Sequence record: KJ190158
Length of the DNA stretch: 64,000 nt
Direction: 5' to 3' (one strand)
Source: Escherichia phage FFH2
Shown here: positions 1 through 64,000 of the stretch, one piece after another
Layout: every line of letters begins with the position of its first letter
Position numbering within the stretch: the stretch's first letter is position 1
Made by a program: the position numbers and the translations under genes
Notes under the pieces: model-generated
Seen by the model: the letters and a program-made list of their open reading frames with translations, nothing else
Databases searched by the model: none
Told to the model about the DNA's origin: nothing

Positions 1-479
1 CTGCTGAGCGTATTGACTGGATCTGCAAACAGGTCAGATATTATATCCACACGCATCACGTTGACACCGTGGTTATGGAAGGGCTTTCCTTTGGATCACG
101 CGGGGATGCCACACGTGAACTGGCTGGGTTGTTTTACGGTCTTGAAATTATGCTTTGGGATGCCTTAGCTGATTGTGAAAATGACGGCCTGTTTAAGGTC
201 CACACAGTGACACCAACAACTGCCAAAAAGTTTGCTCGTAGTCATCTTCCTGAAGAACTTGCTTTTGAGGAGAAGAAAAAGCTTGACAAAAAGACAGGTA
301 AAGAGCATACTGTGAAGAAACCTGTTACAATGGATAAAAAGTTGATGGTTAAGGCCTGCGAAGTATCTGAACCTGGGTTCCTAGACGGGATCAATTTGGT
401 ACAAGGTAAGGCCGATCTCGCAGATGCTTATTGGATAGGCAGGGCTCATCTGGAGGGATTATCGCAAAGCGTAAAATAA
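1..479 (+). CDS. RuvC-like Holliday-junction resolvase, 5' end outside window
   Basis: The frame is open from nt 3 to the stop at 477-479. HHVDTVVMEGLSFGS resembles the RuvC catalytic Glu after a beta strand. The C-terminal GKADLADAYWIGRAH resembles the RuvC D-x-x-DA-x-x-IA motif. Confidence 0.6.
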   Translation, partial: AERIDWICKQVRYYIHTHHVDTVVMEGLSFGSRGDATRELAGLFYGLEIMLWDALADCENDGLFKVHTVTPTTAKKFARSHLPEELAFEEKKKLDKKTGKEHTVKKPVTMDKKLMVKACEVSEPGFLDGINLVQGKADLADAYWIGRAHLEGLSQSVK

Positions 480-1036
480 GAAAGAAAGCTGTCAAAGCCC
501 CAGTTCATAACGGGTGGTTAAAAGATTCTAAGGACATAGCCAACTTTCGAAAAGAATTGTCAGAGGAGCAGGATGGTCTTGATCCGATCTTGTGCGAGCC
601 ACTTCGTAAGCCTTGTTTAGATCATGATCATCTGACTGGTCGTTGCAGGGGTGTTTTGTCTCAATGCACTAATACCTTTGAGGGGTATGTGCTTAAATAC
701 TGGATGAAATACTGTAACGAGTATACAGATTGCAGTTTATCAGAGGCGTTGCGCCGGATGGCTGACTATTTGGAGAAAGACTACAGCGACTTCCCGCTCC
801 ACAAAAACTACAGAGATGATATGACAAAGTTCTTGAGGAGATGCTCTAAAGCTACGATTATTGCACGAGCAGAATCAGATCTCAATCTTGTCATTGATCC
901 GGAGTGCACCAAGCATGAGGCTATTGAGTTCTACATGCAAGAGTTTATAAAGAAAACTGAGGAGAGAGATTTCTATGGGGATGAAAAAGGTATTCAATCC
1001 TTGCGACTCGGTCCTGATCAGGATGAAATACCGTAA
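431..1036 (+). CDS. Endonuclease VII-family nuclease
   Basis: CLDHDHLTGRCRGVLSQCTNTFEG fits the DHDHxTGxxRGxLCxxCN signature of the T4 endonuclease VII family. There is no in-frame ATG before residue 92. The TTG at 431 overlaps the upstream gene by 49 nt, so the start is uncertain. Confidence 0.7.
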   Translation: MDRQGSSGGIIAKRKIRKKAVKAPVHNGWLKDSKDIANFRKELSEEQDGLDPILCEPLRKPCLDHDHLTGRCRGVLSQCTNTFEGYVLKYWMKYCNEYTDCSLSEALRRMADYLEKDYSDFPLHKNYRDDMTKFLRRCSKATIIARAESDLNLVIDPECTKHEAIEFYMQEFIKKTEERDFYGDEKGIQSLRLGPDQDEIP

Positions 1037-1196
1037 CTGGAAAGGTGTTGTTGCAGATCGCTGCGTTACTGAGCCTAATTTATGGTTTGGCTCTACAGAG
1101 TATCATAAAGAAGAGCAGTGGTTGATGCGTGCCTTCGATGTAGACAAGGGCGAATATCGTGACTTCGCTTTAAAAGACATTCTTCAGTTTTACTAA
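975..1196 (+). CDS. hypothetical protein (start uncertain: ATG 975, 981 or 1023)
   Basis: Co-oriented ORF filling the gap between neighbours. No recognisable motif. Confidence 0.4.
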   Translation: MGMKKVFNPCDSVLIRMKYRNWKGVVADRCVTEPNLWFGSTEYHKEEQWLMRAFDVDKGEYRDFALKDILQFY

Positions 1197-1208
1197 GGAA
1201 TCTTAACG

Positions 1209-2192
1209 ATGATGACAAAGTTAACTCTTGAGCAAATTTTAACACTAAAGCAACAGGGATACACTAATAGACAAATTGCTCGTGAATTTTTAGGCCGTGA
1301 GTCACGTGAGAGCTGGATCCGACTGCAGCTTAAACGTGCACAAGAGAATATGTCAGAGATTGTAGGAGAAGCAACGGAGCGCTTCCTTGAAGAGCACAAA
1401 GGTGCTAAAGTTTGGGTGTATGATACAGAGACATCTCCAACAAACGGCTGGTTCTTTGGGCACTATAAGACCAACATTCAAACCTGCGGTATTGAAATTA
1501 TGCCATATATGCTAACTTTCGCAGGTAAGTGGTTAGACAGTCCTAGTGTGGTTGACTGCGCTCTTCCTGATTATAAAATGTGGAGCGAAGATATTCACAA
1601 TGATCTTGAATTGATTCAGGACTTGTGGTATTATCTTGATAAATGCGATGTAGCAGTAGCCCACAATTCAGGTTTTGACTGTGGGTGGGCCAACCAACGA
1701 TTTGCATTTCACGGGTTGCCTCCAACAAGCTCCTACAAAGAGGTTGACACCCTTAAAATGATCAAGAAGGCATTCCGTTTGAATGCAAACACTTTAGAGT
1801 ATGCATGCAAATACTTCCAACTGGCCCGACAGAAACTGATTGACCACACATTTGAAATGTGGATCAAGTGTGTCCATGGCGATCTTGAGGCATTTAAACA
1901 GATGCGGGAGTATAATGTTGGTGATATCCTGTCTCTGGAAGGCTTGTATTTGCTGGCTCGCCCGTTTGCTAAGCAGCACCCAAACATGTCATTGTACTAC
2001 CAGGACGAGGAGCCAAAGGTTCGTTGCCCACGCTGTGGTGGAGAACACCTTCACGAGGAAGAAGCTTTGGCGTATACTCAGCTGAGTGCATTTAAAACAT
2101 ACCGCTGCGAAGGTTGTGGATCTGTTGTTCGTGATCGTAACAACATCCGTACCAGAGAAGAGATGAAAAACACCCTGATTCAGATAATCTAA
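1209..2192 (+). CDS. DEDD-family 3'-5' exonuclease (RNase H-like fold) with N-terminal HTH and C-terminal zinc ribbon
   Basis: VWVYDTETSP (ExoI DxE), VAHNSGFDCGW (ExoII) and YNVGDILSLEGLY (ExoIII Yx3D). The N-terminal QGYTNRQIAREF is HTH-like. The C terminus has CPRCGG...CEGCG. Confidence 0.7.
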   Translation: MMTKLTLEQILTLKQQGYTNRQIAREFLGRESRESWIRLQLKRAQENMSEIVGEATERFLEEHKGAKVWVYDTETSPTNGWFFGHYKTNIQTCGIEIMPYMLTFAGKWLDSPSVVDCALPDYKMWSEDIHNDLELIQDLWYYLDKCDVAVAHNSGFDCGWANQRFAFHGLPPTSSYKEVDTLKMIKKAFRLNANTLEYACKYFQLARQKLIDHTFEMWIKCVHGDLEAFKQMREYNVGDILSLEGLYLLARPFAKQHPNMSLYYQDEEPKVRCPRCGGEHLHEEEALAYTQLSAFKTYRCEGCGSVVRDRNNIRTREEMKNTLIQII

Positions 2193-2200
2193 CAAGTAGA

Positions 2201-2228
2201 GGGAGGCTTGCGCCTCCCTTTTCCTTTT
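2201..2228 (+). terminator. rho-independent terminator after the exonuclease gene
   Basis: GGGAGGC-ttgc-GCCTCCC stem-loop followed by TTTTCCTTTT. Confidence 0.7.
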
Positions 2229-2237
2229 GGAGGCACT

Positions 2238-3056
2238 TTGAGCAAGAAAGAGTCTAACGACAAATACTACACAAACCCTGAGTATGCAGAATATCTTGTT
2301 GGTAGAGTAAAAGACAAGTATGGGAATTGTGCATACGTTGAGCCTTCTGCTGGAAGGGGTTCTTTTTCAAAACTATTTTCAGAGATACTGTCGTACGATC
2401 TAGTACCAGATCCTGAATTTGAAGGACCAACACCGTGCATTCAGGCAAACTTCTTGGAGGTGCATCCCAAGGCAGATGTCTTCATAGGTAACCCACCATT
2501 TGGCAAGAATTCATCTTTAGCTTGCAAATTCTTTAACCATTGTGCATCGTTGCTAGATCTTGGCGGGGCTATAGCCTTCATCTTGCCACGGACATTTGAA
2601 AAAATATTTTTTGCAAACAAACTGGACATGTCTATGCACCTTGTCTACAGCGAAAGGTGCCCTAAGAACTCGTTTTTACTTAATGGCAAACCTTATGACG
2701 TGCCATGTGTTTTCCAAATTTGGGAGAAAAAGGCGTGCAATAGGGATCCTGTAGAGATTGGAGAGAATAGGTTATTTTCTTTTAGCACACCAGATGACTA
2801 CGACTTCTGTGTAAGACGTGTTGGGTATAATGCTGGAAAAGTATTGGGTGATGATGACCCAAAATCTAAAGAATCTACATATTTCATAAAATCTTTAGTT
2901 GACGGTGTTGACAGAGTGTTTGCTGAATGCTATTCTTCTTTTCAAGAAGAAGCAGGTAAGACTGCTGGAATGAAGAGTATAGGCAAGAAAGAACTACAAT
3001 ACATTTTGGAGACCCGGTATGATCAAAAGTATAGACTTGACCAAAGAACTTACTGA
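2238..3056 (+). CDS. DNA N6-adenine methyltransferase (motif I before motif IV, NPPF type)
   Basis: VEPSAGRGSF (SAM-binding motif I) followed by FIGNPPFG (motif IV). The start is placed at TTG 2238, with GGAGG 5 nt upstream, because the longer ORF start at 2208 lies inside the terminator hairpin. Confidence 0.75.
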   Translation: MSKKESNDKYYTNPEYAEYLVGRVKDKYGNCAYVEPSAGRGSFSKLFSEILSYDLVPDPEFEGPTPCIQANFLEVHPKADVFIGNPPFGKNSSLACKFFNHCASLLDLGGAIAFILPRTFEKIFFANKLDMSMHLVYSERCPKNSFLLNGKPYDVPCVFQIWEKKACNRDPVEIGENRLFSFSTPDDYDFCVRRVGYNAGKVLGDDDPKSKESTYFIKSLVDGVDRVFAECYSSFQEEAGKTAGMKSIGKKELQYILETRYDQKYRLDQRTY

Positions 3057-3477
3057 TGCAAAAGCTTTTGGTGAGACAGCAGTACAAAGGGGGCAGGCGA
3101 TGGGACTGGCACTACCTTTCGTCTTAAAAGAGCACTTTACAGATTTTCAACTTATCAAGGGTGATAAGGGAATGCTTATCCTGGAGCATAAGTTGAGTAA
3201 GAAACGCTATAAAGTTGTTTTTAATTCTAAAGCTCCAACAAAACTGGGATTCAGAACTTACAATCTTAACCCATCCTACACTAAGGGTGTTGGAAGGGTA
3301 GAACAACAGCATTTCAGTGCCAGAGCTTCTTTAGCCCCTTTGATGCTAAATTTCTCAGGGGTGGCTTTAGGATACCTTGATAAGAAAAGAGTTCTTCATG
3401 TCCGTTTCACAGACTTTGTAACGCTCTTAGCTAACAACGAGGTTGATGAAAAGGGACGTGTAAAAACAAACTTCTAA
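3019..3477 (+). CDS. hypothetical protein
   Basis: 152-aa ORF with GGAGA upstream of the ATG. It overlaps the methyltransferase 3' end. No recognisable motif. Confidence 0.55.
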   Translation: MIKSIDLTKELTDAKAFGETAVQRGQAMGLALPFVLKEHFTDFQLIKGDKGMLILEHKLSKKRYKVVFNSKAPTKLGFRTYNLNPSYTKGVGRVEQQHFSARASLAPLMLNFSGVALGYLDKKRVLHVRFTDFVTLLANNEVDEKGRVKTNF

Positions 3478-3504
3478 TAACGCATAGTATGATTGGAGAC
3501 CGAA

Positions 3505-3696
3505 ATGACACTAAAGTTAACAATTCCAGACAGCTTTTCAGAAAACTTTATCCCAGAAATGATGAGTAAGATGCGATCATTGCTTGATCAGATTGAGGAG
3601 GCTGTTTGGGAAGACGATGCTGTAGTGGCTAACGAGCTGGTAGATAAGTGTAAAAGTATTATTGATGCAGTTGAAGAATACCACGGAGGTTTTTGA
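3505..3696 (+). CDS. hypothetical acidic protein (63 aa)
   Basis: ATG 3505 is preceded by GGAGAC. The stop overlaps the next start (TGATG). Confidence 0.55.
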   Translation: MTLKLTIPDSFSENFIPEMMSKMRSLLDQIEEAVWEDDAVVANELVDKCKSIIDAVEEYHGGF

Positions 3697-4310
3697 TGGA
3701 TATTATTGTTCTTAACGCCCCACCCAGCAGTGGTAAGGATCACATTGCAGATCTCTTGTTGGAAGCTATTCCTAACTCACACCACCGCGAGGTTAAGGAG
3801 ATGCTCTTTAGTGTGGCAATTAAGGCAGCTGGTGTAACTCCTCAACTCTGGAATGCACTTTATGACCGCCACTACAAAGAAGAGCCTTGCCCTTTCTTAA
3901 TGATAGACGGCAAGCATGTTTCTCCGCGAGAATGGATGATCCATTGTAGTGAAAATCTGATTAAACCTATCTTTGGTGAAGATGCTTTCGGTAAAGCCGC
4001 AGTCGCATCTTTGAAGAAAGATTTCCCTAAAGGTAAAGGGGTTGTTGTTTACTCCGATGGTGGATTCAAAGAGGAGCTGGCATGCCTTAGCGAGTACGCA
4101 TACAGCACAGGTGGAGATCTGTTGTTGTTCCGTATTCACCGTGTCGGATATGACTGGGGAAATGATTCCAGAACCTATCTAAGTCTGGAAAAGAACGGAA
4201 TAAAAGGAATTGAGTTTGATGTTGTAAACCCTGAAGGTGCACCTTGGGAATGTGCATCGGAGATTGTGTGCAAGTATATTGATGCTAAAGAGGCCCAAGA
4301 AGAATGTTAA
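3696..4310 (+). CDS. P-loop kinase, probable deoxynucleoside monophosphate kinase
   Basis: The N-terminal IIVLNAPPSSGKDHIADLL P-loop is arranged as in T4 gp1 and T5 dNMP kinases. GGAGG SD upstream. The gene sits in the nucleotide-metabolism cluster. Confidence 0.5.
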   Translation: MDIIVLNAPPSSGKDHIADLLLEAIPNSHHREVKEMLFSVAIKAAGVTPQLWNALYDRHYKEEPCPFLMIDGKHVSPREWMIHCSENLIKPIFGEDAFGKAAVASLKKDFPKGKGVVVYSDGGFKEELACLSEYAYSTGGDLLLFRIHRVGYDWGNDSRTYLSLEKNGIKGIEFDVVNPEGAPWECASEIVCKYIDAKEAQEEC

Positions 4311-4897
4311 TCGGAATTGATGTAGATTTGACACTGGTAGATTCAGGAACAGCATGGTGGGAGTGGTTGGAGCGTTTGTATGGTCCAGCCAGTAAGACAG
4401 TCGCTAAACCTTCTAATGGACTGATGTATTACGATCTGTCAAAGTATTGGCCTGATCGCCCCAAAGAAAACATCATAGGGCCTTTTGATTTCTGGAGTGA
4501 CCCATTCCTCTACGACTTTCTTAAGCCTGAAGAGGGGGCTATTGAGGTTATGAAAGATTTGGTGGCTCGTGGTCACAAGCTTGCATTTATCTCGGTATGC
4601 AAGAAAGGTCACCTTGCATCTAAATCAAGGTTCTTAAAGCGTTGGACCAGTGATTTTATGGATCTGGACGATCACACCCAGGGTCACGGCTTCTACGCCA
4701 CACATTTCAAAGGAAATGTGGCTGTAGATGTTATAATTGACGACAGGCATGAATACCTTAACCAATTCGCTTCACGACCTGAAGTTATTAAAATCCTAAA
4801 AGATACGCCTTATGAGCAATTCGAGGAGTTAAAGGTCAGTGTTGACTATACCGCTAATAGTTGGTATAAAATAGGAAAGTTTTTAGAAGGTATTTGA
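4304..4897 (+). CDS. HAD-superfamily phosphatase, 5'(3')-deoxyribonucleotidase-like
   Basis: N-terminal GIDVDLTLVD (DxDxT nucleophile motif) and a later VIIDDRHEYL (DD motif). Size and context match phage deoxyribonucleotidases. Confidence 0.55.
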   Translation: MLIGIDVDLTLVDSGTAWWEWLERLYGPASKTVAKPSNGLMYYDLSKYWPDRPKENIIGPFDFWSDPFLYDFLKPEEGAIEVMKDLVARGHKLAFISVCKKGHLASKSRFLKRWTSDFMDLDDHTQGHGFYATHFKGNVAVDVIIDDRHEYLNQFASRPEVIKILKDTPYEQFEELKVSVDYTANSWYKIGKFLEGI

Positions 4898-4898
4898 A

Positions 4899-5099
4899 AT
4901 GGGCAGATGTTCTAAAGGTGGCGATCCTGTAGTCAGATACGGTGACTGGCTGGAGGTATATGATCTGGGGGGTAAGCTAGTGTATGCCTCCAGGATCACC
5001 CAAGATATGTGCTCTGATATGTTTAACAGATACCTTGCATTTAAGGCCAATATAAACCCAGACGAAATTTCCAAAATTAAAACAAGGAGAGCTAAATAA
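4899..5099 (+). CDS. hypothetical protein
   Basis: 66-aa ORF between two enzymes, with an AGAAGG SD. Its stop overlaps the thyX start. Confidence 0.5.
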   Translation: MGRCSKGGDPVVRYGDWLEVYDLGGKLVYASRITQDMCSDMFNRYLAFKANINPDEISKIKTRRAK

Positions 5100-6082
5100 T
5101 GCTAAAACTGTGCACTGCAAAGATCATTGCTGACAGCATTTCCGAGAAAGGTAAGCGTATCACCACTTTTGAACTAGAGTATCCTCGAATTATTCACTCA
5201 GAGCTTATGACGCACCGAGTATTCAGCCGAAACGCCATGTCTTCCCGTGCAGTGCCTGTCGGCAAGATGCTGCAGCAGATTGTGGAGAATCCGGCAATGC
5301 CAGTTCGCTTCGGTGTAAATAAGCGAGGGATGGAAGATGGTGGGGAACACGATCAAAAGATCCGTGTAGAGTACACTGACATGGAGCTAACCCCTGAAGA
5401 GTTTTGGAAAGAAGCTGCAAAAAACGCCGCTTGGCATGCAGAGAAGTTCGCCCTTGCTGGTTACCATAAACAAGTATGTAACCGCTTAGTGGAGCCGTTT
5501 CAGCGCATGAAAACAGTTGTAACAAGCACAGAGTGGAATAATTTTTTCCATCTCCGTTGCTGGCACGATGCGGATCCTACGATTCAGATGTTGGCTAATT
5601 GTATGTGGGAAGCTCTTGTGAATAGCACTCCTGAAATCCTTAAACCAGGTCAATGGCACACTCCATATGTAGAGCACGTTTATTTGGACGGAGAGTTTAA
5701 CTACGCTGTACGTGACACAGAAGGAAAGCTCTGCATTCTTGATACTAAAGAAGCTCTGTCTATTAGTGCTAGTTGCTGTGCACAAGTATCTTATCGAAAT
5801 ATTGACAGCACGTTTGAAAAGGCAGACAGTGTGGCTAAAAAATTGATTGGTGGGGATCGTATTCATGCAAGCCCTTACGAACACCAGGCAACACCTATGG
5901 ATCATGATAACGCAATGGAACGTTTAAACTACTACCTATCTTCATGTGAAATCACACAAGACATTAGTACTTGGCAGGAAGGTGTAACCCATCAAGACCG
6001 TGATGGTAAATTCTGGTCTGCCAACTTTTGTGGGTGGGTTCAGCACAGACAACTGCTTAATAACCACTTCGTGAAAGGTTAA
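5099..6082 (+). CDS. thyX: FAD-dependent thymidylate synthase ThyX
   Basis: HSELMTHRVFSRNAMSSRAVP matches the ThyX signature RHRxxSxxxxSxR. AAGGAG SD upstream. Confidence 0.9.
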   Translation: MLKLCTAKIIADSISEKGKRITTFELEYPRIIHSELMTHRVFSRNAMSSRAVPVGKMLQQIVENPAMPVRFGVNKRGMEDGGEHDQKIRVEYTDMELTPEEFWKEAAKNAAWHAEKFALAGYHKQVCNRLVEPFQRMKTVVTSTEWNNFFHLRCWHDADPTIQMLANCMWEALVNSTPEILKPGQWHTPYVEHVYLDGEFNYAVRDTEGKLCILDTKEALSISASCCAQVSYRNIDSTFEKADSVAKKLIGGDRIHASPYEHQATPMDHDNAMERLNYYLSSCEITQDISTWQEGVTHQDRDGKFWSANFCGWVQHRQLLNNHFVKG

Positions 6083-6111
6083 TCCTATCACAGCGATAGG
6101 TAACTTTTGTG

Positions 6112-6140
6112 TTGACTAATAGTATCAGATAATCTATAAT
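6112..6140 (+). promoter_or_regulatory. sigma70-type promoter
   Basis: TTGACT-17 nt-TATAAT. A GGCTCAC...GTGAGCC hairpin (6144-6164) follows, then an SD and ATG 6181. Confidence 0.7.
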
Positions 6141-6180
6141 AATGGCTCACTTTGTTGGTGAGCCAGAAATGGAGACAGAT

Positions 6181-6642
6181 ATGAGTAATGTTATGATTCC
6201 TAAAAAGACATTTATTTCAGTTACTTTAGATTTCCTAGCTACCGTCCCTGGGTTTAACGTTCGCACACGAAACGGTCTCCGAGCTGCACTCTTCGCCGTA
6301 GGGTTTGATTTAAAAAATATTGATGTTCTTCGTGGAAAAAACGTTAGATGCAAAAATAAGCCAACCCATTATCGAAAGGCAGATGTATTTGCTGGTGTCA
6401 TGCGTGCAGACTTTAGATACCCACAAATGTATAACGGTGTAGATATTTTAGATGTAGATAAAGCACCTGGTGAGGCAATGCTTGTTCAAGATCTTCCGTA
6501 TGATATCCCTGTAGAGGATCGTGTTAATGTAAGAAAGTATACAAAACAATCTGAAAAGGCTGAAGATATTCATATTGTTGATGAACCTTTCAATTTTGAA
6601 GATCTGCATCGCCTAGAAAAATTATTCGGTATTGAAAGCTAA
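6181..6642 (+). CDS. hypothetical protein
   Basis: The start is set at ATG 6181 (GGAGACAGAT upstream). The longer ORF from 6142 would begin at the predicted transcription start and run through the 5' hairpin. Confidence 0.55.
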   Translation: MSNVMIPKKTFISVTLDFLATVPGFNVRTRNGLRAALFAVGFDLKNIDVLRGKNVRCKNKPTHYRKADVFAGVMRADFRYPQMYNGVDILDVDKAPGEAMLVQDLPYDIPVEDRVNVRKYTKQSEKAEDIHIVDEPFNFEDLHRLEKLFGIES

Positions 6643-6652
6643 GGTGGTGAAG

Positions 6653-6883
6653 ATGAGTCATAACTCCAAGTGGAAGGATCTTGGTTTTGCAAGTCGGGCA
6701 GAATATGTTGGCTGGCTTTGGTTCAACGGCCTGACAAACGATATTAAAATGTATGATGATGTTTATTATGACGAGTATACAGGTAAAATTATAAATATCT
6801 CTGTAGAAGAGGATACCTTTGTCCAGCAAGATACTGATACCTGCCTTGATAAATACGTTAATGAAGCGGAGGAAGCAAATTGA
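6653..6883 (+). CDS. hypothetical protein
   Basis: ATG 6653 is preceded by AAGGTGGTGAAG. The stop overlaps the nrdA TTG start. Confidence 0.5.
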   Translation: MSHNSKWKDLGFASRAEYVGWLWFNGLTNDIKMYDDVYYDEYTGKIINISVEEDTFVQQDTDTCLDKYVNEAEEAN

Positions 6884-9195
6884 TCACCAAGGTAATTAAA
6901 AGCAACGGATGTGAAGTGGCATTCGATCCAGAACGTTTAAATAAGGCAGCTATTTTCGGTGACGACGGTAACGGCAATTGGTCACACATTGCACTGGATG
7001 CATACAAACGACTGTATGATGGATGTACAACCAAAGAAGTTAACCAAGCTATCATAGACTCCTGTGTTAGCCGTAAAGACGAAGCACATTCCCGTATGGC
7101 TGGTCGTGTTCTTATTGGTCAGATTTATAAAGAGGCTTTTGGAGGGTTTACAAAGATCCCTTCCTTACCATCATTCTACAATACCATGGTTGAGAAAGGG
7201 TATTGGGAGGATATGGGCTATAGCTTTACCGAGCTAAACACTTTAGACGCTGTTATTGACCACAGTAAAGATCTCGGTTATGGCTATGCAGTCCTTAAAC
7301 AGTTTCGCGACAAATACGGGATCAAGGATACTCTTAAAGACACCTTGTTTGAATCTCCCCAGATGATGTTTATGGGGATAGCAATGGCTGTCATGAAGAA
7401 TATGCCGAAAGAACGTCGTATCAACGATGTTGTAAAATTATACACTTATCTGTCCGACTTAAAGATCAATGCCCCGACACCGTACTTAAACGGGCTGCGC
7501 ACAGGTAAGACAGGGTATGCATCTTGTTGTGTAATAAAAGCTGATGATACAGCAAAATCTATTGGTGTGGCACGTGAAGTTGCGTACACAATGACGGTTA
7601 ACCAAGCAGGTATCGGCTACTATTTATCATCAAGATCTGCAGGCGATGGTGTTCGTGGTAACACTATTAAACACATGGGTAAGATTCCATATTATCGAGG
7701 TATTGATGCTGGGGTTAAGGAGAACAGACAACAATCACGTGGCGGTTCTGCAACAGTATCATTCCTTGCACTAGACCCGCAGATTGATGAGCTAATCCGT
7801 TTGAGAAACCCTATGACTGTTGCTTCAAAAAGAATCAACACCATGGACTACTCTATAGGTATTAATAGGTCGTTTATCAACCGTGTGGCTAAGAATTTAG
7901 ATTGGATGCTTGTTTCTTATAAGCACGCGCCTCAACTGCATGAAGGTATCTTCACCATGTCTATGGAGGAGTTTGATGCAGAGGTTGATCGTATCGCTAA
8001 AGATGACAGTATTCCTAAAACATGGATCCGAGCTAGAGATCTTGCTGTTGAACTGCTCACGCAGCGTATTGAGGTTGGAAGGCTGTTCGTATACTGGACA
8101 GACGAGATGAATAGACATACACCTTTTAAAGATGTGATCTATTCAAGTAACCTGTGTGCAGAAATAGCCCTCCCGACAAAAGGCTATTCAGATATGCGTA
8201 ATATCTTCAAGCACGATGTTGATGATGGCGAAGTTGCATTGTGCTTCCTGTCATCACTTGTAGCTGGAAGGGTTACCCCAGAGGAGTATGAGGATGTTGC
8301 ATATTACACGGTGCTTATGATTGACAATGTTATGGAAATCATGACATATCCGTATGAAAATATGGAGAGCACTGTTAAAAAACGCAGATCCATCGGAGTT
8401 GGCCTTACCAATGTTGCACATTTTATTGCCAGCCACAAGGTTACTTACGGATCTCCTGAAAGTAAACAGCTTGTTCACGATCTTGCAGAACTTCACAGCT
8501 ACAGCTTGCATAAGGCAAGTTTACGGTTGGCAAAAGAGCGTGGTGTCTGCGAGTGGATGCATAAAACAAAATATCCAGAAGGTTGGTTACCAATCGACAC
8601 CTATAACAAAGAGGTCGATAGCGTGGTGAAAGATCCTTCTCTTAAACAGGATTGGGAAGGGTTACGTAAAGAAATCATTGAAAATGGTGGGCTACGTAAT
8701 AGCGTTCTTGAAGCATATATGCCTAATGAAAGCTCTTCGCTGGCAACAAACACCACTAATGGGGTTTATCCTGTCCGTGAGCACATTATCTTTAAAAAAT
8801 CGCCACAAGGGCAGGTGCTGTTTATCGTTCCTGACTATGATGAGTTGAAAGAGTATTACACCTCGGCTTGGGACGTTGATACTAACGACATGATCGATAT
8901 GTATGCTGTGATTCAAAAATTCACAGGTCAGGCAATCAGCGCGGATTTATACATAGACTACACCAAGTTGAAAGATGGTAAAATTTCAATGAAGGAGCAG
9001 CTAGGGTATCTTATCCGTGCCACTAAATTCGGGATGAAGACATGGTATTATTTAAACTCCAGGGTTGGTGCTGGTGACTCCTTGGCAGAGGAACTTCATG
9101 CCAAGAAACAGGCTGAAGATGAAACCAGAAAGAACTATCCTTTGATTGCAGATAGTTCAGTTGAAGATCCGTATTGCGAAAGTTGTGCACTATAA
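6880..9195 (+). CDS. nrdA: Class Ia ribonucleotide reductase large subunit
   Basis: N-terminal ATP cone (VIKSNGCEVAFDPERLNKA), active-site SNLCAEIALPT, and a C-terminal redox tail CESCAL. TTG start with a GAGGAAG SD. Confidence 0.95.
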   Translation: MITKVIKSNGCEVAFDPERLNKAAIFGDDGNGNWSHIALDAYKRLYDGCTTKEVNQAIIDSCVSRKDEAHSRMAGRVLIGQIYKEAFGGFTKIPSLPSFYNTMVEKGYWEDMGYSFTELNTLDAVIDHSKDLGYGYAVLKQFRDKYGIKDTLKDTLFESPQMMFMGIAMAVMKNMPKERRINDVVKLYTYLSDLKINAPTPYLNGLRTGKTGYASCCVIKADDTAKSIGVAREVAYTMTVNQAGIGYYLSSRSAGDGVRGNTIKHMGKIPYYRGIDAGVKENRQQSRGGSATVSFLALDPQIDELIRLRNPMTVASKRINTMDYSIGINRSFINRVAKNLDWMLVSYKHAPQLHEGIFTMSMEEFDAEVDRIAKDDSIPKTWIRARDLAVELLTQRIEVGRLFVYWTDEMNRHTPFKDVIYSSNLCAEIALPTKGYSDMRNIFKHDVDDGEVALCFLSSLVAGRVTPEEYEDVAYYTVLMIDNVMEIMTYPYENMESTVKKRRSIGVGLTNVAHFIASHKVTYGSPESKQLVHDLAELHSYSLHKASLRLAKERGVCEWMHKTKYPEGWLPIDTYNKEVDSVVKDPSLKQDWEGLRKEIIENGGLRNSVLEAYMPNESSSLATNTTNGVYPVREHIIFKKSPQGQVLFIVPDYDELKEYYTSAWDVDTNDMIDMYAVIQKFTGQAISADLYIDYTKLKDGKISMKEQLGYLIRATKFGMKTWYYLNSRVGAGDSLAEELHAKKQAEDETRKNYPLIADSSVEDPYCESCAL

Positions 9196-9234
9196 TTTTA
9201 AAGGGGCTTCGGCCCCATTTTAGAGGTTAGAATA

Positions 9235-10323
9235 ATGGCTGTATTTAATGCTGAGAACACCGCTCATAAAACTGGTGACTATCCGCTGTTTCTAGGACAG
9301 CAAATGGGTATGTACGACTCTATCAACAAAAAATATCCACAACTGTTTGAACTATACAAAAAACAAAAAGAACAAGACTGGGCAGAGGATGAAGTGGATT
9401 TGTCGCAATCTATTTCAGATTTTGTAACATGCTCCAAGTCAACTTATGATGTGATGGTGCAGACCTTGATGTGGCAATGGGAGGCTGATAGCGTTGCGGC
9501 AAGATCGATCATCTGCCTCTTTTCACCATTCATCACTAATAGTGAGCTTTTCACTCTATTGATGAAACAGTCAGAGATTGAAGTTCTTCACGCACTAACT
9601 TACTCAGAGATTGTTAGACAATGCCTCCCCAATGCCCGTGAGATTATAGAAGAGATTCAGGAAAACCAAAACGTTCTGAGCAGATCTGGCGTTATTGTCA
9701 AATACATGCAAGAGCTTGAGGTTATTGGTGCAAAATACCGACTGGATCCTTCTAGTGTTAAAGAAGATATTGTGCGGAAATGCATTCTTAGAGCGCTTTT
9801 TGCACTTTTAGCCCTGGAAAGTATTGAGTTTATTGCAAGTTTTGCATGCACTTTCGCAGTAGCTGAACAGGGTATTTTTGTTCAGGTGGCGCAGCTTGTT
9901 CAAAAAATCATGCTTGACGAAATGCTACACTCGAAAGGTGATTTTGCCATCATTGATATCCTGCTTAATGATCCGGCATGGGAGAAAAGCTTCCTTGAGA
10001 TAAAAGGGGAGTTAAAAGAGATTCTTGATGAAGTACGAACCAAAGAGTACGGTTGGAGTGACTATATTTTCAGCGAAGGAAGAGCGATTATAGGTCTTAA
10101 CTCACCGTTGCTTAAAGAATGGGTTGACTATAACTGCTCACCAATTTATGATTACTATGGCATCGACAAAGACTTTGTGCCGCCAACAAAGGACCCTCTA
10201 CCGTTTATGCAGGTGTGGATGAAACCTTCATTGCAACAGACGGCGAACCAAGAAATGTCGAACACTGACTACCGCGTCAACACAACTGTTAACGACGCTG
10301 AAGAAGAAATTTGGGAGTTTTAA
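9235..10323 (+). CDS. nrdB: Class Ia ribonucleotide reductase small subunit
   Basis: Ferritin-like R2 with E-x-x-H iron-ligand motifs (EIEVLHALTYSE, LDEMLHSKGD). The acidic-aromatic C terminus EEEIWEF is typical of the R1-docking tail. Adjacent to nrdA. Confidence 0.9.
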   Translation: MAVFNAENTAHKTGDYPLFLGQQMGMYDSINKKYPQLFELYKKQKEQDWAEDEVDLSQSISDFVTCSKSTYDVMVQTLMWQWEADSVAARSIICLFSPFITNSELFTLLMKQSEIEVLHALTYSEIVRQCLPNAREIIEEIQENQNVLSRSGVIVKYMQELEVIGAKYRLDPSSVKEDIVRKCILRALFALLALESIEFIASFACTFAVAEQGIFVQVAQLVQKIMLDEMLHSKGDFAIIDILLNDPAWEKSFLEIKGELKEILDEVRTKEYGWSDYIFSEGRAIIGLNSPLLKEWVDYNCSPIYDYYGIDKDFVPPTKDPLPFMQVWMKPSLQQTANQEMSNTDYRVNTTVNDAEEEIWEF

Positions 10324-10326
10324 TAT

Positions 10327-10605
10327 ATGAGCTGTGAAAAATCTTTTTTCTTTATTATTTACGGTAAAGATAACTGCCCACATTGTGTAAGAGCAAAAGA
10401 ATTTGCAGTCAGTAAGGGTCTGCCTTTTGTATATAAGACACTTGGCGAGGGTTACACAAAAGAAGAGCTTATTGAGAAGTGCAGTCCAATCGTACCCAGA
10501 ACGTTGCCGCAGATCTTCTTAGAAAGTAATCTTGAAAGTGTCCATATAGGCGGTGCCGACGATTTCATCTCTTTTGTTAAAAATGGTTTTGGAGAGAAAA
10601 AGTGA
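10327..10605 (+). CDS. Glutaredoxin/NrdC-like redoxin
   Basis: YGKDNCPHCVRAKEF has a CPHC active site. TLPQIF...IGG is the glutaredoxin-fold cis-Pro and GG region. The gene sits between nrdB and nrdD. Confidence 0.8.
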   Translation: MSCEKSFFFIIYGKDNCPHCVRAKEFAVSKGLPFVYKTLGEGYTKEELIEKCSPIVPRTLPQIFLESNLESVHIGGADDFISFVKNGFGEKK

Positions 10606-11462
10606 AAGTTGTAAAACGGGACGGTAGAGAAGAGTTCTATAACGGAATTAAGGTGATCAAGGCGGCAGAGTCCGCCTTACTTGAGTCTGGACATACTGAA
10701 GAAGAAGCTTACCGGATCGCCTGCGCGGTTAATGAAGTTGTTGCTAACAATCTACCAACCGACCAGTGCACGATCTCTGTAAAAAATATCCATATCCTTG
10801 TTGAAGACGCTCTTATGGATATGGGTTTAAAATGTGCAGCCAGAGAATACATCCAGTATAGGCAGACAAGAGATAATAACAGAGAGGCAGGTGGAAAACT
10901 GCTTGCAGATATTAGTGGCTTCTTGGATCGCACTTGTGATGAATTTACAAAAGAAAACGCAAATAAGCCTACCAATCATGTACACACTCATCGTGACCTG
11001 CTTGCAGGCATCCTTAGCAAACACCTTGCATCAACACAGATCCTGACAGACCGTGTCTCAGAAGAGCACAATAAAGGCTTCATCCATGTGCATGATCTTG
11101 ACTACTTGATCAGTCCGTTAACAAACTGTTGTTTGGTAAATTATCCAGATATGTTGGAAAACGGATTCAACATTGGTAACGCCCATGTCAGTAAGCCGAA
11201 GTCAATAGGGGTTGCAACAACAATCCTTAGCCAAATCTCTAGTGCAGTAGCTAGTGCTCAATATGGAGGTCAGACTATGAGCCATATTGATCATTATCTG
11301 GCACAGTATGCTGAAGCGACCTATGAGAAGAACCTTAAATTTTGCCAGGAACATTGGTTGCCAGATGCTGAGACTGTTGCAATGCAAATGACAGATAAAG
11401 ACGTATTTGACAGCATGCAGACTTTGCTCTATCAAATCAATACGTTAACCTCTGTCAACGGT
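10602..11462 (+). CDS. nrdD: Anaerobic ribonucleoside-triphosphate reductase, exon 1
   Basis: ATP cone (KVVKRDGREEFYN) and colinearity with E. coli NrdD up to ...YQINTLTSVNG (E. coli ...YEVNTLHTANG). The frame hits a stop immediately after the proposed 5' splice site. Confidence 0.9.
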
Positions 11463-12260
11463 TAACAAACTGGCCGTTGTAAAACTCTCCTAACCTCATA
11501 AGAGGGGTCGGTAAATCCGGCTAACGGGGAACGCTAAGGCGAAAGCTATGCCAATCCCGTGACTAGTTCTTACAGGAGTTGGAACGGTTGTAACGACTAA
11601 CGAAAGGCAGAGATGCTTGACAAACATTTCTGAACCAAGTAGTGTAGAGGTTAGTTGAAATACTAACTTCGAAATGGAGAGGCTCTATGAAAAAGATCAT
11701 TCTTAATGGTGAAGAATCAAACTATGTGATTGATGAGGTTGGAAACGTATACGGAAAACGTGGAATGCTACACCCAATATTGTGGGGAGGTTATGGAAAA
11801 GGTAACAAGCATGTTAAACGCCGTTATATGTACTCTTTCAACCACAAAGGTAAAAAGATTCGAATCCAAACCTCAAGGATTGTTGCCTTGTATTGTTTGC
11901 CAGATGTCCCAGAAGACCCTGAAAACTGGGAAGTGAATCATAAAGACGGCAATACATTGAATGATCATCCGTCTAACCTAGAGTGGGTTTTGCCGGAAGA
12001 TAATAAGAGACATGCTTTCCGAACAGGGCTTTGCCCAGGCAAGTGCTATAGGAAAGTGCAGGCATACAAAGGGAAAACCTTGGTGGGTGAATATCCTTCA
12101 CTCTATGCCTGTGCAAAAGCCTTAAATTTGAACGTAGGTAACGTTCATAGGGCTATCGAAGGAAATGCCGAAGGTAAGCATCTCACAATAAAGGGTTATT
12201 ATCTTATTGAAGTAGAGTAAGAGATAGTCTGGCCCTGTGGAAACACAGGGGAGGAGACAG
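11463..12260 (+). mobile_element. Group I intron in nrdD carrying an HNH homing-endonuclease ORF
   Basis: The exon end CAACGGU can pair with the intron GCCGUUG (11475-11481) to form P1 with a U.G wobble at the splice site. The intron ends in G (12260). P7 candidates are GACUA (about 11565) and UAGUC (12225-12229). Joining 11462 to 12261 gives NTLTSVNG|QTPFITLSLGLDTS, matching E. coli NTLHTANGQTPFVTFGFGLGTS without a gap. Confidence 0.85.
11687..12220 (+). CDS. HNH homing endonuclease (intron-encoded)
   Basis: VNHKDGNTLNDHPSNLEWV is an HNH motif. A C-terminal NUMOD1-like HTH is present (YPSLYACAKALNLNVGNVHRAI). The ORF lies entirely inside the nrdD intron. Confidence 0.85.
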   Translation: MKKIILNGEESNYVIDEVGNVYGKRGMLHPILWGGYGKGNKHVKRRYMYSFNHKGKKIRIQTSRIVALYCLPDVPEDPENWEVNHKDGNTLNDHPSNLEWVLPEDNKRHAFRTGLCPGKCYRKVQAYKGKTLVGEYPSLYACAKALNLNVGNVHRAIEGNAEGKHLTIKGYYLIEVE

Positions 12261-13523
12261 CAGACTCCATTCATCACATTAAGTTTAGGACTGGATACCT
12301 CGGTCTTTGGTAGAATGATTACCAAAAATTACTTGAAAGTCCACAAAATGGGTCTTGGTGAAGAACGTATCACACCTGTGTTCCCTAAAGTGCTGTTCTT
12401 CCTAGAAGAGGGTGTCAACATGAACCCTGGAGATCCTAACTATGATTTGAAAAGATTGGCTCTGGAATGCTCTGCAGAGCGGATTTATCCTGACTTTGTT
12501 TCTGTTCCACTAAATCGTAAAGTGACAGGCTCGACAGATGGTAAAGTAACGAGCATGGGTTGCCGGAGTTTTCTTAGCAAATACAATGACTTGGAAACAG
12601 GCGAGGAGAAATACCTTGGCAGATTTAACTTAGGCGTTGTTAGCCTTAACCTGCCAATGATTGCGGCAAAAGCTAAAACGGAAGGTGTTGATTTCTTTGC
12701 AGTTCTTGACGAATACTTGGATCTTGCATACGAGGCTCACCTTGTAAGGGTTAACCGTCTAAAAGGAACAAAGGCAGGGCAGAACCCTATCATGTGGTGT
12801 GAAGGCGCTCTTGCTCGCCTGGATCCTGAAGAGAGTATTGATAAACTCTTCTATGACGGGTACGCTTCCATCAGTATTGGGTATATTGGTGTGTATGAAA
12901 CCTGTCAGATTTTGGGCAGAGAGGGTGACAAGGCTTTAGCTCTTGGAATCCTTCAGCACATGAAAGATGCTTGTGAGCGATATAAGAAGGAAAGTGGACT
13001 AGCATTTAGCTTGTACGGCACCCCTTCTGAGAGTTTATGCTATAAAGCTGCAACCTGTCTGGATCGTGAATATCCAGAAGTGTTGAAGCACGAGCATGAA
13101 TACCTCACCAACAGTTTCCATCAGCCAGTATGGATCAATAGTTCACCTTTTGATAAGTGGAAGTATGAAGAAGGTTTTGCTATGATCTCTTCTGGTGGCA
13201 ACATTGGATATATAGAGACACCTAACCTGAAAAACAACCTGGATGCTTTAGAGGCTCTTGTTGACTTCGGGTATAAACACATTATGTATTTTGGTATTAA
13301 CCAACCTGTGGATAAATGTCTCAAGTGTGGTTTCTCTGGTGAGTTCAGTGCAACAGCTAAAGGCTTTGTATGCCCAGAGTGTGGAAACCATGAAGAGGGA
13401 ACGATCAGTGTAATTCGACGTGTGTCCGGATACCTTTCCAGTCCTAACTCCCGTCCTTACAATAAAGGTAAGCAAGCGGAAGTTATCGAGCGAGTTAAGC
13501 ACTATGGAAGTTGTAGTTGCTGA
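12261..13523 (+). CDS. nrdD: Anaerobic ribonucleoside-triphosphate reductase, exon 2
   Basis: Colinear with the E. coli NrdD C-terminal half. It has a Zn ribbon (CLKCGFSGEF...CPECGN) and the glycyl-radical motif RRVSGYLS. Confidence 0.9.
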   Translation, partial: QTPFITLSLGLDTSVFGRMITKNYLKVHKMGLGEERITPVFPKVLFFLEEGVNMNPGDPNYDLKRLALECSAERIYPDFVSVPLNRKVTGSTDGKVTSMGCRSFLSKYNDLETGEEKYLGRFNLGVVSLNLPMIAAKAKTEGVDFFAVLDEYLDLAYEAHLVRVNRLKGTKAGQNPIMWCEGALARLDPEESIDKLFYDGYASISIGYIGVYETCQILGREGDKALALGILQHMKDACERYKKESGLAFSLYGTPSESLCYKAATCLDREYPEVLKHEHEYLTNSFHQPVWINSSPFDKWKYEEGFAMISSGGNIGYIETPNLKNNLDALEALVDFGYKHIMYFGINQPVDKCLKCGFSGEFSATAKGFVCPECGNHEEGTISVIRRVSGYLSSPNSRPYNKGKQAEVIERVKHYGSCSC

Positions 13524-13526
13524 TAC

Positions 13527-13556
13527 TTGACAAAAGCTACAAGGATGTGGCATATT
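13527..13556 (+). promoter_or_regulatory. sigma70-like promoter
   Basis: TTGACA-18 nt-CATATT immediately after the nrdD stop. Confidence 0.45.
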
Positions 13557-13586
13557 ATTGACACACAGTGAGCTAGGAGGTACAGT

Positions 13587-13703
13587 ATGTCTACAGGTAT
13601 TTATAAAATTTGCAAGTGTGGTTGTCGTTGCAATCTTCGTTGGTGCAAGGCACTGGACGATTTTATTTGGCATTGCCCTAAATGTGATGCGGAGTATCTA
13701 TGA
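13587..13703 (+). CDS. Cys-rich mini-protein (38 aa), zinc-ribbon-like
   Basis: MSTGIYKICKCGCRCNLRWCKALDDFIWHCPKCDAEYL. It has a strong SD (TAGGAGG) 7 nt upstream and is below the ORF-track cutoff. Its stop overlaps the nrdG start (ATGA). Confidence 0.5.
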   Translation: MSTGIYKICKCGCRCNLRWCKALDDFIWHCPKCDAEYL

Positions 13704-14173
13704 ACATTGCCGGATACACAGAAATATCTTACACCGAAGGACCAGGTATTAGAACTGCCTTATGGGTATCTGGGTGCCCACACGCTTGCCCTGGTTGCTT
13801 TAATCAGGCATTTTGGTCAAAAGATAAGGGGAGAGAGTTTACTGAAGAAGATTTGCAAAAAATCTTGTCAGATTTAGATAACCCGTCTGTGTGCGGTATC
13901 TCTCTGCTGGGTGGAGAACCATTAGCATACTATAATGAGCCAGATATTATTAGCCTGATGGAGAAAATTAAGGAAAAATTTGGTGACAAGAAAACTATTC
14001 TTGTATATACTGGGTTCACATTTGACCATATCTCTAGTGATGTTCTTAAACTGGCTGATATCATCATTGACGGTAAGTATGTAAAAGATTTACCAACCAA
14101 GAAACCGTTCCGAGGTAGCGATAACCAAAGAATGTTTAAAAAAGTAGCAGGCGGTTGGGTTCAGGTAGACTAG
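13700..14173 (+). CDS. nrdG: Anaerobic RNR activating enzyme (radical SAM)
   Basis: SGCPHACPGCFNQ is a CxxxCxxC cluster, and the protein is colinear with E. coli NrdG (GISLLGGEPL, IIIDGKYV, RGSDNQR). Confidence 0.9.
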   Translation: MNIAGYTEISYTEGPGIRTALWVSGCPHACPGCFNQAFWSKDKGREFTEEDLQKILSDLDNPSVCGISLLGGEPLAYYNEPDIISLMEKIKEKFGDKKTILVYTGFTFDHISSDVLKLADIIIDGKYVKDLPTKKPFRGSDNQRMFKKVAGGWVQVD

Positions 14174-14176
14174 TTG

Positions 14177-14206
14177 TTGACAAAGCTTTGTTTAGATAGG
14201 TATAAT
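14177..14206 (+). promoter_or_regulatory. sigma70-type promoter
   Basis: TTGACA-18 nt-TATAAT. Confidence 0.65.
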
Positions 14207-14237
14207 TATCGTAAAATGAAAGAAGAGGGGGTGCCAA

Positions 14238-14351
14238 ATGGCTAAAAAAGCCTTGAAGAAGGCGTACAAAAAAGAGATTGCGCTTGAGCTTAAGAAAAAA
14301 CACAAGCGTGAAAAGAAATATCATGAGGATGAAGAGGGGGTGCAACAGTGA
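14238..14351 (+). CDS. small highly basic protein (37 aa)
   Basis: MAKKALKKAYKKEIALELKKKHKREKKYHEDEEGVQQ with an AGAGGGGG SD. Below the ORF-track cutoff. Overlaps the next start. Confidence 0.4.
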   Translation: MAKKALKKAYKKEIALELKKKHKREKKYHEDEEGVQQ

Positions 14352-14698
14352 CACAAGAACGTATCGATTTGGCTAATAAGTTTGTAGATCTCATTTTGCC
14401 ACGGTTAGTTACTCAACATGCAGATGCTATTTCTACTAATCTTGATGGCTTACGTCTAATGCTGAATCGCACAGATGACCCTCGTATTCGGGCTGATTTA
14501 GAAGCCTCTGCCAACAAACTGGAAAAGTTCTTGCAAGTGGACACGCAAGAAGCCTTGCACAAGATCATGGTGGAAGGTTTCTCTAAAGAATTTACCGTTA
14601 AAGAGCTTAAGGAGCTGATCCACCAAGAAGAGATGAATATCCGAGTTCAGGCTGTTGCAAGCAGCATGGAAGCGGCTATTGAAAAACTGTTGCAGTAA
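14348..14698 (+). CDS. hypothetical protein
   Basis: 116-aa ORF with a GTG start preceded by the same GAAGAGGGGGTGC box as the upstream mini-ORF. Confidence 0.55.
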   Translation: MTQERIDLANKFVDLILPRLVTQHADAISTNLDGLRLMLNRTDDPRIRADLEASANKLEKFLQVDTQEALHKIMVEGFSKEFTVKELKELIHQEEMNIRVQAVASSMEAAIEKLLQ

Positions 14699-14736
14699 AA
14701 GTACTTGGCACATCTCAATCTGAAAGGAGTCCCAAC

Positions 14737-15525
14737 ATGGGTCGAGCTAAAGAAACAAAACGCATGCGTGATGAAGCTAGAGAGGCTCGCAAATCTGATC
14801 GCCTGCGTAAGGCTGCTGAGAAATTTGCTGACGAAAGAGAGCACACTGCTCCAGCTCTCCGACCAATGAATAAGAAGCAGCAAAAGTATCTTGATTATCT
14901 AGGGTCACGTAAGATTATTATTGTAAACGGTGTGTTTGGATCCGGTAAGACGTTCATGGCATCTGCATATGCAGGTGATCTTCTGCGTAAGAACGAGATT
15001 GATAAGATCATTGTTGCACGTCCTTACGTTCAGACAGGAAAGACTTCAGGATTTAAACCTGGAAATGCAATGCAGAAACTGTGGCCCTATCTTCGAAGCA
15101 TGATGGACACGATTTGTCGTCGTGTTGGCAAAGGTGCTTTTGCCGCAATGCTGGGAGACGGTCAGAACAGCCGTATCGAGATTTGTGAGGTTGAAAGCAT
15201 TCGTGGTCGTAGTTTCGATGAGCGATGCTTTGTCCTGATTGACGAGGCACAGCAAACTAACCCTGAAGAAATGTTGTCAATTATCACAAGGATCTCTGAT
15301 CAGGCCACCCTTGTAATTATGGGCGATAATAGCCAACGTGACATCCCTGGTAAATCTGGCCTTGCATGGGTGACGGATTTCTTTACTCGTCATCCAGATC
15401 CTGAGGTTGGAATGATCAGCTTTGATAGTCCAGACGATGTTGTTCGTTCCGGGTTGGGTCGTCAGATTGCACTCAATCTTATTGAGGATCGTGCAAATCA
15501 TATTTGGACCCCTGTTTCCGAGTAA
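14737..15525 (+). CDS. phoH: PhoH-like ATPase
   Basis: Walker A (VNGVFGSGKTFMA), Walker B (FVLIDEAQQT) and IMGDNSQRDIP, typical of the PhoH family. Confidence 0.9.
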   Translation: MGRAKETKRMRDEAREARKSDRLRKAAEKFADEREHTAPALRPMNKKQQKYLDYLGSRKIIIVNGVFGSGKTFMASAYAGDLLRKNEIDKIIVARPYVQTGKTSGFKPGNAMQKLWPYLRSMMDTICRRVGKGAFAAMLGDGQNSRIEICEVESIRGRSFDERCFVLIDEAQQTNPEEMLSIITRISDQATLVIMGDNSQRDIPGKSGLAWVTDFFTRHPDPEVGMISFDSPDDVVRSGLGRQIALNLIEDRANHIWTPVSE

Positions 15526-15569
15526 TACAGAAGGGTGGTTATTCCACCCTTAGATATCTAAAACAGCTG

Positions 15570-15598
15570 TTGACAAACAGGTAAGATTTAGATATTAT
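15570..15598 (+). promoter_or_regulatory. sigma70-type promoter
   Basis: TTGACA-17 nt-TATTAT. An AGGGTGG...CCACCCT hairpin precedes it, after phoH. Confidence 0.6.
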
Positions 15599-15628
15599 TA
15601 CCGGACAAGACAAGGAGAAGGAGATAGT

Positions 15629-15940
15629 ATGGCTACAATACAAGAGAGGCTGAATAAAATATACTGCCTGTTTGTCTATAACGGCGAGACAATTTTGGCA
15701 TATAAAGGATCCAAGAATGTATGGATCAAGGACAGTGGTGGTAATATAATCAACTTAGCGTTGCTACGTGAGCGCCGACACAGATTCTTTATCGAGTCTC
15801 GGATTATTGAAAGCAACACCTGCTACAGAACAGGCGATAAAGTGATTGTTGACAATGATACGTGGTATGTGGTAGACTGGCAATCATTGAGCTGTGATGC
15901 TTCTGACAATCGTAAGTATTCCCTAGTGATTGCTAAATAA
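15629..15940 (+). CDS. hypothetical protein
   Basis: 103-aa ORF with an AAGGAGAAGGAG SD. Confidence 0.6.
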   Translation: MATIQERLNKIYCLFVYNGETILAYKGSKNVWIKDSGGNIINLALLRERRHRFFIESRIIESNTCYRTGDKVIVDNDTWYVVDWQSLSCDASDNRKYSLVIAK

Positions 15941-16000
15941 AGGTAAATGTGAATCAGGTTTAAATAAATAGCTTTCAACTTCCAATATTAAGGATTTCTC

Positions 16001-17050
16001 ATGAATTTAACACCTCGCAGCACCATGGTACACGGCATGAAAGAAAAACAGAACGGTTTCGAACCTATGAGTAATAAAATGTTTGGTATGCCGGGTGGTA
16101 TTATGGAAACATACAGCTACCCAACACCTGTTGTTGACCACGTTCTTTATATCGACGATTTGGAAGACTTACAAGATCATATGTCTCGTCTGCAGACGAT
16201 CCGTATGGCTCAGCCGGAAGAAAGCATTCGGGTGATCATCAATAGCCCTGGGGGTTGCGTGCACATTGCAATGGCTTATCTGCAGGCATTCCGCGAGTCT
16301 CAGGCAAGCGTTGTTGCACATGCCGAAGGGATGTGTTGCTCTGCTGGAACAATCTTATGGCTTGGTTGCAAAGAACGTACTGTGGCTCCGGACACAGAAT
16401 TTATGTTCCACTACTATCAAGGTGGCACTTATGGTAACGGTGTGAACATGAATACTCAGGTCAGCTACTGGAAAAAACGTTTTGAACGCCTGATCGAAAA
16501 ATACTACGGTGGGGTGCTGACAGAAGATGAGATCGCATCCATCACAGCTGGTGGCGAAGTGTGGTTGGACGGAGAAGAGCTGGCAGCACGCACTGGAGCT
16601 ATTATTCTGGATGAAGGCAACATACAACGCATCCAGAACGGACAAAAACCGAAAAAGCTTCTGGCAAAAGGTGATGAGGAAGGCGTGTTAGGTGAAGCAG
16701 GTCTTCCGGAGATTCACCAGTGCACATCTTTAGATGAGTTAGTTCATGCTGTTGAATCTGCAAAAGCGGGCGGTTCGAAAGGTGATGTTCACACCGTGTT
16801 CCTGAACCTGCAGATGGAAAGTGGCGAGACCGTCAGAATTGCCCTGGGTGAAATTACTTCAGAAGATCTGCAGAGATTCTCTGTCGTTGAACTTCAGGAT
16901 ATTCTGTCTCAATTGAAGACTACTCTGAACGGCGGTGAAGAGGTTAAGGTGAAAGATAAGACTCGCAAGCGTCTGGTGGATAATATTATTAAAACAGCAA
17001 AAGAGCTCAATGAAAAAATCCTGGGTGCAGGAATTGTCGAAGAAGTTTAA
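16001..17050 (+). CDS. ClpP-family (S14) serine protease with a ~140-aa C-terminal extension
   Basis: VIINSPGGCV, GMCCSAGTILW (catalytic Ser context) and FMFHYYQGG (His) follow the ClpP order. The acidic, Lys-rich C-terminal region has no ClpP counterpart. Confidence 0.75.
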   Translation: MNLTPRSTMVHGMKEKQNGFEPMSNKMFGMPGGIMETYSYPTPVVDHVLYIDDLEDLQDHMSRLQTIRMAQPEESIRVIINSPGGCVHIAMAYLQAFRESQASVVAHAEGMCCSAGTILWLGCKERTVAPDTEFMFHYYQGGTYGNGVNMNTQVSYWKKRFERLIEKYYGGVLTEDEIASITAGGEVWLDGEELAARTGAIILDEGNIQRIQNGQKPKKLLAKGDEEGVLGEAGLPEIHQCTSLDELVHAVESAKAGGSKGDVHTVFLNLQMESGETVRIALGEITSEDLQRFSVVELQDILSQLKTTLNGGEEVKVKDKTRKRLVDNIIKTAKELNEKILGAGIVEEV

Positions 17051-17063
17051 ACATTAATTCTAA

Positions 17064-17086
17064 AGCCCTCTTCGGAGGGCTTTTAT
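17064..17086 (+). terminator. rho-independent terminator
   Basis: AGCCCTC-ttcg-GAGGGCT followed by TTT. Confidence 0.7.
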
Positions 17087-17101
17087 GATCTGGAGATTTG
17101 C

Positions 17102-17635
17102 ATGACTTGTGCTAGAAAACCTGATGAACAACGTAACGCCTACGATGAGTATGTGACACCGGAGTGGTGTGCAGAAGGGCTGTATGACCTTATTCCGTTC
17201 CCAGAAGACTGGACCTACTTAGAGCCTTGCAGGAATAGTGCCTCAGGTGTGTTCTACTCCCGTATGCCGTTAGGATCTGCATGGGGAGAAATCCAAGAAG
17301 GTGTTGACTATCTGAATACAGAATACAACCATGTTGACTGTATTATCACCAACCCACCATACAGCTTGGCTCGTGAGTTTGTAGACAAGGCGTTGAAAGA
17401 TGCTGACGTAGTTATTATGCTTTTACGTCTTAATTTTCTGGAAAGCAAAGCCAGATTTGAATGGTGGCTTGATAATGCACCTACCACTGTGATCACAATA
17501 TCTAAGCGTCCATCATTTCAATCAAATGGTAGAACTGACGGGCAAGCATATGCATATTTTGTATGGGACAAGAAAAACCGTCTAGACTTGCCGCCATTTA
17601 TGTGGTTGGCACCACCAGAGGCAGATTTGAAATGA
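17102..17635 (+). CDS. DNA N6-adenine methyltransferase (small, NPPY type)
   Basis: IITNPPYSLAREF is motif IV (NPPY). An upstream DEYVTPEW and LEPCRNSASGVF resemble the SAM pocket. Confidence 0.75.
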   Translation: MTCARKPDEQRNAYDEYVTPEWCAEGLYDLIPFPEDWTYLEPCRNSASGVFYSRMPLGSAWGEIQEGVDYLNTEYNHVDCIITNPPYSLAREFVDKALKDADVVIMLLRLNFLESKARFEWWLDNAPTTVITISKRPSFQSNGRTDGQAYAYFVWDKKNRLDLPPFMWLAPPEADLK

Positions 17636-17916
17636 AAATGAGTGCTAAGGACAAGTTGCACCAGTTAGCGCTAAAACGTCCTGTAACGCTCCCTGACGAG
17701 CTTAACTCCATTTATGATGCGATTGTAGGGGAGATACAAAATAAAGCGTTAGCAGGCTTTCTGGGATGCGGATTTTCGATAAATCTACCCTCGCATCTCT
17801 CAGATTACTTCCCGCACATTGTTGGGGATTTGAGGGCAGGAGGTCTGCAGGTGGATGTTGTTGGCATCTCTCCGGAGAAAAATAACACAGTTGCCTACTT
17901 GACAGTGACCTGGTAG
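17632..17916 (+). CDS. hypothetical protein
   Basis: The start is set at ATG 17632, overlapping the methyltransferase stop (ATGA). The longer ORF from 17563 would overlap the methyltransferase by 70 nt. Confidence 0.5.
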   Translation: MKMSAKDKLHQLALKRPVTLPDELNSIYDAIVGEIQNKALAGFLGCGFSINLPSHLSDYFPHIVGDLRAGGLQVDVVGISPEKNNTVAYLTVTW

Positions 17917-17951
17917 TAGTGTATTTTGTTTTCAACAAGAGGGGGTCATTT

Positions 17952-18191
17952 ATGTACAAGTCATTCTCAATCTACTCAAGACAGGCGAAACACTACACAG
18001 AGATCCTGATCACTCAGAAAAAGTCTGTAGAAGGTGAGTGGGAGTATCACCATAAAATGTTGCGTCCAGATTGGGTTTTTGATAGACTTATTGCTATGAT
18101 CCCTCTTGGAGAAGTATACCCTCTGACAGGTCATAGGGATGCTTGGGATTTAATTGATTACATAGATTCATTTAAGGAGCCCAGTGTATGA
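17952..18191 (+). CDS. hypothetical protein
   Basis: ATG 17952 is preceded by AAGAGGGGG. Confidence 0.5.
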   Translation: MYKSFSIYSRQAKHYTEILITQKKSVEGEWEYHHKMLRPDWVFDRLIAMIPLGEVYPLTGHRDAWDLIDYIDSFKEPSV

Positions 18192-18586
18192 AGATTGAGA
18201 TCACTAAAGAAGGTAAGAAAGTGTCTGGAGACTATGCAACAGTAATTCGAGATTTAATGTTTGAAACCACCAAGTTCGGCACATCTAAAGTTGGTCAAAC
18301 TGTTAGTGTGCAAGGCAATATCACCACAGGGGAGAAGATAATCATCGTGATCAAAGGACAAGATCCTGTGGAAGGAACAGTGGGCCGAGGAGGCTACCTG
18401 TGCATTTCTGAAGAACCGCGCATGCTGGTTGCTGATAACTCCACAGGTAAAAAGCGGGTATGTAACACGGACGAGGTGATGATTATCTATCCAGTCAATC
18501 CAGATGATCCGGCAACATGGATTGTGGGAAATGAAATCTTCTCTTTAGAAGAGTTATCCTTTCCAGCTCCGCGCTCTGTTCAGTAA
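18188..18586 (+). CDS. hypothetical protein
   Basis: 132-aa ORF whose start overlaps the upstream stop (ATGA). Confidence 0.55.
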   Translation: MKIEITKEGKKVSGDYATVIRDLMFETTKFGTSKVGQTVSVQGNITTGEKIIIVIKGQDPVEGTVGRGGYLCISEEPRMLVADNSTGKKRVCNTDEVMIIYPVNPDDPATWIVGNEIFSLEELSFPAPRSVQ

Positions 18587-18625
18587 TAATTTATCTTACC
18601 AGGGACGGTAGAAGTAGGAGGTAGC

Positions 18626-18859
18626 ATGAAAGTTAAATTTCTTACAGATTTAGGGTACCCTTCCTTGGTTGACTGCATTGGTAAAATTGTGGAAGCAAAA
18701 CGGCTATCTGCAAACGATAATGTTGTCATGGTTAAGGGAAAAGATTTATTAGCTGCAGGTGCAGAGTCTGGCAGGATCTCTCCTGACTATACATATTACT
18801 TATCTTTAAGTAATCTACCAGAACGAGGCGGCAAAGGCCTTGAAGTTGTGGAGGAGTGA
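18626..18859 (+). CDS. small paralogue family A member (MKVKxL...VEVVEE)
   Basis: MKVKFLTD...KGKDLLAAGAE...LEVVEE. It shares its N-terminal, central G-x-D-L-x-AAGA and C-terminal motifs with 22289-22513 and 22503-22757. Confidence 0.65.
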   Translation: MKVKFLTDLGYPSLVDCIGKIVEAKRLSANDNVVMVKGKDLLAAGAESGRISPDYTYYLSLSNLPERGGKGLEVVEE

Positions 18860-18864
18860 CAGGT

Positions 18865-19401
18865 ATGCTTCTGATTAACTGGGAAGACCTCTATGGGGAC
18901 AAAGACCCTGTTGCGTTTGTTGATCGTAGATGGAGATACACTGAAGAACAACTGGCTGCAAAAAATTTAACTGCGAAACGCAGAAAGATCATCCAGTGCA
19001 AGTACAAATACGCACAATTTGCTGCAAAAGTGTCTCCACAAATCGAGAGTTTTGTACTTAAATTGTATGACGAATACCTCAAGTTCAAATTGGATTTTGT
19101 ACAGGTGTACCGTGCACAGGTACGCCCAGATACCAACATATGTAGATGGAAGGTTGTTTGTGACGGTAAAGATTTGCCGCTCAGCTTGACAATTGAGTGG
19201 CGTTATGGGTATCATGAGTGTGGTCTGTATGATACTTGGGATGTCATTGTAGATCCTGCTAAGTACCTGAACACAGAGGAGCTGGAATATATCAATAAGG
19301 TTATTCTCGATATGTTTTTCAGATACACCCGTGAAAACTCTGAGAAAGAACGGGATGATTTTCTTGACACCATCAGCAACCATCTGCAGTATACAATTTA
19401 A
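18865..19401 (+). CDS. hypothetical protein
   Basis: ATG 18865 is preceded by GGAGGAG. Confidence 0.55.
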   Translation: MLLINWEDLYGDKDPVAFVDRRWRYTEEQLAAKNLTAKRRKIIQCKYKYAQFAAKVSPQIESFVLKLYDEYLKFKLDFVQVYRAQVRPDTNICRWKVVCDGKDLPLSLTIEWRYGYHECGLYDTWDVIVDPAKYLNTEELEYINKVILDMFFRYTRENSEKERDDFLDTISNHLQYTI

Positions 19402-19419
19402 CCTACAAAGGGAGGGCTA

Positions 19420-19644
19420 ATGAGTATAAATGTTGTGCTAATAGGCTACCTGGTAATAGCCGTTATAACAGCGGTATTCTTGACAGGTATATGCATCGTG
19501 TCTAGACGAAAGGTGAAGTTTGATGATTTTATCACCATCATCACTGCTGCACCTTTTTGGCCTATTGTTATCTTCATCGTAATAATGTGCCTAGTTGATT
19601 ACTACAAGAATATTCGTAAGGAGAAAAAGGAGAGTAGGGATTGA
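19420..19644 (+). CDS. small membrane protein (2 predicted TM helices)
   Basis: Two hydrophobic stretches (VVLIGYLVIAVITAVFLTGICIV and ITAAPFWPIVIFIVIMCLV). GGGAGGG SD. Confidence 0.6.
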   Translation: MSINVVLIGYLVIAVITAVFLTGICIVSRRKVKFDDFITIITAAPFWPIVIFIVIMCLVDYYKNIRKEKKESRD

Positions 19645-19875
19645 GACCGCACCTAAAACTGTTTATACTGTTCTTAAAGAGATTGCGTTCTACGCAGATC
19701 TTAGCCAGGCACCTTTATGGGAAAAGAGCATGTATTTAAAATGGTGCGTTAATTTAGGGAGACCTTCCAGTGTTTCAAGCCATGTTTATTGAGATGCTAT
19801 CTGGGGTATTGTTACTGGTAGCCATCTTAGGTGGTGCAGTTCTGATGTATAACTATCTTGAAAAAGGAGACAGCA

Positions 19876-20061
19876 ATGGCAAAAAATAAATCTTTAGAGC
19901 AGGCTGAAAACCTTCTCCACGAGCTGGTAAAGGAGTGGAAAGTTGAATACTCAGATTTTAATGCACGAGAGGGTGAAGATTATTGGCCTACGGAGCGCTC
20001 AGAGGGCGAATGGTATCAAGATTTTATAGAGTGGTTATATCAGACGTGCGATGAGGGGTGA
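19876..20061 (+). CDS. hypothetical acidic protein
   Basis: ATG 19876 is preceded by AAAGGAGA. Confidence 0.5.
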   Translation: MAKNKSLEQAENLLHELVKEWKVEYSDFNAREGEDYWPTERSEGEWYQDFIEWLYQTCDEG

Positions 20062-20063
20062 CG

Positions 20064-20519
20064 ATGTTTGTTAAATATGTAAAAACGTGCCTCAACAGTC
20101 TTGGCAGAGAGCATTGGTACACCTTACTTGAAAAAGGAGAAATTTTAACAAAATCTGGAAAGATAACTTTGATACCCTTGGACGATAAAGACCCGTCACT
20201 CCTTGTCATAGATGATTACGTTACAGGTGTGTCGTACGAGGTCTCTGTGGAGAGGTTAATACGCAGAGCTGGCGGCCCTTGTGATCAAAGAGAGTATGTT
20301 TTCGATTCCGTTACAGAGAGGGATCATCCGTCTTTAATGTTCAGGATGGTAATCAGGGATATGAGGTCATCTATAGATAGGATCGTAAAGGACATTAAGG
20401 AACCTTTTAGGGTAAAAGTTAAGAAGTTTTTTGATTCTAAGATTAACATACTTGCTGTTGTGCTAGGCGTAATTCAACTTCTGTTAATTTTGCACTATTT
20501 TGAACTGTTGTTTAAGTAG
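20064..20519 (+). CDS. hypothetical protein with C-terminal TM helix
   Basis: ATG 20064 is preceded by GAGGGG. The C terminus is hydrophobic (ILAVVLGVIQLLLILHYF). Confidence 0.55.
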   Translation: MFVKYVKTCLNSLGREHWYTLLEKGEILTKSGKITLIPLDDKDPSLLVIDDYVTGVSYEVSVERLIRRAGGPCDQREYVFDSVTERDHPSLMFRMVIRDMRSSIDRIVKDIKEPFRVKVKKFFDSKINILAVVLGVIQLLLILHYFELLFK

Positions 20520-20579
20520 TGTGCAACAAGGCACAAAGGATGTGCCATAATTAAACAAATTAAGAAAGAGGTAGAGAGA

Positions 20580-20927
20580 ATGTCAAAGATTAAATCGATA
20601 TTAATGTGGGTAGCTGTTGTGGCTTTTGTAGGATACTGGACTTGGGAAACTGAATTAAAAGATATCGGATATACCAGTCTTGAGAGCAAGGCATGCATTG
20701 GCATAACCGATGCATTCAGGCAAAATGCTATGGATCACGAATGTGTCGATGCAGATATAGATGAGAAACTGTCTAAGGACAAGGATTTTTACCATGGTCA
20801 TGCCTTGCTTGATAGTGGTGACACTGTAGAATTCTGGTCGTGGTTCCGTGAAGATGGAACAATAAAGACAGCAGTAAAGATTTCCAACAAAGAGTTAATG
20901 CTGTTGCAGCAGAAGGAGGTGCAATGA
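20580..20927 (+). CDS. hypothetical protein with N-terminal signal-anchor
   Basis: The N-terminal ILMWVAVVAFVGYW is hydrophobic. AGAGGTAGAGAG SD. Confidence 0.55.
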   Translation: MSKIKSILMWVAVVAFVGYWTWETELKDIGYTSLESKACIGITDAFRQNAMDHECVDADIDEKLSKDKDFYHGHALLDSGDTVEFWSWFREDGTIKTAVKISNKELMLLQQKEVQ

Positions 20928-21211
20928 TTTGGATATCCTACACTGATGGCACCATGCTGTATACTGCAGGTACTAGGTATGAAGTTCAGGAGGACGATAA
21001 AAAATTTATCGTAAAAACATTTGACAAGGACGACAACCTTTTGTTAGAATTGACTTACAAGGTTGGGGAGGTATCTAGCATCCAATTGGATTGCGGTCAT
21101 AAAGATAACCCGCTCAAGAAACCTGGGGTAGGTAAAGCTTCAGAAGAACGCCTGTCTCGTATTGCAGAAAGCGTTTCTGCACAAAAATCTAAGAAGAGGA
21201 TTAGAAAATGA
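20924..21211 (+). CDS. hypothetical protein
   Basis: The start overlaps the upstream stop. GGAGG SD. Confidence 0.55.
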   Translation: MIWISYTDGTMLYTAGTRYEVQEDDKKFIVKTFDKDDNLLLELTYKVGEVSSIQLDCGHKDNPLKKPGVGKASEERLSRIAESVSAQKSKKRIRK

Positions 21212-21408
21212 GTGACAAAATTCTTAAATTTAATACCTACTATGAGAATGATTTGAACGATCTGTATTATATAGTGCGTAGCGAAAACCCAAATGTAGTA
21301 CTGTTTTGCCGAGAACCTTTCAAAAAAGAGGAGATTGAATCTACCATGGATGTGGATCAGATTTCACACCTGCTGCTCCTTGGATCATTAAAAGAGGCAG
21401 TATTCTAA
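21208..21408 (+). CDS. hypothetical protein
   Basis: The start overlaps the upstream stop (ATGA). Confidence 0.5.
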   Translation: MSDKILKFNTYYENDLNDLYYIVRSENPNVVLFCREPFKKEEIESTMDVDQISHLLLLGSLKEAVF

Positions 21409-21427
21409 ACCAGGATGGAGGGTTTTT

Positions 21428-21613
21428 ATGAAGCACTATTGTCTGTCTGGTAGAATGGGTGCAGATTGTGATTGGGTTTTCTTAAAACTTGTCAGCATTC
21501 GAGAGTCCATTTCAGAGGAAGAGCAAGAAAGTGAGCTAATGTCCTGGATCAACCATTACGGTAACACTTTTCGGCATGTTAAGGTAGAAGAGTTGCCAAG
21601 TGAGGCTGATTGA
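21428..21613 (+). CDS. hypothetical protein
   Basis: 61-aa ORF with a GGATGGAGGG SD. Confidence 0.5.
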   Translation: MKHYCLSGRMGADCDWVFLKLVSIRESISEEEQESELMSWINHYGNTFRHVKVEELPSEAD

Positions 21614-21615
21614 CT

Positions 21616-21705
21616 ATGATTGCATCAATATTAACGTTTATGGGTGGCGTGGCATTCGGATTCATTGTTTGCCTGTTTATAGTGATTATGTCTATGCGAG
21701 GCTGA
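21616..21705 (+). CDS. hydrophobic micro-protein (29 aa)
   Basis: MIASILTFMGGVAFGFIVCLFIVIMSMRG exactly fills the gap between neighbours. Below the ORF-track cutoff. Confidence 0.4.
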   Translation: MIASILTFMGGVAFGFIVCLFIVIMSMRG

Positions 21706-21708
21706 ATT

Positions 21709-22005
21709 ATGAAACTTTTTGAGTGGTTTAAAAAGTTTAAATATAAAGCTGTAGCCATCGTGCCGTGGTCCATTCAGTGGGTTGATGAAGGTGGTCTACC
21801 AATACCTGGTGACAAAGATACTGGGTACTGGATTATGATGGAGAACGGGTTTGGAAAGCGAAAGTATACGTGCACAAACTCTACTCGATCTGCGCTTAAT
21901 AGAGTGCCTGGTTACAAACTTATGGTTGTGTGGAAAATGTCAGGCGTGCCTCCAGCTAATGCTCAATTTCTTACTGACAATCCGACCACGGTAGAGGAAG
22001 ATTGA
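21709..22005 (+). CDS. hypothetical protein
   Basis: 98-aa ORF in the co-oriented array. Confidence 0.55.
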   Translation: MKLFEWFKKFKYKAVAIVPWSIQWVDEGGLPIPGDKDTGYWIMMENGFGKRKYTCTNSTRSALNRVPGYKLMVVWKMSGVPPANAQFLTDNPTTVEED

Positions 22006-22007
22006 TA

Positions 22008-22289
22008 ATGAAAAAGATTAACAGTGGTGAAGTTGAGTTTAAACTTGTCGGGAAAGGCACTTACTGGGAAGTTCGTCAAAAGGTATATTTGTTCGGTCTT
22101 ATTCCCTATTGGTCTAAATTCTACTGGGGAGCTAACGAGTGGGGAAGATACGCCACCAAATCAATGGCACTTATTGGTATAGCAGAGTACATTGCAGCCA
22201 GAGATAGGGTTGGAGACACTTATTACTATACTGCGGACGATATTCGTAACAGTGTTTACGTCCCACAACCACCTGATGGAGACCGTTGA
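22008..22289 (+). CDS. hypothetical protein
   Basis: ATG 22008. The stop overlaps the next start. Confidence 0.55.
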   Translation: MKKINSGEVEFKLVGKGTYWEVRQKVYLFGLIPYWSKFYWGANEWGRYATKSMALIGIAEYIAARDRVGDTYYYTADDIRNSVYVPQPPDGDR

Positions 22290-22513
22290 TGAAAGTTAAA
22301 GTTTTAGATTCAAGCTTCTATATTGGTCAGGAGCCTTTAGTAGGAAAAGTGTTTACTGCTGTCCCTAACGAAGATTACCCTGACCTTTTAAAAATAAAAG
22401 GAGCAGATCTTATTGCCGCTGGTGCATCTCAGGAATGCTTTGACAGTCAGTGGACCTACAACTTTGCCCTAGGTGAGGATGTAGAGGTAGTGGAGGACGA
22501 TCATGAAGGTTAA
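22289..22513 (+). CDS. small paralogue family A member
   Basis: MKVKVLDSSFYIGQEPLVGKV...KGADLIAAGAS...GEDVEVVED. Confidence 0.65.
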   Translation: MKVKVLDSSFYIGQEPLVGKVFTAVPNEDYPDLLKIKGADLIAAGASQECFDSQWTYNFALGEDVEVVEDDHEG

Positions 22514-22757
22514 AATTCTTGATTCTAACGTCTACTTGGGACAATCCTTCCTGAATGGAAAGGTCGTTCCTGCGGTATACTTTGAAGGGTTGCCGTGGGA
22601 TGATCCTGTGCGGCAACATCACAGTTATGTAGGCCACAACGTGGTGTTTATCTTGGGATCAGACCTGATCACCGCTGGTGCACCTGAATATTATTTCGGG
22701 GAAGAGTCCTACTATGCCTTTGGGGTAGGGTCAGATGCAGATATTGTAGAGCTGTGA
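22503..22757 (+). CDS. small paralogue family A member
   Basis: MKVKILDSNVYLGQSFLNGKV...GSDLITAGAP...GVGSDADIVEL. Confidence 0.65.
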   Translation: MKVKILDSNVYLGQSFLNGKVVPAVYFEGLPWDDPVRQHHSYVGHNVVFILGSDLITAGAPEYYFGEESYYAFGVGSDADIVEL

Positions 22758-22769
22758 TGGGTAACCGTT

Positions 22770-23168
22770 GTGAAAAATAAACTGTTTAAAGTTACAATGA
22801 AAATTCGCGGGGCTTGGAGCGTAAAGCAAGGGCGTATTCCAGAATTTGAGAAAGACTTCTACGTAGTCTCCACCTCGGAGGAGGCTGCATGCTGGCAGGC
22901 TGGCTATGCCTATGCAAGAACCTGGTACGAAGGGTACCAGACTGGGGGCTATGACGGAGAAATTATCAGCAAGGGTGTAGAAGAAATTAATGTGTTGACA
23001 AGTGAAAAAGTTTTTGTTATAGTGCATCCAGATTCCAGAGTGAAGCATTACTGGAATGCCAGAACAAAAACTTGGACACCGTTTGCAGATTCTGCTACGC
23101 CACTTTTAAACCAGAAAGCTCTTGACTCTGCCCCAAGTTATGGGGTTGTTGAAGAAAAGCTAAACTGA
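22770..23168 (+). CDS. hypothetical protein, paralogue of 24975-25370
   Basis: It shares FV..HP.S....YW......WTP....AT.L with the 131-aa protein at 24975. The start is uncertain (GTG 22770 or ATG 22797). Confidence 0.55.
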   Translation: MKNKLFKVTMKIRGAWSVKQGRIPEFEKDFYVVSTSEEAACWQAGYAYARTWYEGYQTGGYDGEIISKGVEEINVLTSEKVFVIVHPDSRVKHYWNARTKTWTPFADSATPLLNQKALDSAPSYGVVEEKLN

Positions 23169-23185
23169 AACAGTGAGGTGTCACC

Positions 23186-23476
23186 ATGATGGATTTAATT
23201 CTAAATATTGATAACGCAGGAGAGTTTAAAGACGATGGTGTAACAAGCATGGACAAACCCTGCTCTGCTAAGGTTGACTCAAAATGGACCTACAAGTTTG
23301 ACGGAGAGATCTTCGCAAATGATGAGAAGGTTGTAGATGCTGCAGCCATTTTAAACGCTCTAGGGTACGACCCTGTGAATTCTTTGATCAAGGATCCTGT
23401 TGAGTTTGCAGAGTATGTTCGAAAAATGGCAGATCTTGCTGTGGATATTTTAAAAACTATCGACAACAAGCTGTAA
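23186..23476 (+). CDS. hypothetical acidic protein
   Basis: 96-aa ORF with a GTGAGGTG SD. Confidence 0.55.
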   Translation: MMDLILNIDNAGEFKDDGVTSMDKPCSAKVDSKWTYKFDGEIFANDEKVVDAAAILNALGYDPVNSLIKDPVEFAEYVRKMADLAVDILKTIDNKL

Positions 23477-23482
23477 AAACTG

Positions 23483-23511
23483 TTGACACAACGCTTCAGA
23501 TTTAGTATCAT
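23483..23511 (+). promoter_or_regulatory. sigma70-type promoter in front of the HPF-like gene
   Basis: TTGACA-17 nt-TATCAT, followed by an AGAGGG-tttggtt-CCCTCT hairpin (23521-23539) and an AAGGA SD. Confidence 0.65.
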
Positions 23512-23558
23512 TGTTTTCAAAGAGGGTTTGGTTCCCTCTTCTTTAAAAGGAACACGTT

Positions 23559-23876
23559 ATGCAAATTGAAATCACTGGCAACGTAGAAATCACTGAAGGT
23601 ATGGTGTCTTTCATTTCCCACAAAATGTCTAAGCTGGAGCGTTTGCACCCCTCTGCCAACTATGCACGTGTGAGTGTAAAAGTTGAAAATGATCACCAGG
23701 AAGTTATGGCGCTCATTTTTGACAATTCTGGAAAAGAAGTTATTGCCAGGGCTAAAGGTAGTGATGCTTACGAGGCAACTGACCGTATGGTAGATGTTGC
23801 AGCACGTCAGCTGGCTAAATGCGGTGGAAAGAAAGGTAAGGGGAAAGGCAAAGTAAAGATTGACTTTGGAGAATGA
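23559..23876 (+). CDS. hpf: Ribosome hibernation promoting factor / RaiA (S30EA) family protein
   Basis: MQIEITGNVEITEGMVSFISHKMSKLERL...VSVKVEN...GSDAYEATDRMVDVAARQLAK aligns along its length with E. coli HPF (MQLNITGNNVEITEALREFVTAKFAKLEQY...VVLKVEK...GQDMYAAIDGLIDKLARQLTK). It is the short form, with a basic KGKGKGK tail. Confidence 0.8.
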   Translation: MQIEITGNVEITEGMVSFISHKMSKLERLHPSANYARVSVKVENDHQEVMALIFDNSGKEVIARAKGSDAYEATDRMVDVAARQLAKCGGKKGKGKGKVKIDFGE

Positions 23877-23885
23877 GGTGCTACA

Positions 23886-23987
23886 ATGGGCGTGATTAAG
23901 AAACTAGTCCCAAATGTAGAGATTGCATGCTTTGAAATTATGTTTGCAATCGCAGTTGTAGTTAATGTGTTAGGTTACGGCTATTAA
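23886..23987 (+). CDS. hydrophobic micro-protein (33 aa)
   Basis: MGVIKKLVPNVEIACFEIMFAIAVVVNVLGYGY with a GAGGTG SD. Below the ORF-track cutoff. Confidence 0.4.
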   Translation: MGVIKKLVPNVEIACFEIMFAIAVVVNVLGYGY

Positions 23988-24013
23988 TATCAAATAATTG
24001 AGGAGACCTCTAA

Positions 24014-24283
24014 ATGAAAATTAAATTATTCAAAACTGAGCTGGCAGACAAAAACTGTGGACTGGTTGAAGGCATGATTGTCGAAGCACGACCAGTTGAC
24101 TATATGAAGGTGGTTCGTGATGCCCTGGGTGAAGGTTTTGATCTGATGGAGCCAGCTCTGCGAGAAGATGTTATCGAGATGGCTAAAAAGCACACACCTG
24201 AAGGAATGGTGGTGTTTGTTGCACCAGGTAACGGAGAAGAGTTGATTGTAACTCCGGATGTGTATGAGATTGTAGAGGAATAA
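24014..24283 (+). CDS. small paralogue family A-related protein
   Basis: MKIKLFKTE...VVFVAPGNGEELIVTPDVYEIVEE. GAGGAGA SD. Confidence 0.6.
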   Translation: MKIKLFKTELADKNCGLVEGMIVEARPVDYMKVVRDALGEGFDLMEPALREDVIEMAKKHTPEGMVVFVAPGNGEELIVTPDVYEIVEE

Positions 24284-24374
24284 TCCTGCTTGGATTAGCA
24301 TACTTCCTCGACAAGGAAGGTTTGTAATTATTTGTGGGAAAGGAATCCCAATCTCTTACCATAGGTGATACTAT

Positions 24375-24638
24375 ATGATTGTTTATTTTAAAACTTCAGG
24401 TGGATACCCTGATTCTCAAAGCTTGATCGGAAAAACGTGCACAGCATACTCACCTCTTGATGAGGAGGTAGGCGATATTCTACGAAATATGTATCGGATT
24501 GATCCCCAAGAAGCCTTTGATCAAAACCTTGTATTTGTCAAGGGCTCAGACATGAAGTCTTTGGGAGCATTCCCTGAAGCAGATGATGATGCCGTTTATT
24601 CGTTCATGACCCCTTTTGAAGCTATGGTTGTCGGGTGA
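24375..24638 (+). CDS. small paralogue family A member
   Basis: ...SLIGKTCTAY...LVFVKGSDMKSLGAFPE... Confidence 0.6.
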   Translation: MIVYFKTSGGYPDSQSLIGKTCTAYSPLDEEVGDILRNMYRIDPQEAFDQNLVFVKGSDMKSLGAFPEADDDAVYSFMTPFEAMVVG

Positions 24639-24642
24639 TAAT

Positions 24643-24975
24643 ATGAAAGTACGCTTTATTGGTGAAACAATTCCTGTGCATCTCCGGTCGCCTGAAGATT
24701 CTGCAGATCTTGCATCTCAGAAGGCGAGAGGTTATGATAAGAAAGTAATCTCAACCGATGTAGAACTTGAGGCTACTAGTCTACCTGACCCTGCTGCATT
24801 CTTTAATCATTATGGATACTATTTCAGCAATCTGATGAATATCGGTGAGCTTGTGTTTATTAGTGGTGGAGAAATTGTTAGCAAGCTTGGCGGCGATCCG
24901 GATGTCTTTCATGAAACCTGTCCTTTTGCATTTGTGGTAGGTTCAGATGTGGAAGTTATTGAGGAGGTGCGGTAA
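24643..24975 (+). CDS. small paralogue family A member
   Basis: MKVRFIGE...LVFISGGEIVSKLGGDP...FVVGSDVEVIEEVR. The start is set at ATG 24643, after the upstream stop. Confidence 0.6.
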   Translation: MKVRFIGETIPVHLRSPEDSADLASQKARGYDKKVISTDVELEATSLPDPAAFFNHYGYYFSNLMNIGELVFISGGEIVSKLGGDPDVFHETCPFAFVVGSDVEVIEEVR

Positions 24976-25370
24976 TGGTAAGCCTATACCGTGTTGAGTA
25001 TAGCTCAGATACTGTGTACAACGTAAGAAGCAAAGATCGCAGCGACAGAGTGCAAGAAATGTATGTTCTTGCCGACAGTCCGTTATCTGCAGCGTTCAAG
25101 GCAGGGGCTCTTGCATCTCGTTGGAAATTTGAAGGCGGATCTTTCTATGAAGAAACCCTTGAAGATTCTGTTGTTATTTCTTCTGTAGAGGTTTCAGATG
25201 ACTACGAAGGGAAAAAGTTCGTAATGCGGCACCCACACAGCAACATTGCGTACTACTGGGATGTTCTGAACAACGAGTGGACCCCAGATCTTCAGAAGGC
25301 TACTGTGCTAACACCGTTTTTGGCAGATAAGTTCCCACCAGAAGGTAATTTATCCGCACTGTTTCAGTAA
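24975..25370 (+). CDS. hypothetical protein, paralogue of 22770-23168
   Basis: FVMRHPHSNIAYYWDVLNNEWTPDLQKATVLTP compares with FVIVHPDSRVKHYWNARTKTWTPFADSATPLLN. Confidence 0.6.
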   Translation: MVSLYRVEYSSDTVYNVRSKDRSDRVQEMYVLADSPLSAAFKAGALASRWKFEGGSFYEETLEDSVVISSVEVSDDYEGKKFVMRHPHSNIAYYWDVLNNEWTPDLQKATVLTPFLADKFPPEGNLSALFQ

Positions 25371-25378
25371 TTTTCTTG

Positions 25379-25417
25379 CACACAGGTGTTGACAACACCA
25401 ACCCTGTGTGAAATAAT
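25379..25417 (+). promoter_or_regulatory. sigma70-like promoter with its -35 box inside an 8-bp inverted repeat
   Basis: CACACAGG-tgTTGACAacaccaac-CCTGTGTG, then AATAAT 17 nt after the -35 box. Confidence 0.5.
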
Positions 25418-25449
25418 ACCTTCATCTTAACAAGACGGGAGACTGATTG

Positions 25450-25707
25450 ATGAAGATTAAACTGAAAAACCTTGAAATGGCAGAGATTCAGGATGGTGTT
25501 GATTTCCGCTCTAAAGATGGTGACATCTTAGAGGTAAATCTTCCAACCTACGAGCTGATTAAAGGTTTTGGCAACGTTCAGGAAGAGGATATTCCAGAAA
25601 TTCTTATGATGTTGATTCTTGACGGAACTGTGTTTGTAGGTGAAGGTGAGAACGCTATTGCAATCCCAGGCCATTTTTATGAAGTAGTTGACGAAGAGGT
25701 GCTGTAA
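25450..25707 (+). CDS. small paralogue family A-related protein
   Basis: MKIKLKNLE...TVFVGEGENAIAIPGHFYEVVDEEVL. Confidence 0.6.
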   Translation: MKIKLKNLEMAEIQDGVDFRSKDGDILEVNLPTYELIKGFGNVQEEDIPEILMMLILDGTVFVGEGENAIAIPGHFYEVVDEEVL

Positions 25708-26058
25708 ATGAAAGTAGAAATTACCGGTTTTGATGTGAATGTGGTTCCGGAAGATATTTTAGCTAAACTTCCAGAAGGTTTTGGTAACGGCGTTGTGGTG
25801 GATGCTGTTCCTCCTACCAAAGACATTCTGCTGCAGTATGGTGTAGCAGAGGAAGATGTCGATAAAGTTCTTACAATGATGGCAATCGATCGTGTTGTCG
25901 TTGTTAAAGGTCTCGATAATTTTGAGAGTGATCCACTGATTATTCGTGGAGATGACTACAAAATCATCGATAATGAAGGCCAAGAGTTCTATGAGCCTTG
26001 TGCAGAAGATATTCTTAACTTATTACTGGAAGCAGGCACCGAAGAGGAGGACGAATAA
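25708..26058 (+). CDS. small paralogue family A-related protein
   Basis: MKVEITGFD...VVVVKGLDNFESDPLIIRGDDYKIIDNE... Confidence 0.6.
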   Translation: MKVEITGFDVNVVPEDILAKLPEGFGNGVVVDAVPPTKDILLQYGVAEEDVDKVLTMMAIDRVVVVKGLDNFESDPLIIRGDDYKIIDNEGQEFYEPCAEDILNLLLEAGTEEEDE

Positions 26059-26387
26059 TGAAGATTGACCCGTTACTGAAGGCTCGTGCAGAAAAAGCGT
26101 ACACCATTAAGTTGACCAACTTGGTTCCTACTTGTCATCCGGATGTAGGTTGGCCCGAAGGTTTGGTGGAGGGAACTGTAACAGCTGCATACCTTCCTAA
26201 CATCAAATACCTCATGGAAATCTTGGAGCTGGATGAGGAAACGGCAGAAGAGTTCCAGTTGGACATGAAACAAAGTGGGACTCTGGTTATTCACGGGTGG
26301 TATAATACTAAAGATGCAGAAGACCCTCTGGTAACTTCTAATCTGGCATATGAAATCTTAGGGCCTTTGAACCTGGAGGAAGACTAA
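26058..26387 (+). CDS. small paralogue family A-related protein
   Basis: ...TLVIHGWYNTKDAEDPLVTSNLAYEILGP... The start overlaps the upstream stop. Confidence 0.55.
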   Translation: MKIDPLLKARAEKAYTIKLTNLVPTCHPDVGWPEGLVEGTVTAAYLPNIKYLMEILELDEETAEEFQLDMKQSGTLVIHGWYNTKDAEDPLVTSNLAYEILGPLNLEED

Positions 26388-26674
26388 TGAAAGATCTGGT
26401 TAAGATTAAGATTAAAGATACCAATGGAGAACTCAGTCATTTTGGAATTAATGATGGTGACGAGCTGATCGCACACCTGCCTACCAAGGAGGTTGTAAGC
26501 AAAGCAGTTGCCGGAGAAGAAGCTGCAATGCAGGCTGCAGGTGTGGATGAAAACTATGTAGCTATGTGCATGTGCCGAGATCAGGTTGTTCTGTATAAAG
26601 CGTATCGACCAAACGGAGCCACGGAGTGGCTTGTATTCCGACCCGAAGGATATGAAATCTTAGAGGCACTATGA
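26387..26674 (+). CDS. small paralogue family A-related protein
   Basis: MKDLVKIKIKD...VVLYKAYRPNGATEWLVFRPEGYEILEAL. Confidence 0.55.
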   Translation: MKDLVKIKIKDTNGELSHFGINDGDELIAHLPTKEVVSKAVAGEEAAMQAAGVDENYVAMCMCRDQVVLYKAYRPNGATEWLVFRPEGYEILEAL

Positions 26675-26754
26675 TAAATCTTGCCAAGGTTGCAACGGCA
26701 CTGTTAATTATTTGCTGGTCAGTAACCTTAACACTGTGTCTTGTATTTCAGTGA
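26671..26754 (+). CDS. hydrophobic micro-protein (27 aa)
   Basis: MINLAKVATALLIICWSVTLTLCLVFQ. The start overlaps the upstream stop (ATGA). Below the ORF-track cutoff. Confidence 0.35.
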   Translation: MINLAKVATALLIICWSVTLTLCLVFQ

Positions 26755-26763
26755 GGTGCTTGT

Positions 26764-27027
26764 ATGAACATCCTGATGTGGGTTATAGCAGTGGCGTTTG
26801 TTGCATGTTTTTGCTGCTGGGTTGCGGTGAGGATTTCTGTAGCTACCCTTCGGAAGTTGGGGTTCTCAGAATGGGATATTAATATCCTTTCTTTTCGCAA
26901 TGAAACAATCTCAGCCGCCCTGCTTTGTAAGAAATTTAAGTGGGAACCTTGTGAGGTCATGAGCTATCTAAGAACAGGCGATATCCCTGAAAGATTTAAA
27001 AAAGTTCTTGACGGCAAGGATAAATGA
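26764..27027 (+). CDS. small membrane protein
   Basis: The N-terminal ILMWVIAVAFVACFCCWVAV is hydrophobic. GTGAGGTG SD. Confidence 0.55.
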   Translation: MNILMWVIAVAFVACFCCWVAVRISVATLRKLGFSEWDINILSFRNETISAALLCKKFKWEPCEVMSYLRTGDIPERFKKVLDGKDK

Positions 27028-27055
27028 CAGTATAGTGACTAACAAGAGGTGAGGG

Positions 27056-27196
27056 GTGACTGATTTTACTGAAGCTTTAATGATGGCCTTGTCTGTTTTA
27101 GCGCTATCGGTGTGTTTTGGGGCGTTATTCACATCTCTGGTTAAAGTTTTACATACAGTATTATTACCCAAGGAGCGCAGTAATGACGAAGATTGA
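27056..27196 (+). CDS. hydrophobic micro-protein (~46 aa, GTG start)
   Basis: GAGGTGAGGG sits upstream of the GTG. ALMMALSVLALSVCFGALFTSLV is a TM-like segment. The ORF overlaps the next start. Confidence 0.3.
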   Translation: MTDFTEALMMALSVLALSVCFGALFTSLVKVLHTVLLPKERSNDED

Positions 27197-27434
27197 CTTG
27201 AATGCTGGTGATCATGTTGTTGTCAAATGCATTGGAGATTATCTTGGATTCACAATCGGCAATACTTACGAGGCGGTAGTGGCGAAGGTTTATCATGATA
27301 AAGTCCTCAGTCTTGTATTTGACTGTGATGATGACGGAGATGACCGTTACGTCTGTGAGGTGCTGGCTCGTGACGATAGTGAAGACCAGAAATTCCTGGT
27401 TATTGAACTGAACGGTATTTTTGTAGAACGTTAA
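27183..27434 (+). CDS. hypothetical protein
   Basis: ATG 27183 is preceded by AAGGAG. The longer ORF from 27117 lacks an SD. Confidence 0.55.
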   Translation: MTKIDLNAGDHVVVKCIGDYLGFTIGNTYEAVVAKVYHDKVLSLVFDCDDDGDDRYVCEVLARDDSEDQKFLVIELNGIFVER

Positions 27435-27462
27435 TTTAAAACAACATAAGGAGACTCTTACT

Positions 27463-27768
27463 ATGGCTAAATCTAAAGTTGAACTGTTCACCTCTCTTCC
27501 TTCTGACACTGCAGAGCGTGATCGCCTTCGCAAAACAATCGAAGAACTGGTGGAACTCCAACTTCAGATTAAAGATCTGAAAGATGCCATTAAGGATATC
27601 ATTCTCGTTGAGAAGCAGGATCACCTGTATTCTCCTAAATTCATCAAATCTCTGGTTGCTACCGAGTTTGATATTCGCTATGAGGCTGAAAAACGTCGAG
27701 CTAAAATCGAAGAAGAGGTTGAGCACATGTCCGAGGCAGACATTCTGTTCAAACGCTCTGTAGAATAA
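27463..27768 (+). CDS. hypothetical coiled-coil protein
   Basis: 101-aa ORF with an AAGGAGA SD. The heptad-rich pattern weakly resembles GapR/DUF2312-type DNA-binding proteins, but I would not rely on that. Confidence 0.6.
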   Translation: MAKSKVELFTSLPSDTAERDRLRKTIEELVELQLQIKDLKDAIKDIILVEKQDHLYSPKFIKSLVATEFDIRYEAEKRRAKIEEEVEHMSEADILFKRSVE

Positions 27769-27774
27769 TGACAA

Positions 27775-27800
27775 AGAGGGGGGCTTGGGCCCCTCTTTTT
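27775..27800 (+). terminator. rho-independent terminator
   Basis: AGAGGGG...CCCCTCT stem followed by TTTTT. Confidence 0.75.
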
Positions 27801-27823
27801 ACTATCTATGGAGGAGATTTAAG

Positions 27824-28156
27824 ATGGGTATACCGATCACTGTAAAAGAATTGAATGAACGTGATGCAGGTGGTCTATGGCCTGCACGAAAAATACGCTG
27901 CATCCGTATGAAAGAGAACCTTGAGCATCTTGAGCAACAGAAACGGATTGAGGTTGGCGATATTTTCGAAGTATTTTATTCTGATCGCCGTAACTGGGAA
28001 ACCATTCAACCTTCCGGTTTTGTTCTTGCTAAGCTTGACACTGGAGAAGTGATTGTTCCTGGGTTGGATATTGTCTTCGAAATTATACAGGAGTGGGATC
28101 CGGACAAGATTAGATACGAAGAGCTATTCGGTGAAGGTATTATCAAACCTGTGTGA
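27824..28156 (+). CDS. hypothetical protein
   Basis: ATG 27824 is preceded by GGAGGAG. Confidence 0.55.
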   Translation: MGIPITVKELNERDAGGLWPARKIRCIRMKENLEHLEQQKRIEVGDIFEVFYSDRRNWETIQPSGFVLAKLDTGEVIVPGLDIVFEIIQEWDPDKIRYEELFGEGIIKPV

Positions 28157-28164
28157 GGTGGATT

Positions 28165-28464
28165 ATGTCTACAAAGGCGGCTAAATACTCCTATATGCCA
28201 TCAACCTCTGCAGAGGTAGACTTTAGTTTCGATGTGTTTCCACTGTTTGAGGTGGTTCTGGCATACCCAACAATACTATCTACTCCTGAATCACTTGTGC
28301 CTGTTAAGTTGCAGAACGCTATGCATTACATGCACTACAACAACAAATGTAGGCACAGATGGTGTCAGGACGAGGAAAAAGATTTGGATAGTTTGAGAGA
28401 TTTTGACAGTCACCTTTTGACACCTTTCAGCTACTCCAACCTTGATAAGCCCTCGTGGGTATAG
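28165..28464 (+). CDS. hypothetical protein
   Basis: ATG 28165 is preceded by GTGAGGTGG. Confidence 0.5.
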   Translation: MSTKAAKYSYMPSTSAEVDFSFDVFPLFEVVLAYPTILSTPESLVPVKLQNAMHYMHYNNKCRHRWCQDEEKDLDSLRDFDSHLLTPFSYSNLDKPSWV

Positions 28465-28488
28465 CAAAATATCAAATTTAAGACACCT

Positions 28489-28515
28489 AGGACGCTCTGT
28501 GGCGTCCTTTTCTTT
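28489..28515 (+). terminator. rho-independent terminator
   Basis: AGGACGC-tctgtg-GCGTCCT followed by TTTTCTTT. Confidence 0.75.
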
Positions 28516-28738
28516 ATCTGGTGCACGATTGCATACCTTGGGTAGTTAATCTCATTACAGAGCGTTTAAGAGCTCCCTACAAACAACTCCATATTTCGAG
28601 CGTAGCGAGAACGCACGTCCGTTTTGACCCAAATCACCATACGCTCGGATTTTAACCAAACCCTCGCGGCGTTTCTGTGGACACATTACCGATCCAGTGA
28701 TAGTATCCACACATAGTTTGTAGAATATGGAGTACACA

Positions 28739-28828
28739 ATGAGAACATTGTCCGAAGTTTTAGTGGTGATCCTGATGATCATTACGTCCATAGCGGCTGT
28801 TGCCGGAATACTCACGGGTGGAACATGA
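28739..28828 (+). CDS. hydrophobic micro-protein (29 aa)
   Basis: MRTLSEVLVVILMIITSIAAVAGILTGGT. The stop overlaps the next start (ATGA). Below the ORF-track cutoff. Confidence 0.4.
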   Translation: MRTLSEVLVVILMIITSIAAVAGILTGGT

Positions 28829-29037
28829 TCAACACACATGCATCTGAAGAGACATCCGAAGGAGTTACCATCTGTCCCTTGGCTGAGCCAGTGAAAGAGG
28901 AAAACTTCGATTCTGAAGATTATCCATCTCCGTCCCAGGTAGATCCTGAGGCTGATGACCTAACGTGGGAAGACATCGTAGATATCTGGTTCTCTATTAT
29001 GCCTGAGCACGAAGAGTTCAGGGGTGGTAGACTATGA
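28825..29037 (+). CDS. hypothetical very acidic protein (70 aa)
   Basis: Rich in D and E (EENFDSEDYPSPSQVDPEADDLTWEDIVD). Confidence 0.5.
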   Translation: MINTHASEETSEGVTICPLAEPVKEENFDSEDYPSPSQVDPEADDLTWEDIVDIWFSIMPEHEEFRGGRL

Positions 29038-29156
29038 AGCACCGAGCCCACACAGGTTCCTCATACTAAAGCATGGCCTGAAGAGGCAAACGTGCATAAT
29101 TCCTGCGCATTTGGACGTATAATCCTGTTCACACTCTCATTTCCAGAGGAGATTTT

Positions 29157-29372
29157 ATGAAGATAGAAATATTTGGTGGAGCTGACAACACTCGTGGCCT
29201 GATTTACCTTGAATTTGATGAATCATACCTGCCAGAGGTGTTAAATATAGACTCTGTTGCTGAGGCTTTGGGAGTAAACCCTAAAGAACTCCACTCTTGT
29301 GCTGAGATCGATGGTTGGGAAGAGACCATGAACATTGATTTCAGTGAAGTAGAGGATGAACCGCTGGACTGA
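29157..29372 (+). CDS. hypothetical acidic protein, last plus-strand gene
   Basis: MKIEIFGG...EVEDEPLD with an AGAGGAGA SD. Confidence 0.55.
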   Translation: MKIEIFGGADNTRGLIYLEFDESYLPEVLNIDSVAEALGVNPKELHSCAEIDGWEETMNIDFSEVEDEPLD

Positions 29373-29499
29373 CACACAATTAGCTGCCCGGCTAAAGTGC
29401 TGGAAGCACCTATAACACATCTTTCAACTAAATTTCCTACCACCACAATCACTTACCTCCCACACATGACTGTTTGCTTGTTTAGTGAGCAGTCATGCC

Positions 29500-29527
29500 T
29501 TGACATTCTTGCCTATCCTGATAAAAT
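29500..29527 (+). promoter_or_regulatory. sigma70-like promoter firing into the ORF-free region
   Basis: TTGACA-16 nt-TAAAAT, just after a CATGACTG...CAGTCATG hairpin (29465-29497). There is no ORF downstream for about 2.3 kb. Confidence 0.5.
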
Positions 29528-30842
29528 TAAGTTCTTCTCTTTTCTTTTACCGAGTAATTCGGGTTTTCTGTTCTCTTCGGTTTGAAGGGGTATAGAGATA
29601 CACCTGAGTGAACAGGGTGAACAACCGAACATTTGGCTATGGCATTAGCATGGCGAAGCGGACGGGTGACGAAAGAGGGGCCGGAGGACACCAGTCACTG
29701 CCATATGATATATGGGTGATAACCTGAAGAGTCTGAATAAGTGTTTAAGTACCAGTCAGAGGAAAAGGTGAATGGTAGCCGAAGGGGGAGGGGGGTTTCT
29801 TGTATCTTTAATTTGTATATTATGTATACACTTGTAAACCAATCTCATCTGAATTTGTTTACCACACAAAGTGGATAGGGACAAATATTACCTATTAAAC
29901 TTGAATTATTTATAGAAATACCACAACACCACTTAAGTCTTTGATTTTACACACAAATCCTACAGATATTCACCCTCCATATTTAACATACCTGTAACAT
30001 ATTCCATACCCTACCTGACCGATCAATTCACCCAACTACATCCCCATATTTTCCCTGTCTGTACTACCCCTGCCCCGCCGGGAGTCCCGTCATATCTGGC
30101 TTTCCAGCAAATATCACACCCACAAATATCATTGCCTGAAGAGGGTTTCATCCCATAATACATGCCTTACCTGAAGAGCGCTTCATACACCACGTAAATT
30201 TTTTAATTGACCCCCTCCCCGCCGCCGGAGAGGTTGGCTTTTCCCACACAGACCTGAAGAGTCAGCCAGAAATATCTGAACAGGTCCAGCTATGCCACGA
30301 TTTTGTGCTTGTCCTACAGGAGTGCCTCCCTGTCAGGAGCCGGTAGCGACTGGAGTGCTGCCAGGCGGACGAAATGGGAATCATTCTCATTCTTATAACA
30401 ATTCTCAAATATCGAGGCAGTGAGGCAAATTAATAGGTGAGGCCGTTCACACAATGGCACAACATTTGCAACCTATCTTGTGGGAGTGAATGAGAATACC
30501 TATCATTGTGAGAATAGTTATCATTACGGGCAATTTAACATAATACCCATTATGCGCACCACTGGCGATCCATACAGGGATTGATAACATGGGTTACTGT
30601 TTACACACATAACAATTATATTTCTTACTATTTGTGTGGGATATAGTTAGCAGCCGATAGATTAGATATTGACCTGTAGACTTCCAACCGTCCAGACGTC
30701 TAAACGCCCACACAACAAGGGTTATACATACACAACTGAATGTAAACAGGGCCGCAAAAATGCTACCATACAAGCTTGTAAATTTTTCATGCAGCACTTG
30801 ACAAAGAGGAGGAAAACTTGTCTGACACTTTAGACACAATAG

Positions 30843-31168
30843 TGACATAATATGACATAATGGTGACACTGAACATAATTGACATGCCTGACTGTTTACA
30901 TAGCTAACTATTCATACAGAAATGATAAGCCATGCCATTCGTTTGCATGATAATAATTAACTTGTTTACAATAGATGACATAATATAAAAGCAGGGCAAC
31001 TATTAGAAGATCTATAGTTGCCTTGCTTGTTATGTCATGATTAACTAAATACAAGGCAACTATGATCTGATTAATAGTTTGCAGACAAACTATCACGGGG
31101 GTGATGGTTACTGCTTTTATATTATGTCGCGACTCCGTCGCGCCATGCCATTCGTTTGCATAGTTGCC
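30843..31168. repeat. cluster of three short repeat families (TGACATAAT, GGCAACTAT half-sites, 20-mer GCCATGCCATTCGTTTGCAT)
   Basis: TGACATAAT at 30843, 30853 and 30976, plus inverted near-copies at 31029 and 31121. GGCAACTAT/ATAGTTGCC at 30995, 31014, 31055, 31074, 31086 and 31160. The 20-mer at 30929-30948 and 31142-31161. Confidence 0.8.
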
Positions 31169-31778
31169 TTATTGTTACAGATAAAATAATTGTATTGTTA
31201 ATTATTTCTTATCTTTCTCTTAGTCATCTAATGATTCCAGTCAGTATAGTAATGTACAGTAAACATTAGACGACTAAAGATTTCTCTGTTTATTATAACT
31301 TACCGTGACAATTTCAGGCTGTTTACGAAAAATGTTGACACCTGGGCCGATTTATGTTATGCAGTTTACACGAATAATTATTTTATGCAGGTATTGACTA
31401 TTCCGTTATTCTATGGTTGGAATAAATACTTAGCAGACTATAGAATGGTGAGCGTACGTAAATTCTGAGATCTGGCGGCTATAGTTATACTCGATTTTTC
31501 ACGTAGAACACGCTTTTGTTAGTGTGTAAGTGTATGACTTATAAAGATTTTTAGTTGTTGACAAGATATTGAAGATGTGCATCAGGTTAAATTTTGTGCA
31601 ATAGCGGCATTACGTGCAATTTTGAGAGAGAAAACGGGTAAAAATGGCCTTGCTATCACACAATGAAAAATTATGCAATAGTTATTTTACATGTATGTTT
31701 GTACAGTGTGTGGGATTGATGGCTAGTCAATTATTCCACTTGCCAGGCTGGGCCGTTTGTGGTAGGAGAAATACAGAC

Positions 31779-31806
31779 AAAAAGAAAGGGGCCTTTTAAA
31801 GCCCCT
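31779..31806 (-). terminator. rho-independent terminator ending the minus-strand small-gene block
   Basis: Minus strand: GGGGC-tttaaaag-GCCCC followed by TTTCTTTTT. Confidence 0.75.
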
Positions 31807-31824
31807 GATAGTTTAGTTAAGAAA

Positions 31825-32244
31825 TTATAATGATTCGTATATTTCATAGATTCGATTTGCCAGGTCGTTACGGTAGCGGAATTTTTCCTCACGTTTGATC
31901 ATCAGATCTTTAAAGCCATATTCTTTAAGCACTTCATTAACTTTATGGCGGCATACCTTCATATTATCCTGTGCGTCACCAATAAACCTGTTGCTATGGT
32001 GCATGGCTTTAATTTCTTCTTCCAGGACCAGAGCAACTATGCGGACCGGATCAAGCTGATAGGCGGTAACATCCATGCGGCATTGTAAACGACTTTTTAC
32101 GTCTGCCACCGGATATACTGCAACCTCTTCCCCGTCAACATTGACAATAATTAGTTTACCATCGATTTCGAATCCTTTCGCCGCCGGACCGTGACAAAAA
32201 GCGTTATCAAAGCTATATGCCGGATTATTAGATTTAATGTTCAT
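31825..32244 (-). CDS. hypothetical protein
   Basis: 139-aa ORF with an AAGAGGTAAAA SD and its own promoter upstream. Confidence 0.6.
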   Translation of the reverse strand: MNIKSNNPAYSFDNAFCHGPAAKGFEIDGKLIIVNVDGEEVAVYPVADVKSRLQCRMDVTAYQLDPVRIVALVLEEEIKAMHHSNRFIGDAQDNMKVCRHKVNEVLKEYGFKDLMIKREEKFRYRNDLANRIYEIYESL

Positions 32245-32293
32245 GGTGTTTTTACCTCTTAGTTAATTTTCTTACAACTTCCCTTCAAAAAAG

Positions 32294-32322
32294 AATATAG
32301 CAAAACTGCCGATCCTTGTCAA
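32294..32322 (-). promoter_or_regulatory. sigma70-type promoter
   Basis: Minus strand: TTGACA-17 nt-TATATT. Confidence 0.65.
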
Positions 32323-32390
32323 CCAAGGATAGCATAATTTTTATGTGATCAAGGGGCTTTATTGCCCCCCTGATCGTGCAACTTGTTGTA

Positions 32391-32654
32391 TTATTTGTTG
32401 CTCATCCAGTTTTCCCAAGCTGCCTGATAATCTGCCTCACTGCGGCGGATCTCTTCTTGTTCTTCAAGCCGGATCTCTTCTTCCAGGTACCCCAGGATAT
32501 CGGCTTTTTTGGTCTGGCGTAACATCCAATCATCTTTTTTACGAGTAAAGATCTTATAAGCTTTCTCGCAAACCTCTTTTTTGCTACCTTTTTGGACTTC
32601 AAGAACACGATAAGCCATATATTGAACTAGTTTGAGCTGGTCAAGACGTTTCAT
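32391..32654 (-). CDS. hypothetical protein
   Basis: 87-aa ORF with an AAAGAGGAAAA SD preceded by a GGGCC-aaaa-GGCCC hairpin. Confidence 0.6.
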   Translation of the reverse strand: MKRLDQLKLVQYMAYRVLEVQKGSKKEVCEKAYKIFTRKKDDWMLRQTKKADILGYLEEEIRLEEQEEIRRSEADYQAAWENWMSNK

Positions 32655-32714
32655 AGTGTTTTCCTCTTTGTGCGGTTCTGATTAGTGGGCCTTTTGGCCC
32701 GTGTCATTATCTTA

Positions 32715-32987
32715 TTACTTATGGCGGCAGAATTCAAGCGTTTTTAATTGATAATCTTCCTCAGCCTGGAGTACTACCGCCTCGATCATTTCGTTGGCAT
32801 TGTTAAAGCCATAACCTTTAGCGAACTCATCCGCGCCACCTTCGTGATCATGTTCTGCGTTCATCGCTTCCACAAAATGGAATTCCAAATTGTTGAGGTA
32901 GGGGCTTGATGTTCCGTCCTCTTTTTCGATGAGATCCCAGATAGCATTAAAACGTGATTCGACTTCTTGATTAATCCAGCTTGACAT
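32715..32987 (-). CDS. hypothetical acidic protein
   Basis: 90-aa ORF with a GAGAGGAAAA SD preceded by a GGGCA...TGCCC hairpin and a TTGACA-17-TAACAT promoter. Confidence 0.6.
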   Translation of the reverse strand: MSSWINQEVESRFNAIWDLIEKEDGTSSPYLNNLEFHFVEAMNAEHDHEGGADEFAKGYGFNNANEMIEAVVLQAEEDYQLKTLEFCRHK

Positions 32988-33095
32988 AATGTTTTCCTCT
33001 CTTCTGGTTGTTGTGTGGGCACTTTTGCCCCTTCAAGATAAATGTTACCCCACCCCCTGGCAGATGTCAACGGTTTTTATAGTTCTTATATGACA

Positions 33096-33138
33096 GGCAG
33101 GCCCGGTGATTGTCTCCCCCCGTCGCCAGGTGCCTGCC
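33096..33138 (-). repeat. GC-rich structured element, copy 3 (see 42421 and 42556)
   Basis: Minus strand: GGCAGGCacctggcgacgGGGGGAGACAATCACCGGGCCTGCC. The outer arms GGCAGGC and GCCTGCC are complementary. The core GGGAGACAAYCACCGGG is shared with the 42.4-kb copies. Confidence 0.7.
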
Positions 33139-33151
33139 GTTGAATAAGTAT

Positions 33152-33184
33152 AACAAAAAACAGGACCATTGCAAGCCCTGTTTT
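33152..33184 (-). terminator. rho-independent terminator
   Basis: Minus strand: AACAGG-gcttgcaatggt-CCTGTT followed by TTTTGTT. Confidence 0.65.
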
Positions 33185-33198
33185 CTAGTCAATAAGGA

Positions 33199-33390
33199 TT
33201 ATATTTTTTCGCCTATGTAGTCCGGTCGGTTTTTCTCTGTCATGCGCTTTAGCAATTCTTGCATGTTACTTATGGCTTGTAGTGTATCCCCTTCCAGGCT
33301 TGAATCAACATAATCAGGATCGTCTATGACCTTTCTATGATTATGATAACGCAGTACCGCTAATACCTTTCTAACTTGTTCGATATTCAT
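33199..33390 (-). CDS. hypothetical protein
   Basis: 63-aa ORF, last gene of a 4-gene mini-operon (33824 to 33199). Confidence 0.5.
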   Translation of the reverse strand: MNIEQVRKVLAVLRYHNHRKVIDDPDYVDSSLEGDTLQAISNMQELLKRMTEKNRPDYIGEKI

Positions 33391-33402
33391 TTTTACCGCT
33401 CT

Positions 33403-33537
33403 TTAAAACAAGGTGCCAACCGTTTCCAATAGATCACTGACTACCAGGACAATACTGATCAGCACATACCTAACCATAAGGGGAAAGAGCGCCAGCGATC
33501 CCGCCACAATCCCCAAGGTGATGATTATCTTTCTCAT
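33403..33537 (-). CDS. hydrophobic micro-protein (44 aa)
   Basis: MRKIIITLGIVAGSLALFPLMVRYVLISIVLVVSDLLETVGTLF exactly fills the gap between neighbours. Below the ORF-track cutoff. Confidence 0.45.
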   Translation of the reverse strand: MRKIIITLGIVAGSLALFPLMVRYVLISIVLVVSDLLETVGTLF

Positions 33538-33539
33538 GG

Positions 33540-33824
33540 TTAACGGTTTACGTAAGCTTTACCGTTTACGGTGATGGGCAGATCTTCCAGGTCTGGATCT
33601 TCCTTAAGGTCGCGAGCAAGCTCACCGCACCGGATACCCTCGAATCCGTAGTACTCTGTCGTGCCGTCCTGGAAAGTTTTAGCGGCAAGGCATAAGCGAT
33701 AAGTAACCCCGATTTGATTGACGGCATGAATATCCGTTAGATTAACCTCTTTTGCCAGCTCTTTAGCCATTACAGGCGCATTAAGTCCAACAACCAGGGC
33801 AACCACTGCGATCATCTTTTTCAT
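33540..33824 (-). CDS. secreted/periplasmic small protein
   Basis: The N-terminal MKKMIAVVALVVGLNAPVMA looks like a Sec signal peptide with an AxA-type cleavage site. Confidence 0.6.
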   Translation of the reverse strand: MKKMIAVVALVVGLNAPVMAKELAKEVNLTDIHAVNQIGVTYRLCLAAKTFQDGTTEYYGFEGIRCGELARDLKEDPDLEDLPITVNGKAYVNR

Positions 33825-33915
33825 TGTGTCTATCCTCTTTCTGCTACGTTTAAGGCGGCGGTAACCGCCTGTTTATGCTTTGTTGGTTAATTTTCGGGTA
33901 TCGGTATAAATTAAA

Positions 33916-34131
33916 CTATGCTGTACGCTCAACTATAACAACGGTTTGGGGGATCTCCCCTTCCACCACTAGTAAGGCCTTTTTCTGCGTGATAGATATC
34001 TTTACCCGTTGCAGCGTGGCGGTGAAGTCTTTCATTTCGTCACGTGGTGTTTTAGTGCAATGCCAGATTTCAGGCTTGCCGATCTGTAAGTTGCGTAAAA
34101 ATTCTGTTTTTCCTGTTTTGTTAGTGATCAT
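33916..34131 (-). CDS. hypothetical protein
   Basis: 71-aa ORF on the same strand as all supported neighbours. The overlapping plus-strand ORF 33875-34267 lacks an SD. Confidence 0.5.
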   Translation of the reverse strand: MITNKTGKTEFLRNLQIGKPEIWHCTKTPRDEMKDFTATLQRVKISITQKKALLVVEGEIPQTVVIVERTA

Positions 34132-34140
34132 TTGTCAACC

Positions 34141-34245
34141 TCACCCGATACCGTTGGAAGACAAGATCACATTAGCCATGGTTGCAATCAGGCCAATACC
34201 TAAGGCAATAACCAGGATCACAGCATCAATTAATTTTTGTTTCAT
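34141..34245 (-). CDS. hydrophobic micro-protein (34 aa)
   Basis: MKQKLIDAVILVIALGIGLIATMANVILSSNGIG with an AGAAGAGAATAAA SD after a GGGGCCG...CGGCCCC hairpin. Confidence 0.4.
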   Translation of the reverse strand: MKQKLIDAVILVIALGIGLIATMANVILSSNGIG

Positions 34246-34322
34246 GGTGTTTATTCTCTTCTGTTAGTAACCTTATTCATGGGGCCGTAGCAGCGGCCCC
34301 AGGGTAAGGCGGCTATATGCTT

Positions 34323-34568
34323 TTAGTGTTTCATTCCAACCATCGCGGCACGGATCGCCGTAGTGCTGTACTTGAAGCCGTCCGGGGTCTTATCTTGTCC
34401 GGTTAGCTCCAGAAAAAGCATCATATCCCGCGCCGCATCATTACGATTAGCATTGGCGTTAATAAAGCCTTGGGCCAACCGGTACAATGACTCATCGTTA
34501 TTAATCCAAAGGCTTACATTCCAATGAGTTTTGTTTTTGTAACCGTTATAACCTTTATTGCTTTTCAT
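34323..34568 (-). CDS. hypothetical protein
   Basis: 81 aa, YNGYKNKTHWNVSLWINNDESLY... I recall this N-terminal pattern as recurrent in phage and plasmid proteins of unknown function, but that is unverified. Confidence 0.6.
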   Translation of the reverse strand: MKSNKGYNGYKNKTHWNVSLWINNDESLYRLAQGFINANANRNDAARDMMLFLELTGQDKTPDGFKYSTTAIRAAMVGMKH

Positions 34569-34659
34569 GGTGTTTACCTCTTCTTTGTTCCAGGTGGCGG
34601 ATCATTCTACCACCTTATGTATTATGCTTTGTTAGATGGTTGTTTGTTGTCAAACTATT

Positions 34660-34839
34660 TTAACGATAATCATCATATGCTTTATTGACCTGGCGAATAT
34701 AACATTCAAAAGCTAGATCAATAGATTTATATTCACGGATATATTCACCGTAGGAAACCACATACATTTCTATAGCTTCCTCATATGCGAGTAGAATAGA
34801 ATCTAAGCCTACGATCTCAGTCTTTGCAATAATAGCCAT
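34660..34839 (-). CDS. hypothetical protein (59 aa)
   Basis: MAIIAKTEIVGLDSILLAYEEAIEMYVVSYGEYIREYKSIDLAFECYIRQVNKAYDDYR with an AAAGAGGATAAAA SD. A TTGACA-16-TAATAT promoter and a GGGGC...GCCCC hairpin lie upstream. One residue under the ORF-track cutoff. Confidence 0.55.
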   Translation of the reverse strand: MAIIAKTEIVGLDSILLAYEEAIEMYVVSYGEYIREYKSIDLAFECYIRQVNKAYDDYR

Positions 34840-34914
34840 GATTTTTATCCTCTTTGTGGTTGGTGGGGCTTGTTGCCCCCTTTGATTTATATATTACAGT
34901 CTTATATGGTCATG

Positions 34915-35148
34915 TCAACTATTTTCAAAAAATTTTTCTGCTGTGATATTCTTCCCGGTAGGGTTCGCTACTTTCAAAATTTTATCATGCACTGGACGCC
35001 CAAAAGAATAAGCGCCGTACACAGTAAACCAATAATCGCCGTCAGGTTGTACTATTACCGCCGCATATGGTACGCCTTTTTCGTTTTTGCTGACAAAATA
35101 GATCACATTGCCATTAATAGCCTCAGCGCGTTTAATTTGTTCCATCAT
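34915..35148 (-). CDS. hypothetical protein
   Basis: 77-aa ORF with an AAGAGAGGTAAA SD after a GGGGCC-gaaaa-GGCCCC hairpin. Confidence 0.55.
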   Translation of the reverse strand: MMEQIKRAEAINGNVIYFVSKNEKGVPYAAVIVQPDGDYWFTVYGAYSFGRPVHDKILKVANPTGKNITAEKFFENS

Positions 35149-35202
35149 GATGATTTACCTCTCTTTATTTTCATAATTGGGGCCTTTTCGGCCCCGCCAG
35201 GT

Positions 35203-35487
35203 TTATTTATTGATAGCGTGCAGTGGGAAAGGTACGCCAGGTTGATAAATAACCTTTACAACCTCATCAGGACAAAAGAAGTTGCAGAACTCACCGCAAT
35301 ATGCCTCATCCTCTTTCAACTCTTCATCAACATACTCAAAAAAGTAGTCGATGCTTGGATAATCCTGGCCGGGATTATAGTCAACCATCGTTAATAATAA
35401 CTCTTGATCATTCCGTAGGATGTGCATACCCGCTTTTAAGTATTTTGCTTCCATTTCTACTACATCGCCAGCGGTAACAATAGCCAT
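35203..35487 (-). CDS. hypothetical acidic protein
   Basis: 94-aa ORF with a TAGGAG SD. Confidence 0.55.
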   Translation of the reverse strand: MAIVTAGDVVEMEAKYLKAGMHILRNDQELLLTMVDYNPGQDYPSIDYFFEYVDEELKEDEAYCGEFCNFFCPDEVVKVIYQPGVPFPLHAINK

Positions 35488-35620
35488 GATTTTAACTCCT
35501 ATCTATCTGGTCAACGATTGGGGGCCTCCCCCTCGACAACTCTTATTATCCATATTGTCGGGAATGATGCAAGTACTTCTTTAAAAATTTTTTAAGCGCC
35601 CCGTATGCCGTTGTAACGCC

Positions 35621-35654
35621 AAAATAATAAAGGCCATGCGGTTGCATGGCCTTT
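35621..35654 (-). terminator. rho-independent terminator
   Basis: Minus strand: AAAGGCCATGC-aacc-GCATGGCCTTT followed by ATTATTTT. Confidence 0.75.
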
Positions 35655-35689
35655 ATGTGATTATATTGCTGCAGGCCCTGCTAGGGGCC

Positions 35690-36040
35690 TTATTTTGCAT
35701 TCTTGCCTGTATTGCCGCCACGGTACCAGCGTCTGCGGTGAAAATGGTAATAATCACCCTCGGCATTAAACATCAGATGATTTTCAATAACCAGCTTACG
35801 AAGGTAGGCCGGATCTTGTTCCATTCTTGCCAGATTCCAGCGGCTGTTACGTAAGCGTATAAATTCCATATTCAGGCCGTTGATTGCAGTATGGATGTCA
35901 AAGTAACCACCTTTGAGACGTTCACGCATGGCGTTAAGCTCAACACAATATACAGATTTCTCACAAATCAAGGTATTAGCTATGGCGCGGACCTGGGCAA
36001 GGGGGTTAAGCTCATTAAGGTAATATAGTTTTATTTTCAT
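35690..36040 (-). CDS. hypothetical protein
   Basis: 116-aa ORF translationally coupled to the upstream gene. Confidence 0.55.
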   Translation of the reverse strand: MKIKLYYLNELNPLAQVRAIANTLICEKSVYCVELNAMRERLKGGYFDIHTAINGLNMEFIRLRNSRWNLARMEQDPAYLRKLVIENHLMFNAEGDYYHFHRRRWYRGGNTGKNAK

Positions 36041-36057
36041 AAAATCACCTGCTGAAA

Positions 36058-36366
36058 TTAGTTTGAGAAAACATCGTTCACAATAGCGATCACAATGCCG
36101 CCCACCTTGTCACGGTCAACAACGCACAAATCACCATAGATCATGCGGTAGTCTGGATGATCTTTCACAGAATAGTCAATAAGTGTTTTCTTGTCGTCCA
36201 GCTTCGTAACTTCCATTCTCATAACGATATGAGAATCATCAAAGGCATTATTCCGAAAAGTCATAGCCTGACCGCCAGGGCACCCGGTGATCTCCACTTC
36301 CACACCATCTACGATCTGACCATCAAAGAAATAAAGATTATTAGCCTGGATAAACATGTCTATCAC
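36058..36366 (-). CDS. hypothetical protein
   Basis: 102-aa ORF with an AAGGAG SD, downstream of promoter cassette copy 1. Confidence 0.55.
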   Translation of the reverse strand: MIDMFIQANNLYFFDGQIVDGVEVEITGCPGGQAMTFRNNAFDDSHIVMRMEVTKLDDKKTLIDYSVKDHPDYRMIYGDLCVVDRDKVGGIVIAIVNDVFSN

Positions 36367-36403
36367 TCCTTGTTAACTGCGTGGTCTTTTAACAGGGTTT
36401 AAA

Positions 36404-36450
36404 TTTACTTTATTGATGGCCCTGAAGTCAAGGCCATCTAAAAATAAATT
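36404..36450 (-). promoter_or_regulatory. 47-bp promoter cassette, copy 1 (-35 box inside a 7-bp inverted repeat)
   Basis: Minus strand: AAATTTATTTTTA-GATGGCC-TTGACTTCA-GGGCCATC-AATAAAG-TAAATT. It begins right after the upstream stop codon. Near-identical copies lie at 40146 and 40765. Confidence 0.7.
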
Positions 36451-36651
36451 TTACAGGCCTACAATCTCTTTGATTCGTTTAACCGCCGCCTCAGCGCCTT
36501 GGGGGTAAAAATTATGGTAACCAATCACGCGAGTGATACTAATCGCCGTTTGATGATCTTCATAGTCGCCCTTGAAGATTTCTTGACCGTCAATCAGCAC
36601 GGCAATTTTTTCTTCTTTTTTGAAGTTAATAACGCGGATATTGTTGCTCAT
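36451..36651 (-). CDS. hypothetical protein
   Basis: 66-aa ORF with an AAAGGAGAAA SD after a GGGGAaacaTCCCC hairpin. A TTGCAA-17-ATAATA promoter lies upstream. Confidence 0.55.
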   Translation of the reverse strand: MSNNIRVINFKKEEKIAVLIDGQEIFKGDYEDHQTAISITRVIGYHNFYPQGAEAAVKRIKEIVGL

Positions 36652-36893
36652 TTTTGTTTCTCCTTTCTGGTTTTTGTGTTGGTGGGGATGTTTCCCCGTT
36701 GATTGTTATTATCCATATTGCGGACCAGATTGCAACACCCTGGAAGAAAAATTTTTTGAAAAAGTTAAGCCCCCATGATCGGGGGCGTTATCAGTTACTT
36801 ATAGCAATAAAGTACATTCCTACCCCTAACAATATTTCAAGGGCGATGATCTCAAGCCATACCATAACACGGCGCACCTTATCAGCGCATGGC

Positions 36894-37019
36894 TTATCCT
36901 TGGTTGTCATCGTCTCCCCCTTCCCTCCTGTTAGTAGTGACGTGGTTTACAATGGCCCCCAGGAGTCCTATCACCACGCACACCACAAGAAAAATTATCT
37001 CCGCTGTTGTTCGATCCAT
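36894..37019 (-). CDS. hydrophobic micro-protein (41 aa)
   Basis: MDRTTAEIIFLVVCVVIGLLGAIVNHVTTNRREGGDDDNQG with GAGGA 11 nt upstream. It overlaps the 3' end of 36931-37152 in another frame. Confidence 0.4.
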   Translation of the reverse strand: MDRTTAEIIFLVVCVVIGLLGAIVNHVTTNRREGGDDDNQG

Positions 37020-37152
37020 TGTTATAAAATTCCTCAAGATCAGGCCTGAAAATAAAGCGTTCGTTATTGAATCCGTCACGCCAGGCGGCTGGCTTCAAAT
37101 CTTCACTAAAGGGATTAATTAACGTGACGTTATTTAAACGGCTGGTCCACAT
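36931..37152 (-). CDS. hypothetical protein (3' part doubtful)
   Basis: ATG 37152 is preceded by GAGAGGAATAGAAAAT. The last ~29 codons overlap a better-looking TM ORF and read as low-complexity sequence. Confidence 0.4.
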   Translation of the reverse strand: MWTSRLNNVTLINPFSEDLKPAAWRDGFNNERFIFRPDLEEFYNNGSNNSGDNFSCGVRGDRTPGGHCKPRHY

Positions 37153-37501
37153 ATTTTCTATTCCTCTCAAATAGGCGATCCGCCTCAGTTAAACATATCT
37201 CATGGGCTTGGTCTCTGGTTTTAGCCTCATCAAAAACCTGTTGTGCCAGGCTGCAGCGTAGGGAGACTGGAAGATCACTATAATAGGCGTTGACAAACGT
37301 TTGTGCGTCATACAGGTCGGAAAACACTTTACCCTTTCTATTATCGCCCTTGTCAACAATTGCAAGGATAACCAATACAATAGTTGCAACCACTCCCAGG
37401 AAAATAGATATAACAAACCATAGAAAAGCGGATCTACCTATCTTGCCAGCGATCCAGGCGTTGAACAAGGCAACTACTACAGCCAAAATAATAAATTCCA
37501 T
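37130..37501 (-). CDS. membrane protein (2 TM helices plus soluble C-terminal domain)
   Basis: The start is set at the internal ATG 37501 (AAAGAGGTACATAGA upstream, after a GGCGGC...GCCGCC hairpin). MEFIILAVVVALFNAWIAGKIGRSAFLWFVISIFLGVVATIVLVILAIV. Confidence 0.6.
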   Translation of the reverse strand: MEFIILAVVVALFNAWIAGKIGRSAFLWFVISIFLGVVATIVLVILAIVDKGDNRKGKVFSDLYDAQTFVNAYYSDLPVSLRCSLAQQVFDEAKTRDQAHEICLTEADRLFERNRKYVDQPFK

Positions 37502-37565
37502 TCTATGTACCTCTTTTGCAGTTCTGTTTAACAATAAGGCGGCAAATATGCCGCCTGTTACCTGA

Positions 37566-37946
37566 TTAAAAATTATCGCCGTAAATCTTTCCGCTTTCTG
37601 CCCACACCACCACGCGGGGCATGTTATCCCATACATCTTGTTTCAGATTTAACGCGTGCAATTCTTCGGTGGTGCTCATACCAGGCACGGGCTGATTGTA
37701 TACTGCAAAACGACCACCTGCATAATCATAGGCCAGGGTTAAATCACACTGAATCATCTTTTTGATCATGGCGTTGAGCATAGCGTTAGCCGCATACTGG
37801 TCACGTTTTAAAGGCAACTCTTTGATTAGTTTGCGATAGTTTTCAATGTGATCGCACACTGTTTCACGTGGAAGATCTTTCATATCCTCGCGAAAGGTAA
37901 CCAGGTTAAACATAACGGTGTCAATAGCTTTAGTAGTGTTTTTCAT
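37566..37946 (-). CDS. hypothetical protein
   Basis: 126-aa ORF. Upstream are a TTGCAA-17-TATATT promoter, a GGGGGCAAGACGTTTGCCCC hairpin and an AAAGAGGAAAA SD. Confidence 0.6.
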   Translation of the reverse strand: MKNTTKAIDTVMFNLVTFREDMKDLPRETVCDHIENYRKLIKELPLKRDQYAANAMLNAMIKKMIQCDLTLAYDYAGGRFAVYNQPVPGMSTTEELHALNLKQDVWDNMPRVVVWAESGKIYGDNF

Positions 37947-38035
37947 AATGTTTTCCTCTTTGTTTTGTGTGGGGCAAACGTCTTGCCCCCTTGAGTTTTA
38001 ATATAGCAGGTTTTTAGATTATTGCAACACTTTAT

Positions 38036-38659
38036 TTATGAAAAACTCATCTCTCCATATTCATCTACATCAAACCGCCAATCATTGGCCTCAATAAGGC
38101 CGATCAGGTTTTCGGTAGTGAACTGCTCTAGATAGGCCTCCTCCAGGTCTACGTAAACCTTGCGGGATAGCTCCCGTACCGTCTCGGTGATCAGCTCTTC
38201 CAGGTCTTCCACTTTGTTTTCTTGTTTGGCGGTCAGATCTAGCCAGGTGGTATCAATGTATCCGCTTACAGTGTTTTCATGGCTGTAATGGCTGTACTTG
38301 TCGCGTTCAATACTGGCTGATAACTCGCCATCGTGCATTGTGCCGAACAAGTGACGAATTGATCGGAACTTGGTCAGGGCCTTTACTTTACGCAAGAATT
38401 TTTCTAAATCCACGTTTTCAGCACTGATTGACGCGCCGTCACCCTGGCACCAAAAGCCGGACCAATGTACATCGGTATCTTCAAGGCCGTACTCTGGAAA
38501 AACTTGTTCTTTATAATATTCAATTACACTTTCTGCGAAAAAATCCTCTCCGCTGTGTTCTTCTCTTTCGCGGACCATTTCAATAGCTTTTTCTTTTTGT
38601 TCGTCGGTCAGCACGTCGAAAGATAAATTGCAACCTGTGGTAATGTTAACGGTGGTCAT
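38036..38659 (-). CDS. hypothetical acidic protein (207 aa)
   Basis: Contains HWSGFWCQGDGASI and YSHYSHENTV motifs. It has its own promoter, hairpin and SD. Function unknown. Confidence 0.6.
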   Translation of the reverse strand: MTTVNITTGCNLSFDVLTDEQKEKAIEMVREREEHSGEDFFAESVIEYYKEQVFPEYGLEDTDVHWSGFWCQGDGASISAENVDLEKFLRKVKALTKFRSIRHLFGTMHDGELSASIERDKYSHYSHENTVSGYIDTTWLDLTAKQENKVEDLEELITETVRELSRKVYVDLEEAYLEQFTTENLIGLIEANDWRFDVDEYGEMSFS

Positions 38660-38716
38660 GATATTTTCTCCTGTTTTCTTTGTTAGTGGCGGGAAGTTTT
38701 CCCGCCTGTGTGTTTA

Positions 38717-38744
38717 ATTATACTTATTGAGATTTACTTGTCAA
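38717..38744 (-). promoter_or_regulatory. sigma70-type promoter
   Basis: Minus strand: TTGACA-16 nt-TATAAT, followed 10 nt later by the hairpin GGCGGGAAaactTTCCCGCC (38688-38706). Confidence 0.7.
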
Positions 38745-38994
38745 CACTATTTTTTAAATTATTGTGGCGCAAAATGTTTAAAATCTCTTCAACGTCATCA
38801 ACACGGCGGCAATTTTTAAACGCTACCAATTGCCCCATGATTTTAATCACTGGGCGGCCTTGCCAGTGCCCCTGGAGAAAGCGCGCCTTGACTTTATCGG
38901 TGGGACTATCACGCCACCAAATGGCCTTGTTATTGCAGTAGTAAAAATTATTCAGGACAATATCAACTTTATCAAAATTTTTTAATTTACGCAT
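38734..38994 (-). CDS. hypothetical protein
   Basis: 86-aa ORF with an AAGGAAGGAG SD and a TTGACA-17-TATACT promoter upstream. Confidence 0.55.
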   Translation of the reverse strand: MRKLKNFDKVDIVLNNFYYCNNKAIWWRDSPTDKVKARFLQGHWQGRPVIKIMGQLVAFKNCRRVDDVEEILNILRHNNLKNSVDK

Positions 38995-39204
38995 AGTGTT
39001 TACTCCTTCCTTCTTGCTTTGATGTGGTTAGTATATCCGGACTATTCCAAGGTGTCAAGCTTTAAATAAAATCACTGTCAATGATATTTTTAACACCATA
39101 AAACGGCCCTAGGCGATGTTTTCAGGTTAATAAAGGGGATTGCATAGGTAGGGGCTTTTGTGGCGTTTGTGGGGCCAACCAGGGGCGCTATTCGTAGGAT
39201 AGAA

Positions 39205-39231
39205 ATAAAAAGCCCCGCACAATGGCGGGGC
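39205..39231 (-). terminator. rho-independent terminator
   Basis: Minus strand: GCCCCGC-cattgt-GCGGGGC followed by TTTTTATTT. Confidence 0.75.
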
Positions 39232-39239
39232 GTTGGTTG

Positions 39240-39437
39240 CTATTTGTCTTTGTGGCGGTATCGTTCCGCCTGTCGTTCACGTTCCAAAAGCAGGCCCGGT
39301 AATTTGCGATCATAGTGATTTCTCCAGATCTTCCCGAACCTTTTCGGTTTATTCAGTTTATTGTTACGCTGGCGGCGTTCCGGCAGCTCTTCGGAATCGT
39401 GGGGGCGCTTTACAATTTTTTCGAAATTAATTTTCAT
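39240..39437 (-). CDS. small basic protein (65 aa)
   Basis: ATG 39437 is preceded by AAAGGGGG. Rich in Arg and Lys. Confidence 0.5.
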   Translation of the reverse strand: MKINFEKIVKRPHDSEELPERRQRNNKLNKPKRFGKIWRNHYDRKLPGLLLERERQAERYRHKDK

Positions 39438-39798
39438 AAACGCCCCCTTTACTGATCTCAATATTTGCCTGAATCGCCCGGATACGACGTTTTATAGTCT
39501 CCTGATCCTTGCAATCATATCCCCAAAAGTCTACGATTTTTGCGCCGCCAGCCTTTAAGCGGTATAATGTTTCTTGCATCTTGTAAGCTGGGATCGGTCT
39601 CGGTGTTACCTGGTCCCCTTTCCCATCCTTGTACTTGATAATGTAGTCTTCGTTGTCGTTGAATACCCAAAATGGGTATTCTGTAAGCGCGTTGCTCTCT
39701 TTTTCGTTTTTGGATTGGATCTTGTTTACAATTAAAGCCGTAGCAATAGCGCCAATAATAAAACTTGCCCCGCTGATCATGTTACTTTCTCCTTTCAT
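39427..39798 (-). CDS. membrane-anchored protein
   Basis: The N-terminal ISGASFIIGAIATALIV looks like a TM anchor, followed by a soluble domain. Confidence 0.55.
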   Translation of the reverse strand: MKGESNMISGASFIIGAIATALIVNKIQSKNEKESNALTEYPFWVFNDNEDYIIKYKDGKGDQVTPRPIPAYKMQETLYRLKAGGAKIVDFWGYDCKDQETIKRRIRAIQANIEISKGGVYEN

Positions 39799-39856
39799 TG
39801 TGCTGATAAACTATCTTTATAGATGGCCCTGCCACCAGGACCACCGAAAAAACAGT

Positions 39857-40102
39857 TTATTTGACGATACCGACAAAACAGATCCCGCCTTCCCCTATAT
39901 AGGCAATATCGGTAATTTTATAATTTGTCAAGATCCGCGTGTTCAGATCATTAATAAAATCGGTCATCGCGTTGGTGTAGTTGTCTTCCGTGTCTAAGGC
40001 ATAATCCCAGGTGTAAACCTTTTTACGTCCGAAGCCTTTTACCATGATACGGGCGCTTTTGGTGTTGGTAGGGGCATAATATTTGGTAATTAGTGCGGCC
40101 AT
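39857..40102 (-). CDS. hypothetical protein
   Basis: 81-aa ORF with a TAGAGGAG SD, downstream of promoter cassette copy 2. Confidence 0.55.
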   Translation of the reverse strand: MAALITKYYAPTNTKSARIMVKGFGRKKVYTWDYALDTEDNYTNAMTDFINDLNTRILTNYKITDIAYIGEGGICFVGIVK

Positions 40103-40145
40103 TGTTTTAACTCCTCTATATTAGTTCAGTGTTAACAGTGTAAAG

Positions 40146-40192
40146 TTTACTTTATTGATGGCCCTGGAGTCAAGGCCATCTAAAAATAAATT
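40146..40192 (-). promoter_or_regulatory. 47-bp promoter cassette, copy 2
   Basis: Minus strand: AAATTTATTTTTA-GATGGCC-TTGACTCCA-GGGCCATC-AATAAAG-TAAACT. Confidence 0.7.
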
Positions 40193-40533
40193 TACTCGTT
40201 TTCTTCCAGTTCTGCAAGCTCTTCTTTCACTTCTTCAAGCTCTGTCTGTAATTCTTGGTATTCTTCATCGTCCTCAATATCCAGGCTGTCGATGTAGTCG
40301 CTAAATCCGCAGCGGTAAGCGATAGGATCTAGCTCCTTGAGGATACGCGACGGAAGAAAAGAAATGTTTCCGATCATAATTTCGCCGTAGATCTCGTCTA
40401 ACCATTCATCATAGTTTTCGTCGTACTTGTCCTCGTCGATTTCAAAGTTATCGATCTTATTCTCAAGGTCTGCGATCTGTTTTTTCAGCGCGGCGATCTG
40501 CATGGCTTTTTCTGCGGCGGTCATAGTAGTCAT
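40192..40533 (-). CDS. highly acidic coiled-coil protein (113 aa)
   Basis: About one third of residues are D or E (IDEDKYDENYDEWLDE..., DIEDDEEYQELQTELEEVKEELAELEENE). It has its own TTGACA-16-TATACT promoter and hairpin. Confidence 0.6.
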   Translation of the reverse strand: MTTMTAAEKAMQIAALKKQIADLENKIDNFEIDEDKYDENYDEWLDEIYGEIMIGNISFLPSRILKELDPIAYRCGFSDYIDSLDIEDDEEYQELQTELEEVKEELAELEENE

Positions 40534-40611
40534 GGTGTTTTCTCCTTTTGTGTGTTCTGGGAAGTTTTCCCGTTTATGTGTTTAGTATACTGATCTAAGT
40601 TAGCTTGTCAA

Positions 40612-40731
40612 TTAAAAGTTTAAGAAAAATTTTGCGATACCGTTGGCGCTACCCATCAACATTTGCGCCAGGATGTAACCAATGATGCAAACGATAATAG
40701 TTACCTTTGTGTGCTGGCGTGTAGTACTCAT
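40612..40731 (-). CDS. hydrophobic micro-protein (39 aa)
   Basis: MSTTRQHTKVTIIVCIIGYILAQMLMGSANGIAKFFLNF with an AAAGGAGG SD, downstream of promoter cassette copy 3. Confidence 0.45.
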   Translation of the reverse strand: MSTTRQHTKVTIIVCIIGYILAQMLMGSANGIAKFFLNF

Positions 40732-40764
40732 CTTCAAGCCTCCTTTTAGCTTAACTGGGATTAG

Positions 40765-40810
40765 TTTACTTTATTGATGGCCCTGGCGTCAAGACCATCT
40801 AAAAATAAAC
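40765..40810 (-). promoter_or_regulatory. 47-bp promoter cassette, copy 3
   Basis: Minus strand: AAGTTTATTTTTA-GATGGTC-TTGACGCCA-GGGCCATC-AATAAAG-TAAACT. Confidence 0.65.
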
Positions 40811-41206
40811 TTAGTAAGTTTTCAGTACTTTCCCGTCCAATCTGTCAAGCTGGATCTCGATAGCTGCAGAAAACCTATTATAAACCACATCGCCCATGGA
40901 GTCCAGCCAATCTATGACGTTATACACCTGCTCTTTATTCTTGCAAGTCCGGATCCGTTTCATTACGTAAGACGGATCAATATTAGTGCTCTCGTTGTTG
41001 TGGTCATGCGCCTGGCCTGCTGCATTAGTTATAGATTTTACAACCACCTGAAAGGGCTTTAAGGTGCCTTTTGCGTTCATCTCACGCGCTTTTGCGGCGC
41101 GGTTGTTATATGTTACACAACGGCGGCAAATGTTGACCAAATGCATATCAATAATTTTTTCATCGTTTGCCAGTTCGTTCATGATGCGGCGTACGTTCTT
41201 ATTCAT
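40811..41206 (-). CDS. hypothetical protein
   Basis: 131-aa ORF. Upstream are a TTGACA-TAAACT promoter and the hairpin GGCGGGAATGTTTCCCGCC (41225-41243). Confidence 0.6.
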   Translation of the reverse strand: MNKNVRRIMNELANDEKIIDMHLVNICRRCVTYNNRAAKAREMNAKGTLKPFQVVVKSITNAAGQAHDHNNESTNIDPSYVMKRIRTCKNKEQVYNVIDWLDSMGDVVYNRFSAAIEIQLDRLDGKVLKTY

Positions 41207-41292
41207 GATCTTTTTCCTTTGTGTTGGCGGGAAACATTCCCGCCTTTTGTGCCCAGTTTACTTTAATTTTGCAGCGTGTCAATAATTTTTTT

Positions 41293-41691
41293 TTATTCGT
41301 GGGCGCATGTCACAATGTGCTTTTTATACCCCAGGTGGGCAGCAAGTGCTGACAAAAACTCATCTTCATAGATCCAGCCGTTGGCAGTGATCCCCATAGC
41401 ATTTAACGCGCTTTCAAGTGCTGCATTGGCCTTATCATAACCGTGACCGCTCGCCTTGCCACCAGTATAACCGTACTTGTTGTTCTTGCTGTCGTGCATC
41501 CAAAAGACGCAATAATGAGTGTTACCGCTGGAGGCGGCATAGTACCGGATCTCCGCTACTTCGTGCAAATTATTATCATCGTCCAGGCCAACCAGATTAT
41601 AAGCCTTGTAAAATCCACGATCACGGCGGCAGTTCTTGACATCAGAAAAAGAGAAGTCGGCATTGTCAAAATTAAAGGTTGTGGTTTTCAT
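41293..41691 (-). CDS. hypothetical protein
   Basis: 132 aa, containing GGKASGHGYDKANAALESAL. A TTGACA-17-TATACT promoter lies upstream. Confidence 0.6.
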   Translation of the reverse strand: MKTTTFNFDNADFSFSDVKNCRRDRGFYKAYNLVGLDDDNNLHEVAEIRYYAASSGNTHYCVFWMHDSKNNKYGYTGGKASGHGYDKANAALESALNAMGITANGWIYEDEFLSALAAHLGYKKHIVTCAHE

Positions 41692-41755
41692 GATTTTATC
41701 CTCTTAGTGTCTTTTGTGATTTCAGTATATTTTGTGTCGGGGCGTATGTCAATAC

Positions 41756-41953
41756 TTATTTTTTATTAAACCAGTGATTGATCTGACCTTTTGTCAGGGC
41801 GCAACGATTAAGTTGGTGCCGGGTATAGCTCTGACCGCGACGGAATTTATAAAGGCCTTGCCCGTTGTTGATGGTTACGTCCACCTGGCAAACCATTTGA
41901 TCGGTGACCACCTGGCGAGCGTTGCGACGTACTTTGATTCCGTAGGCGTTCAT
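41756..41953 (-). CDS. small basic protein
   Basis: 65-aa ORF with an AGAGAGGATAAAA SD and a TTGACA-17-TATTCT promoter. Confidence 0.5.
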   Translation of the reverse strand: MNAYGIKVRRNARQVVTDQMVCQVDVTINNGQGLYKFRRGQSYTRHQLNRCALTKGQINHWFNKK

Positions 41954-42038
41954 GATTTTTTATCCTCTCTGTTAATTAGTGTGGTGTTGTTCACCTTGCG
42001 AGGATAAGAATAACAAGAACTGTCCGAGCTGTCAACTA

Positions 42039-42215
42039 TTAGTTAAAATTATTTTTTGGGCGGAATTCTCCAGCCGCCGCCCCTGCCAGGTTAACCATCA
42101 TTTTTTCGTACTCTTCTTTATATTCCAACGCTCCCGCTATAGCCTTTTCAACCAGGGCGATAGCCTCAGCGTCATTAATAGCTACATTTTCCAGGGGGAT
42201 CATATTACCTTTCAT
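42039..42215 (-). CDS. hypothetical protein (58 aa)
   Basis: MKGNMIPLENVAINDAEAIALVEKAIAGALEYKEEYEKMMVNLAGAAAGEFRPKNNFN with a strong SD (GAAGAGGAGG). Below the ORF-track cutoff. It is the first gene of the small-gene island. Confidence 0.55.
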   Translation of the reverse strand: MKGNMIPLENVAINDAEAIALVEKAIAGALEYKEEYEKMMVNLAGAAAGEFRPKNNFN

Positions 42216-42374
42216 TTTTGTACCTCCTCTTCAATTGTTACCTATCCTATAGCATAGGCCCACCAGGTTTACAAGCCTTCATTCTCTCCTACCTGGTCAG
42301 TTAGGTCCTGCCAGGCTGGCCCCACTAGGTTGCAGCGGTTAGTGCATCAGGTTAGAAAAATTTTTTGAAAAGTG

Positions 42375-42403
42375 TTGACAGCGGCCCCGCCAGGTGGCAC
42401 AAT
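42375..42403 (+). promoter_or_regulatory. plus-strand sigma70-like promoter P1 in the ORF-free island
   Basis: GAAAAATTTTTTGAAAA (UP-like), then TTGACA-17 nt-CACAAT. It is oriented opposite to all flanking genes. Confidence 0.5.
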
Positions 42404-42420
42404 ATACCTATCGAAAGGAC

Positions 42421-42493
42421 GGCAGGCACCGGTGACGGGGGAGACAACCACCGGGGATGGGCGCTGCATAAAATGAGAACGGTTATCATTATC
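42421..42493 (+). repeat. GC-rich structured element copy 1 plus Fur-box-like motif
   Basis: GGCAGGCACCGGTGACGGGGGAGACAACCACCGGGG... contains the CCGGTG/CACCGG stem. It is followed by GAGAACGGTTATCATTATC (42475-42493). Confidence 0.7.
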
Positions 42494-42518
42494 ATTTAAA
42501 AATTTATGCAAAAAATCC

Positions 42519-42546
42519 TTGCTTTCTTTGTCCTGTGTGATACTAT
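42519..42546 (+). promoter_or_regulatory. plus-strand sigma70-like promoter P2 (extended -10)
   Basis: TTGCTT-16 nt-TGaTACTAT. Confidence 0.45.
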
Positions 42547-42555
42547 AATAACAAG

Positions 42556-42629
42556 CCGGGGCAACAGGGGCCGGGAGACAATCACCGGGCCTGCCCGTTA
42601 TTCTGCAAACGAGAATGATTATCATTCAA
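42556..42629 (+). repeat. GC-rich structured element copy 2 plus Fur-box-like motif
   Basis: CCGGGGCAACAGGGGCCGGGAGACAATCACCGGGCCTGCCCG followed by GAGAATGATTATCATTCAA (42611-42629). Confidence 0.7.
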
Positions 42630-42742
42630 AATTCTAAATGAGAACTCCTCGCATTTAATAAATTTAATTAGCACGCTAATTACACTCCGTAACAATTTAC
42701 TATAAAATAGTATCCACTAAAATATTCCCATATAGAAATTTT

Positions 42743-43200
42743 AAAAATCCATTTCTGAAAACGAAAAATCGATTTCGTCCCTAAAAATTTCAGGCCTAGA
42801 TCCGGAACGATTTCCAGAAAATCCGATTCAGAAAACGAAAAACAGATCGAGTACTGAGAAATTTATCGAGAAAAATTTTCAGAAAATCCAAGCCCTGAAA
42901 TGAAAAGTAGATCGAGTACCTGGAAAGCTGCACCGCAACTTCAAGATAGTGGTTAGATTGTTACCATAGAAGGTCAAGGGTAAGTGGAGGAAGTTCTAGT
43001 AGAGGGAGGTTAGCATGTGTGGGAAATCTATAATGGTGGCCTGGAATATAGTGCAAACGATAGGATGAGTTATTCAGCTTGTCGCGCCTACTCTGAAAAA
43101 TCCATTTTAGTTTTCGATCCATTTTCTGATTTTCTAAGAATTTTAAAATATCCGGCCCGGTGAAATATCAAAAGGAGGAAATCCATTTTAGAAATCCCCC
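42743..43200. repeat. A/T-rich iteron field: three tandem ~65-73-nt units plus inverted copies of (A/G)GAAAATCC
   Basis: Units start at 42743, 42816 and 42881 (AGAAAATCCnnTTCnGAAAAYGAAAAnnAGATCGAGTAC...). Further AAATCCATTTT copies lie at 43095, 43177 and 43190, with inverted copies at 43115-43135. Confidence 0.75.
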
Positions 43201-43231
43201 TTATACTTGATATGCCAGGAATTTTCAAGTA

Positions 43232-43561
43232 TCAGCTGTCTTTGTTTTTAGGTTTGTACATGCGCAGAGGTATGGTCTTTGTAACATTCCATTTCCTCAA
43301 CCCTTCCCAGCTCCAGTTGTGGGCGTGATACCCGGTTATGCATGCACTGCTGGCGTGATCATAAGCATAAGAGAACGCTATGTGCACCAGGTGGGGCCAG
43401 TCCTTCCACGGCTGTGGACCGTAAGCCTTTCTCCAACACCGACACAAACTAATTGTCTCAAGAATAGGGAGAATAACAATTCCATATACCACCACCAGAA
43501 TGGTCAGTGCAATGATTGTCAGGAACACATACCCTGCAGTTGAAATGATGATCTCTGTCAT
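43232..43561 (-). CDS. membrane protein
   Basis: The N-terminal IIISTAGYVFLTIIALTILVVVYGIVILPIL is hydrophobic. Last gene of the 64-to-43-kb minus-strand block. Confidence 0.55.
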   Translation of the reverse strand: MTEIIISTAGYVFLTIIALTILVVVYGIVILPILETISLCRCWRKAYGPQPWKDWPHLVHIAFSYAYDHASSACITGYHAHNWSWEGLRKWNVTKTIPLRMYKPKNKDS

Positions 43562-43761
43562 TTGTCGTCCCCTTTCTTACGAATATAGATGTGAGAGCCT
43601 GCCTGTATATAAATTTCTCGACCATCCTCTGCAAAGATATGAAATACACGATCACCTTCGTACTCGATACGAGATATCTTCATAATGGTCTTTCCACCTG
43701 GGATACGGATCTCGTCCCCCACAGCGATGTTCCATGCAGATTTAAGCTTAAACATCTGCAC
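43558..43761 (-). CDS. hypothetical protein
   Basis: 67-aa ORF overlapping its neighbours by a few nt, consistent with translational coupling. Confidence 0.5.
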   Translation of the reverse strand: MQMFKLKSAWNIAVGDEIRIPGGKTIMKISRIEYEGDRVFHIFAEDGREIYIQAGSHIYIRKKGDDK

Positions 43762-43993
43762 CCTCCTTTGGGAACTTGAACTCTGGCATAGCCATATACG
43801 CTACAACAGGGTTGTGATCAAAGTAGAACTGACCGTTAATTATCCCGGTTTTGTCCACATAGTTACCAGATCCTGCAAGAACAACCTCGCAAGCTCCGAA
43901 ATCCACATTGCCATTCTCATCTGCCATGGCTACAATATACTTTCCTAGAGGCATGTTTTTAACGCCGTCTACAAATGTCCACCCTTTGTTCAT
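43748..43993 (-). CDS. hypothetical protein
   Basis: 81-aa ORF with an AGGAGA SD. Confidence 0.55.
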   Translation of the reverse strand: MNKGWTFVDGVKNMPLGKYIVAMADENGNVDFGACEVVLAGSGNYVDKTGIINGQFYFDHNPVVAYMAMPEFKFPKEGADV

Positions 43994-44014
43994 AACTTTA
44001 TCTCCTGGACTTTC

Positions 44015-44347
44015 TTAAGGTAACCAGTAAACAATTTCGCCTTTCAGTTCCATGTCGTTACCGACATAGATTTTCCAGCCATCCATTTTAGCCACTGCAG
44101 GAGTGAAGTCCGAAGAACCACTAACCTCTTTCCAAGTCCCGTAGTCAGGTTGCCAGATATAGAATCCACCTTCCTTGTCCCATGCTCCATATACCACATC
44201 GAGCAGGTTGCCCATTGCAACAATAGTAGGCCGTGGGAACAATGCATCTACAGATGCGCCACAATATCTAGTATCTTTTAAATTGCACTCCCAAAAGATG
44301 TCTGCCAGTGTGGCGGCGATAGCTTTACGTCTTTCTAATGTTACCAT
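44015..44347 (-). CDS. hypothetical protein
   Basis: 110-aa ORF in the co-oriented array. Confidence 0.55.
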   Translation of the reverse strand: MVTLERRKAIAATLADIFWECNLKDTRYCGASVDALFPRPTIVAMGNLLDVVYGAWDKEGGFYIWQPDYGTWKEVSGSSDFTPAVAKMDGWKIYVGNDMELKGEIVYWLP

Positions 44348-44354
44348 ATCATAC

Positions 44355-44546
44355 TCACTTGTTGTTGATAAGTTCTAAAACTTTCTGTCTTACTTTGTCA
44401 AGGTCTGTGGATTCAAAAACTGTACGATATCCCCAACTTTGCCCATAGGAGTGACTGCAATCCCCGTAGCACCATTGCTCAATTTGATAGTATTCAAGGA
44501 ACGGGTGCTGTCTAACTATGATACCATCCCGGTTAAAAATTACCAT
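44355..44546 (-). CDS. hypothetical protein
   Basis: 63-aa ORF in the co-oriented array. Confidence 0.5.
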   Translation of the reverse strand: MVIFNRDGIIVRQHPFLEYYQIEQWCYGDCSHSYGQSWGYRTVFESTDLDKVRQKVLELINNK

Positions 44547-44609
44547 AATACATCACTCTCTGTTAGTTTATGCATATATTATACACTGCAGTTTTCAGAT
44601 GTCAATCTT

Positions 44610-44804
44610 TTACAGGTTACTCCAGTATAATCGGCATTTACATTTTGGGCAATAAGGTTCTTTTATGTAATAACCATCAGTCTTTGGAACACTTTTTGGT
44701 GCAGTTTTAAGATTGTACCTGGTAAAACATCGGAAGCAGGTTACCTCTCCCACCTGTTGATCGTTGATCCACTCACCAGAGTAAAGCTCTTTCTTGTTTC
44801 TCAT
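44610..44804 (-). CDS. zinc-ribbon protein (64 aa)
   Basis: ATG 44804 is preceded by GGGAGAG. CFRCFTRY...CPKCKC form two Cys pairs. Confidence 0.5.
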   Translation of the reverse strand: MRNKKELYSGEWINDQQVGEVTCFRCFTRYNLKTAPKSVPKTDGYYIKEPYCPKCKCRLYWSNL

Positions 44805-44830
44805 AATTCTCTCCCAAATCCTCTGCAATC

Positions 44831-45001
44831 TTATACCAAAATCTCCAGCCAGAAAGCACACGGGAACACTTTGAGGATTGAATCTTTACTTGGCTCGGAA
44901 GTTCTTTTTCCGTATGGTAGGTAGAAATACCCTCCTGCAGACTCTAACACAGCCCCTTCGGTTGTATCTATCACAGCCAGAATTAAGATTTTAGTCTCCA
45001 T
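44831..45001 (-). CDS. hypothetical protein (56 aa)
   Basis: METKILILAVIDTTEGAVLESAGGYFYLPYGKRTSEPSKDSILKVFPCAFWLEILV with a GAGAGAGGGAG SD. The TTGACA-17-TATAGT promoter (45024-45057) overlaps the macro gene stop. Below the ORF-track cutoff. Confidence 0.5.
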   Translation of the reverse strand: METKILILAVIDTTEGAVLESAGGYFYLPYGKRTSEPSKDSILKVFPCAFWLEILV

Positions 45002-45054
45002 AGTGCTCCCTCTCTCAATCGTTGTGGTGACTATACCATCTCAAAAACCAGCTG

Positions 45055-45513
45055 TCAACACTTTTTGTACTCCACCACGATAATATCCATATCAAAAGTG
45101 GCAAGGTTAATAACGTCCTCTACGTGCTCCCACTTCAAACCGCCTATGCCGCACCCGATCTTAGGGATGTAGAATGGTAAAGTCGATCCACTGAATACCT
45201 CATTGACTAGCTCAAAGCCTTTCAGGATTGAGAAATATTCAGCATTAGGTCCTGGGTAGAACTGAGTATACAGATTGATTCCGTAGACAATACCTCTCGG
45301 AGATAAGTGCTCCCATCGGGAGAACGCACCCAGTTTACTTAGGCAACCATGTCTGGTCTCTTTGTCAGCTGCCAATGCTTGAGGGAACTCACGGGCAATC
45401 TGTTTTGCTATCCCCTTGCCCATTGTGTGGAAGCAGTTACAACCGTGGATCAGGTGACCAGCACCACTCTTAAAAAGGGAGATTAAATCTCCCTCTACAG
45501 TATCAATAATCAC
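45055..45513 (-). CDS. Macro domain (ADP-ribose binding / ADP-ribosylhydrolase) protein
   Basis: VEGDLISLFKSGAGHLIHGCNCFHTMGKGIAKQIAREFP and PKIGCGIGGLKWEHV match the macrodomain GD...N...G.GIA and IG.G.GG motifs. The start is set at GTG 45513 (GAGGAG 11 nt upstream). Confidence 0.75.
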   Translation of the reverse strand: MIIDTVEGDLISLFKSGAGHLIHGCNCFHTMGKGIAKQIAREFPQALAADKETRHGCLSKLGAFSRWEHLSPRGIVYGINLYTQFYPGPNAEYFSILKGFELVNEVFSGSTLPFYIPKIGCGIGGLKWEHVEDVINLATFDMDIIVVEYKKC

Positions 45514-45928
45514 GGTATGCCAGCTCCTCTTCCACAATTTCAAAAAACTCATCCCAACCTTGTGGCATATTTGAGTTACCGAAGTGGCTTTCATAGTAAA
45601 GGTTCTTACCGCTAGGAAGGTAGAAATCTGTTACCTCATAAAATCCACAATCGTCGCACTCACCTTCTTCAAACTTGGCCTTAACCTTAATACCGAGGAA
45701 GGTGAAAAGTTTATGGACATCTTCAGTTTCGAACTCCCAGGGAATGTTGTTTTCCGCATCGGTGTAGAACTGGATCAGCAGACCATTGTCCAGTTTACCA
45801 AAATACTCTGTGAAGTAACTTCCTTCCCAGAAATCTTTATGACAAATAATATCCATGCGTTTGCCCATAATAATGGTGTGAGCGTTTTGGGCATCGTCAC
45901 GAATCAGTTTTGGCATTTCATAGATCAT
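45503..45928 (-). CDS. hypothetical protein
   Basis: 141-aa ORF that overlaps the macro gene start by 11 nt. Confidence 0.55.
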   Translation of the reverse strand: MIYEMPKLIRDDAQNAHTIIMGKRMDIICHKDFWEGSYFTEYFGKLDNGLLIQFYTDAENNIPWEFETEDVHKLFTFLGIKVKAKFEEGECDDCGFYEVTDFYLPSGKNLYYESHFGNSNMPQGWDEFFEIVEEELAYRDY

Positions 45929-45996
45929 CTTAGTTCTCCGGGTTCAACAGGTGGTGGCGCTACAGGAAGATCATAAAACATAGCTATCACAGTCTC

Positions 45997-46194
45997 TTAC
46001 ACAGGAATTGCTTCAAACAGGCCGTTATCTATACCGTCCTTCAGATAGAGATTATATTCTATGTCGGTATCTGTGTAAAGGGCAGCATCCAGCATTCTAT
46101 CTGTGAGTCCATCCATTGGGTGGAGAAACCACCACCCACGCCAGTCAAAGTAACAGCCTGGTGCATCTTCTCTTACACGGATTCGATAAATCAT
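45997..46194 (-). CDS. hypothetical protein
   Basis: 65-aa ORF with a CAGGAGG SD. Confidence 0.5.
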   Translation of the reverse strand: MIYRIRVREDAPGCYFDWRGWWFLHPMDGLTDRMLDAALYTDTDIEYNLYLKDGIDNGLFEAIPV

Positions 46195-46290
46195 GGGCAG
46201 TGGCCTCCTGTTAGTTATACATCCCAGTTTTCTTCGTTCATCACGTCCTCCCGTTCTATGAAGTTATAATTGCACACCTTTCAACCTGTG

Positions 46291-46707
46291 TCAACAGAAA
46301 ACTTCAACAAATTCTTCCACAGTTTTAATGTCGTGGGAAAAAGGTTTACGGCTATAACGGGCAATAGCACTATCAACCACCGCCCGGTACTCTAAATCTT
46401 CAGAGTATTTCATGAAGCATTGTAGCGTCTCTGGACAGATAGCTAAATAGCTCCACCACCCCTCTTCAGATTGGTAGTCGAATCCCATACTCTCCAACCA
46501 TGAAGCGTACACACCTGCACCCTCTAGCCAGTGGGTATTTTCATCAAGAAATTTATTCACCGACATGTGTGCTTCCAGGCACTCGTCAAGCTCTTTTCCG
46601 TTAACCAGCCATGCACTGACTGTGGCGCATCCGAGGTCTACAGATTGAGTTGACAGGTTGTATTGGTCATAGTTCTCAGGTTTAACAATGATATCTTCTA
46701 ATGTCAT
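46291..46707 (-). CDS. hypothetical protein
   Basis: 138-aa ORF with an AAGGAGA SD right after a terminator. Confidence 0.55.
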   Translation of the reverse strand: MTLEDIIVKPENYDQYNLSTQSVDLGCATVSAWLVNGKELDECLEAHMSVNKFLDENTHWLEGAGVYASWLESMGFDYQSEEGWWSYLAICPETLQCFMKYSEDLEYRAVVDSAIARYSRKPFSHDIKTVEEFVEVFC

Positions 46708-46723
46708 TTTTCAGATCTCCTTA

Positions 46724-46754
46724 TACAAAAATGCCCCACCCTTTCGGGCAGGGC
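46724..46754 (-). terminator. rho-independent terminator (same 22-nt stem-loop as at 58453)
   Basis: Minus strand: GCCCTGCCC-gaaa-GGGTGGGGC followed by ATTTTT. Confidence 0.75.
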
Positions 46755-46769
46755 TATGTTAACTAGATG

Positions 46770-47996
46770 TTAAAACGGTATGTCATCATCAAAGGCGTAC
46801 TGTGCTGGATTCTGATCCATCGGGTCATCTTCCTCATCATTTACAGGAGGAGCGTCTACAGTGTTTTGCTGTGGAGCTGCTTCCTGTTTGGCAGCCTGAG
46901 GTTCTTGATGGTCAGTTGACCCAGCACCGTTCTTGATCCAATCGTACAACGGCTCAGCCAGATTAGTCAAGACATCTTTTGCTTCTGCAGTAATTGCCAC
47001 TGCAAAATCATCAACTTTCGTTTTCTTGTCAATACGGCGACAAGCGTTCAACACCGCATTACCGACACTGGCACCTACTTCATCTTCAGTTCGGTTGGTG
47101 GCTTGAGCATACTCTTTCTTAAGCTCAATGGTGACTACGTGCAGTGTTTTAGCCACTCCCAGTGGGTCGTCTACCTTAAACCCGCGATCCAGGATGATCT
47201 GCAACGCATTGATGCTATGCCCCGTTTCCACACCGATAGGGTCGTAAGAGGATTTACGCTTGCCACCAGATCCTTGAGTGCCGTTCTCTGCCTTAGGGGG
47301 ATAGGCCTTGAAACCACTGATAATGTTTCCGGTGTCTTTGTCAACAATGGCTGCAACACGACCACCTACCACCAGGTCTTTAAGCTGCTCATCAGTTACA
47401 ACCATAGCACCTTCGCCAATCTTGTGGTCATTAACAGTAACCACGTTGCCAACAATCTGAGTCACATCACCATAGATGCGTAAAACGTCCTGATTGGCAT
47501 TCTGCTGAGGTTTCTGCTTCTGGCCTTGTGATTGTGCACCTTGTTGCTGTTTTTGCTGCTGAGTCGCTGCTGGAGCCTCTCCTGCACCCAGCTTAACCAT
47601 CTTAGCCAGTGAGCCCTTGTAATAGGTCTTACCGTTATGCTCGTTTGCCTTCAAAGGGATATTTACGATCCATCCTGGCGTTACGGTTTCCCACTTGTCA
47701 TCAATCTTAACAGAGACAGAGTCTTGATGACCTGGTTTAAGCAGCTTATCACCCATGCTGATCCAGACTTCTTCACCACCTTGAAGCAGGTTATCAGAGG
47801 AATCCAGTTCAGAAATCAGTAAAGAGATGGTGTGGCTGGATTCAATTTTCTTACCTTGCCACACAGTGGTTTTAATACCTGTTGTAGGATCAGCACCTTT
47901 AATAGGCTTGATGCTAACACGTTTAATCATGCCGTGAGCTAGTAAAACAGTTTCACGCGGATTCATTGGGTTAGCGAATTGTTGAATAACGCTCAT
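46770..47996 (-). CDS. single-stranded DNA-binding protein (atypical, 408 aa)
   Basis: The C terminus ...AQYAFDDDIPF has the same last six residues as E. coli SSB. A Gln/Gly-rich linker (QQQKQQQGAQSQGQKQKPQQ) separates beta-rich domains. The gene lies in the replication module. Confidence 0.7.
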   Translation of the reverse strand: MSVIQQFANPMNPRETVLLAHGMIKRVSIKPIKGADPTTGIKTTVWQGKKIESSHTISLLISELDSSDNLLQGGEEVWISMGDKLLKPGHQDSVSVKIDDKWETVTPGWIVNIPLKANEHNGKTYYKGSLAKMVKLGAGEAPAATQQQKQQQGAQSQGQKQKPQQNANQDVLRIYGDVTQIVGNVVTVNDHKIGEGAMVVTDEQLKDLVVGGRVAAIVDKDTGNIISGFKAYPPKAENGTQGSGGKRKSSYDPIGVETGHSINALQIILDRGFKVDDPLGVAKTLHVVTIELKKEYAQATNRTEDEVGASVGNAVLNACRRIDKKTKVDDFAVAITAEAKDVLTNLAEPLYDWIKNGAGSTDHQEPQAAKQEAAPQQNTVDAPPVNDEEDDPMDQNPAQYAFDDDIPF

Positions 47997-48361
47997 TATT
48001 TGTCTCCTTGTTCTTCGTTAGTGCTTGCCGTGTGTGCGAACCCTGCTTGAATTAATTTGTCCTGAACTTGAGCCAACAGGCCCATTGCAAAACTTGTGGT
48101 CCCAGAGAGGGCCATCAGCATATCCCGTTGTTGAGCTACCCAACCTAAGGCATAGTCCAAACGACGATATTTTTCTTCTTCACGCAGAGCCTGAAATAAT
48201 TGTTCAGCCTCCGGTTGTTGTGTGAGCTCCTGAAGTCTTCCCATGAAAGAAGAAAGCACTAGCAAAAGAGACACTTGATCTTTACTTAACCCTAAGAAAA
48301 ATTCTTGAGGTTGTTCTTGCTCGTTCATCGCAACCGACTCTTGATCGTTCATTTGTTCCAT
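47996..48361 (-). CDS. hypothetical protein
   Basis: 121-aa ORF whose stop overlaps the SSB start. Confidence 0.55.
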   Translation of the reverse strand: MEQMNDQESVAMNEQEQPQEFFLGLSKDQVSLLLVLSSFMGRLQELTQQPEAEQLFQALREEEKYRRLDYALGWVAQQRDMLMALSGTTSFAMGLLAQVQDKLIQAGFAHTASTNEEQGDK

Positions 48362-48444
48362 TATGGAATCTCCGATTTTATTTGAACAACATAGAAGGAG
48401 ACACTATTTTAGCATCCCCTTCTGTAAATTACAATAGGTATTTG

Positions 48445-48690
48445 TTAGCCAATCACTTCGAAAGTTCCCCAATTCCCGTCCAGCAGGCAGGTGATCGGAT
48501 CCCCATCGTCGTCAAAGATTTCAAAGTTTTCAGCATCCAGGATGTGGCCCTCGAACACAATACTTTCGTCGCCACCACCAGAGATAACAGCGTATTCCTT
48601 ACCTTGAGTCAAGTTTTGACACCCTTTGCCACCAAAACCTACTTCAACACAACGTACTTTCTGTCCTGCGCGAGCAACTACTTCAGTCAT
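48445..48690 (-). CDS. hypothetical protein
   Basis: 81-aa ORF with an AGGAGA SD. Confidence 0.55.
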   Translation of the reverse strand: MTEVVARAGQKVRCVEVGFGGKGCQNLTQGKEYAVISGGGDESIVFEGHILDAENFEIFDDDGDPITCLLDGNWGTFEVIG

Positions 48691-48707
48691 CTTAAGGTCT
48701 CCTGATA

Positions 48708-49028
48708 TTAATCGTCAAGTTCAAAATAGATTTTAACAGCTTCATCGAAGATTGGAATCCCGATGTTGTTGATAAGCTGCCAAACTACCATATCTTTACC
48801 TGGATCTGGGAGAATGTCAACCTTTCTCCATGCGCTGTATACCCAGTTCGGACCGCCTTCTGCACTAACTGGCAGATTTTCACCAGCCTCCTGTAGATAC
48901 TTATACAGCAAAAGATATTCTGGATACTCCAGAACACTGTCCTCTGTAGTATATAGCAGTTCACGGTATACTTTTAAGAACCCTGCTGGGGTGATGTTTT
49001 CAGTCTTCATTTGCTGCTTCTCCTGCAT
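48708..49028 (-). CDS. hypothetical protein
   Basis: 106-aa ORF in the co-oriented array. Confidence 0.55.
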   Translation of the reverse strand: MQEKQQMKTENITPAGFLKVYRELLYTTEDSVLEYPEYLLLYKYLQEAGENLPVSAEGGPNWVYSAWRKVDILPDPGKDMVVWQLINNIGIPIFDEAVKIYFELDD

Positions 49029-49389
49029 TCATCAGATCTGCCATAGCGTCACCCACGAAGAGAACAACCACATCGTTTACCGCGTCAGCATCATCTTTGT
49101 TGACGTTGCTGAATTTAGGACACACAGCAATAATCATATAGACACCGTTACCCACCTGAACTGTCCGTGTGGTGCACATCATGGCGGTATTTGTGCCTTC
49201 TTTGAAGGCGAAGCCTTGAAGACGCTCCTCTAGAGTGTTACCGGTAGACTTCAGAAGCGCCAGCTCGTCCAAGGCATAGATGATATCTCCGGAAGTTAGT
49301 GTTGCCTTGCCATCAGACACCATAATCACTCCATCAGCACCGTCAAGCTTAGAGGCTTCAAAGATATCAATATCCCAAATATTTTTCAT
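49000..49389 (-). CDS. hypothetical protein
   Basis: 129-aa ORF whose start overlaps the upstream stop. Confidence 0.55.
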   Translation of the reverse strand: MKNIWDIDIFEASKLDGADGVIMVSDGKATLTSGDIIYALDELALLKSTGNTLEERLQGFAFKEGTNTAMMCTTRTVQVGNGVYMIIAVCPKFSNVNKDDADAVNDVVVLFVGDAMADLMNAGEAANED

Positions 49390-49661
49390 TACGCTTCCTC
49401 GTCGTCTAAGTAATCATCAAGAGAGGTGAAGATTTCACCGAAGTATTCTAAGATTTCTAGCTCACGTGTGGTGCAGCAAACATAATCGCCTTGGTCGTCC
49501 TTAATAGTGGCCTCTTTACCCAGAATATCTACTTCAAGTTCATCGTTCAACAGGACGGCCCCTGTGTAAACTTTGTCAGCTGTGCAGTCCCGAAAAGCAG
49601 AGTCCTTCTCCAGATAGTCTGGCTTAACCTTGGCTTTAATTCGTTGGTATTGTTTGGTCAT
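49389..49661 (-). CDS. hypothetical protein, paralogue of 49725-49979
   Basis: ATG 49661 is preceded by AAAGGGGA. KVKPDYLEKDSAFRDCTADKVY...KDDQGDYVCCT compares with LKPECVANDRAFKDCTVGAIY...KDDEGDSVWCT. Confidence 0.55.
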   Translation of the reverse strand: MTKQYQRIKAKVKPDYLEKDSAFRDCTADKVYTGAVLLNDELEVDILGKEATIKDDQGDYVCCTTRELEILEYFGEIFTSLDDYLDDEEA

Positions 49662-49683
49662 TGTTGTGGTCCCCTTTCGTTTT

Positions 49684-49721
49684 GATAGGACCATTGTATT
49701 AGGTCCTATCGCTGTTGTCAA
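49684..49721 (-). promoter_or_regulatory. sigma70-type promoter with its -10 box in the loop of a 9-bp inverted repeat
   Basis: Minus strand: TTGACA-acagc-GATAGGACC-taaTACAAT-GGTCCTATC. The spacer is 17 nt. Confidence 0.6.
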
Positions 49722-49724
49722 GTA

Positions 49725-49979
49725 TTAATGTTCAGGTTTTACAAAAACGACTTCATTAACAGTGCACCAGACAGAGTCTCCTTCATCATCTTTAAAGGTA
49801 AGGCACTGTGCTGAGTTTTCCAGCTCATCGATCTCTTCTTGTGATAAAGGGGCCCCTTCTTCCAGAAGGGCTTTTACCAGAGGGTTCTCACAAAACTCTG
49901 CTTCATAAATTGCACCGACTGTGCAATCTTTAAAAGCTCGGTCATTTGCAACGCATTCTGGCTTCAAAGTAATTTTCAT
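49725..49979 (-). CDS. hypothetical protein
   Basis: 84-aa ORF with an AAGGAGA SD. Confidence 0.55.
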   Translation of the reverse strand: MKITLKPECVANDRAFKDCTVGAIYEAEFCENPLVKALLEEGAPLSQEEIDELENSAQCLTFKDDEGDSVWCTVNEVVFVKPEH

Positions 49980-50055
49980 CTTGGCAGTCTCCTTAGTTAT
50001 TTAAAAATCACCGATCTGTTTGTGTGAAGCATCTTATATCTAATCTTACTTCTTG

Positions 50056-50427
50056 TCAATGGCTATTTTCAATCAGCCACACAGGGTCGAGGTAAATTTG
50101 TTGGCGTGTTGCCCAATGACAAACTTCATTGTACATCTGAATCTCTTTGTCCGTCAGTTCACGAATAGGCTCATCTATACCCTCATTTTTGTGGTAATCC
50201 CAGTCGGCATCGATTTCCCACAGCCATGACTTGTTGTCACCACGCTTACGCACACAGAAGTCACCGGGACGGCCTGCCAATGCATTTAAGAACTCGTTCT
50301 CCGCTCGCTCTTGGAGAATACTAAGGAGCAAAACGTTAGAACATGACCGTAGAATATGCTTCAGCTCACAATCATCAATCTCAACTTCAATACGTTGTTT
50401 GACTGTGTGGGTACCTTTTACTAACAT
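50056..50427 (-). CDS. hypothetical protein
   Basis: ATG 50427 is preceded by TAGAGGAGGTAGG. Confidence 0.55.
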   Translation of the reverse strand: MLVKGTHTVKQRIEVEIDDCELKHILRSCSNVLLLSILQERAENEFLNALAGRPGDFCVRKRGDNKSWLWEIDADWDYHKNEGIDEPIRELTDKEIQMYNEVCHWATRQQIYLDPVWLIENSH

Positions 50428-50437
50428 CCTACCTCCT

Positions 50438-50632
50438 CTAAACGAACTCTGCAAGGGTTGTGTTGTTCACTGCACCGCAGTAAATGGAGTATCCCAGCCC
50501 ATTAGAGTGCAGAAACCACGGCGTTCCGAAATTATCTTTCACGTAGACATCGCCGTTGCTTGTAAAGGGCCAATATTCTTCGCCAAGGGTAAAATACCTA
50601 CTCATACCTTCAGCAAGATACTTTACTTTCAT
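50438..50632 (-). CDS. small paralogue family B member
   Basis: ...GEEYWPFTSNGDVYVKDNFGTPWFLHSNG... shares the G..Y....(I/V)KD..G..W(F/Y)L pattern with the next two genes. Confidence 0.55.
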   Translation of the reverse strand: MKVKYLAEGMSRYFTLGEEYWPFTSNGDVYVKDNFGTPWFLHSNGLGYSIYCGAVNNTTLAEFV

Positions 50633-50856
50633 AGGTCCTCTTCTACAGCTACAAACTTGGCAAGCAGGGTGGTTCCGTAGATATGATACTCACCGTTTGC
50701 CAGATGGGAGATAAACCAGGCAATCCCTTCCTCGTCTTTAATCATCTTGTTTGCACGATTTTTATCGTAATAAACCTCGTAGGTCTTTCCTTCTTTAAAG
50801 AATGACAGGTCTGTCATCTTTTCTTCTACAAAAGTAGCTTTAACCAAAGTTGTCAT
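50629..50856 (-). CDS. small paralogue family B member
   Basis: ...EGKTYEVYYDKNRANKMIKDEEGIAWFISHLANG... Confidence 0.55.
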   Translation of the reverse strand: MTTLVKATFVEEKMTDLSFFKEGKTYEVYYDKNRANKMIKDEEGIAWFISHLANGEYHIYGTTLLAKFVAVEEDL

Positions 50857-51137
50857 TGATCGGTCTCCTTCTTGTTAAGTCTGAATACTGCAATAATAAC
50901 ATTCCCAAGGTGCAGTGTCAAATCATTTCCAAGATACCACAACATTCCACGGTCATCTTTGATGAAAGGGTAACAATCTGGTGCCTTCCAGACATTGTAC
51001 ACTTTCCCAACCTGAAAGAAATCAGGCCCTGTTGGGATTTTGGTACCAGGCCACACTTGAGATACCTGAACACACTCCACCTGCATAATAACAGGGATAG
51101 TCATAGATGTAAATGTTTTTGTTGGTTCTACTACCAT
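50853..51137 (-). CDS. small paralogue family B member
   Basis: ATG 51137 is preceded by AAAGAGGAGA. ...VGKVYNVWKAPDCYPFIKDDRGMLWYLGNDL... Confidence 0.5.
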   Translation of the reverse strand: MVVEPTKTFTSMTIPVIMQVECVQVSQVWPGTKIPTGPDFFQVGKVYNVWKAPDCYPFIKDDRGMLWYLGNDLTLHLGNVIIAVFRLNKKETDQ

Positions 51138-51186
51138 AAAAGTCTCCTCTTTGCTCAACAACACTTCCATGTGTTGATAGTTTACA

Positions 51187-51540
51187 TTAGTGACAATCAC
51201 CCCAATTACGACCACACAAGTATTCACCTGTGATCTGGAACGGGACTCCCATCATTTTAGAAGCTTGCCAGAAGCAATGTACCACCATTTCGCCCACAGG
51301 ACTCCAGATAAGTTCAAGCTTTCCGTCATCGTTCAAGATAGGATCGTACACCGTGTTTCCGTCTCTGTCAACCACTTCGTTTCCGTCCTCATCCTTGCGT
51401 GCCTTTTTGTACTTATGACCGTCGAACACATGAAGTTTGGCCTCCTGCTCTGCCTTAAATGCTTCCAGTTCTTCGATTGTGTCGAAGGTGTACACAGTCT
51501 TATACTTCGGTGTGTCAGGGACTTGAAGCTGATATTCATC
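51187..51540 (-). CDS. DNA polymerase (family A, T7 gp5-like), exon 2
   Basis: It begins DEYQLQV..., completing motif C (YYH|DE). It ends ...GRNWGDCH, like the T7 polymerase C terminus ...GPNWAICH. Confidence 0.85.
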   Translation of the reverse strand, partial: DEYQLQVPDTPKYKTVYTFDTIEELEAFKAEQEAKLHVFDGHKYKKARKDEDGNEVVDRDGNTVYDPILNDDGKLELIWSPVGEMVVHCFWQASKMMGVPFQITGEYLCGRNWGDCH

Positions 51541-52383
51541 CATCTGTTCAGGTAGGTCGTTAAGCTACCCCGCACCATTACGTGCATAGCCATACAGTTT
51601 CCTGTATGGATCGGACTACCTCACTGCCTTGGTAACAAGGCACCTCCCATTTCGACCGCACTTGCTGGCCTACTCTACTCGCTTCTTCACACCAACCTAT
51701 GTTGGAGCTATGCTTTCGATAGTCTCTGAACGTTACTACCAGGTGTAGTTTTTAGAGATATGTTTCCACTGTCTTCTTTGCTTTATAGCCCTGACGGTCT
51801 CATAAGGATATCCAAGATCCCTAATCTCGCATTGTCGTAGACCACTCTGCAACAGTTCGCAAATCTCTATTACCTCATCTTCTGTCAGCACAGCGTTAGC
51901 ATTATACTCACCAACTGGCCTTACTCTGAGGTCATTATCATAGGCGTGCTTGATATTTCCACCAGGGGTGGTCCATTCTAGGTTCCAGTATGCATTGTTG
52001 TACTTATTCCCATCCTTATGGTTCACCCATGTGAGTCTTTCAGGATCTGGGTTTGATACAAAGCATTCAGCAACCAGGTGGTGGACACCTTTTGTGCACT
52101 GCTTCCCCTCGATTAGCATGGTTACGCAAAGGTAACCTCTACCATTATCAAAACAAAACATTGTTGTATGATCACGTTTCGATAAAGGTATTGTTCCATC
52201 ATCAAACACGGTATACCCGTGATAATCAGCTGTTCTAGCCATTTTAACTACACCCCTTTAGTCTTCGCTGCGGATTAGCATATTGAGCTTTTACCATACT
52301 CAGGTGTAAAAGTCAACTTAGCTTCCCCGTCAATTAAAGAGGTTATTCGACATAGATTACTCTATGAAGCCACAATGTTATTT
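51541..52383 (-). mobile_element. Group I intron in the DNA polymerase gene carrying an HNH ORF
   Basis: Minus strand: exon 1 ends ...UACCAU, which can pair with the intron UGUGG (U.G at the splice site). The intron ends ...ACAGAUG. P7 candidates are GACUA (5' part) and UAGUC (3' part). About 135 nt and 195 nt of GC-rich noncoding flanks surround the HNH ORF. Splicing restores the HDE of pol A motif C. Confidence 0.8.
51736..52242 (-). CDS. HNH homing endonuclease (intron-encoded)
   Basis: WVNHKDGNKYNNAYWNLEWTT is an HNH motif. The C terminus has an HTH-like region (LRQCEIRDLGYPYETVRAIKQRR). Confidence 0.85.
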   Translation of the reverse strand: MARTADYHGYTVFDDGTIPLSKRDHTTMFCFDNGRGYLCVTMLIEGKQCTKGVHHLVAECFVSNPDPERLTWVNHKDGNKYNNAYWNLEWTTPGGNIKHAYDNDLRVRPVGEYNANAVLTEDEVIEICELLQSGLRQCEIRDLGYPYETVRAIKQRRQWKHISKNYTW

Positions 52384-54807
52384 ATGGTAATAAATAATAC
52401 GACGAACACCTTCATCGTACCACCCACGCTTCACCATTTGGTGGTGCATGAGTATCCCAACTAAGTCACACAACGATGCACCACCATTTTGTTGGTATGC
52501 ATTAAGTAAAGAGTGTTTAGATCGGGTCCAGATGGCATGACCATCAAAAGAGTAGATAAACTTCTTACCCGTTGCTTCCCAGAATTTCTCCAGATCCTCT
52601 TTACGGCCCTTAAGACCAGGGTTGGCATCCCAAAGCGCATCGATTACCCTTTGTCCCAACTCTGGAGAGATGTCCAGCATATCTGCAACTTTATCTTTTT
52701 GTGCCCCGTACATAACCCCATACGTGATAGGTTTACCGTCGTTACGGGACACCTCTCTGCCTGCTACTTTTGTATATGCCTCAGCATTGTTTTGGTGTGC
52801 GTCTCCGTTACTTACAACATCATAATACAAGCCGTTGTCGAACTCAAAGGCACCCCAAGCCCCGATAAGCTGCTCTAAGTTGGACCCGTCAATACCGATC
52901 TCAAAGTATCCAGGAGGAACACCCCACAGACTACGCATCTCTTTACCCATAACCACTTTAGGAGATGGTTTAGGCATGTTTGCACAAATACTGTGTTTCT
53001 GTCTGGAAGTGTTTGTTAATCCAGAGCTTTTAGCAGGAAGCTTATGGTCAATCTTCAAACGTGGGTGATTAAGAAGACCAGTGTCAACCTTATCCTCCTT
53101 GATTGGATCAAGTACCGATCTGCGGTTTCGCAATGATAACCATAAGACGATATCTTTAGCCATCTCTCCGTTCAATTTTTCAAGATTCGGACACAGGTGT
53201 CCAAACGTATCTTTCAGTTGCGGAGAAGTAATAAGTGCCCTAGCTTTTCTACGTATTTTCCCGAATACTTCCTTTTTAATCCTTTCGGAGTTAGGAAAGC
53301 TTCGGAACTTGTGCACTGTTGTCTGAAACTTAGCATCAGTTTTGTTCCAGAAGTTGATAATTAGGTCACAATACTCTGACTCTAAAAGCTCGTCCATGTA
53401 TGCATATACTCGTGCATCAACATCTGCATCAGGTAGAGCTTTCTTCTTGCTGTCTTTAGTTACATCCTTAGTTCTCCACATTGTCGGAAGCCAACCAGCA
53501 CTGATCAGGTATCGCTTAATGTCGTCCTGATTGCTGATTTTCATAGGTATCTTGCAGTCAGGCATTCGCTTCTGCTGCAGATCGCTTATTGCCTGATCCA
53601 TCAGCTCTTTAGGCAAAGGTTGTGGTGTGGAGGTGCCCTTAATATAGCCTCTCAAGAAATCAGCCATCTTATCGTGGTCTTTGCAGCCCATCTCTTCACA
53701 CCATTTTATCCCCATTTTACTGACATCTCCTGTGGAGGTAAATGCTCGCTTAGGTGGGGCTTTGAACTCTAAAGCGCTCATGTCTACAGGATAGCCAAGC
53801 TTATCTTTTAACCATTTCCAACCATTATTGGAGATTGTCCCATCTTGGTTAAACGGCTTTTCAGGGAACTTGGGCCGCTGAGACATTGACAGCTCTTTTA
53901 AAGGTAGTTGTGGTTCAACACGATCAGCTATTTCTTTCATCCACGCATCGCAACGGTCACGTAAAGCAATAGCCCCGTCTATGTCGAAATACACACCCTG
54001 ACGGGCCTGCAGCTCCATCAGGAAGTGCTGCAGCATGCCTCGACGTAGTGCGTTCTTCCAGGTGATCTTCTTGAACCCTTTCGGCTTCTCTTTGGCTGGA
54101 TCGTACATAAAGTTCTGCATGTCAGATTTGCCGTAGAATACACCTTTTGATTCCGCTACCAGCTCTTTCCAGAGCAGCTCCTGGATGATAACGTCCTCGA
54201 ATACACGATCCACATACTTCCACAACGGAAGATCGCGCCAGTCATCAATTTGAACTTTCTGGTTACCAAGGGCGTAGCCCCATGCCATAAGGCCGTGAGG
54301 ACCAACAGGCTGCATTTTCTTAGTAACCGGGTTGAATACAGAGTCCGGACAACCTTTTGGTAAAGGGCGATCAGGCCACAAGATTCGGCTCATCGCCAAC
54401 GTATCAAACAGGTTAACCTGGTGGTCGTTGATAGTCCCCATACATTTAGGATCACGGAACATATCAAAATGAATACCGGATAATCTCTCCATCAGCATAA
54501 AGTCATAACTGTAGCAGTTATGGCAGTTCAAAGCTGTTGGTGACCAGTCGGAATTGCCTGTAAGCCAACCCTCCAACTCCGAAAAATCTGCTATGCGAAC
54601 TTCAAAATCCTTATAAAGAGTTTTCTTTGCCAGAATAAAGTTCTTAGCCTTCTCTATATCCTCCTCGGAGTAGTGTGTGCGGTCATTTAGAGGAAGGAAC
54701 AGCATAAAACGGTTCTTATTCAGCTCTTTAAACAGGCCGCAATGATAATAAAGATCTGGGTCTTCCAAAAGCCCTGAGGCCTCCAGATCGAAGCACCAAT
54801 TACTCAT
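52384..54807 (-). CDS. DNA polymerase (family A, T7 gp5-like), exon 1
   Basis: N-terminal 3'-5' exonuclease motif WCFDLEASGL (DxE). Polymerase motifs follow (DGSNLEQL region, KPITYGVMYG motif B-like). As a plain ORF it stops one codon after ...IIYYH, inside motif C. Confidence 0.9.
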
Positions 54808-55538
54808 ACTGTCTCCTCCTGTGTCTTCTCAGCATTCTTTCTTGCAGCTATTGCATCGTCCCTGTTCTTGAAATACCCAAGGCATTTCCTTTTACCATCT
54901 ACATGAATTCTGGCTACCCATCTTTCATGGGTTTTATCCCAATTCACCCCTGAGCAACCGCTGGTGTTATTATACTGCACGGCTCTTCCACTCTTGTGCG
55001 AAAAACCATTATCTTCGAAGAACTTTCTTGCCCACTCTGCCTCTTCAAAAGTTCTGTACTGGCCTAGCCAGACCCTTTCACCTACAGAGTCTGTGCCTTG
55101 AGCTACCCATGCCCCTCTTTCTTCAGAATAGTGCACCCCGACCCTGCCAGATTTGTTGTTGCTACGAGGTATCTTGCAACTTTTCTTTTTGTTATCTGTA
55201 GGTTCGAGTAGTTGCAAATTATGAATACTGTTGTCAGCCACACCACCTGTTTCCCTTATCTCCTTGATGTGGTCAACCTCATACCCTTCCGGTACAGGAC
55301 CGTTAAACATTTCCCAGATTATAACGTGGGCACCTTTAGTGCAATGCTTTCCTAGACTAACCACAGGCCTGCCATCAGCATCTTGCCCCTTGTCAGCTCT
55401 GGAGCCTGCTGAAGTTTTAACATATCCTACACCGCTGCCTGCCAGAATGTCTATCTTCCAAAAAAGATTTTGACCGTCATACTCCAATATTTCTGACCAC
55501 AAGTGATTAGCTACACAGTGATCTCTGAACTCGTTCAT
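54804..55538 (-). CDS. free-standing HNH endonuclease with two AP2 DNA-binding domains
   Basis: EVDHIKEI...NSIHNLQLLEPTDNKKKS is an HNH motif. Two AP2-like repeats follow (SGRVGVHYSEERGAWVAQ...LGQYRTFEEAEWARK and SGCSGVNWDKTHERWVARI...LGYFKNRDDAIAARK). Confidence 0.8.
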   Translation of the reverse strand: MNEFRDHCVANHLWSEILEYDGQNLFWKIDILAGSGVGYVKTSAGSRADKGQDADGRPVVSLGKHCTKGAHVIIWEMFNGPVPEGYEVDHIKEIRETGGVADNSIHNLQLLEPTDNKKKSCKIPRSNNKSGRVGVHYSEERGAWVAQGTDSVGERVWLGQYRTFEEAEWARKFFEDNGFSHKSGRAVQYNNTSGCSGVNWDKTHERWVARIHVDGKRKCLGYFKNRDDAIAARKNAEKTQEETV

Positions 55539-55596
55539 AAAGTGTTCTCCTTAAAGGGGAGGCGGTTGTACTACCCCTCCCACTCTTTGTTAAACA

Positions 55597-57675
55597 TTAA
55601 AAAGGTGTTTCATCATCCTCAAAACCAGGGACCGGATCAGAGGATGGATCATCGTATTGGAGGTCTTCCTGCGTGTCAATAGGCTTGACAGTGGGTGTTA
55701 CAACCTTATCAGCCACAACCTTGCCCATAGGTGTTTCTACAACTGCATGCTCTTGATCCTCAAACATAGCCTGAGGTCTCCAAACAACCTCCCCACCTTC
55801 TCCGTCTGTAAACATTTGCATTTCTTTGTCCCAGTACCAATTACTGGCATCATGGAACTTACCTGTGTGCGGGTCCATAACTAAAGTGTCAGCAATACCT
55901 AAAGTTTTTGCTGGACGGTTCTTAAGACCTACCAGACGGACACGTCCACGAGAACGATCCACCATTTCTTCGGCCTCGACACCTATGACTACCCAACTCA
56001 ACTGTTCAAGCCCAGCCGATCCTCGCAAATTCTCTTTTCGCACAGGATACCAGAAAGGTAACGGGTTACCATCTTTGTCCTTAGGAGGCACAATCTCTGT
56101 ACGTTTGAGGTGAGCGATCACCAAGATAAACACGTTAAACTGCTTACAAAACGCAGCCAGTTGGGTCATAGCCATGTCCAGTTCTTTTCGCTCATCCTTA
56201 ACATTAAGCCCTGAAATTACCATGGACAGGTGATCCAGCACAATATAACGACAATAGTACAGGCAAACCATTTGCTTAAGCTTGGTAATCAACTCGTCCA
56301 CCGGAATAGACCCGAAATGTTTGAACACTTTGATTTTTCCAGCTTTTGCCCATGATTGGTGAATCTCTGCGTGTTCTTGATCAGTTAAAAACTGGCTAGG
56401 ATCTTCAACAAACTCTTTAACATCAAACCCTAACTGGTTTGCATACAAGGAGTTAATTGCTTCCTCTGGATCCTCCTCAAGATGGATCATGCATAGACGA
56501 TCATCCTCTTCATAGTCATCGGCCTTCGGGCATGTCGGGTCCATTAAGTATCTTGCAATACAGTGTTCCAGTTTTTTAGCCACGGTTGTTTTACCGCCGC
56601 CTGATGGACCTGTAAGCATTACGAGTGTCCCTTTGTGCAAGCCTTTTAGCATTTTTTGCAGTTTTGGGAACTCTGCACTGATATCTACCCCGTTGGAAGT
56701 CTTTTTCCGCAAAGACTCGATAGAGAAGTCTTCTAAATCCGACACAGCATCAGGCACATATTTAACAGGGTGCCGGAACATGTTGACAATATCTTCCAGC
56801 TTTTTAGCCTTCAGCATGTCTCGGATATCTTTTACACCGTCAGGGTCATTTACTTCACCAGGGTATTCTACGTGGTAAACGTTATCAGCCATCAAAAATG
56901 CTGCGATATTGTGCGTGGCCTCAACACCTTTAATGACGTGTTTTTGCTTCTCTACCTCGTTAGCTGCATCGTTATCCATTGCCAGCACAACTGTTCCATA
57001 GCTACGGATAAACTTCTCATTGTTTGCAAAAGTATCTACTGCGTTTGCACATCCACAGTTAATTCCAACAAAAGGCAGGCAGGGTTTTCCTGCCAGATCA
57101 CCACCGTTGATAACTGCGTCGATCCCGTCCTGGACCTCTTTAGCCCACTGCTTCACCTTTGCCGGGGCTTTAGCGTTGGTGAGAATCCCTTTTACTTGTA
57201 TCTGATATGCAGCCTGCCATGCTGCAATAACATCACCTTCTCCCTCACAAACGTTAATCTGCTTACGGTTGTTGGAAGATGCACACAGCTTTTGACCAAA
57301 CATCTGGGAGTTGGCCTTTACGATGCCAACAACGGAGAAATGGCCCCTTTGCTCTTTAGGAATAGTCCAGTCACGCTTTTTGAAACCAGACAGATTTCCG
57401 TAGCGGTCGTAATATGGGAAATATGTTGCAGTGACTGTCACACCGTCTTCTTGGGACAATGCTGATCGCACACCAAAATATTGTGCAGCCATCAGACCGA
57501 TATTTTGTTGTGGGACAGGGACAATTTTAGTATTTTCTAAAACAGTCTCTACAGTTTCAACTTCTTTTTCATCACGATAGTCTCGTTTCACACTTCCCCC
57601 ACTTTTATACTTAGTTGCTTTCGGGTTTGGCTCACCGAAACGGTTGTATGCAGATGCCATAAATTTACTTCCCAT
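55597..57675 (-). CDS. bifunctional primase-helicase (T7 gp4-like) without an N-terminal zinc ribbon
   Basis: TOPRIM (NVCEGEGDVIAA ... VLAMDNDAAN), Walker A (LTGPSGGGKTT) and Walker B (YIVLDHLS). Acidic C-terminal tail ...GFEDDETPF. There is no Cys in the first ~128 residues. Confidence 0.9.
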   Translation of the reverse strand: MGSKFMASAYNRFGEPNPKATKYKSGGSVKRDYRDEKEVETVETVLENTKIVPVPQQNIGLMAAQYFGVRSALSQEDGVTVTATYFPYYDRYGNLSGFKKRDWTIPKEQRGHFSVVGIVKANSQMFGQKLCASSNNRKQINVCEGEGDVIAAWQAAYQIQVKGILTNAKAPAKVKQWAKEVQDGIDAVINGGDLAGKPCLPFVGINCGCANAVDTFANNEKFIRSYGTVVLAMDNDAANEVEKQKHVIKGVEATHNIAAFLMADNVYHVEYPGEVNDPDGVKDIRDMLKAKKLEDIVNMFRHPVKYVPDAVSDLEDFSIESLRKKTSNGVDISAEFPKLQKMLKGLHKGTLVMLTGPSGGGKTTVAKKLEHCIARYLMDPTCPKADDYEEDDRLCMIHLEEDPEEAINSLYANQLGFDVKEFVEDPSQFLTDQEHAEIHQSWAKAGKIKVFKHFGSIPVDELITKLKQMVCLYYCRYIVLDHLSMVISGLNVKDERKELDMAMTQLAAFCKQFNVFILVIAHLKRTEIVPPKDKDGNPLPFWYPVRKENLRGSAGLEQLSWVVIGVEAEEMVDRSRGRVRLVGLKNRPAKTLGIADTLVMDPHTGKFHDASNWYWDKEMQMFTDGEGGEVVWRPQAMFEDQEHAVVETPMGKVVADKVVTPTVKPIDTQEDLQYDDPSSDPVPGFEDDETPF

Positions 57676-58429
57676 TAATTCTGCTCCTTACTACAGGCTC
57701 GTTTGCTAAGAATACGGCTTTTGCCCAGCCACGTGGTGTGAGGCTTCGGATCATCTTCGTTCTTGCACTCTTTCCACCCAGCTTGGCGTGTTGCATGGAA
57801 TACCCGCTAACCGCGTCAACTATTTGCGGGACAGGTTTTGTGGCCGGGATTATAAATCCATTACCTATCCAGCCGCAAGTTATTTTTGGATAGGCATCAC
57901 GTGGAGCTATAAATTCAGGAAACCAGGGGTTTACATCATCCTCCGGTAAATACCCGCCATAGTCAGAAGGGTGAAAACGGTAATCAGGTTTGCGCCACAG
58001 TGTGGACATAACACCCACAGGATTCTCTACATGCCACGGGCAATCGTAAATCTCTCCCAACTCTTCTGCAACCCGAGCATCCTTTACAGCATTAATCTGG
58101 ATCAGCGGGTCCTTAGCCAGCTTCTTCTTAAAGTGTGCAGCACCTGACACCGCTAAGTGGGTGCACGGAGGAAATGCAAGAACAAAGTCCGGAGCGGGGT
58201 ACATGCAGAAAGTTTCCTGAGGGAACCATGGATCAATCCAATAATCTACATAGTGAATATTTGGATGATCGGTGATCACCTCTGCATAACTGCCGTGGTC
58301 AGCACCTTCTGCATTAAAGCACAGGCACAGGTACCCAGCTTTTGCCCAGTCAATAACTGCACCACCAGACCCGTCAAATAGGCTCCACACAACACCTTTG
58401 TGGTAGTGTTCTTTGTAGATGAATTTCAA
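57665..58429 (-). CDS. DNA (cytosine-5) methyltransferase-like enzyme
   Basis: LFDGSGG (motif I FxGxG), FPPCTHLAVSG (motif IV PC), HVENPVG (motif VI ENV-like) and IRSLTPRGWAKAV (R-x-L-T-P-R). The start is set at TTG 58429 (AGGAGA upstream) because the longer ORF starts inside the terminator. Confidence 0.7.
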   Translation of the reverse strand: MKFIYKEHYHKGVVWSLFDGSGGAVIDWAKAGYLCLCFNAEGADHGSYAEVITDHPNIHYVDYWIDPWFPQETFCMYPAPDFVLAFPPCTHLAVSGAAHFKKKLAKDPLIQINAVKDARVAEELGEIYDCPWHVENPVGVMSTLWRKPDYRFHPSDYGGYLPEDDVNPWFPEFIAPRDAYPKITCGWIGNGFIIPATKPVPQIVDAVSGYSMQHAKLGGKSARTKMIRSLTPRGWAKAVFLANEPVVRSRINGK

Positions 58430-58445
58430 TTTGCTGTCTCCTAAT

Positions 58446-58474
58446 GCAAAAAGCCCCACCCTTTCGGGCAGGGC
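58446..58474 (-). terminator. rho-independent terminator (same stem-loop as at 46733)
   Basis: Minus strand: GCCCTGCCC-gaaa-GGGTGGGGC followed by TTTTT. Confidence 0.75.
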
Positions 58475-58480
58475 CTAATG

Positions 58481-58963
58481 TTAAACCCGGATACCTATTG
58501 TATACTCGGTGGATACCAATGTCAAATCTAAATTTAAAATTTCTTGCATCTCATAGTATGCGTCCAGGGTGAGATACATTTCCCCATCCTTTTCTACATA
58601 TTTGTCCAAGTGCTTGAGGCATTTCGGATAACTATCAAGTGCAGCTTTCAGGCACTCAAACTCTGTGCTGTTGATGAACCCTTCCATCTTGGCTACCCGT
58701 TCTGGGGTAACGATAGCACTGTAGTGAGATTTAGCTTCCTGAATGCAATGCGTCCAAGCATCAACCTTCTCTTCGAAAAGCCCGAAGAACTTCTTTTTGG
58801 TGAGCTTCAGATTCTTCAAGTGCTTAAGCACTCGGTTGCCGATTACAGCCACATCACGAAACTTAAGGATCACCTTGTCGATATCCTCGCGGCCTATTTT
58901 CACAAAGCAGGCTTCGCACATTTCAGGGGCTGCGTAACCTACTTTCCACATAAAATCTGACAT
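58481..58963 (-). CDS. hypothetical protein
   Basis: 160-aa ORF with an AAGGAGAAGG SD. Confidence 0.6.
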   Translation of the reverse strand: MSDFMWKVGYAAPEMCEACFVKIGREDIDKVILKFRDVAVIGNRVLKHLKNLKLTKKKFFGLFEEKVDAWTHCIQEAKSHYSAIVTPERVAKMEGFINSTEFECLKAALDSYPKCLKHLDKYVEKDGEMYLTLDAYYEMQEILNLDLTLVSTEYTIGIRV

Positions 58964-58975
58964 ACCGCCTTCTCC

Positions 58976-59371
58976 TTATTCCTTAAAAGCTATGATATCA
59001 TAGGAACTTGCAGATGATTCTGGTGAAGAATGACTCCAGTCCAGGTCATCAGAATAGTCAGCGTACTGTGCGCCACTACGCAGTTTGTATTTTACCCACT
59101 TACCTGGTGCAGGGTTTTCACCACCTTCCCATACTTCCCAGCCTTCTGGCAGGCCGTCCTGAGCGTAGTCATCCACCTCACTAATGATCTTAGGGTTTGG
59201 CACCAAGATCCCCGCAGGCTCTTCCTTCCGGATAAGTGTCCACACAGCGTAGGTGTCTGAGCAGGCGCATGATAGTAAAGTATATCCACTATTCAGAACT
59301 TCTGCAAGCTCTTTTTCAGCATCTTCCAATTTGGTTAAGTGGTATTGGATAATCTTCACACCTGTAATCAT
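58976..59371 (-). CDS. hypothetical protein
   Basis: 131-aa ORF whose start overlaps the upstream stop. Confidence 0.55.
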   Translation of the reverse strand: MITGVKIIQYHLTKLEDAEKELAEVLNSGYTLLSCACSDTYAVWTLIRKEEPAGILVPNPKIISEVDDYAQDGLPEGWEVWEGGENPAPGKWVKYKLRSGAQYADYSDDLDWSHSSPESSASSYDIIAFKE

Positions 59372-59676
59372 CAGAAACCTCCCACTTCTTCAGCAAATGC
59401 AGCTGCTGTCGTCGCTGCATCCAGATATGACTCTAGTTCACGGGCTGCACGTTTGTAAATTGAGTGGCGCATATCGTTTGGCAGTTGGTGGAAGTCCACC
59501 TCTTCACCGTTGTGGTAAACATGCACATCAGTGATTTGTCTAAATCCATAATAGTCAACATCAGAATCACGGCACTCTGGGTCTGGCAACTGGACAACTG
59601 CCTGAGCTTCCACAGTGAACATATCGTCAAGTTCGAAATCGATTTCAAAAGTGTATGGTTTATAACGTTTCATCAT
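59371..59676 (-). CDS. hypothetical protein
   Basis: 101-aa ORF in the co-oriented array. Confidence 0.55.
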   Translation of the reverse strand: MMKRYKPYTFEIDFELDDMFTVEAQAVVQLPDPECRDSDVDYYGFRQITDVHVYHNGEEVDFHQLPNDMRHSIYKRAARELESYLDAATTAAAFAEEVGGF

Positions 59677-59689
59677 TTGATTGTACTCT

Positions 59690-61015
59690 TTATTGATCAG
59701 ACTTATCTTTCGTAATTAAGGTCGGAGTAAGTTTGTAATAGCGGAAGCCACCACCACCTTGCCAGTTTACAGACTTAGAAATACCCCCTTGATCTTCACC
59801 ATCGATCACTTTTTCCAAGCGCGGAATAATATGGGTATGACAATGATCACCTAGCTCGATTGAGATCCAACGTCTTTTCATCTTGTGAGCTACAGCAGCA
59901 GTAGTTCCCGAACCACCGAATGAATCCAATACCAAATCGCCTTCTAGCGTACACATTTCGAAAATCCGCTTCAAAAGAGCTTCTGGTTTTTTCCCATTTT
60001 TGAAACTAACGCCGCCTTCATTTGCTATTCCATTCCAACTAATGTCTGTCCAAACATCAGTTATTAGTTCTGCAGGTTGCATCTCACCGTCAATTTCCAA
60101 AAGTCTATTGGAGTAAAAGACCATTTGCCTACCATTTGCGATATAAAATCCTTCAACATCCTCATTTGGATGTACATAAACCTTATTCCTATCTCTCTTT
60201 GACTTCTCGATAGTTTCTTTTCTCTTTATTTTAGCTCCACCACCAATTGCAACAGATTGAAATACACGTTCTGCATTATCAATTGCGAATTGTGCTAATT
60301 CATCATCGAATGTATCAGGCAGTTTTTTCTTGGCTTCTTTTGCATCTTTATAGCCATTGGCCTTTGCAAACGCATCGGCAATACCGCACCACGTCCAATT
60401 TTTATAATGGTCGTCCGGGTTTAATAAGTATTTGTTATACCCTGTATCATACCCTTTAGGTATATAGATTTTGTTAAGCGGTTTCTGGGTGCGATCTTTT
60501 GCATATACAAGCAAAAAGTTTGCTGTGGAGAAAACTGTAGCTCCTGTTGCCTTAAATCCTGAAGGGGAGTTTGTGGTCATCGATATGGTATTTAACTGAT
60601 TTGCACGACCAAAAATCTCGTCCATCAAAACTTTTAAATACGCCATTTCGCAATCATCTAAGTGAACGAATATTACCCCATCATCACTTAGAAGATTACG
60701 AATTATTTCTAACCTATCCCTCATTAAGCCCAGCCAAATGGAATGCTCCAGGCTATCATCGTAGTGCTCAAAAGCCCTTCCGGTATTGAATGGTGGGTCG
60801 ATGTAAACACACTTCACTTTGCCTGTATACTCTTGCTCTAGCGCCTTCAATGCTAATAAGTTATCTCCAAAAATCAGTTTATTATCAAAAATATCGTTTT
60901 CGGTCACTTTCTGGCTGCGGTAAGACTTGCTCGAATCTTCTAACAAAATGTGCGGCTCTAGCTTTTTGCGCTCGTTTTTACCTATCCAGGTAAGTTCTAA
61001 TTTAGTTTTGCTCAT
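59690..61015 (-). CDS. DNA methyltransferase, N6/N4 class (beta-type, type III Mod-like), orphan
   Basis: VKCVYIDPPFNTG (motif IV DPPF) lies upstream of VLDSFGGSGTTAAVAHKMKRRWISIE (motif I). No Res or other endonuclease partner is nearby. Confidence 0.85.
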   Translation of the reverse strand: MSKTKLELTWIGKNERKKLEPHILLEDSSKSYRSQKVTENDIFDNKLIFGDNLLALKALEQEYTGKVKCVYIDPPFNTGRAFEHYDDSLEHSIWLGLMRDRLEIIRNLLSDDGVIFVHLDDCEMAYLKVLMDEIFGRANQLNTISMTTNSPSGFKATGATVFSTANFLLVYAKDRTQKPLNKIYIPKGYDTGYNKYLLNPDDHYKNWTWCGIADAFAKANGYKDAKEAKKKLPDTFDDELAQFAIDNAERVFQSVAIGGGAKIKRKETIEKSKRDRNKVYVHPNEDVEGFYIANGRQMVFYSNRLLEIDGEMQPAELITDVWTDISWNGIANEGGVSFKNGKKPEALLKRIFEMCTLEGDLVLDSFGGSGTTAAVAHKMKRRWISIELGDHCHTHIIPRLEKVIDGEDQGGISKSVNWQGGGGFRYYKLTPTLITKDKSDQ

Positions 61016-61076
61016 CGTTTGGTGCTCTCCTTAGTTTTTGTGGGGAGGAGTGCCTCCCCTTTATACTCACATCTTA

Positions 61077-61418
61077 CTACTCAAGGTCTTCAGAGTCAAG
61101 CTCAAAAAGAATCAAACTGTGCATGCCTGCAGAGAGATCAACACACCCTGCAACAATAAGGGTCTGATAGTAAGGTTCAGCACCCTCAATGTCTTCGTTA
61201 AAATCTACAACAAGATAGTCACCTTTGTTAAAGGTGTATTTGTCCGATGTAAACGCAAAACCTGCCCAGTCCCCGACTGCAGGATCTTTATCAGTCACCT
61301 TTGTTAGCAGCAGGTCTTTTTCACGAGATCTTTTAGTAAAATCGTGAATCACAACATCCTTCTCTTCAGGAGTTGGATTGCCACACACGTAGTTAACTAT
61401 ATTTCTCCACAAACTCAT
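61077..61418 (-). CDS. hypothetical protein
   Basis: 113-aa ORF whose start overlaps the helicase stop. Confidence 0.55.
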   Translation of the reverse strand: MSLWRNIVNYVCGNPTPEEKDVVIHDFTKRSREKDLLLTKVTDKDPAVGDWAGFAFTSDKYTFNKGDYLVVDFNEDIEGAEPYYQTLIVAGCVDLSAGMHSLILFELDSEDLE

Positions 61419-62785
61419 ACGTCCCCCTCTTCTGCTCTGGTTTCAAAATCTTTCCTGACAATTTTGTCTAAGTCAGGGAATGTTGTATTGTAAAACTCTA
61501 CGACTCGCGGGTCAACAATAATGTCAACTTCTCTTAGTGGACGCAACAAGTTTATTCCTTGTATTGTCTTAACTCTACTCAAAGCGACATACGTCATCCC
61601 AGGAGAGAAAGCTCCGTTCTTTCCAAGGTCTAGGTTGTAACAATCTAGCGTAAGTCCTTGACTTTTATGAGATGTTACGGCGTACCCAGATTTCAGAGGA
61701 AGTTGCTTGTATGACCCAATCACTACCCTCTCTATAAACTTCTCCATCTTCCTTTCTGCAATGTTGTATCTTTGAGAGGGCTTATACTCGTTATTCTCCC
61801 ACAACCTCTGCTCTATGTCAACCTGTGTTCCATCTTCAAGCTCTACCACCACCGCCTTGTTCTTAAATTTAACAATTGTGGCACGTGTTCCGTTAACATA
61901 ATAAGGTACTTTGTGCGTCGGGTCAACATCGTTGGCGGTTATCATAACTTTCATGCCAATTTTCAACTTCATCTCCTGCTCAACTGGCAGGGTGGAGGGA
62001 AACTTACCCTTCATTTCACCAGTGTATACCTTCTCTGGGGCGTTGATGGCATCATAGAACCTTCTGTTTACTTCCTCTGCTTGTTTGTTGGTGGCGCAAA
62101 TTGTGAGAGCATCTGTTGGTACACCACCTTTGTAACAGCGAGCATTAAGTTCTGCTACAACCTCTTTTATGCGACGACCCTCACGAACACAGTTGAGCAT
62201 TGTGGCAAATCGAATAGACTCCTGTCGGAACTGATCTATTAGGGCTATGTTGTGGAGGTCAAGCTCTTTCCAAGATTCGGTGTAGCAACACAGGTCCGTA
62301 TGGTAGAAGTTGAAGTAGGCTTCCTTCTCCATAGAAGAGACAACAGGAGGTGCCTGGTAAAAATCGCCAAACAATATGACCTGTATGCCTCCGAAAGGTT
62401 TGTCATTTTTTCGAAGGAAGCGGAGTTTCCTATCCATCTCTATAAACTTATCAGCACGGATCATAGAGATTTCATCGATAATTAGGATGGTAAATGCCTT
62501 GCTTTTCAAAGGCTTTGCTGTTTTTGCCCTTATTGCGGTCCAGTCCGACTCCATGCTCACACCTGCTGCAAGATCGAATGTTCGGTGTGCTGTTGCTCCA
62601 TTAACGTTTAAAGCGGCTACCCCTGTCGGGGCAACCGTTATGCAAGAGTCTCCATACATTGACTGGATCATGTTGATGAGATACGTCTTCCCACAACCTG
62701 CAGGTCCTGAAACGAAGACATTCTCACCGCTCATGATTGCAATGAGGGCAGCATCTGTGCCTACGTCATACTGCCCTTTTTCCAT
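61415..62785 (-). CDS. SF1B helicase (Pif1/RecD/Dda-like)
   Basis: Walker A (VSGPAGCGKTYL), Walker B (ILIIDEISMI), and the C-terminal TSHKSQGLT and YVALSRVK motifs typical of the Pif1/RecD family. Confidence 0.85.
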   Translation of the reverse strand: MEKGQYDVGTDAALIAIMSGENVFVSGPAGCGKTYLINMIQSMYGDSCITVAPTGVAALNVNGATAHRTFDLAAGVSMESDWTAIRAKTAKPLKSKAFTILIIDEISMIRADKFIEMDRKLRFLRKNDKPFGGIQVILFGDFYQAPPVVSSMEKEAYFNFYHTDLCCYTESWKELDLHNIALIDQFRQESIRFATMLNCVREGRRIKEVVAELNARCYKGGVPTDALTICATNKQAEEVNRRFYDAINAPEKVYTGEMKGKFPSTLPVEQEMKLKIGMKVMITANDVDPTHKVPYYVNGTRATIVKFKNKAVVVELEDGTQVDIEQRLWENNEYKPSQRYNIAERKMEKFIERVVIGSYKQLPLKSGYAVTSHKSQGLTLDCYNLDLGKNGAFSPGMTYVALSRVKTIQGINLLRPLREVDIIVDPRVVEFYNTTFPDLDKIVRKDFETRAEEGDV

Positions 62786-63990
62786 TACGCCTCCTCGTAG
62801 ATAATGTCGATGATGTTACCATCACGGTCAACTACGTATTCAATCGGATCGCCATCTTTGCGTGATTCCGGTGCTGCTACGATTTCGTAGCGGCATGCAC
62901 GGCACTTAGCACTGTTGTGTTGGTATGGCACACTAACCACATCCGCAGGGTCAACCATAACCATCATTACAGTGCCATAGCCCGCTGCATACTCTTTGCT
63001 GGCGCAGTGCAGGCCATAAGAACACGCAGCTTCCGGATCATCTTCTACAAAGTTACGAGGCATGGACACAAAAGCACCCTGGTATTGTGGAACTTTACCG
63101 CTGTGCCAATCCACCCACCTGCTCCCGTTAAACTGAACCCCCTTATAGCAAATGATTCGACCATCTTCTGCAACCTGGATGTCATTAGCCTGCATGAAAT
63201 CGTAGAGCATGTTCACAGATTTTGCAGACGGGTTGCGTAGCAGACGGACAAGGAATTTAACATATCGGTCGTCCAGTGTTCCATCTACATAATCTTCCTC
63301 AATTTTCTTTGCAATGGTGGATCGCATCTCTACACCGTAGTAGTAGAGCTTACCATCTTTCATGATCAGGTTGTCTGCAAGTGTGGTGAACTCATTCTTG
63401 CGTTCCAGCCAGACAAGGATTTCACCAATTGCCTCGTCATATTCCTGAACAGAGATATGATCGAAGACTTTCTGGTAAACTTCCTCACTTTCGCTGCGGC
63501 GAATTTCAAAAATGCCTTCGTTGCAGGTGATCTGGAGGAGTTCCCCGCAAATAACTACCAAAGGCTCGATGCTTCGAGTCTGTTGCTGAGACACACTGCT
63601 CACCACCTCCAGCACCGGATCTTTGACTTCTACTAAAGGTTCTTCTGACTTGATTGCCACTCCAGTGAACCCCACACCGTGAACAACACACAGTGGGTAT
63701 ACCACACCCCAACGTTTAACGGAACCTTCCCCTAAGTCTAAGATCATGGCGTACTTACCGTTATCTTCCAGCCCATATCGAAATAAACGGGCCTCTTCAC
63801 GGGTTTCAAAATCCTCACGGGTGTAGCAGACGCTGTCACGGTCAGGATCGAACAGCTCTGGGGCACCTACTGCCAGTGTCCAGGTTGTGTCACCTTTCTC
63901 AATGGCACATGTGAAACCCTTCTTCTCAAGTTCTGCACGGCGGTCGCGTGCTTCTTTACGAGTTTTGAAATGTTCGTAGATGAAAATCAT
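62785..63990 (-). CDS. hypothetical protein (401 aa)
   Basis: GGAGA SD. Two N-terminal repeats (REEARDRRAELEKKGFTCAIEKG... and REEARLFRYGLEDNGKYAMILDLG...). The C-terminal region has CSYGLHCAS and KCRACRYEIV. Function unknown. Confidence 0.6.
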   Translation of the reverse strand: MIFIYEHFKTRKEARDRRAELEKKGFTCAIEKGDTTWTLAVGAPELFDPDRDSVCYTREDFETREEARLFRYGLEDNGKYAMILDLGEGSVKRWGVVYPLCVVHGVGFTGVAIKSEEPLVEVKDPVLEVVSSVSQQQTRSIEPLVVICGELLQITCNEGIFEIRRSESEEVYQKVFDHISVQEYDEAIGEILVWLERKNEFTTLADNLIMKDGKLYYYGVEMRSTIAKKIEEDYVDGTLDDRYVKFLVRLLRNPSAKSVNMLYDFMQANDIQVAEDGRIICYKGVQFNGSRWVDWHSGKVPQYQGAFVSMPRNFVEDDPEAACSYGLHCASKEYAAGYGTVMMVMVDPADVVSVPYQHNSAKCRACRYEIVAAPESRKDGDPIEYVVDRDGNIIDIIYEEA

Positions 63991-64000
63991 CTTGGTCTCC

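Follow-up and report, generated by a model that had tools for sequence, protein, structure and literature searches.

In phage T7, the terminal repeat is flanked by short-repeat arrays, and a promoter close by is directed at the junction. The direct terminal repeats (DTRs) of T7 and T3, assigned by PhageTerm to the class "DTR (short), T7 type", are 160 and 231 bp in length, respectively, and staggered nicks followed by extension are the textbook route to such a repeat (PhageTerm paper). Two phages from other genera provide further described systems. Klebsiella phage KPP-1 (Mydovirus) has a DTR of 514 bp that was called T7-type by PhageTerm with 2x coverage, and a terminal repeat of 342 bp was reported for Escherichia phage BME3 (Justusliebigvirus). 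The closest described systems are the phages EdH4 and HdK5 (Korf et al. 2019, PMC6563267) and vB_EcoM_Gotham (MT682716). For EdH4 and HdK5, Korf et al. described "short terminal redundancies of 458 bp". The sources for these three phages provide only the length of the repeat or an unlabelled repeat_region feature.

Here we describe the corresponding DNA of Escherichia phage FFH2 (sequence record KJ190158), a Vequintavirus and rV5-like myovirus. The window is the whole stretch of 64,000 nucleotides that was analyzed. The original prediction drew attention to an ORF-free, repeat-dense region between two convergent gene blocks, and its factual elements (the bounds of the gap, the ORF-free stretches, a promoter, a hairpin, a terminator, and a palindrome) were all confirmed. 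The gap is 2452 bp in length (29373-31824) and extends from the last plus-strand gene (ORF 29157-29372, 71 amino acids) to the last minus-strand gene (ORF 31825-32244, 139 amino acids), both of which have annotated CDS counterparts in rV5, navn, LL12, and others. Within the 64-kb window, the longest and second-longest runs without a six-frame ORF of at least 60 amino acids are found here, at 29586-30593 (1008 bp) and 31097-31824 (728 bp), respectively; the third-longest is at 42626-43231. The three ORFs of at least 60 amino acids that the gap does contain (62, 91, and 62 amino acids) gave no match to Pfam or PHROGs, and neither did the ORFs that neighbor the gap. In an alignment of 20 genomes, both flanking genes exhibited strong codon periodicity at variable sites (p = 9e-8 and 0.004), and none was detected in the four gap segments tested (p = 0.09-0.99). 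The 91-residue ORF is broken by stop codons or frame shifts in most relatives, and a small minus-strand ORF at 30023-30163 was rejected because relatives contain a frame-shifting indel at approximately 30044. No conserved ORF, codon-phase bias, or family match that would indicate protein-coding DNA, either intact or decayed, was found in the gap.

The gap is retained at 88-97% identity in about 120 Vequintavirus records, where it is mostly unannotated, and several of its blocks are more conserved than the flanking genes. The careful annotations of rV5, FV3, LL12, and the BASEL phages place no CDS within it; some automated annotations (NHEP1, Mangalyan, and MiataMamis) place 7-16 tiny CDSs. Relatives with ordinary genes at this position, as anticipated for a decayed copy, were therefore not encountered. 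A blastn search of the whole gap against 50,697 phage records returned matches only in Vequintavirus, and no match was found in complete genomes of E. coli. Pattern scans of IMG/VR and metagenomes returned only a handful of near-identical Vequintavirus contigs and thus no divergent homologues for covariation, and a search for related loci with the 139-residue neighbor protein returned three close relatives only. The gap contains at least seven families of direct repeats, where at least five had been predicted. The suggestion that such a block is unusual for a compact lytic phage was overstated, since the DTR of KPP-1, a phage of another genus, also lies inside an ORF-poor gap between convergent blocks.

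The physical ends of the genome were located by homology to relatives with resolved ends. The records of Gotham and EdH4 carry exact 459-bp repeats at both ends, which map to 30364-30822 at 95% identity, and the records of HdK5 and YN3 likewise contain two copies of the repeat with ends at the same positions. The collection records of bov11CS3 and bov25_3 (version 2) begin at the base homologous to 30364, and the record of ECP2303 terminates at the base homologous to 30822. Altogether, at least eight GenBank records from five groups represent linear genomes that begin or stop at these homologous bases, so that the ends are fixed and common to isolates. The same sequence is found at both ends of the virion DNA in the close relatives and is assigned here by 95% homology. 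The length of the repeat is 458-460 bp throughout; no indels were found within it in 20 aligned genomes, whereas both outer flanks are indel-rich, and conservation breaks within 5-18 bp of the deposited ends. Two announcements described Vequintavirus genomes as circularly permuted or headful (the bov phages and BpE1AUH), and the authors of PhageTerm have warned that termini are lost with transposase libraries. The bov phages were announced as permuted, yet the version 2 records of the bov collection start at the repeat.

Since the record ends and the exact repeats map to 30364 and 30822, the gap is very probably the junction of the two physical ends of the linear Vequintavirus chromosome, present in the window in a concatemer-like form with a single copy of the repeat. 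On this homology, the segment at 30364-30822 is a 459-bp DTR, with the ends of this isolate taken from relatives of approximately 95% identity, and the virion DNA would carry it at both ends. The flanking segments, about 1 kb of cis-acting DNA on each side, are by the same comparison the untranslated tail of the right genome end (29373-30363) and the untranslated head of the left genome end (30823-31824). The neighboring gene blocks are both transcribed toward the chromosome ends. Of the three roles originally offered for the gap, that of a packaging or terminus region was correct and is made precise by these coordinates. What is explained with certainty covers 459 of the 2452 bp. The features of the gap are collected in Table 1.

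Table 1. Features of the noncoding gap and of the terminal repeat (positions in the window)
Feature	Position	Strand	Basis or remark
Inverted repeat CATGACTG-N17-CAGTCATG	29465-29497		Ends 2 bp before the -35 hexamer
Sigma-70 promoter TTGACA-16-TAAAAT, extended -10 TG	29500-29527	+	11/12 match; fires rightward toward the DTR
G-rich noncoding segment, ~262 nt, putative ncRNA or primer RNA	29534-29797	+	Conservation, folding
A/T-rich variable spacer, 27-31% GC	29798-29930		Composition; between the G-rich and C-rich blocks
Palindrome TGTATAttatgTATACA	29814-29830		Within the A/T-rich spacer
Conserved C-rich block	29931-30281	+	GC skew -0.3 to -0.8
Hypervariable indel zone	30282-30345		Just outside the left repeat edge
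Left-edge motif GTGCTGCCA^GGCGGAC	30355-30370	+	Predicted top-strand nick 30363/30364
Direct terminal repeat, 459 bp	30364-30822		Homology to end-resolved relatives
Two adjacent Fur-box-like 17-mers, TGGGAATCATTCTCATT (palindromic) and TGAGAATTGTTATAAGA (- strand)	30373-30407
Tandem pair of Fur-box-like 17-mers 18 bp apart, TGAGAATACCTATCATT and TGAGAATAGTTATCATT	30486-30528	+
Right-edge motif CTTGACAAAGAGGAGGAAAACTTGTC^TGACA	30797-30827	+	Predicted bottom-strand nick 30823/30822
Hypervariable short-repeat arrays	30823-30928	+	Just outside the right repeat edge
Segment bounded by identical 20-bp direct repeats GCCATGCCATTCGTTTGCAT	30929-31161		Copies at 30929-30948 and 31142-31161
A/T-rich noncoding DNA, conserved 0.87-0.98	31162-31776		Separates the repeats from the - strand terminator
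Intrinsic terminator of the - strand gene block, AGGGGCTTTAAAAGGCCCCT then TTCTTTTTGT	31777-31806	-

The left edge coincides with the record ends of HdK5, YN3, bov11CS3, bov25_3, Gotham, and EdH4, and its motif is conserved in 20 of 20 relatives. The right edge coincides with the record ends of Gotham, EdH4, HdK5, YN3, and ECP2303; apart from one A/G variation its motif is invariant in the 20 relatives, and conservation collapses directly after 30827. Read on the bottom strand, the right edge is TGTCA^GAC, continuing as GACAAG. The context 5'-TGYCA^GRC is thus common to both edges of the DTR, where it is read from the top strand on the left and from the bottom strand on the right, although this motif is short and was defined after the edges had been seen, and the deposited ends may be off by a base or two. 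The occurrence of the same nick context on opposite strands is a prediction of DTR formation by staggered nicks.

The process would then resemble that of T3 and T7, in which replication yields concatemers with one copy of the repeat between genomes. The terminase complex would assemble on asymmetric flanking elements, namely, the CCTGAAGAG, AAATATCA, and C-run motifs on the left side and the helically phased GACAY and 16-bp TTYAC arrays on the right side. Its nicks would fall at GTGCTGCCA^GGCGG in the top strand and at TGTCA^GACAAG in the bottom strand. The 459 bp would then be copied by extension of the two 3'-OH ends, which would leave the repeat at both ends of each packaged genome, and recombination between the repeats after injection would restore concatemers. 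The junctions of T7 and T3 share with this locus the fixed, sequence-defined ends and the short exact repeat found once per junction, and would share the formation of the DTR by staggered nicks and 3' extension. This locus has no sequence similarity to T7; its repeat is about three times longer, and it belongs to a 137-kb myovirus that uses the host RNA polymerase and has untranslated flanks of approximately 1 kb each.

The DNA on the left side of the repeat contains CCTGAAGAG three times within the C-rich block (30135, 30170, and 30253), AAATATCA twice (30109 and 30124), and C5TC4 at 30211-30220, which is the inverted complement of part of a G-run located upstream. In total, there are nine occurrences of CCTGAAGAG versus 0.67 expected, five of them clustered at 29077-30261. 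From its motif content, the C-rich block is a candidate recognition platform for the terminase or a host factor on the right-end side. Conservation drops to 0.87 in the A/T-rich spacer, where the group of Mangalyan, A135, and LL12 has a different sequence. In the indel zone the identity is 0.57 with a gap fraction of 0.34 (20-genome alignment), and the insertions of navn, C15, and RudolfGeigy differ from that of JEP1.

On the right side, the first part of the arrays consists of GACAY units every 9-11 bp (six in this phage) and the second part of TGTTTACA/TTYAC units every 15-16 bp (one in this phage and up to nine in rV5). The copy number varies among phages; of the 18 genomes measured, most have arrays with a total length of 106-219 bp, and the identity is 0.63-0.79. 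Inside the segment bounded by 20-bp repeats there is a perfect 18-bp inverted repeat (30977-30994 and 31111-31128), with three AGGCAACTAT boxes between its arms (30994, 31014, and 31054) and a fourth at 31160. Phage FV3 lacks 213 bp here (one copy of the 20-bp repeat and the 193-bp interior), and this box-rich part of the repeat-dense DNA is therefore dispensable. The A/T-rich DNA that follows contains only weak promoter-like matches and has no codon phase (p = 0.09). A terminator homologous to that at 31777-31806 is annotated in Gotham and EdH4.

EdH4, HdK5, and Gotham are 95% identical to this locus and have the same 459-bp repeat and end coordinates. KPP-1 and BME3 have no alignable similarity overall, and the left flank of KPP-1 is only 335 bp with no counterpart of the segment at 29450-29797. 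A number of short motifs recur at their ends. The predicted nick contexts of KPP-1 are TGCTA^GAC and TGCTA^AAC at the two edges (TGCTA^RAC), and the left edges of KPP-1 and BME3 are similar to that of this phage (GTGCT..^RRCG). The right end is CTTGACAAGGAGAGAGAATTGTGTT^TAGCAA in KPP-1 and CTTGACAAGAAAGATTTCTTTGTGTTCACA in BME3, and CTTGACAA followed by a purine tract and TTGT is common to the right ends of all three phages. Pairs of AAATATCA, C-runs, and ACCTGAAG(A/T)GTCAGCC were found adjoining the DTRs of both phages. The k-mers shared with the KPP-1 and BME3 ends are enriched (five versus 0.72 expected for k = 9, and two versus 0.03 for k = 10). BME3 was dropped as a third test of the edge motif. 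Its record is internally redundant, with overlaps of 788 and 342 bp, and its use was thus restricted to the left edge and to where the right-end motif lies; the 342-bp repeat stated for BME3 ends elsewhere than at this conserved motif.

A very conserved part of the gap lies at 29450-29797, where an inverted repeat, a promoter, and a G-rich segment form a unit. The G-rich segment (29534-29797) is 96.5-99.7% identical in 117 records and ranks in the top 2-6% of the 350-bp windows over approximately 50 kb in comparisons with NHEP1 and FV3. The inverted repeat is nearly invariant in 28 relatives, with variation at the outermost pair only. It has no T-run and is therefore not an intrinsic terminator; it is a candidate regulator site. 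Among the same 28 relatives, none of the 14 promoter-defining positions varies, whereas 9 of the 13 other spacer positions do, the classic signature of a functional promoter, and one relative has an insertion of 2 nt in the spacer that leaves a legal spacing. The promoter would drive a noncoding transcript of 262 nt toward the repeat. The DNA of this transcript ends in G5AG6 (29784-29795) followed by TTT, and its density of variable sites is 0.083, compared with 0.23 and 0.44 in the flanking genes. This constraint is similar to that at the non-synonymous codon positions of the neighboring gene (0.099), and no codon phase is present. A pairing of G5AG6 with the C5TC4 sequence at 30211 was unsupported because the C-run varies while the G-run does not. 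The putative roles for the transcript are those of a trans-acting RNA, an R-loop primer, or an aid to packaging through transcription-assisted end processing.

It is possible, although on balance unlikely, that a stable noncoding RNA of about 262 nt that acts in trans is encoded at 29534-29797 and is merely sited in the untranslated terminal region. Such an RNA might, for instance, regulate the mRNAs of the host or the phage, serve as a decoy for a host defense or an RNA-binding protein, or assist packaging as a cofactor. Beyond the promoter signature and the constraint, an RNA of this kind is consistent with strand-specific folding (-85.2 kcal/mol and z = -2.2 for the plus strand, compared with z = -0.5 for the minus strand), in which the 5' pyrimidine tract CUUCUCUUUUC is predicted to pair with the 3' G-run ahead of the terminal U's. 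All six one-sided substitutions at the predicted pairs preserve pairing through G-U. However, none of the 85 predicted pairs exhibits a compensatory change, because the 15 distinct sequences are too similar and contain too little variation; RNAalifold on the same 15 sequences found no covariation and was uninformative. No Rfam 15 family was matched at the gathering score in the window, and searches of 29200-32000 up to E = 10 gave only weak matches, mostly on the terminator or the repeats. ARAGORN found no tRNA or tmRNA. With the conserved unit as the sole query (E up to 1), blastn against the 50,697 phage records found only Vequintavirus, and there is no homologue beyond the genus or in E. 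coli. A compact terminator hairpin is absent, most transcripts could be cut short early by a terminator-like hairpin at 29550-29562, and the conservation could act at the level of the DNA. No Vequintavirus transcriptome was found in a search of the literature.

Rather doubtful is the proposal that the DNA at 29450-29930 is a transcription-primed replication origin, in which the G-rich RNA would persist as an R-loop on the C-rich template up to G5AG6, the A/T-rich stretch would unwind, and the 3' end of the RNA would prime leading-strand synthesis by a replisome with a T7-gp4-like primase-helicase. The order of elements is suitable: a constrained promoter, an extremely conserved G-rich transcript (GC skew of +0.2 to +0.5), G5AG6-TTT, and the stretch of low GC content. 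The same succession of promoter, G-rich transcript, and A/T-rich stretch is found in T4 oriF and oriG, the T7 primary origin, and ColE1 RNA II, although there is no sequence or Rfam similarity to these origins and the transcribed part here is far longer and more conserved than those of T4 and T7. A G-run followed by T, as in G5AG6-TTT, is similar to the R-loop primer sites of ColE1 and mitochondrial CSB II. The cumulative GC skew peaks here, and the rV5 genome paper reports a T7-gp4-like primase-helicase and lists 104425-105475 among the skew switch points, the only mention that it makes of this place. However, the switch in skew coincides with the change in the direction of transcription, which was the conclusion of the rV5 authors themselves. 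In addition, the A/T-rich part is among the less conserved pieces (0.87), and a position 0.6-1 kb from the chromosome end would be awkward unless replication occurs on circles or concatemers. The characteristics of an iteron- or DnaA-type origin were not found, since the arrays are hypervariable in sequence and copy number and the DnaA boxes are not enriched (8.4 were expected and seven were found, one of them in the gap). The search for an initiator gene adjoining the gap identified none. A partition-like site, which had been suggested together with an origin, received no support. The proposal of an origin is compatible with the assignment of the remainder of the gap to the chromosome termini.

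The Fur-box-like 17-mers within the DTR suggest a further possibility. The tandem pair differs from TGAGAATNNTTATCATT at zero to one position, and the 17-mer was found 18 times compared with 4.4 expected. When scored against the 19-bp consensus GATAATGATAATCATTATC or the 7-1-7 form TGATAATnATTATCA (PMC4506495), the DTR sites match at 13-14 of 19 positions in a 6-bp register and the sites at 42.4-42.6 kb at 15-16 of 19. These palindromes are possible binding sites for host Fur or for a regulator of the phage. The sites in the DTR are not overlapped by any strong promoter, and the best minus-strand candidate there (TTGAGA-17-AATGAT) scores 9/12; it was rejected as too weak, and most relatives differ at its -10. 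In phage T5, a noncoding part of the terminal repeat that is rich in repeats and palindromes holds the injection stop signal. The T5 repeat likewise places direct and inverted repeats and host-factor-like boxes in untranslated DNA at the chromosome end, but it is approximately 10 kb in length and encodes the pre-early genes, and the boxes described here are Fur-like rather than DnaA-like. By this analogy, the repeat-dense DNA could serve mainly as a platform for host factors, on which bound Fur would govern the entry of the DNA, the protection of its ends, or early transcription in response to iron. The four to five 17-mers in the DTR have the 6-bp register typical of Fur arrays, and KPP-1 and BME3 have clusters of this motif within or close to their DTRs, with 16-17 of 19 matches. 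Such a platform is nevertheless improbable, given the lower match of the sites in the DTR, the lack of an overlapping promoter, the location of the motif downstream of two promoters at 42.4-42.6 kb rather than over them, and the chance that the motif belongs to a phage-encoded regulator. To our knowledge, two-step DNA entry is not known for these myoviruses, and our literature search found no Fur sites in phage termini.

That the gap is decayed coding DNA or a neutral spacer with chance repeats, with function limited to the two terminators, is of negligible probability and already contradicted, for the tiny CDSs of the automated annotations and the 213 bp dispensable in FV3 are set against retention in about 120 genomes with blocks more conserved than the flanking genes, variation without codon phase, the absence of a protein family match, the interrupted 91-residue ORF, motif counts far above chance, and genome ends that map inside the gap.

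An end of the DTR type is a known kind of feature. In the literature searched, no description was found of the 2.45-kb noncoding context, the edge motifs, the flanking arrays, the Fur-like boxes, or the conserved promoter unit. We tentatively propose, with the reservation that the idea is speculative, that the unit at 29450-29797 is a new, genus-wide, essential RNA element of DTR myoviruses within an uncharacterized system for end processing. It may consist of the inverted repeat, the sigma-70 promoter, and a 262-nt RNA with 5'/3' pairing and a G5AG6-UUU end, and it may prime replication through an R-loop or, by its transcription or as an RNA cofactor, license the terminase to cut at the nearby repeat.

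The rV5-like phages are widely used in the biocontrol of E. coli O157 and in phage collections, and the permutation in which their records are deposited is arbitrary. The placement of the true ends at 30364 and 30822, together with the edge motifs, provides a simple rule for the orientation and annotation of rV5-like genomes, and the tiny CDSs called in the gap by some pipelines are probably artifacts. The same coordinates show which DNA has to stay in place in engineered phages of this type and in those rebooted from synthetic fragments. The common predicted nick context and the end motifs found across genera make the terminase recognition of this group directly testable, and the promoter-RNA unit and the Fur-box-like sites are concrete candidates for functions in replication, packaging, or host sensing. 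If the proposal of an RNA element is true, this element, the nick motif, and the shared end motifs would constitute a previously uncharacterized end-processing system that spans the Vequintavirinae and Stephanstirmvirinae, a large group of therapeutic coliphages.

The decisive lead to the nature of the 2.45-kb gap between the convergent gene blocks (29373-31824) was provided by the start and end points of deposited linear records of Vequintavirus, the genus of rV5-like myoviruses with genomes of ~137 kb. A repeat_region of 459 bp is annotated at each end of Gotham (MT682716), and the ends of Gotham and EdH4 were found to be exact 459-bp repeats that map to 30364-30822 of the window with 95% identity. 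Two terminal copies are also present in HdK5 and YN3. The records of bov11CS3 and bov25_3 (both version 2) begin at the base homologous to 30364, and that of ECP2303 ends at the base homologous to 30822. Terminal redundancies of 458 bp were reported by Korf et al. 2019 (PMC6563267). Two announcements have termed Vequintavirus genomes permuted or headful; the authors of PhageTerm have warned that termini are erased by transposase libraries. With the same sequence at both ends and with fixed ends, the features tested place these genomes in the class with short, exact direct terminal repeats (DTRs), to which FFH2 would belong by homology. The repeat occurs once in the window, so the window would represent the junction form, with the two ends collapsed by the assembler. 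The original prediction had offered several candidate roles for the gap: the terminus region is borne out by the mapping of the record ends, and an iteron or DnaA origin and an Rfam noncoding RNA were looked for in the gap and not found.

The original prediction also looked to conservation among related phages, and the gap was found to be retained in ~120 phage records, all of them Vequintavirus, at 88-97% identity. The homologous interval of the rV5 reference (104014-106617) carries no annotated feature, and the rV5 genome paper names this place only among several skew switch points tied to the change in transcription direction. The flanking gene ends are as predicted, since the plus-strand ORF 29157-29372 and the minus-strand ORF 31825-32244 have CDS counterparts in many relatives. 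Of all stretches of the window that lack six-frame ORFs of 60 aa or more, 29586-30593 and 31097-31824 are indeed the longest two, and the promoter, terminator, inverted repeat, palindrome, and several repeat families claimed for the gap were all located in its sequence. Using a MAFFT alignment of 20 genomes (window 28800-32400), codon periodicity of variable sites was determined to be strong in both flanking genes (p = 9e-8 and 0.004) and was not seen in any of the four gap segments tested. The gap ORFs have no Pfam or PHROG matches, a 91-aa ORF is disrupted in most relatives, through stop codons or frame shifts, and motif counts are above chance expectation. From the ORF, codon-phase, family-match, and motif-count results, the gap is truly non-coding, retained, and motif-rich beyond chance. 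Coding DNA was also considered as the identity of the gap and was rejected on the features tested.

Automated annotation has put 7-16 tiny "hypothetical protein" CDSs in the homologous gap of NHEP1 (PQ511146), MiataMamis (PP925834), Mangalyan (OR449013), PMBT16, and JLBYU08; two of these records were examined, and their CDSs are 27-68 aa long. Given variation without codon phase and the lack of family matches, the tiny CDSs are probably over-calls. Across the gap region, E. coli Vequintavirus genomes are matched at 88-95% identity by nineteen records labeled "Campylobacter phage" (MG0656xx), some of them UNVERIFIED, and this host label may be wrong.

The terminal repeat has a fixed length of 458-460 bp. 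The 20 aligned genomes show no indels within it, at an identity of 0.90-0.97, and indel hot spots adjoin it on both sides. Conservation restarts 18 bp ahead of the left end and is lost 5 bp past the right end; the deposited ends therefore fall on evolutionary boundaries. The features of the gap, and those of a second repeat-rich region, are collected in the table.

Coordinates and composition of the features in the gap and in the second repeat-rich region
Feature	Window position	Description
Conserved promoter-RNA unit	29450-29797	inverted repeat, promoter, and G-rich segment
C-rich conserved block	left of repeat	CCTGAAGAG copies, two AAATATCA boxes, C5TC4 run
Left indel hot spot	30282-30345	identity 0.57, gaps 34% (20-genome alignment)
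Terminal repeat	30364-30822	459 bp
Right indel hot spot	30828 to ~30990	identity 0.63-0.80 (20-genome alignment)
Short-repeat array 1	right of repeat	GACAY units, spacing 9-11 bp
Short-repeat array 2	right of repeat	TTYAC/TGTTTACA units, spacing 15-16 bp
Segment beyond the arrays	30929-31161	bounded by identical 20-bp direct repeats GCCATGCCATTCGTTTGCAT
Second repeat-rich region	42216-43231	two tandem units, each a sigma-70-like promoter, then GC-rich ~65 nt, then a Fur-box-like palindrome
Sigma-70-like promoters of the units	42375-42403; near 42520-42548	first, TTGACA-17-CACAAT
Terminal Fur-box-like palindromes of the units	42474-42490; 42610-42626	15-16/19 to consensus
A/T-rich repeats	42740-42900	TTTCAGAAAA / CGATTTCG, after the two units

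Among 18 genomes in which the right-side array was measured, most have one of 106-219 bp, and copy numbers vary by phage. In the segment beyond the arrays, the arms of a perfect 18-bp inverted repeat enclose three AGGCAACTAT boxes, and a fourth box lies a short way outside them. Phage FV3 (NC_019517) lacks 213 bp corresponding to 30929-31141, which comprise one GCCATGCCATTCGTTTGCAT copy and the interior between the copies, including the 18-bp inverted repeat and the three AGGCAACTAT boxes. This absence looks like a natural recombination deletion between the 20-bp repeats. Since FV3 does without these 213 bp, they are a dispensable part of the gap. On the other side, five co-oriented copies of CCTGAAGAG are found between 29077 and 30261. 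The copy at 29077-29085 lies between ORFs 28825-29037 and 29157-29372, directly upstream of the last plus-strand gene; the remaining four in the window (4526, 5393, 12825, 61362) are apparently in-frame Pro-Glu-Glu codons within long coding regions.

The left edge of the repeat reads GTGCTGCCA^GGCGGAC and the right edge CTTGACAAAGAGGAGGAAAACTTGTC^TGACA (bottom strand, TGTCA^GACAAG), where the caret marks the deposited end or predicted nick, and both are kept in 20 of 20 relatives. One and the same context, 5'-TGYCA^GRC, occurs on the top strand on the left and on the bottom strand on the right. This is the geometry that would be needed if one site-specific nuclease made staggered nicks and the 3'-OH ends were extended through the repeat. 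Staggered nicks with 3' extension are given in the PhageTerm paper as the accepted origin of the DTRs in T3 and T7.

Similar edges are found in Klebsiella phage KPP-1, a member of another, related genus (Mydovirus) without alignable sequence similarity and with ends that were mapped in independent work; its DTR, similarly short at 514 bp, is T7-type by PhageTerm, with doubled coverage. The KPP-1 edges, GGTGCTA^GACGGAC and CTTGACAAGGAGAGAGAATTGTGTT^TAGCAA, give the contexts TGCTA^GAC and TGCTA^AAC. In Escherichia phage BME3 (Justusliebigvirus), from another subfamily, the start follows GGTGCTT^AACGCG, and CTTGACAAGAAAGATTTCTTTGTGTTCACA is located ~500 bp in. The numbers of k-mers common to all three terminal regions were 5 at k = 9 and 2 at k = 10, versus 0.72 and 0.03, respectively, for shuffled controls. 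A common end-recognition system may operate in Vequintavirus, KPP-1, and BME3, in which recognition would be followed by nicking, extension, and the binding of proteins to particular arrays.

The BME3 DTR was published as 342 bp. Its record (PP239276) is internally redundant, with the first 788 bp found again at 146169-146956 and the first 342 bp again at the very end, and the annotated "DTR-L" is shifted by 73 bp. The position of the conserved motif of the right end (CTTGACAA...TTGTGT), ~484-508, suggests that the true repeat may be ~500 bp instead.

With up to three mismatches allowed, the window contains 18 copies of the 17-mer TGAGAATNNTTATCATT, versus 4.4 expected, and good copies are found only in the repeat (30373-30407 and 30491-30525) and at 42.47-42.63 kb. 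These copies match the Fur box consensus (PMC4506495) at 13-16 of 19 positions, in a 6-bp register, and the ends of KPP-1 and BME3 carry clusters of better copies (16-17/19). The protein that binds these Fur-box-like sites may be host Fur or a phage regulator, both being candidates. A phage "transcriptional regulator", the homologue of rV5 gp153, is encoded at 27463-27768. The region at 42216-43231 is a second ORF-poor, repeat-rich region that contains the third-longest ORF-free stretch of the window. Neither of its two tandem units folds significantly (z = -0.95 and -1.68).

The promoter-RNA unit at 29450-29797 is 96.5-99.7% identical across 117 records. Its variable-site density of 0.083, versus 0.23 and 0.44 in the genes on either side, is approximately that of first and second codon positions. 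When ~50 kb were compared with NHEP1 and FV3 in 350-bp windows, the unit ranked in the top 2-6%. The 14 positions in the -35, TG, and -10 elements are all invariant, versus nine variable positions among the 13 others of the spacer, and this pattern shows the classic sequence signature of function; one relative has a 2-nt insertion in the spacer. Downstream is a G-rich segment of 262 nt whose end, G5AG6 and then T's, is followed by an A/T-rich stretch and the C-rich block. The predicted transcript would start at 29531-29535 and have its 3' end near 29797. The predicted fold of the plus-strand RNA, in which a 5' pyrimidine tract pairs with the 3' G-run, has z = -2.2 relative to shuffles, and that of the minus strand is no better than shuffles (z = -0.5). 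Double changes were found in 0 of 85 predicted pairs, and the six single changes are all compatible with pairing, at a level of variation too low for covariation. A terminator-like hairpin at 29550-29572, CCGAGTAATTCGG then GTTTTCTGTT, is positioned ~16-28 nt downstream of the start predicted for the promoter at 29500, is invariant in all relatives, and could be an attenuator.

The unit may be a trans-acting noncoding RNA, an R-loop primer or origin, or a site whose transcription assists end processing, by analogy with T7. It matches no Rfam family, and searches beyond the genus and in E. coli gave no homologue.

The core finding, the DTR ends of the genus, is already documented and belongs to an ordinary type of phage feature. 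Four elements appear to be new: a description of how the whole 2.45 kb is organized, a nick context that is symmetric, end motifs that recur across genera, and the constrained promoter-RNA unit. Rather than a new class of system, the gap is a useful landmark for annotation and engineering that contains one intriguing sub-element.

Follow-up and report, generated by a model that had tools for sequence, protein, structure and literature searches.

A putative non-coding RNA of about 265 nucleotides, almost invariant among rV5-like phages of Escherichia coli

The purine-rich half of a gene-free stretch in the genome of Escherichia phage FFH2 appears to specify an RNA of about 265 nucleotides that is promoter-driven, structured, and almost invariant in more than 100 rV5-like E. 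coli phages. We hold with moderate confidence that this half (approximately 29531-29798, plus strand) is a discrete non-coding RNA gene of the rV5-like phages, whose product would be a stable RNA acting in trans. The transcription, ends, and stability of this RNA are what we infer from the evidence presented below. The analyzed window, 64,000 nucleotides of sequence record KJ190158, belongs to a Vequintavirus, an rV5-like coliphage. The coordinates of the features are collected in Table 1.

The stretch falls within a 2.45-kb "non-coding box" of the rV5-like genomes, which the rV5 genome paper drew and labelled "non-coding" without explanation; this 2.5-kb box has been a blank on the map since 2013. 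In most GenBank relatives the stretch carries no annotation, and our literature search found neither a transcriptome of an rV5-like phage nor an account of the ~265-nt RNA. Few coliphages are isolated as often as the rV5-like ones, which serve in biocontrol and in therapy cocktails. If real, the RNA would rank among the most strongly conserved sequences of their genomes, and nearly all annotations either omit it or wrongly show tiny ORFs in its place. It would provide a handle on the start of rV5-like replication or packaging or on host manipulation, and on G-tract/polypyrimidine closing helices or G-quadruplexes in bacterial transcripts.

Table 1. Coordinates of the observed and predicted features of the stretch (positions in the window).
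Feature	Position	Strand	Description or basis
Sigma-70-type promoter	29500-29527	+	TTGACA 29500-29505, 16-nt spacer, TAAAAT 29522-29527
Conserved unit, putative non-coding RNA, ~265-270 nt	29531-29798	+	5' 45 nt pyrimidine-rich, remainder purine-rich
Predicted closing helix P1, 5' strand UUCUUCUCUUUUC	29532-29544	+	pairs with 29781-29793 in the minimum free energy (MFE) fold
Hairpin H1, CCGAG-UAA-UUCGG	29550-29562	+	predicted fold
Hairpin P2	29565-29598	+	polypyrimidine 5' arm, polypurine 3' arm, loop GGUUU; MFE helices 35-48/54-68
Block near-invariant between clades, CUGAGUGAACAG-G-GUGAACA-A-CCGAA	29604-29629	+	alignment A1
Hairpin GUCAC(UG)CCAUAU-GAU-AUAUGGGUGAU	29694-29720	+	predicted fold
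CCTGAAGAG motif copy inside the RNA	29723-29731	+	motif count
3' end module, GAA-G5-A-G6 then UUUCUU	29781-29801	+	P1 3' strand or two-tier G-quadruplex
Hypervariable AT-rich spacer, GC ~27%	29799-29895	.	outside the conserved unit
Second small conserved island	29896-29950	.	3 of 55 sites variable, pi 0.013
C-rich, G-poor repeated-motif block	29951-30363	+	apart from the RNA; ordinary diversity, pi 0.075
Inferred direct terminal repeat (physical genome ends), 459 bp	30364-30822	.	GenBank record starts

An earlier note on this DNA had described a promoter of the form TTGACA-16-TAAAAT facing a region with no ORF. This description was borne out. The hexamers match the sigma-70 consensus at 11 of 12 positions, are separated by a distance within the 16-18 nt range, and are conserved as elements among relatives in which the spacer has diverged. 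An extended -10 TG, which the note did not mention, is present at 29519-29520 (TTGACA-16-TGaTAAAAT), and the predicted transcription start lies at about 29531-29535. In the relatives L003/L021, the spacer is changed at several positions and longer by 2 nt, and both hexamers are kept. A sister clade, represented by three IMG/VR contigs, carries a diverged copy of the unit in the same context (~77% identity, detectable only in the 5' part). This copy retains a promoter, the terminal G-tract, a predicted closing helix of the P1 type, and two predicted hairpins showing compensatory changes. Its promoter, TTGCAA-17-TGcTATAAT at the equivalent position, is different but equally good. Conservation of the hexamers combined with freedom of the spacer to change argues for transcription being important, and against an element acting only as DNA. 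Sequence and conservation together predict that the host sigma-70 RNA polymerase would start at this very strong extended -10 promoter.

Near-invariance starts just past the -10 hexamer, at the predicted start, and stops directly after G5AG6, at 29798. Among 18 genomes, 17 of the 268 sites of the unit are variable (6.3%, pi 0.0125), as compared to 46 of 216 sites in the adjacent coding sequence (21%, pi 0.043). Over 29530-29800, identity reaches 95% or more in about 117 GenBank genomes; among the matches listed, identity is 97.8-99.6% for the unit versus approximately 90-95% for the surrounding kilobase. The purine richness previously ascribed to 29580-29800 was confirmed (65.2% purine, with 34.8% G and 14.9% C), a value reached by only 8 of the 6378 sliding windows covering the 64 kb. 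The putative transcript starts with 45 nt (29535-29579) to which this does not apply, these being pyrimidine-rich (24% purine).

Some GenBank records treat the stretch as coding for one or several small proteins. Short ORFs are indeed present at 29397-29585 (+), 29527-29691 (-), and 29741-29878 (+), and such ORFs are annotated in two records (Mangalyan and MiataMamis). None of the ORFs in 29397-29884 exceeds 62 amino acids, in keeping with the ORF-less character reported by the note. The variable sites of the unit are distributed over the codon phases as 6/3/8, without three-base periodicity, in contrast to 7/5/26 in the adjacent coding sequence of the same 18 genomes, and the diversity of the unit is below that of this genuine coding sequence. 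Indels between the two clades are 1 nt long, no ORF common to both clades was found, and one of the ORFs extends into the hypervariable spacer. The length of the G-runs is polymorphic (G5AG6, G6AG6, and G5AG5), which would shift a reading frame, and small ORFs such as the ATG-initiated one at 29772-29837 were therefore rejected. A protein-coding gene was likewise rejected on the basis of the codon phases, the 1-nt indels, and the lack of a common ORF, and we give the small-protein reading almost no credence.

The fold predicted for the unit has a minimum free energy of -82.2 kcal/mol. Its z-score is -2.17 for the plus strand (a value reached by 1 of 200 shuffles) and -0.53 for the antisense strand; z-scores of about -2 are modest, and one sister-clade RNA gave -0.56. 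RNAalifold returned a consensus of 48 pairs for 19 distinct sequences. Ten of these 48 pairs were changed on both sides and yet remained paired, versus 0-2 if the pairing partners were slid by 1-3 columns, a difference to be read in the light of a single evolutionary split between two clades and of a consensus structure derived from the tested alignment itself. In a column-shuffle test restricted to the same two lineages, the alifold energy had a z-score of -1.97, reached by 9 of 300 shuffles. Several helices of the single-sequence MFE fold are disrupted in the sister-clade sequences (columns 17-35/74-93 and 159-166/266-273). Within the genus, variants are located in loops or are wobble-compatible.

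The ~265-nt transcript is predicted to be closed by pairing of its 5' polypyrimidine tract with the 3' G5AG6 (helix P1), a thermodynamic prediction with partial comparative support. Helix P1 would enclose H1, P2, the invariant GUGAACA-GUGAACA block, and further hairpins. The pairing probability in P1 is 0.94-0.99 at most positions in this genus; the sister-clade values are 0.74-1.0. A helix of this polypyrimidine/G-tract type is predicted for each of the three sister-clade RNAs and is part of the RNAalifold consensus. Many of the P1 pairs are G.U, and among 205 other 18-mers taken from the RNA, 10 equal or surpass the 5' tract in pairing with the G-tract. Hairpin H1, which MAFFT misaligns, has the form CCAGAA-UACGC-UUCUGG in the sister clade, with an extra A-U pair resulting from one additional base in each arm and with a G.U pair replaced by A-U. 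In alignment A1, 4 of the 12 pairs of P2 change on both sides between the clades and stay paired, and 99.6% of the cells of this helix are paired. GUGAACA occurs twice in tandem in the near-invariant block that follows. Variants of the 29694-29720 hairpin within the genus affect the loop (29708 and 29709) or convert a U-A pair into U.G (29711); at this position, the sister clade has ACUGC(G)AUGU-AAU-AUAUGCAGU. The hairpin bearing CCTGAAGAG is cleanly lost in one sister-clade RNA (L123).

On the plus strand, no gene is found 3' of the unit, and the next annotated gene is convergent (31825-32244). In the sister clade, the gene after the RNA is a convergent HNH endonuclease gene located about 70 nt past the G-tract. 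A riboswitch or cis-regulatory leader was rejected since neither clade has a same-strand gene directly downstream. Because nearly every nucleotide, including the unpaired ones, seems to be under purifying selection, we infer that the product is most likely a stable RNA with a trans-acting role in the infected cell, probably as a scaffold or decoy bound by protein.

The note had recognized no known RNA family, and our searches agree with this. None of the 4227 models of Rfam 15, which include 6S, CsrB/C, tmRNA, RNase P, hammerheads, riboswitches, GOLLD, and ROOL, matched the whole window at gathering thresholds. At E ≤ 10, the best matches in 29480-29860 scored 7-13 bits versus thresholds of 45-50, and the sister-clade copy did not match any Rfam model either. 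By eye, CUGAAGA...GAAA suggested a hammerhead; this was rejected since helix II would begin with a G.G mismatch and none of the hammerhead models in Rfam gave a score. A CsrA sponge was also rejected, the 5-6 GGA motifs being close to the number expected from composition. The candidate RNA resembles GOLLD and ROOL, large or mid-size RNAs of unknown function, in being phage-encoded, strongly conserved, non-coding, and, by prediction, structured. It differs from them in that they gave no match at E ≤ 10, in its smaller size, and in not being located beside tRNAs.

The RNA is known from Vequintavirus and the one sister clade only. Searches by blastn (E ≤ 5) returned no match beyond Vequintavirus, no similarity to the unit was detected in 5,426 E. 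coli genomes, and a scan of bacterial genome contigs gave chance matches only. An nhmmer profile of the family detected no copy in the stretches fetched from Phapecoctavirus, Mydovirus, Seunavirus, and Septuagintavirus. In phAPEC8, the gap beside a common 139-aa gene showed no DNA similarity past that gene and its terminator. Synteny around the DsbA-like regulator gene revealed a different gene order and no equivalent gap in other Vequintavirinae genera. In IMG/VR, the pattern CTGAGTGAACAGNGTGAACANCCGAA matched five phage contigs and nothing else, and an exact 18-mer scan of metagenomes returned mostly unrelated GC-rich soil contigs, with about five real hits.

The transcript is predicted to end at the G-tract or just past it, where UUUCUU follows in this genus, because conservation stops there. 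The tract comprises G5 (29784-29788), A (29789), G6 (29790-29795), and TTT (29796-29798). Its two G-runs are kept in both clades despite differing surrounding sequence, with the variants G6AG6 and G5AG5 in this genus and G5-6 UA G5 in the sister clade. A consensus scan of 29780-29810 found no local terminator, and there is no canonical hairpin at 29800. A Rho-independent end could consist of the 3' strand of P1 followed by UUUCUU, its partner being located 235 nt upstream in a G.U-rich helix. In the sister clade, the G-tract is followed by UU only, without a U-run, which leaves termination there without explanation. If G-quadruplexes are allowed in the folding, a two-tier G-quadruplex is favored over P1 in both clades.

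In five independent GenBank records, the first base corresponds exactly to 30364, to the reverse complement of 30822, or to 30823, and phage CM1 has a tandem second copy starting at 30364. These record starts suggest a 459-bp direct terminal repeat. In the related phage KPP-1, a direct terminal repeat of 514 bp was measured by coverage and PhageTerm (PMC9862379). If the genome ends are fixed within the box, as deduced here, the usual account of these genomes as "circularly permuted" would need correction.

An alternative is a cis-acting role for the promoter and its transcript at the genome end: the transcript would run toward the terminal repeat and stall or end at G5AG6 with formation of a G-quadruplex or R-loop. 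This would prime DNA synthesis in the AT-rich stretch or mark the concatemer junction for the terminase. The motif CGAAGGGGGAGGGGGGUUU closely matches the CSB II RNA GAAGCGGGGGAGGGGGGGUUUGG (PMC4176368), the G5AG6TTT at 29784-29798 lies on the non-template strand downstream of a promoter as expected for a CSB II-type sequence, and the human mitochondrial CSB II tract is GGGGGAGGGGGGGTTTG (PMC4176368). In mitochondria, a G-quadruplex or hybrid G-quadruplex at CSB II halts transcription and makes the replication primer (PMC4176368, PMC3488243). In phage T7, maturation and packaging are set off when the RNA polymerase pauses at the concatemer junction (PMC3276506). The conservation of the two G-runs amid differing surroundings and the preference for a two-tier G-quadruplex in both clades fit such a role, as does the AT-rich tract (GC ~27%) directly after the G-tract. 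Furthermore, the unit has no gene downstream and faces the putative terminal repeat 565 nt away, and the same-strand motifs CCTGAAGAG and CAAATATC lie between the RNA and the repeat, one copy being inside the RNA. However, selection on nearly every base and compensatory changes in hairpins exceed the needs of a simple R-loop primer, with the reservation that ColE1 RNA II is also structured and that its fold matters. The sequence right after the G-tract is the least conserved of the region, the convergent HNH gene of the sister clade is only about 70 nt past the tract, and the terminal repeat is itself deduced from record starts. DnaA boxes are not enriched: a DnaA-dependent origin (cluster of TTWTNCACA) was rejected on finding 1 box in the region and 7 in the 64 kb versus 8.4 expected. 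Finally, GC skew is at a peak here rather than at a minimum; the authors of the rV5 paper ascribed this peak to gene orientation. On balance, we consider action in cis possible, if on the unlikely side.

Three known systems are relevant to this alternative. Like human CSB II, the phage unit specifies a predicted promoter-driven non-coding transcript with a 3' region of the form GAAG(C)-G5-A-G6/7-UUU and a tract predicted to form a G-quadruplex. Unlike CSB II, which is served by a single-subunit phage-type polymerase, it is predicted to use the multisubunit polymerase of the host, and its tract can alternatively pair with the 5' end of the RNA itself. The homology is limited to a 17-nt motif, and termination, R-loop formation, and priming are hypothetical in the phage. 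The unit also resembles ColE1 RNA II and the transcripts of T4 ori(uvsY) and ori(34) in combining a promoter, a non-coding structured or G-rich RNA, and an AT-rich region with no downstream gene. It differs from them in lacking sequence similarity and in lying between convergent gene blocks near a putative genome end. We know of no antisense regulator, RNase H site, or origin activity in the phage region. The right end of T7 has the phiOR promoter, and the SRL and SRR repeat arrays flank the T7 terminal repeat. In FFH2, as in T7, a gene-less promoter faces a short direct terminal repeat (here deduced from record starts) with arrays of short repeats on both sides, CCTGAAGAG/CAAATATC on one and TGACAY on the other. 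Unlike T7, the promoter is of the host sigma-70 type and is followed by a highly conserved, putatively structured 265-nt unit absent from T7. A speculative and rather improbable model is that of a bacterial-virus counterpart of LSP-CSB II: a transcript made by the host polymerase would be stopped by a conserved tract forming a G-quadruplex or hybrid G-quadruplex and stay on the DNA as an R-loop, which, at the right end of a terminally repeated genome, would prime replication or license cutting of the junction by the terminase, P1 serving as a switch between free and DNA-bound states.

The extreme invariance of the unit extends to the predicted loops, which would also suit a conserved DNA element, for example a platform bound by a replication, packaging, or regulatory protein of the phage, the transcript being incidental. 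Both clades have recurrent copies of GUGAACA (in tandem), CCTGAAGAG, and CAAATATC on a single strand, which, like the proximity of the putative genome end, is consistent with this reading. However, the strong and well-placed promoter with fixed hexamers and a free spacer and the strand specificity of the structure signal speak against it. The paired compensatory changes and the paired insertion in H1 would not be expected of duplex DNA sites, and we regard a purely DNA-level element as improbable. Overlapping constraints at the DNA and RNA levels could also account for the near-total invariance.

The preferred RNA gene is confined to the purine-rich half. The earlier note instead considered it conceivable that a single transcript of about 700 nt (here taken as 29534-30240) is folded by long-range pairing between GGGGAGGGGG and CCCCCTCCCC of the pyrimidine-rich half. 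The base composition of the latter half was correctly described (32.8% C and 12.9% G over the 311 nt of 29930-30240, the lowest-G windows of the 64 kb starting at 29801-29901). Likewise, CCCCCTCCCC (30211-30220) is the exact reverse complement of GGGGAGGGGG; the position given for GGGGAGGGGG (29786-29797) is off by 1-3 nt, the actual one being 29785-29794. This exact 10-nt complement, the extensive pairing of the two halves in the MFE fold of 766 nt, and the possibility of read-through speak for the long transcript. Read-through is possible since there is no canonical terminator hairpin at 29800 and the first strong terminator downstream is a palindromic bidirectional hairpin at 30977-31128. 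Against it, the 766-nt fold has a z-score of 0.00, equal to shuffled sequences, and a perfect complement of at least 10 nt between the G-rich and C-rich segments occurs in 48 of 300 composition-preserving shuffles (16%), i.e., at chance level. The C-tract CCCCCTCCCC is not conserved: most relatives have CCCCCTGCCCC, and many have an insertion just upstream. Conservation ends abruptly at 29798, and the two halves are split by the hypervariable spacer, in which 73 of 97 sites are variable (75%, pi 0.143) and for which L007, L013, and L020 have another sequence. The HNH gene of the sister clade lies between the RNA and the C-rich block, and the diversity of the C-rich half is ordinary. The comparative data have thus largely refuted the ~700-nt model, which we regard as very improbable. 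What stands of the proposed long structured RNA is an RNA-like gene occupying the ~265 nt past the promoter, and pairing predictions (0.94-0.99) make the 5' polypyrimidine tract of the RNA a more plausible partner of the G-tract than the C-tract.

Repeated motifs form a separate block in the C-rich half (29930-30300), which adjoins the putative terminal repeat and lies outside the RNA. We tentatively consider, as a rather unlikely reading of this half only, that it is a Rho-utilization zone, where untranslated plus-strand transcription reading through from the upstream operon and the RNA gene would be terminated ahead of the genome end; this would be compatible with the RNA gene. The half is untranslated, lies on the transcribed strand, and contains the most G-poor sequence of the window, and the authors of the rV5 paper, who had expected terminators between genes 163 and 164, detected none of the intrinsic type. 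However, composition by itself is weak evidence, a rut site does not need the conserved repeated motifs present here, and the strong bidirectional terminator at 30977-31128 is found farther on.

Variable sites in the C-rich block are distributed as 42/39/33 over the codon phases, without periodicity. The motif CCTGAAGAG, which recurs in the sister clade, is present in the block at 30135, 30170, and 30253; it has five same-strand copies in 29077-30261 and nine in the 64 kb versus 0.67 expected. CAAATATC is found at 30108, 30123, and 30406, and C-tracts are present at 30066-30080 (ACCCCTGCCCCGCCG) and 30210-30224 (ACCCCCTCCCCGCCG). In the second conserved island, TATAAATA occurs on the minus strand at 29914-29907; its reading as a T4-type late promoter was rejected because the motif is not enriched in the window. 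The GenBank record of isim begins exactly at 29896, and the sister clade shows 76-79% identity to the sub-block 30053-30151.

The phage studied belongs to Vequintavirus, as an rV5-like E. coli myophage, and 120 phage records match positions 29300–31700 at 90–99% identity. The flagged stretch falls inside a 2.45-kb gap that separates two convergent gene blocks and is unannotated in most GenBank relatives. In the rV5 genome paper, the region is drawn as a grey box marked "non-coding", the bidirectional terminators anticipated in the interval from gene 163 to gene 164 were not found, and the change in GC skew at the box was ascribed to gene orientation (PMC3606486). Approximately 19 records named 'Campylobacter phage' (MG0656xx; several UNVERIFIED, host C. 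jejuni) are 93–98% identical to Vequintavirus across the region and are probably mislabeled or contaminant Vequintavirus genomes. The 139-aa protein bordering the box (phrog_12277; function unknown) is about 90% identical in Phapecoctavirus, which belongs to a different subfamily. In phAPEC8, a terminator likewise comes after the corresponding gene (5059–5478), and the 1.5-kb gap beyond it, which contains no genes, has no DNA similarity to the box.

Coordinates of features in and around the non-coding gap (diversity values from an alignment of 18 genomes, 29100–31800)
Feature	Position	Strand	Details
Last gene before gap	end 29372	+	
71-aa CDS	29157–29372		21% variable sites, pi 0.043, codon phases 7/5/26
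−35 TTGACA	29500–29505	+	11 of 12 matches over both hexamers
Extended −10 TG	29519–29520	+	
−10 TAAAAT	29522–29527	+	16-nt spacer from −35
RNA unit	29531–29798	+	6.3% variable sites, pi 0.0125, phases 6/3/8, no periodicity
P1	29532–29544 with 29781–29793	+	pairing probability 0.94–0.99 (ensemble)
H1, CCGAG-UAA-UUCGG	29550–29562	+	
P2	29565–29598	+	hairpin; 4 of the 10 compensatory pairs
AT-rich spacer	29799–29895		75% variable sites, pi 0.143
C-rich half	29951–30300		35% variable sites, pi 0.075, no periodicity
CCTGAAGAG	29077, 29723 (within RNA), 30135, 30170, 30253	same strand	
CAAATATC	30108, 30123, 30406	same strand	no other copy in 64 kb
First gene after gap (139 aa)	31825–32244	−	

The promoter proposed in the earlier note, TTGACA-16-TAAAAT, was borne out by its hexamer matches and by an extended −10. 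This strong promoter is conserved; both hexamers are unchanged in a relative within the genus whose spacer carries several substitutions and a 2-nt insertion. The asymmetry in composition was also confirmed: 29580–29800 is 65.2% purine, a value reached by only 8 of the 6378 sliding windows of the 64 kb, and 29930–30240 contains 32.8% C and 12.9% G, the lowest-G windows of the entire 64 kb beginning at 29801–29901. The 45 nt following the predicted start, overlooked in that note, are pyrimidine-rich (24% purine), a feature that proves relevant.

In the 18-genome alignment, a near-invariant stretch begins directly after the −10 and ends directly after the G-tract, G5AG6. Over 29530–29800, identity is 95% or higher in about 117 GenBank genomes (97.8–99.6% among the matches listed), the surrounding kilobase being mostly at 90–95%. 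Together, these limits and the diversity of the individual segments define a sharply bounded, very strongly constrained unit of approximately 265–270 nt, not 700 nt. The adjoining AT-rich spacer is replaced by a different sequence in three genomes. Protein coding by the unit (referred to as the RNA unit) was excluded by 1-nt indels between clades, by G-run lengths differing within the genus (G5AG6, G6AG6, G5AG5), and by the lack of any ORF common to both clades. Past the hypervariable spacer and ahead of the C-rich block, a 55-nt island (29896–29950) equals the RNA unit in conservation (3 variable sites, pi 0.013) and carries TATAAATA on the − strand (29914–29907); the first base of the GenBank record isim is exactly 29896.

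A sensitive search of loci collected for other purposes revealed a diverged copy of the RNA, with about 77% identity in the 5' part only, in a sister clade represented by three IMG/VR contigs, all of a single sample. The order of elements matches that of the phage: a homologue of the 71-aa gene, a promoter (TTGCAA-17-TGcTATAAT), and an RNA of about 255–285 nt that has a polypyrimidine start, the block CUGAGUGAACAG-N-GUGAACA-N-CCGAA, GUUUAAGUACCAG, and a G5-6-UA-G5 end. The architecture of the unit is therefore conserved in a second clade, and indels in the well-aligned part are of 1 nt each. A convergent gene for a 256-aa HNH endonuclease (PF13392, E 1.6e-18) separates the 3' end of the RNA from the C-rich block in this clade, indicating that the two halves are separable modules. 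This HNH_3 homing-type gene (8716–9486 of UViG_3300045988_159287) is inserted about 70 nt past the G-tract, consistent with homing beside a highly conserved sequence.

The earlier note had envisaged a single transcript of about 700 nt, held together by pairing of the G-tract with a downstream C-tract. The complement is exact, although the G-tract coordinates were slightly off (GGGGAGGGGG at 29785–29794, CCCCCTCCCC at 30211–30220), and shuffling the two skewed segments produced a perfect complement of at least 10 nt in 48 of 300 cases. The 766-nt fold has a z of 0.00, the C-tract is CCCCCTGCCCC in most relatives, with a variable insertion adjoining it, and the halves are separated by a hypervariable spacer, or by a gene in the sister clade. 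We therefore regard this model as refuted.

The unit itself is predicted to be structured in a strand-asymmetric manner. The + strand of 29535–29803 has a folding energy of −82.2 kcal/mol (z −2.17; 1 of 200 shuffles), compared with a z of −0.53 for the antisense. The 5' polypyrimidine tract is predicted to pair with the 3' G-tract in both clades, forming a G.U-rich helix, P1 (ensemble probability of 0.74–1.0 in the sister clade). RNAalifold applied to the two-clade alignment (19 distinct sequences) gave 48 pairs, of which 10 changed on both sides and still pair, counts that come from two lineages only and from a consensus taken from the alignment tested. Sliding the partners by 1–3 columns kept 0–2 double-changed pairs. 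The alifold energy was reached by 9 of 300 column shuffles (z −1.97). Hairpin H1 has a counterpart with a paired insertion in the sister clade (CCAGAA-UACGC-UUCUGG). Two of the helices in the single-sequence MFE are broken in that clade. Variants within the genus at 29708, 29709, and 29711 lie in a loop or create a wobble pair. With G4-aware folding, the G-tract of both clades prefers to form a two-tier quadruplex (−98.9 versus −85.6 and −98.3 versus −94.7 kcal/mol).

The unit would be transcribed from the promoter into an RNA ending near 29798 and closed by P1. No match to Rfam models, no similarity in E. coli genomes, and no description in the literature, nor any transcriptome of rV5-like phages, were found. 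The unit would represent a new RNA family confined to this lineage, belonging to the broadly known class of structured non-coding RNAs encoded by phages. Since even unpaired positions do not vary, the reading we prefer, at about an even chance, is that of a stable, structured RNA that works in trans.

The main rival, a transcript acting in cis, seems rather unlikely and draws on the 3' end and on the genome ends. The 3' end, CGAAGGGGGAGGGGGGUUU, directly followed by the AT-rich tract, closely resembles the RNA of human mitochondrial CSB II, GAAGCGGGGGAGGGGGGGUUUGG, a lead rather than a test; there, a G-quadruplex halts transcription and yields a replication primer (PMC4176368, PMC3488243).

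Five independent GenBank records share start points inside the box: YN3 and bov11CS3 start at 30364, Pr121LW and EcoIv14a_Aya at the reverse complement of 30822, and ECP2303 at the position equivalent to 30823. In phage CM1, a second copy stands in tandem, starting at 30364. From these starts and this copy, we infer a putative 459-bp direct terminal repeat (30364–30822) and fixed genome ends, in contrast to the usual description of these phages as circularly permuted. In the related phage KPP-1, coverage and PhageTerm gave a direct terminal repeat of 514 bp (PMC9862379). With the repeat so placed, no further transcription unit would lie between the RNA gene and the right-end repeat, and the gene would point at that repeat much as T7 transcription does at the concatemer junction, where polymerase pausing starts packaging (PMC3276506), again a lead and not a test of action in cis.

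The C-rich half is non-coding (no codon periodicity, 1-nt indels) and is composed of short same-strand repeats, including CCTGAAGAG (9 copies in the window versus 0.67 expected), CAAATATC, repeated CCACACA, and two C-tracts, at 30066 and 30210. Its motifs are also present in the sister clade (76–79% identity over 30053–30151), and DnaA boxes are not enriched. The excess of C over G on the untranslated + strand would also suit a Rho-utilization zone. An indel hot-spot (30296–30349) directly precedes the inferred repeat boundary; the segment is missing in about 40% of the genomes, and others carry different insertions of 13–33 nt.

Few stretches are conserved between the phage and the sister clade, and the left edge of the inferred terminal repeat (30363–30421) is one of them. 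A tandem 17–18-nt repeat, TGAGAATACCTATCATT / TGAGAATAGTTATCATT, lies within the terminal repeat (30491–30525). Directly outside (30823–30900), an array of at least six TGACAY/AGACAC copies, overlapping a −10-like CATAAT, is hypervariable in length and sequence among genomes (pi 0.15–0.31); it resembles the short-repeat arrays flanking the T7 terminal repeat. Positions 30977–31128 form a nested palindrome (about 150 bp) with a perfect 18-nt outer inverted repeat (GACATAATATAAAAGCAG / CTGCTTTTATATTATGTC); its RNA fold has a z of −8.65 (+) and −9.92 (−), and each strand ends in CUGCUUUUAUAUUAU. It resembles the bidirectional terminator anticipated for the interval from gene 163 to gene 164. Direct repeats, perfect over 20 nt (GCCATGCCATTCGTTTGCAT at 30929 and 31142), lie on either side. 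The palindrome is present in all genus members checked but FV3 and is absent from the sister clade, a distribution suggesting a possible mobile or facultative element.
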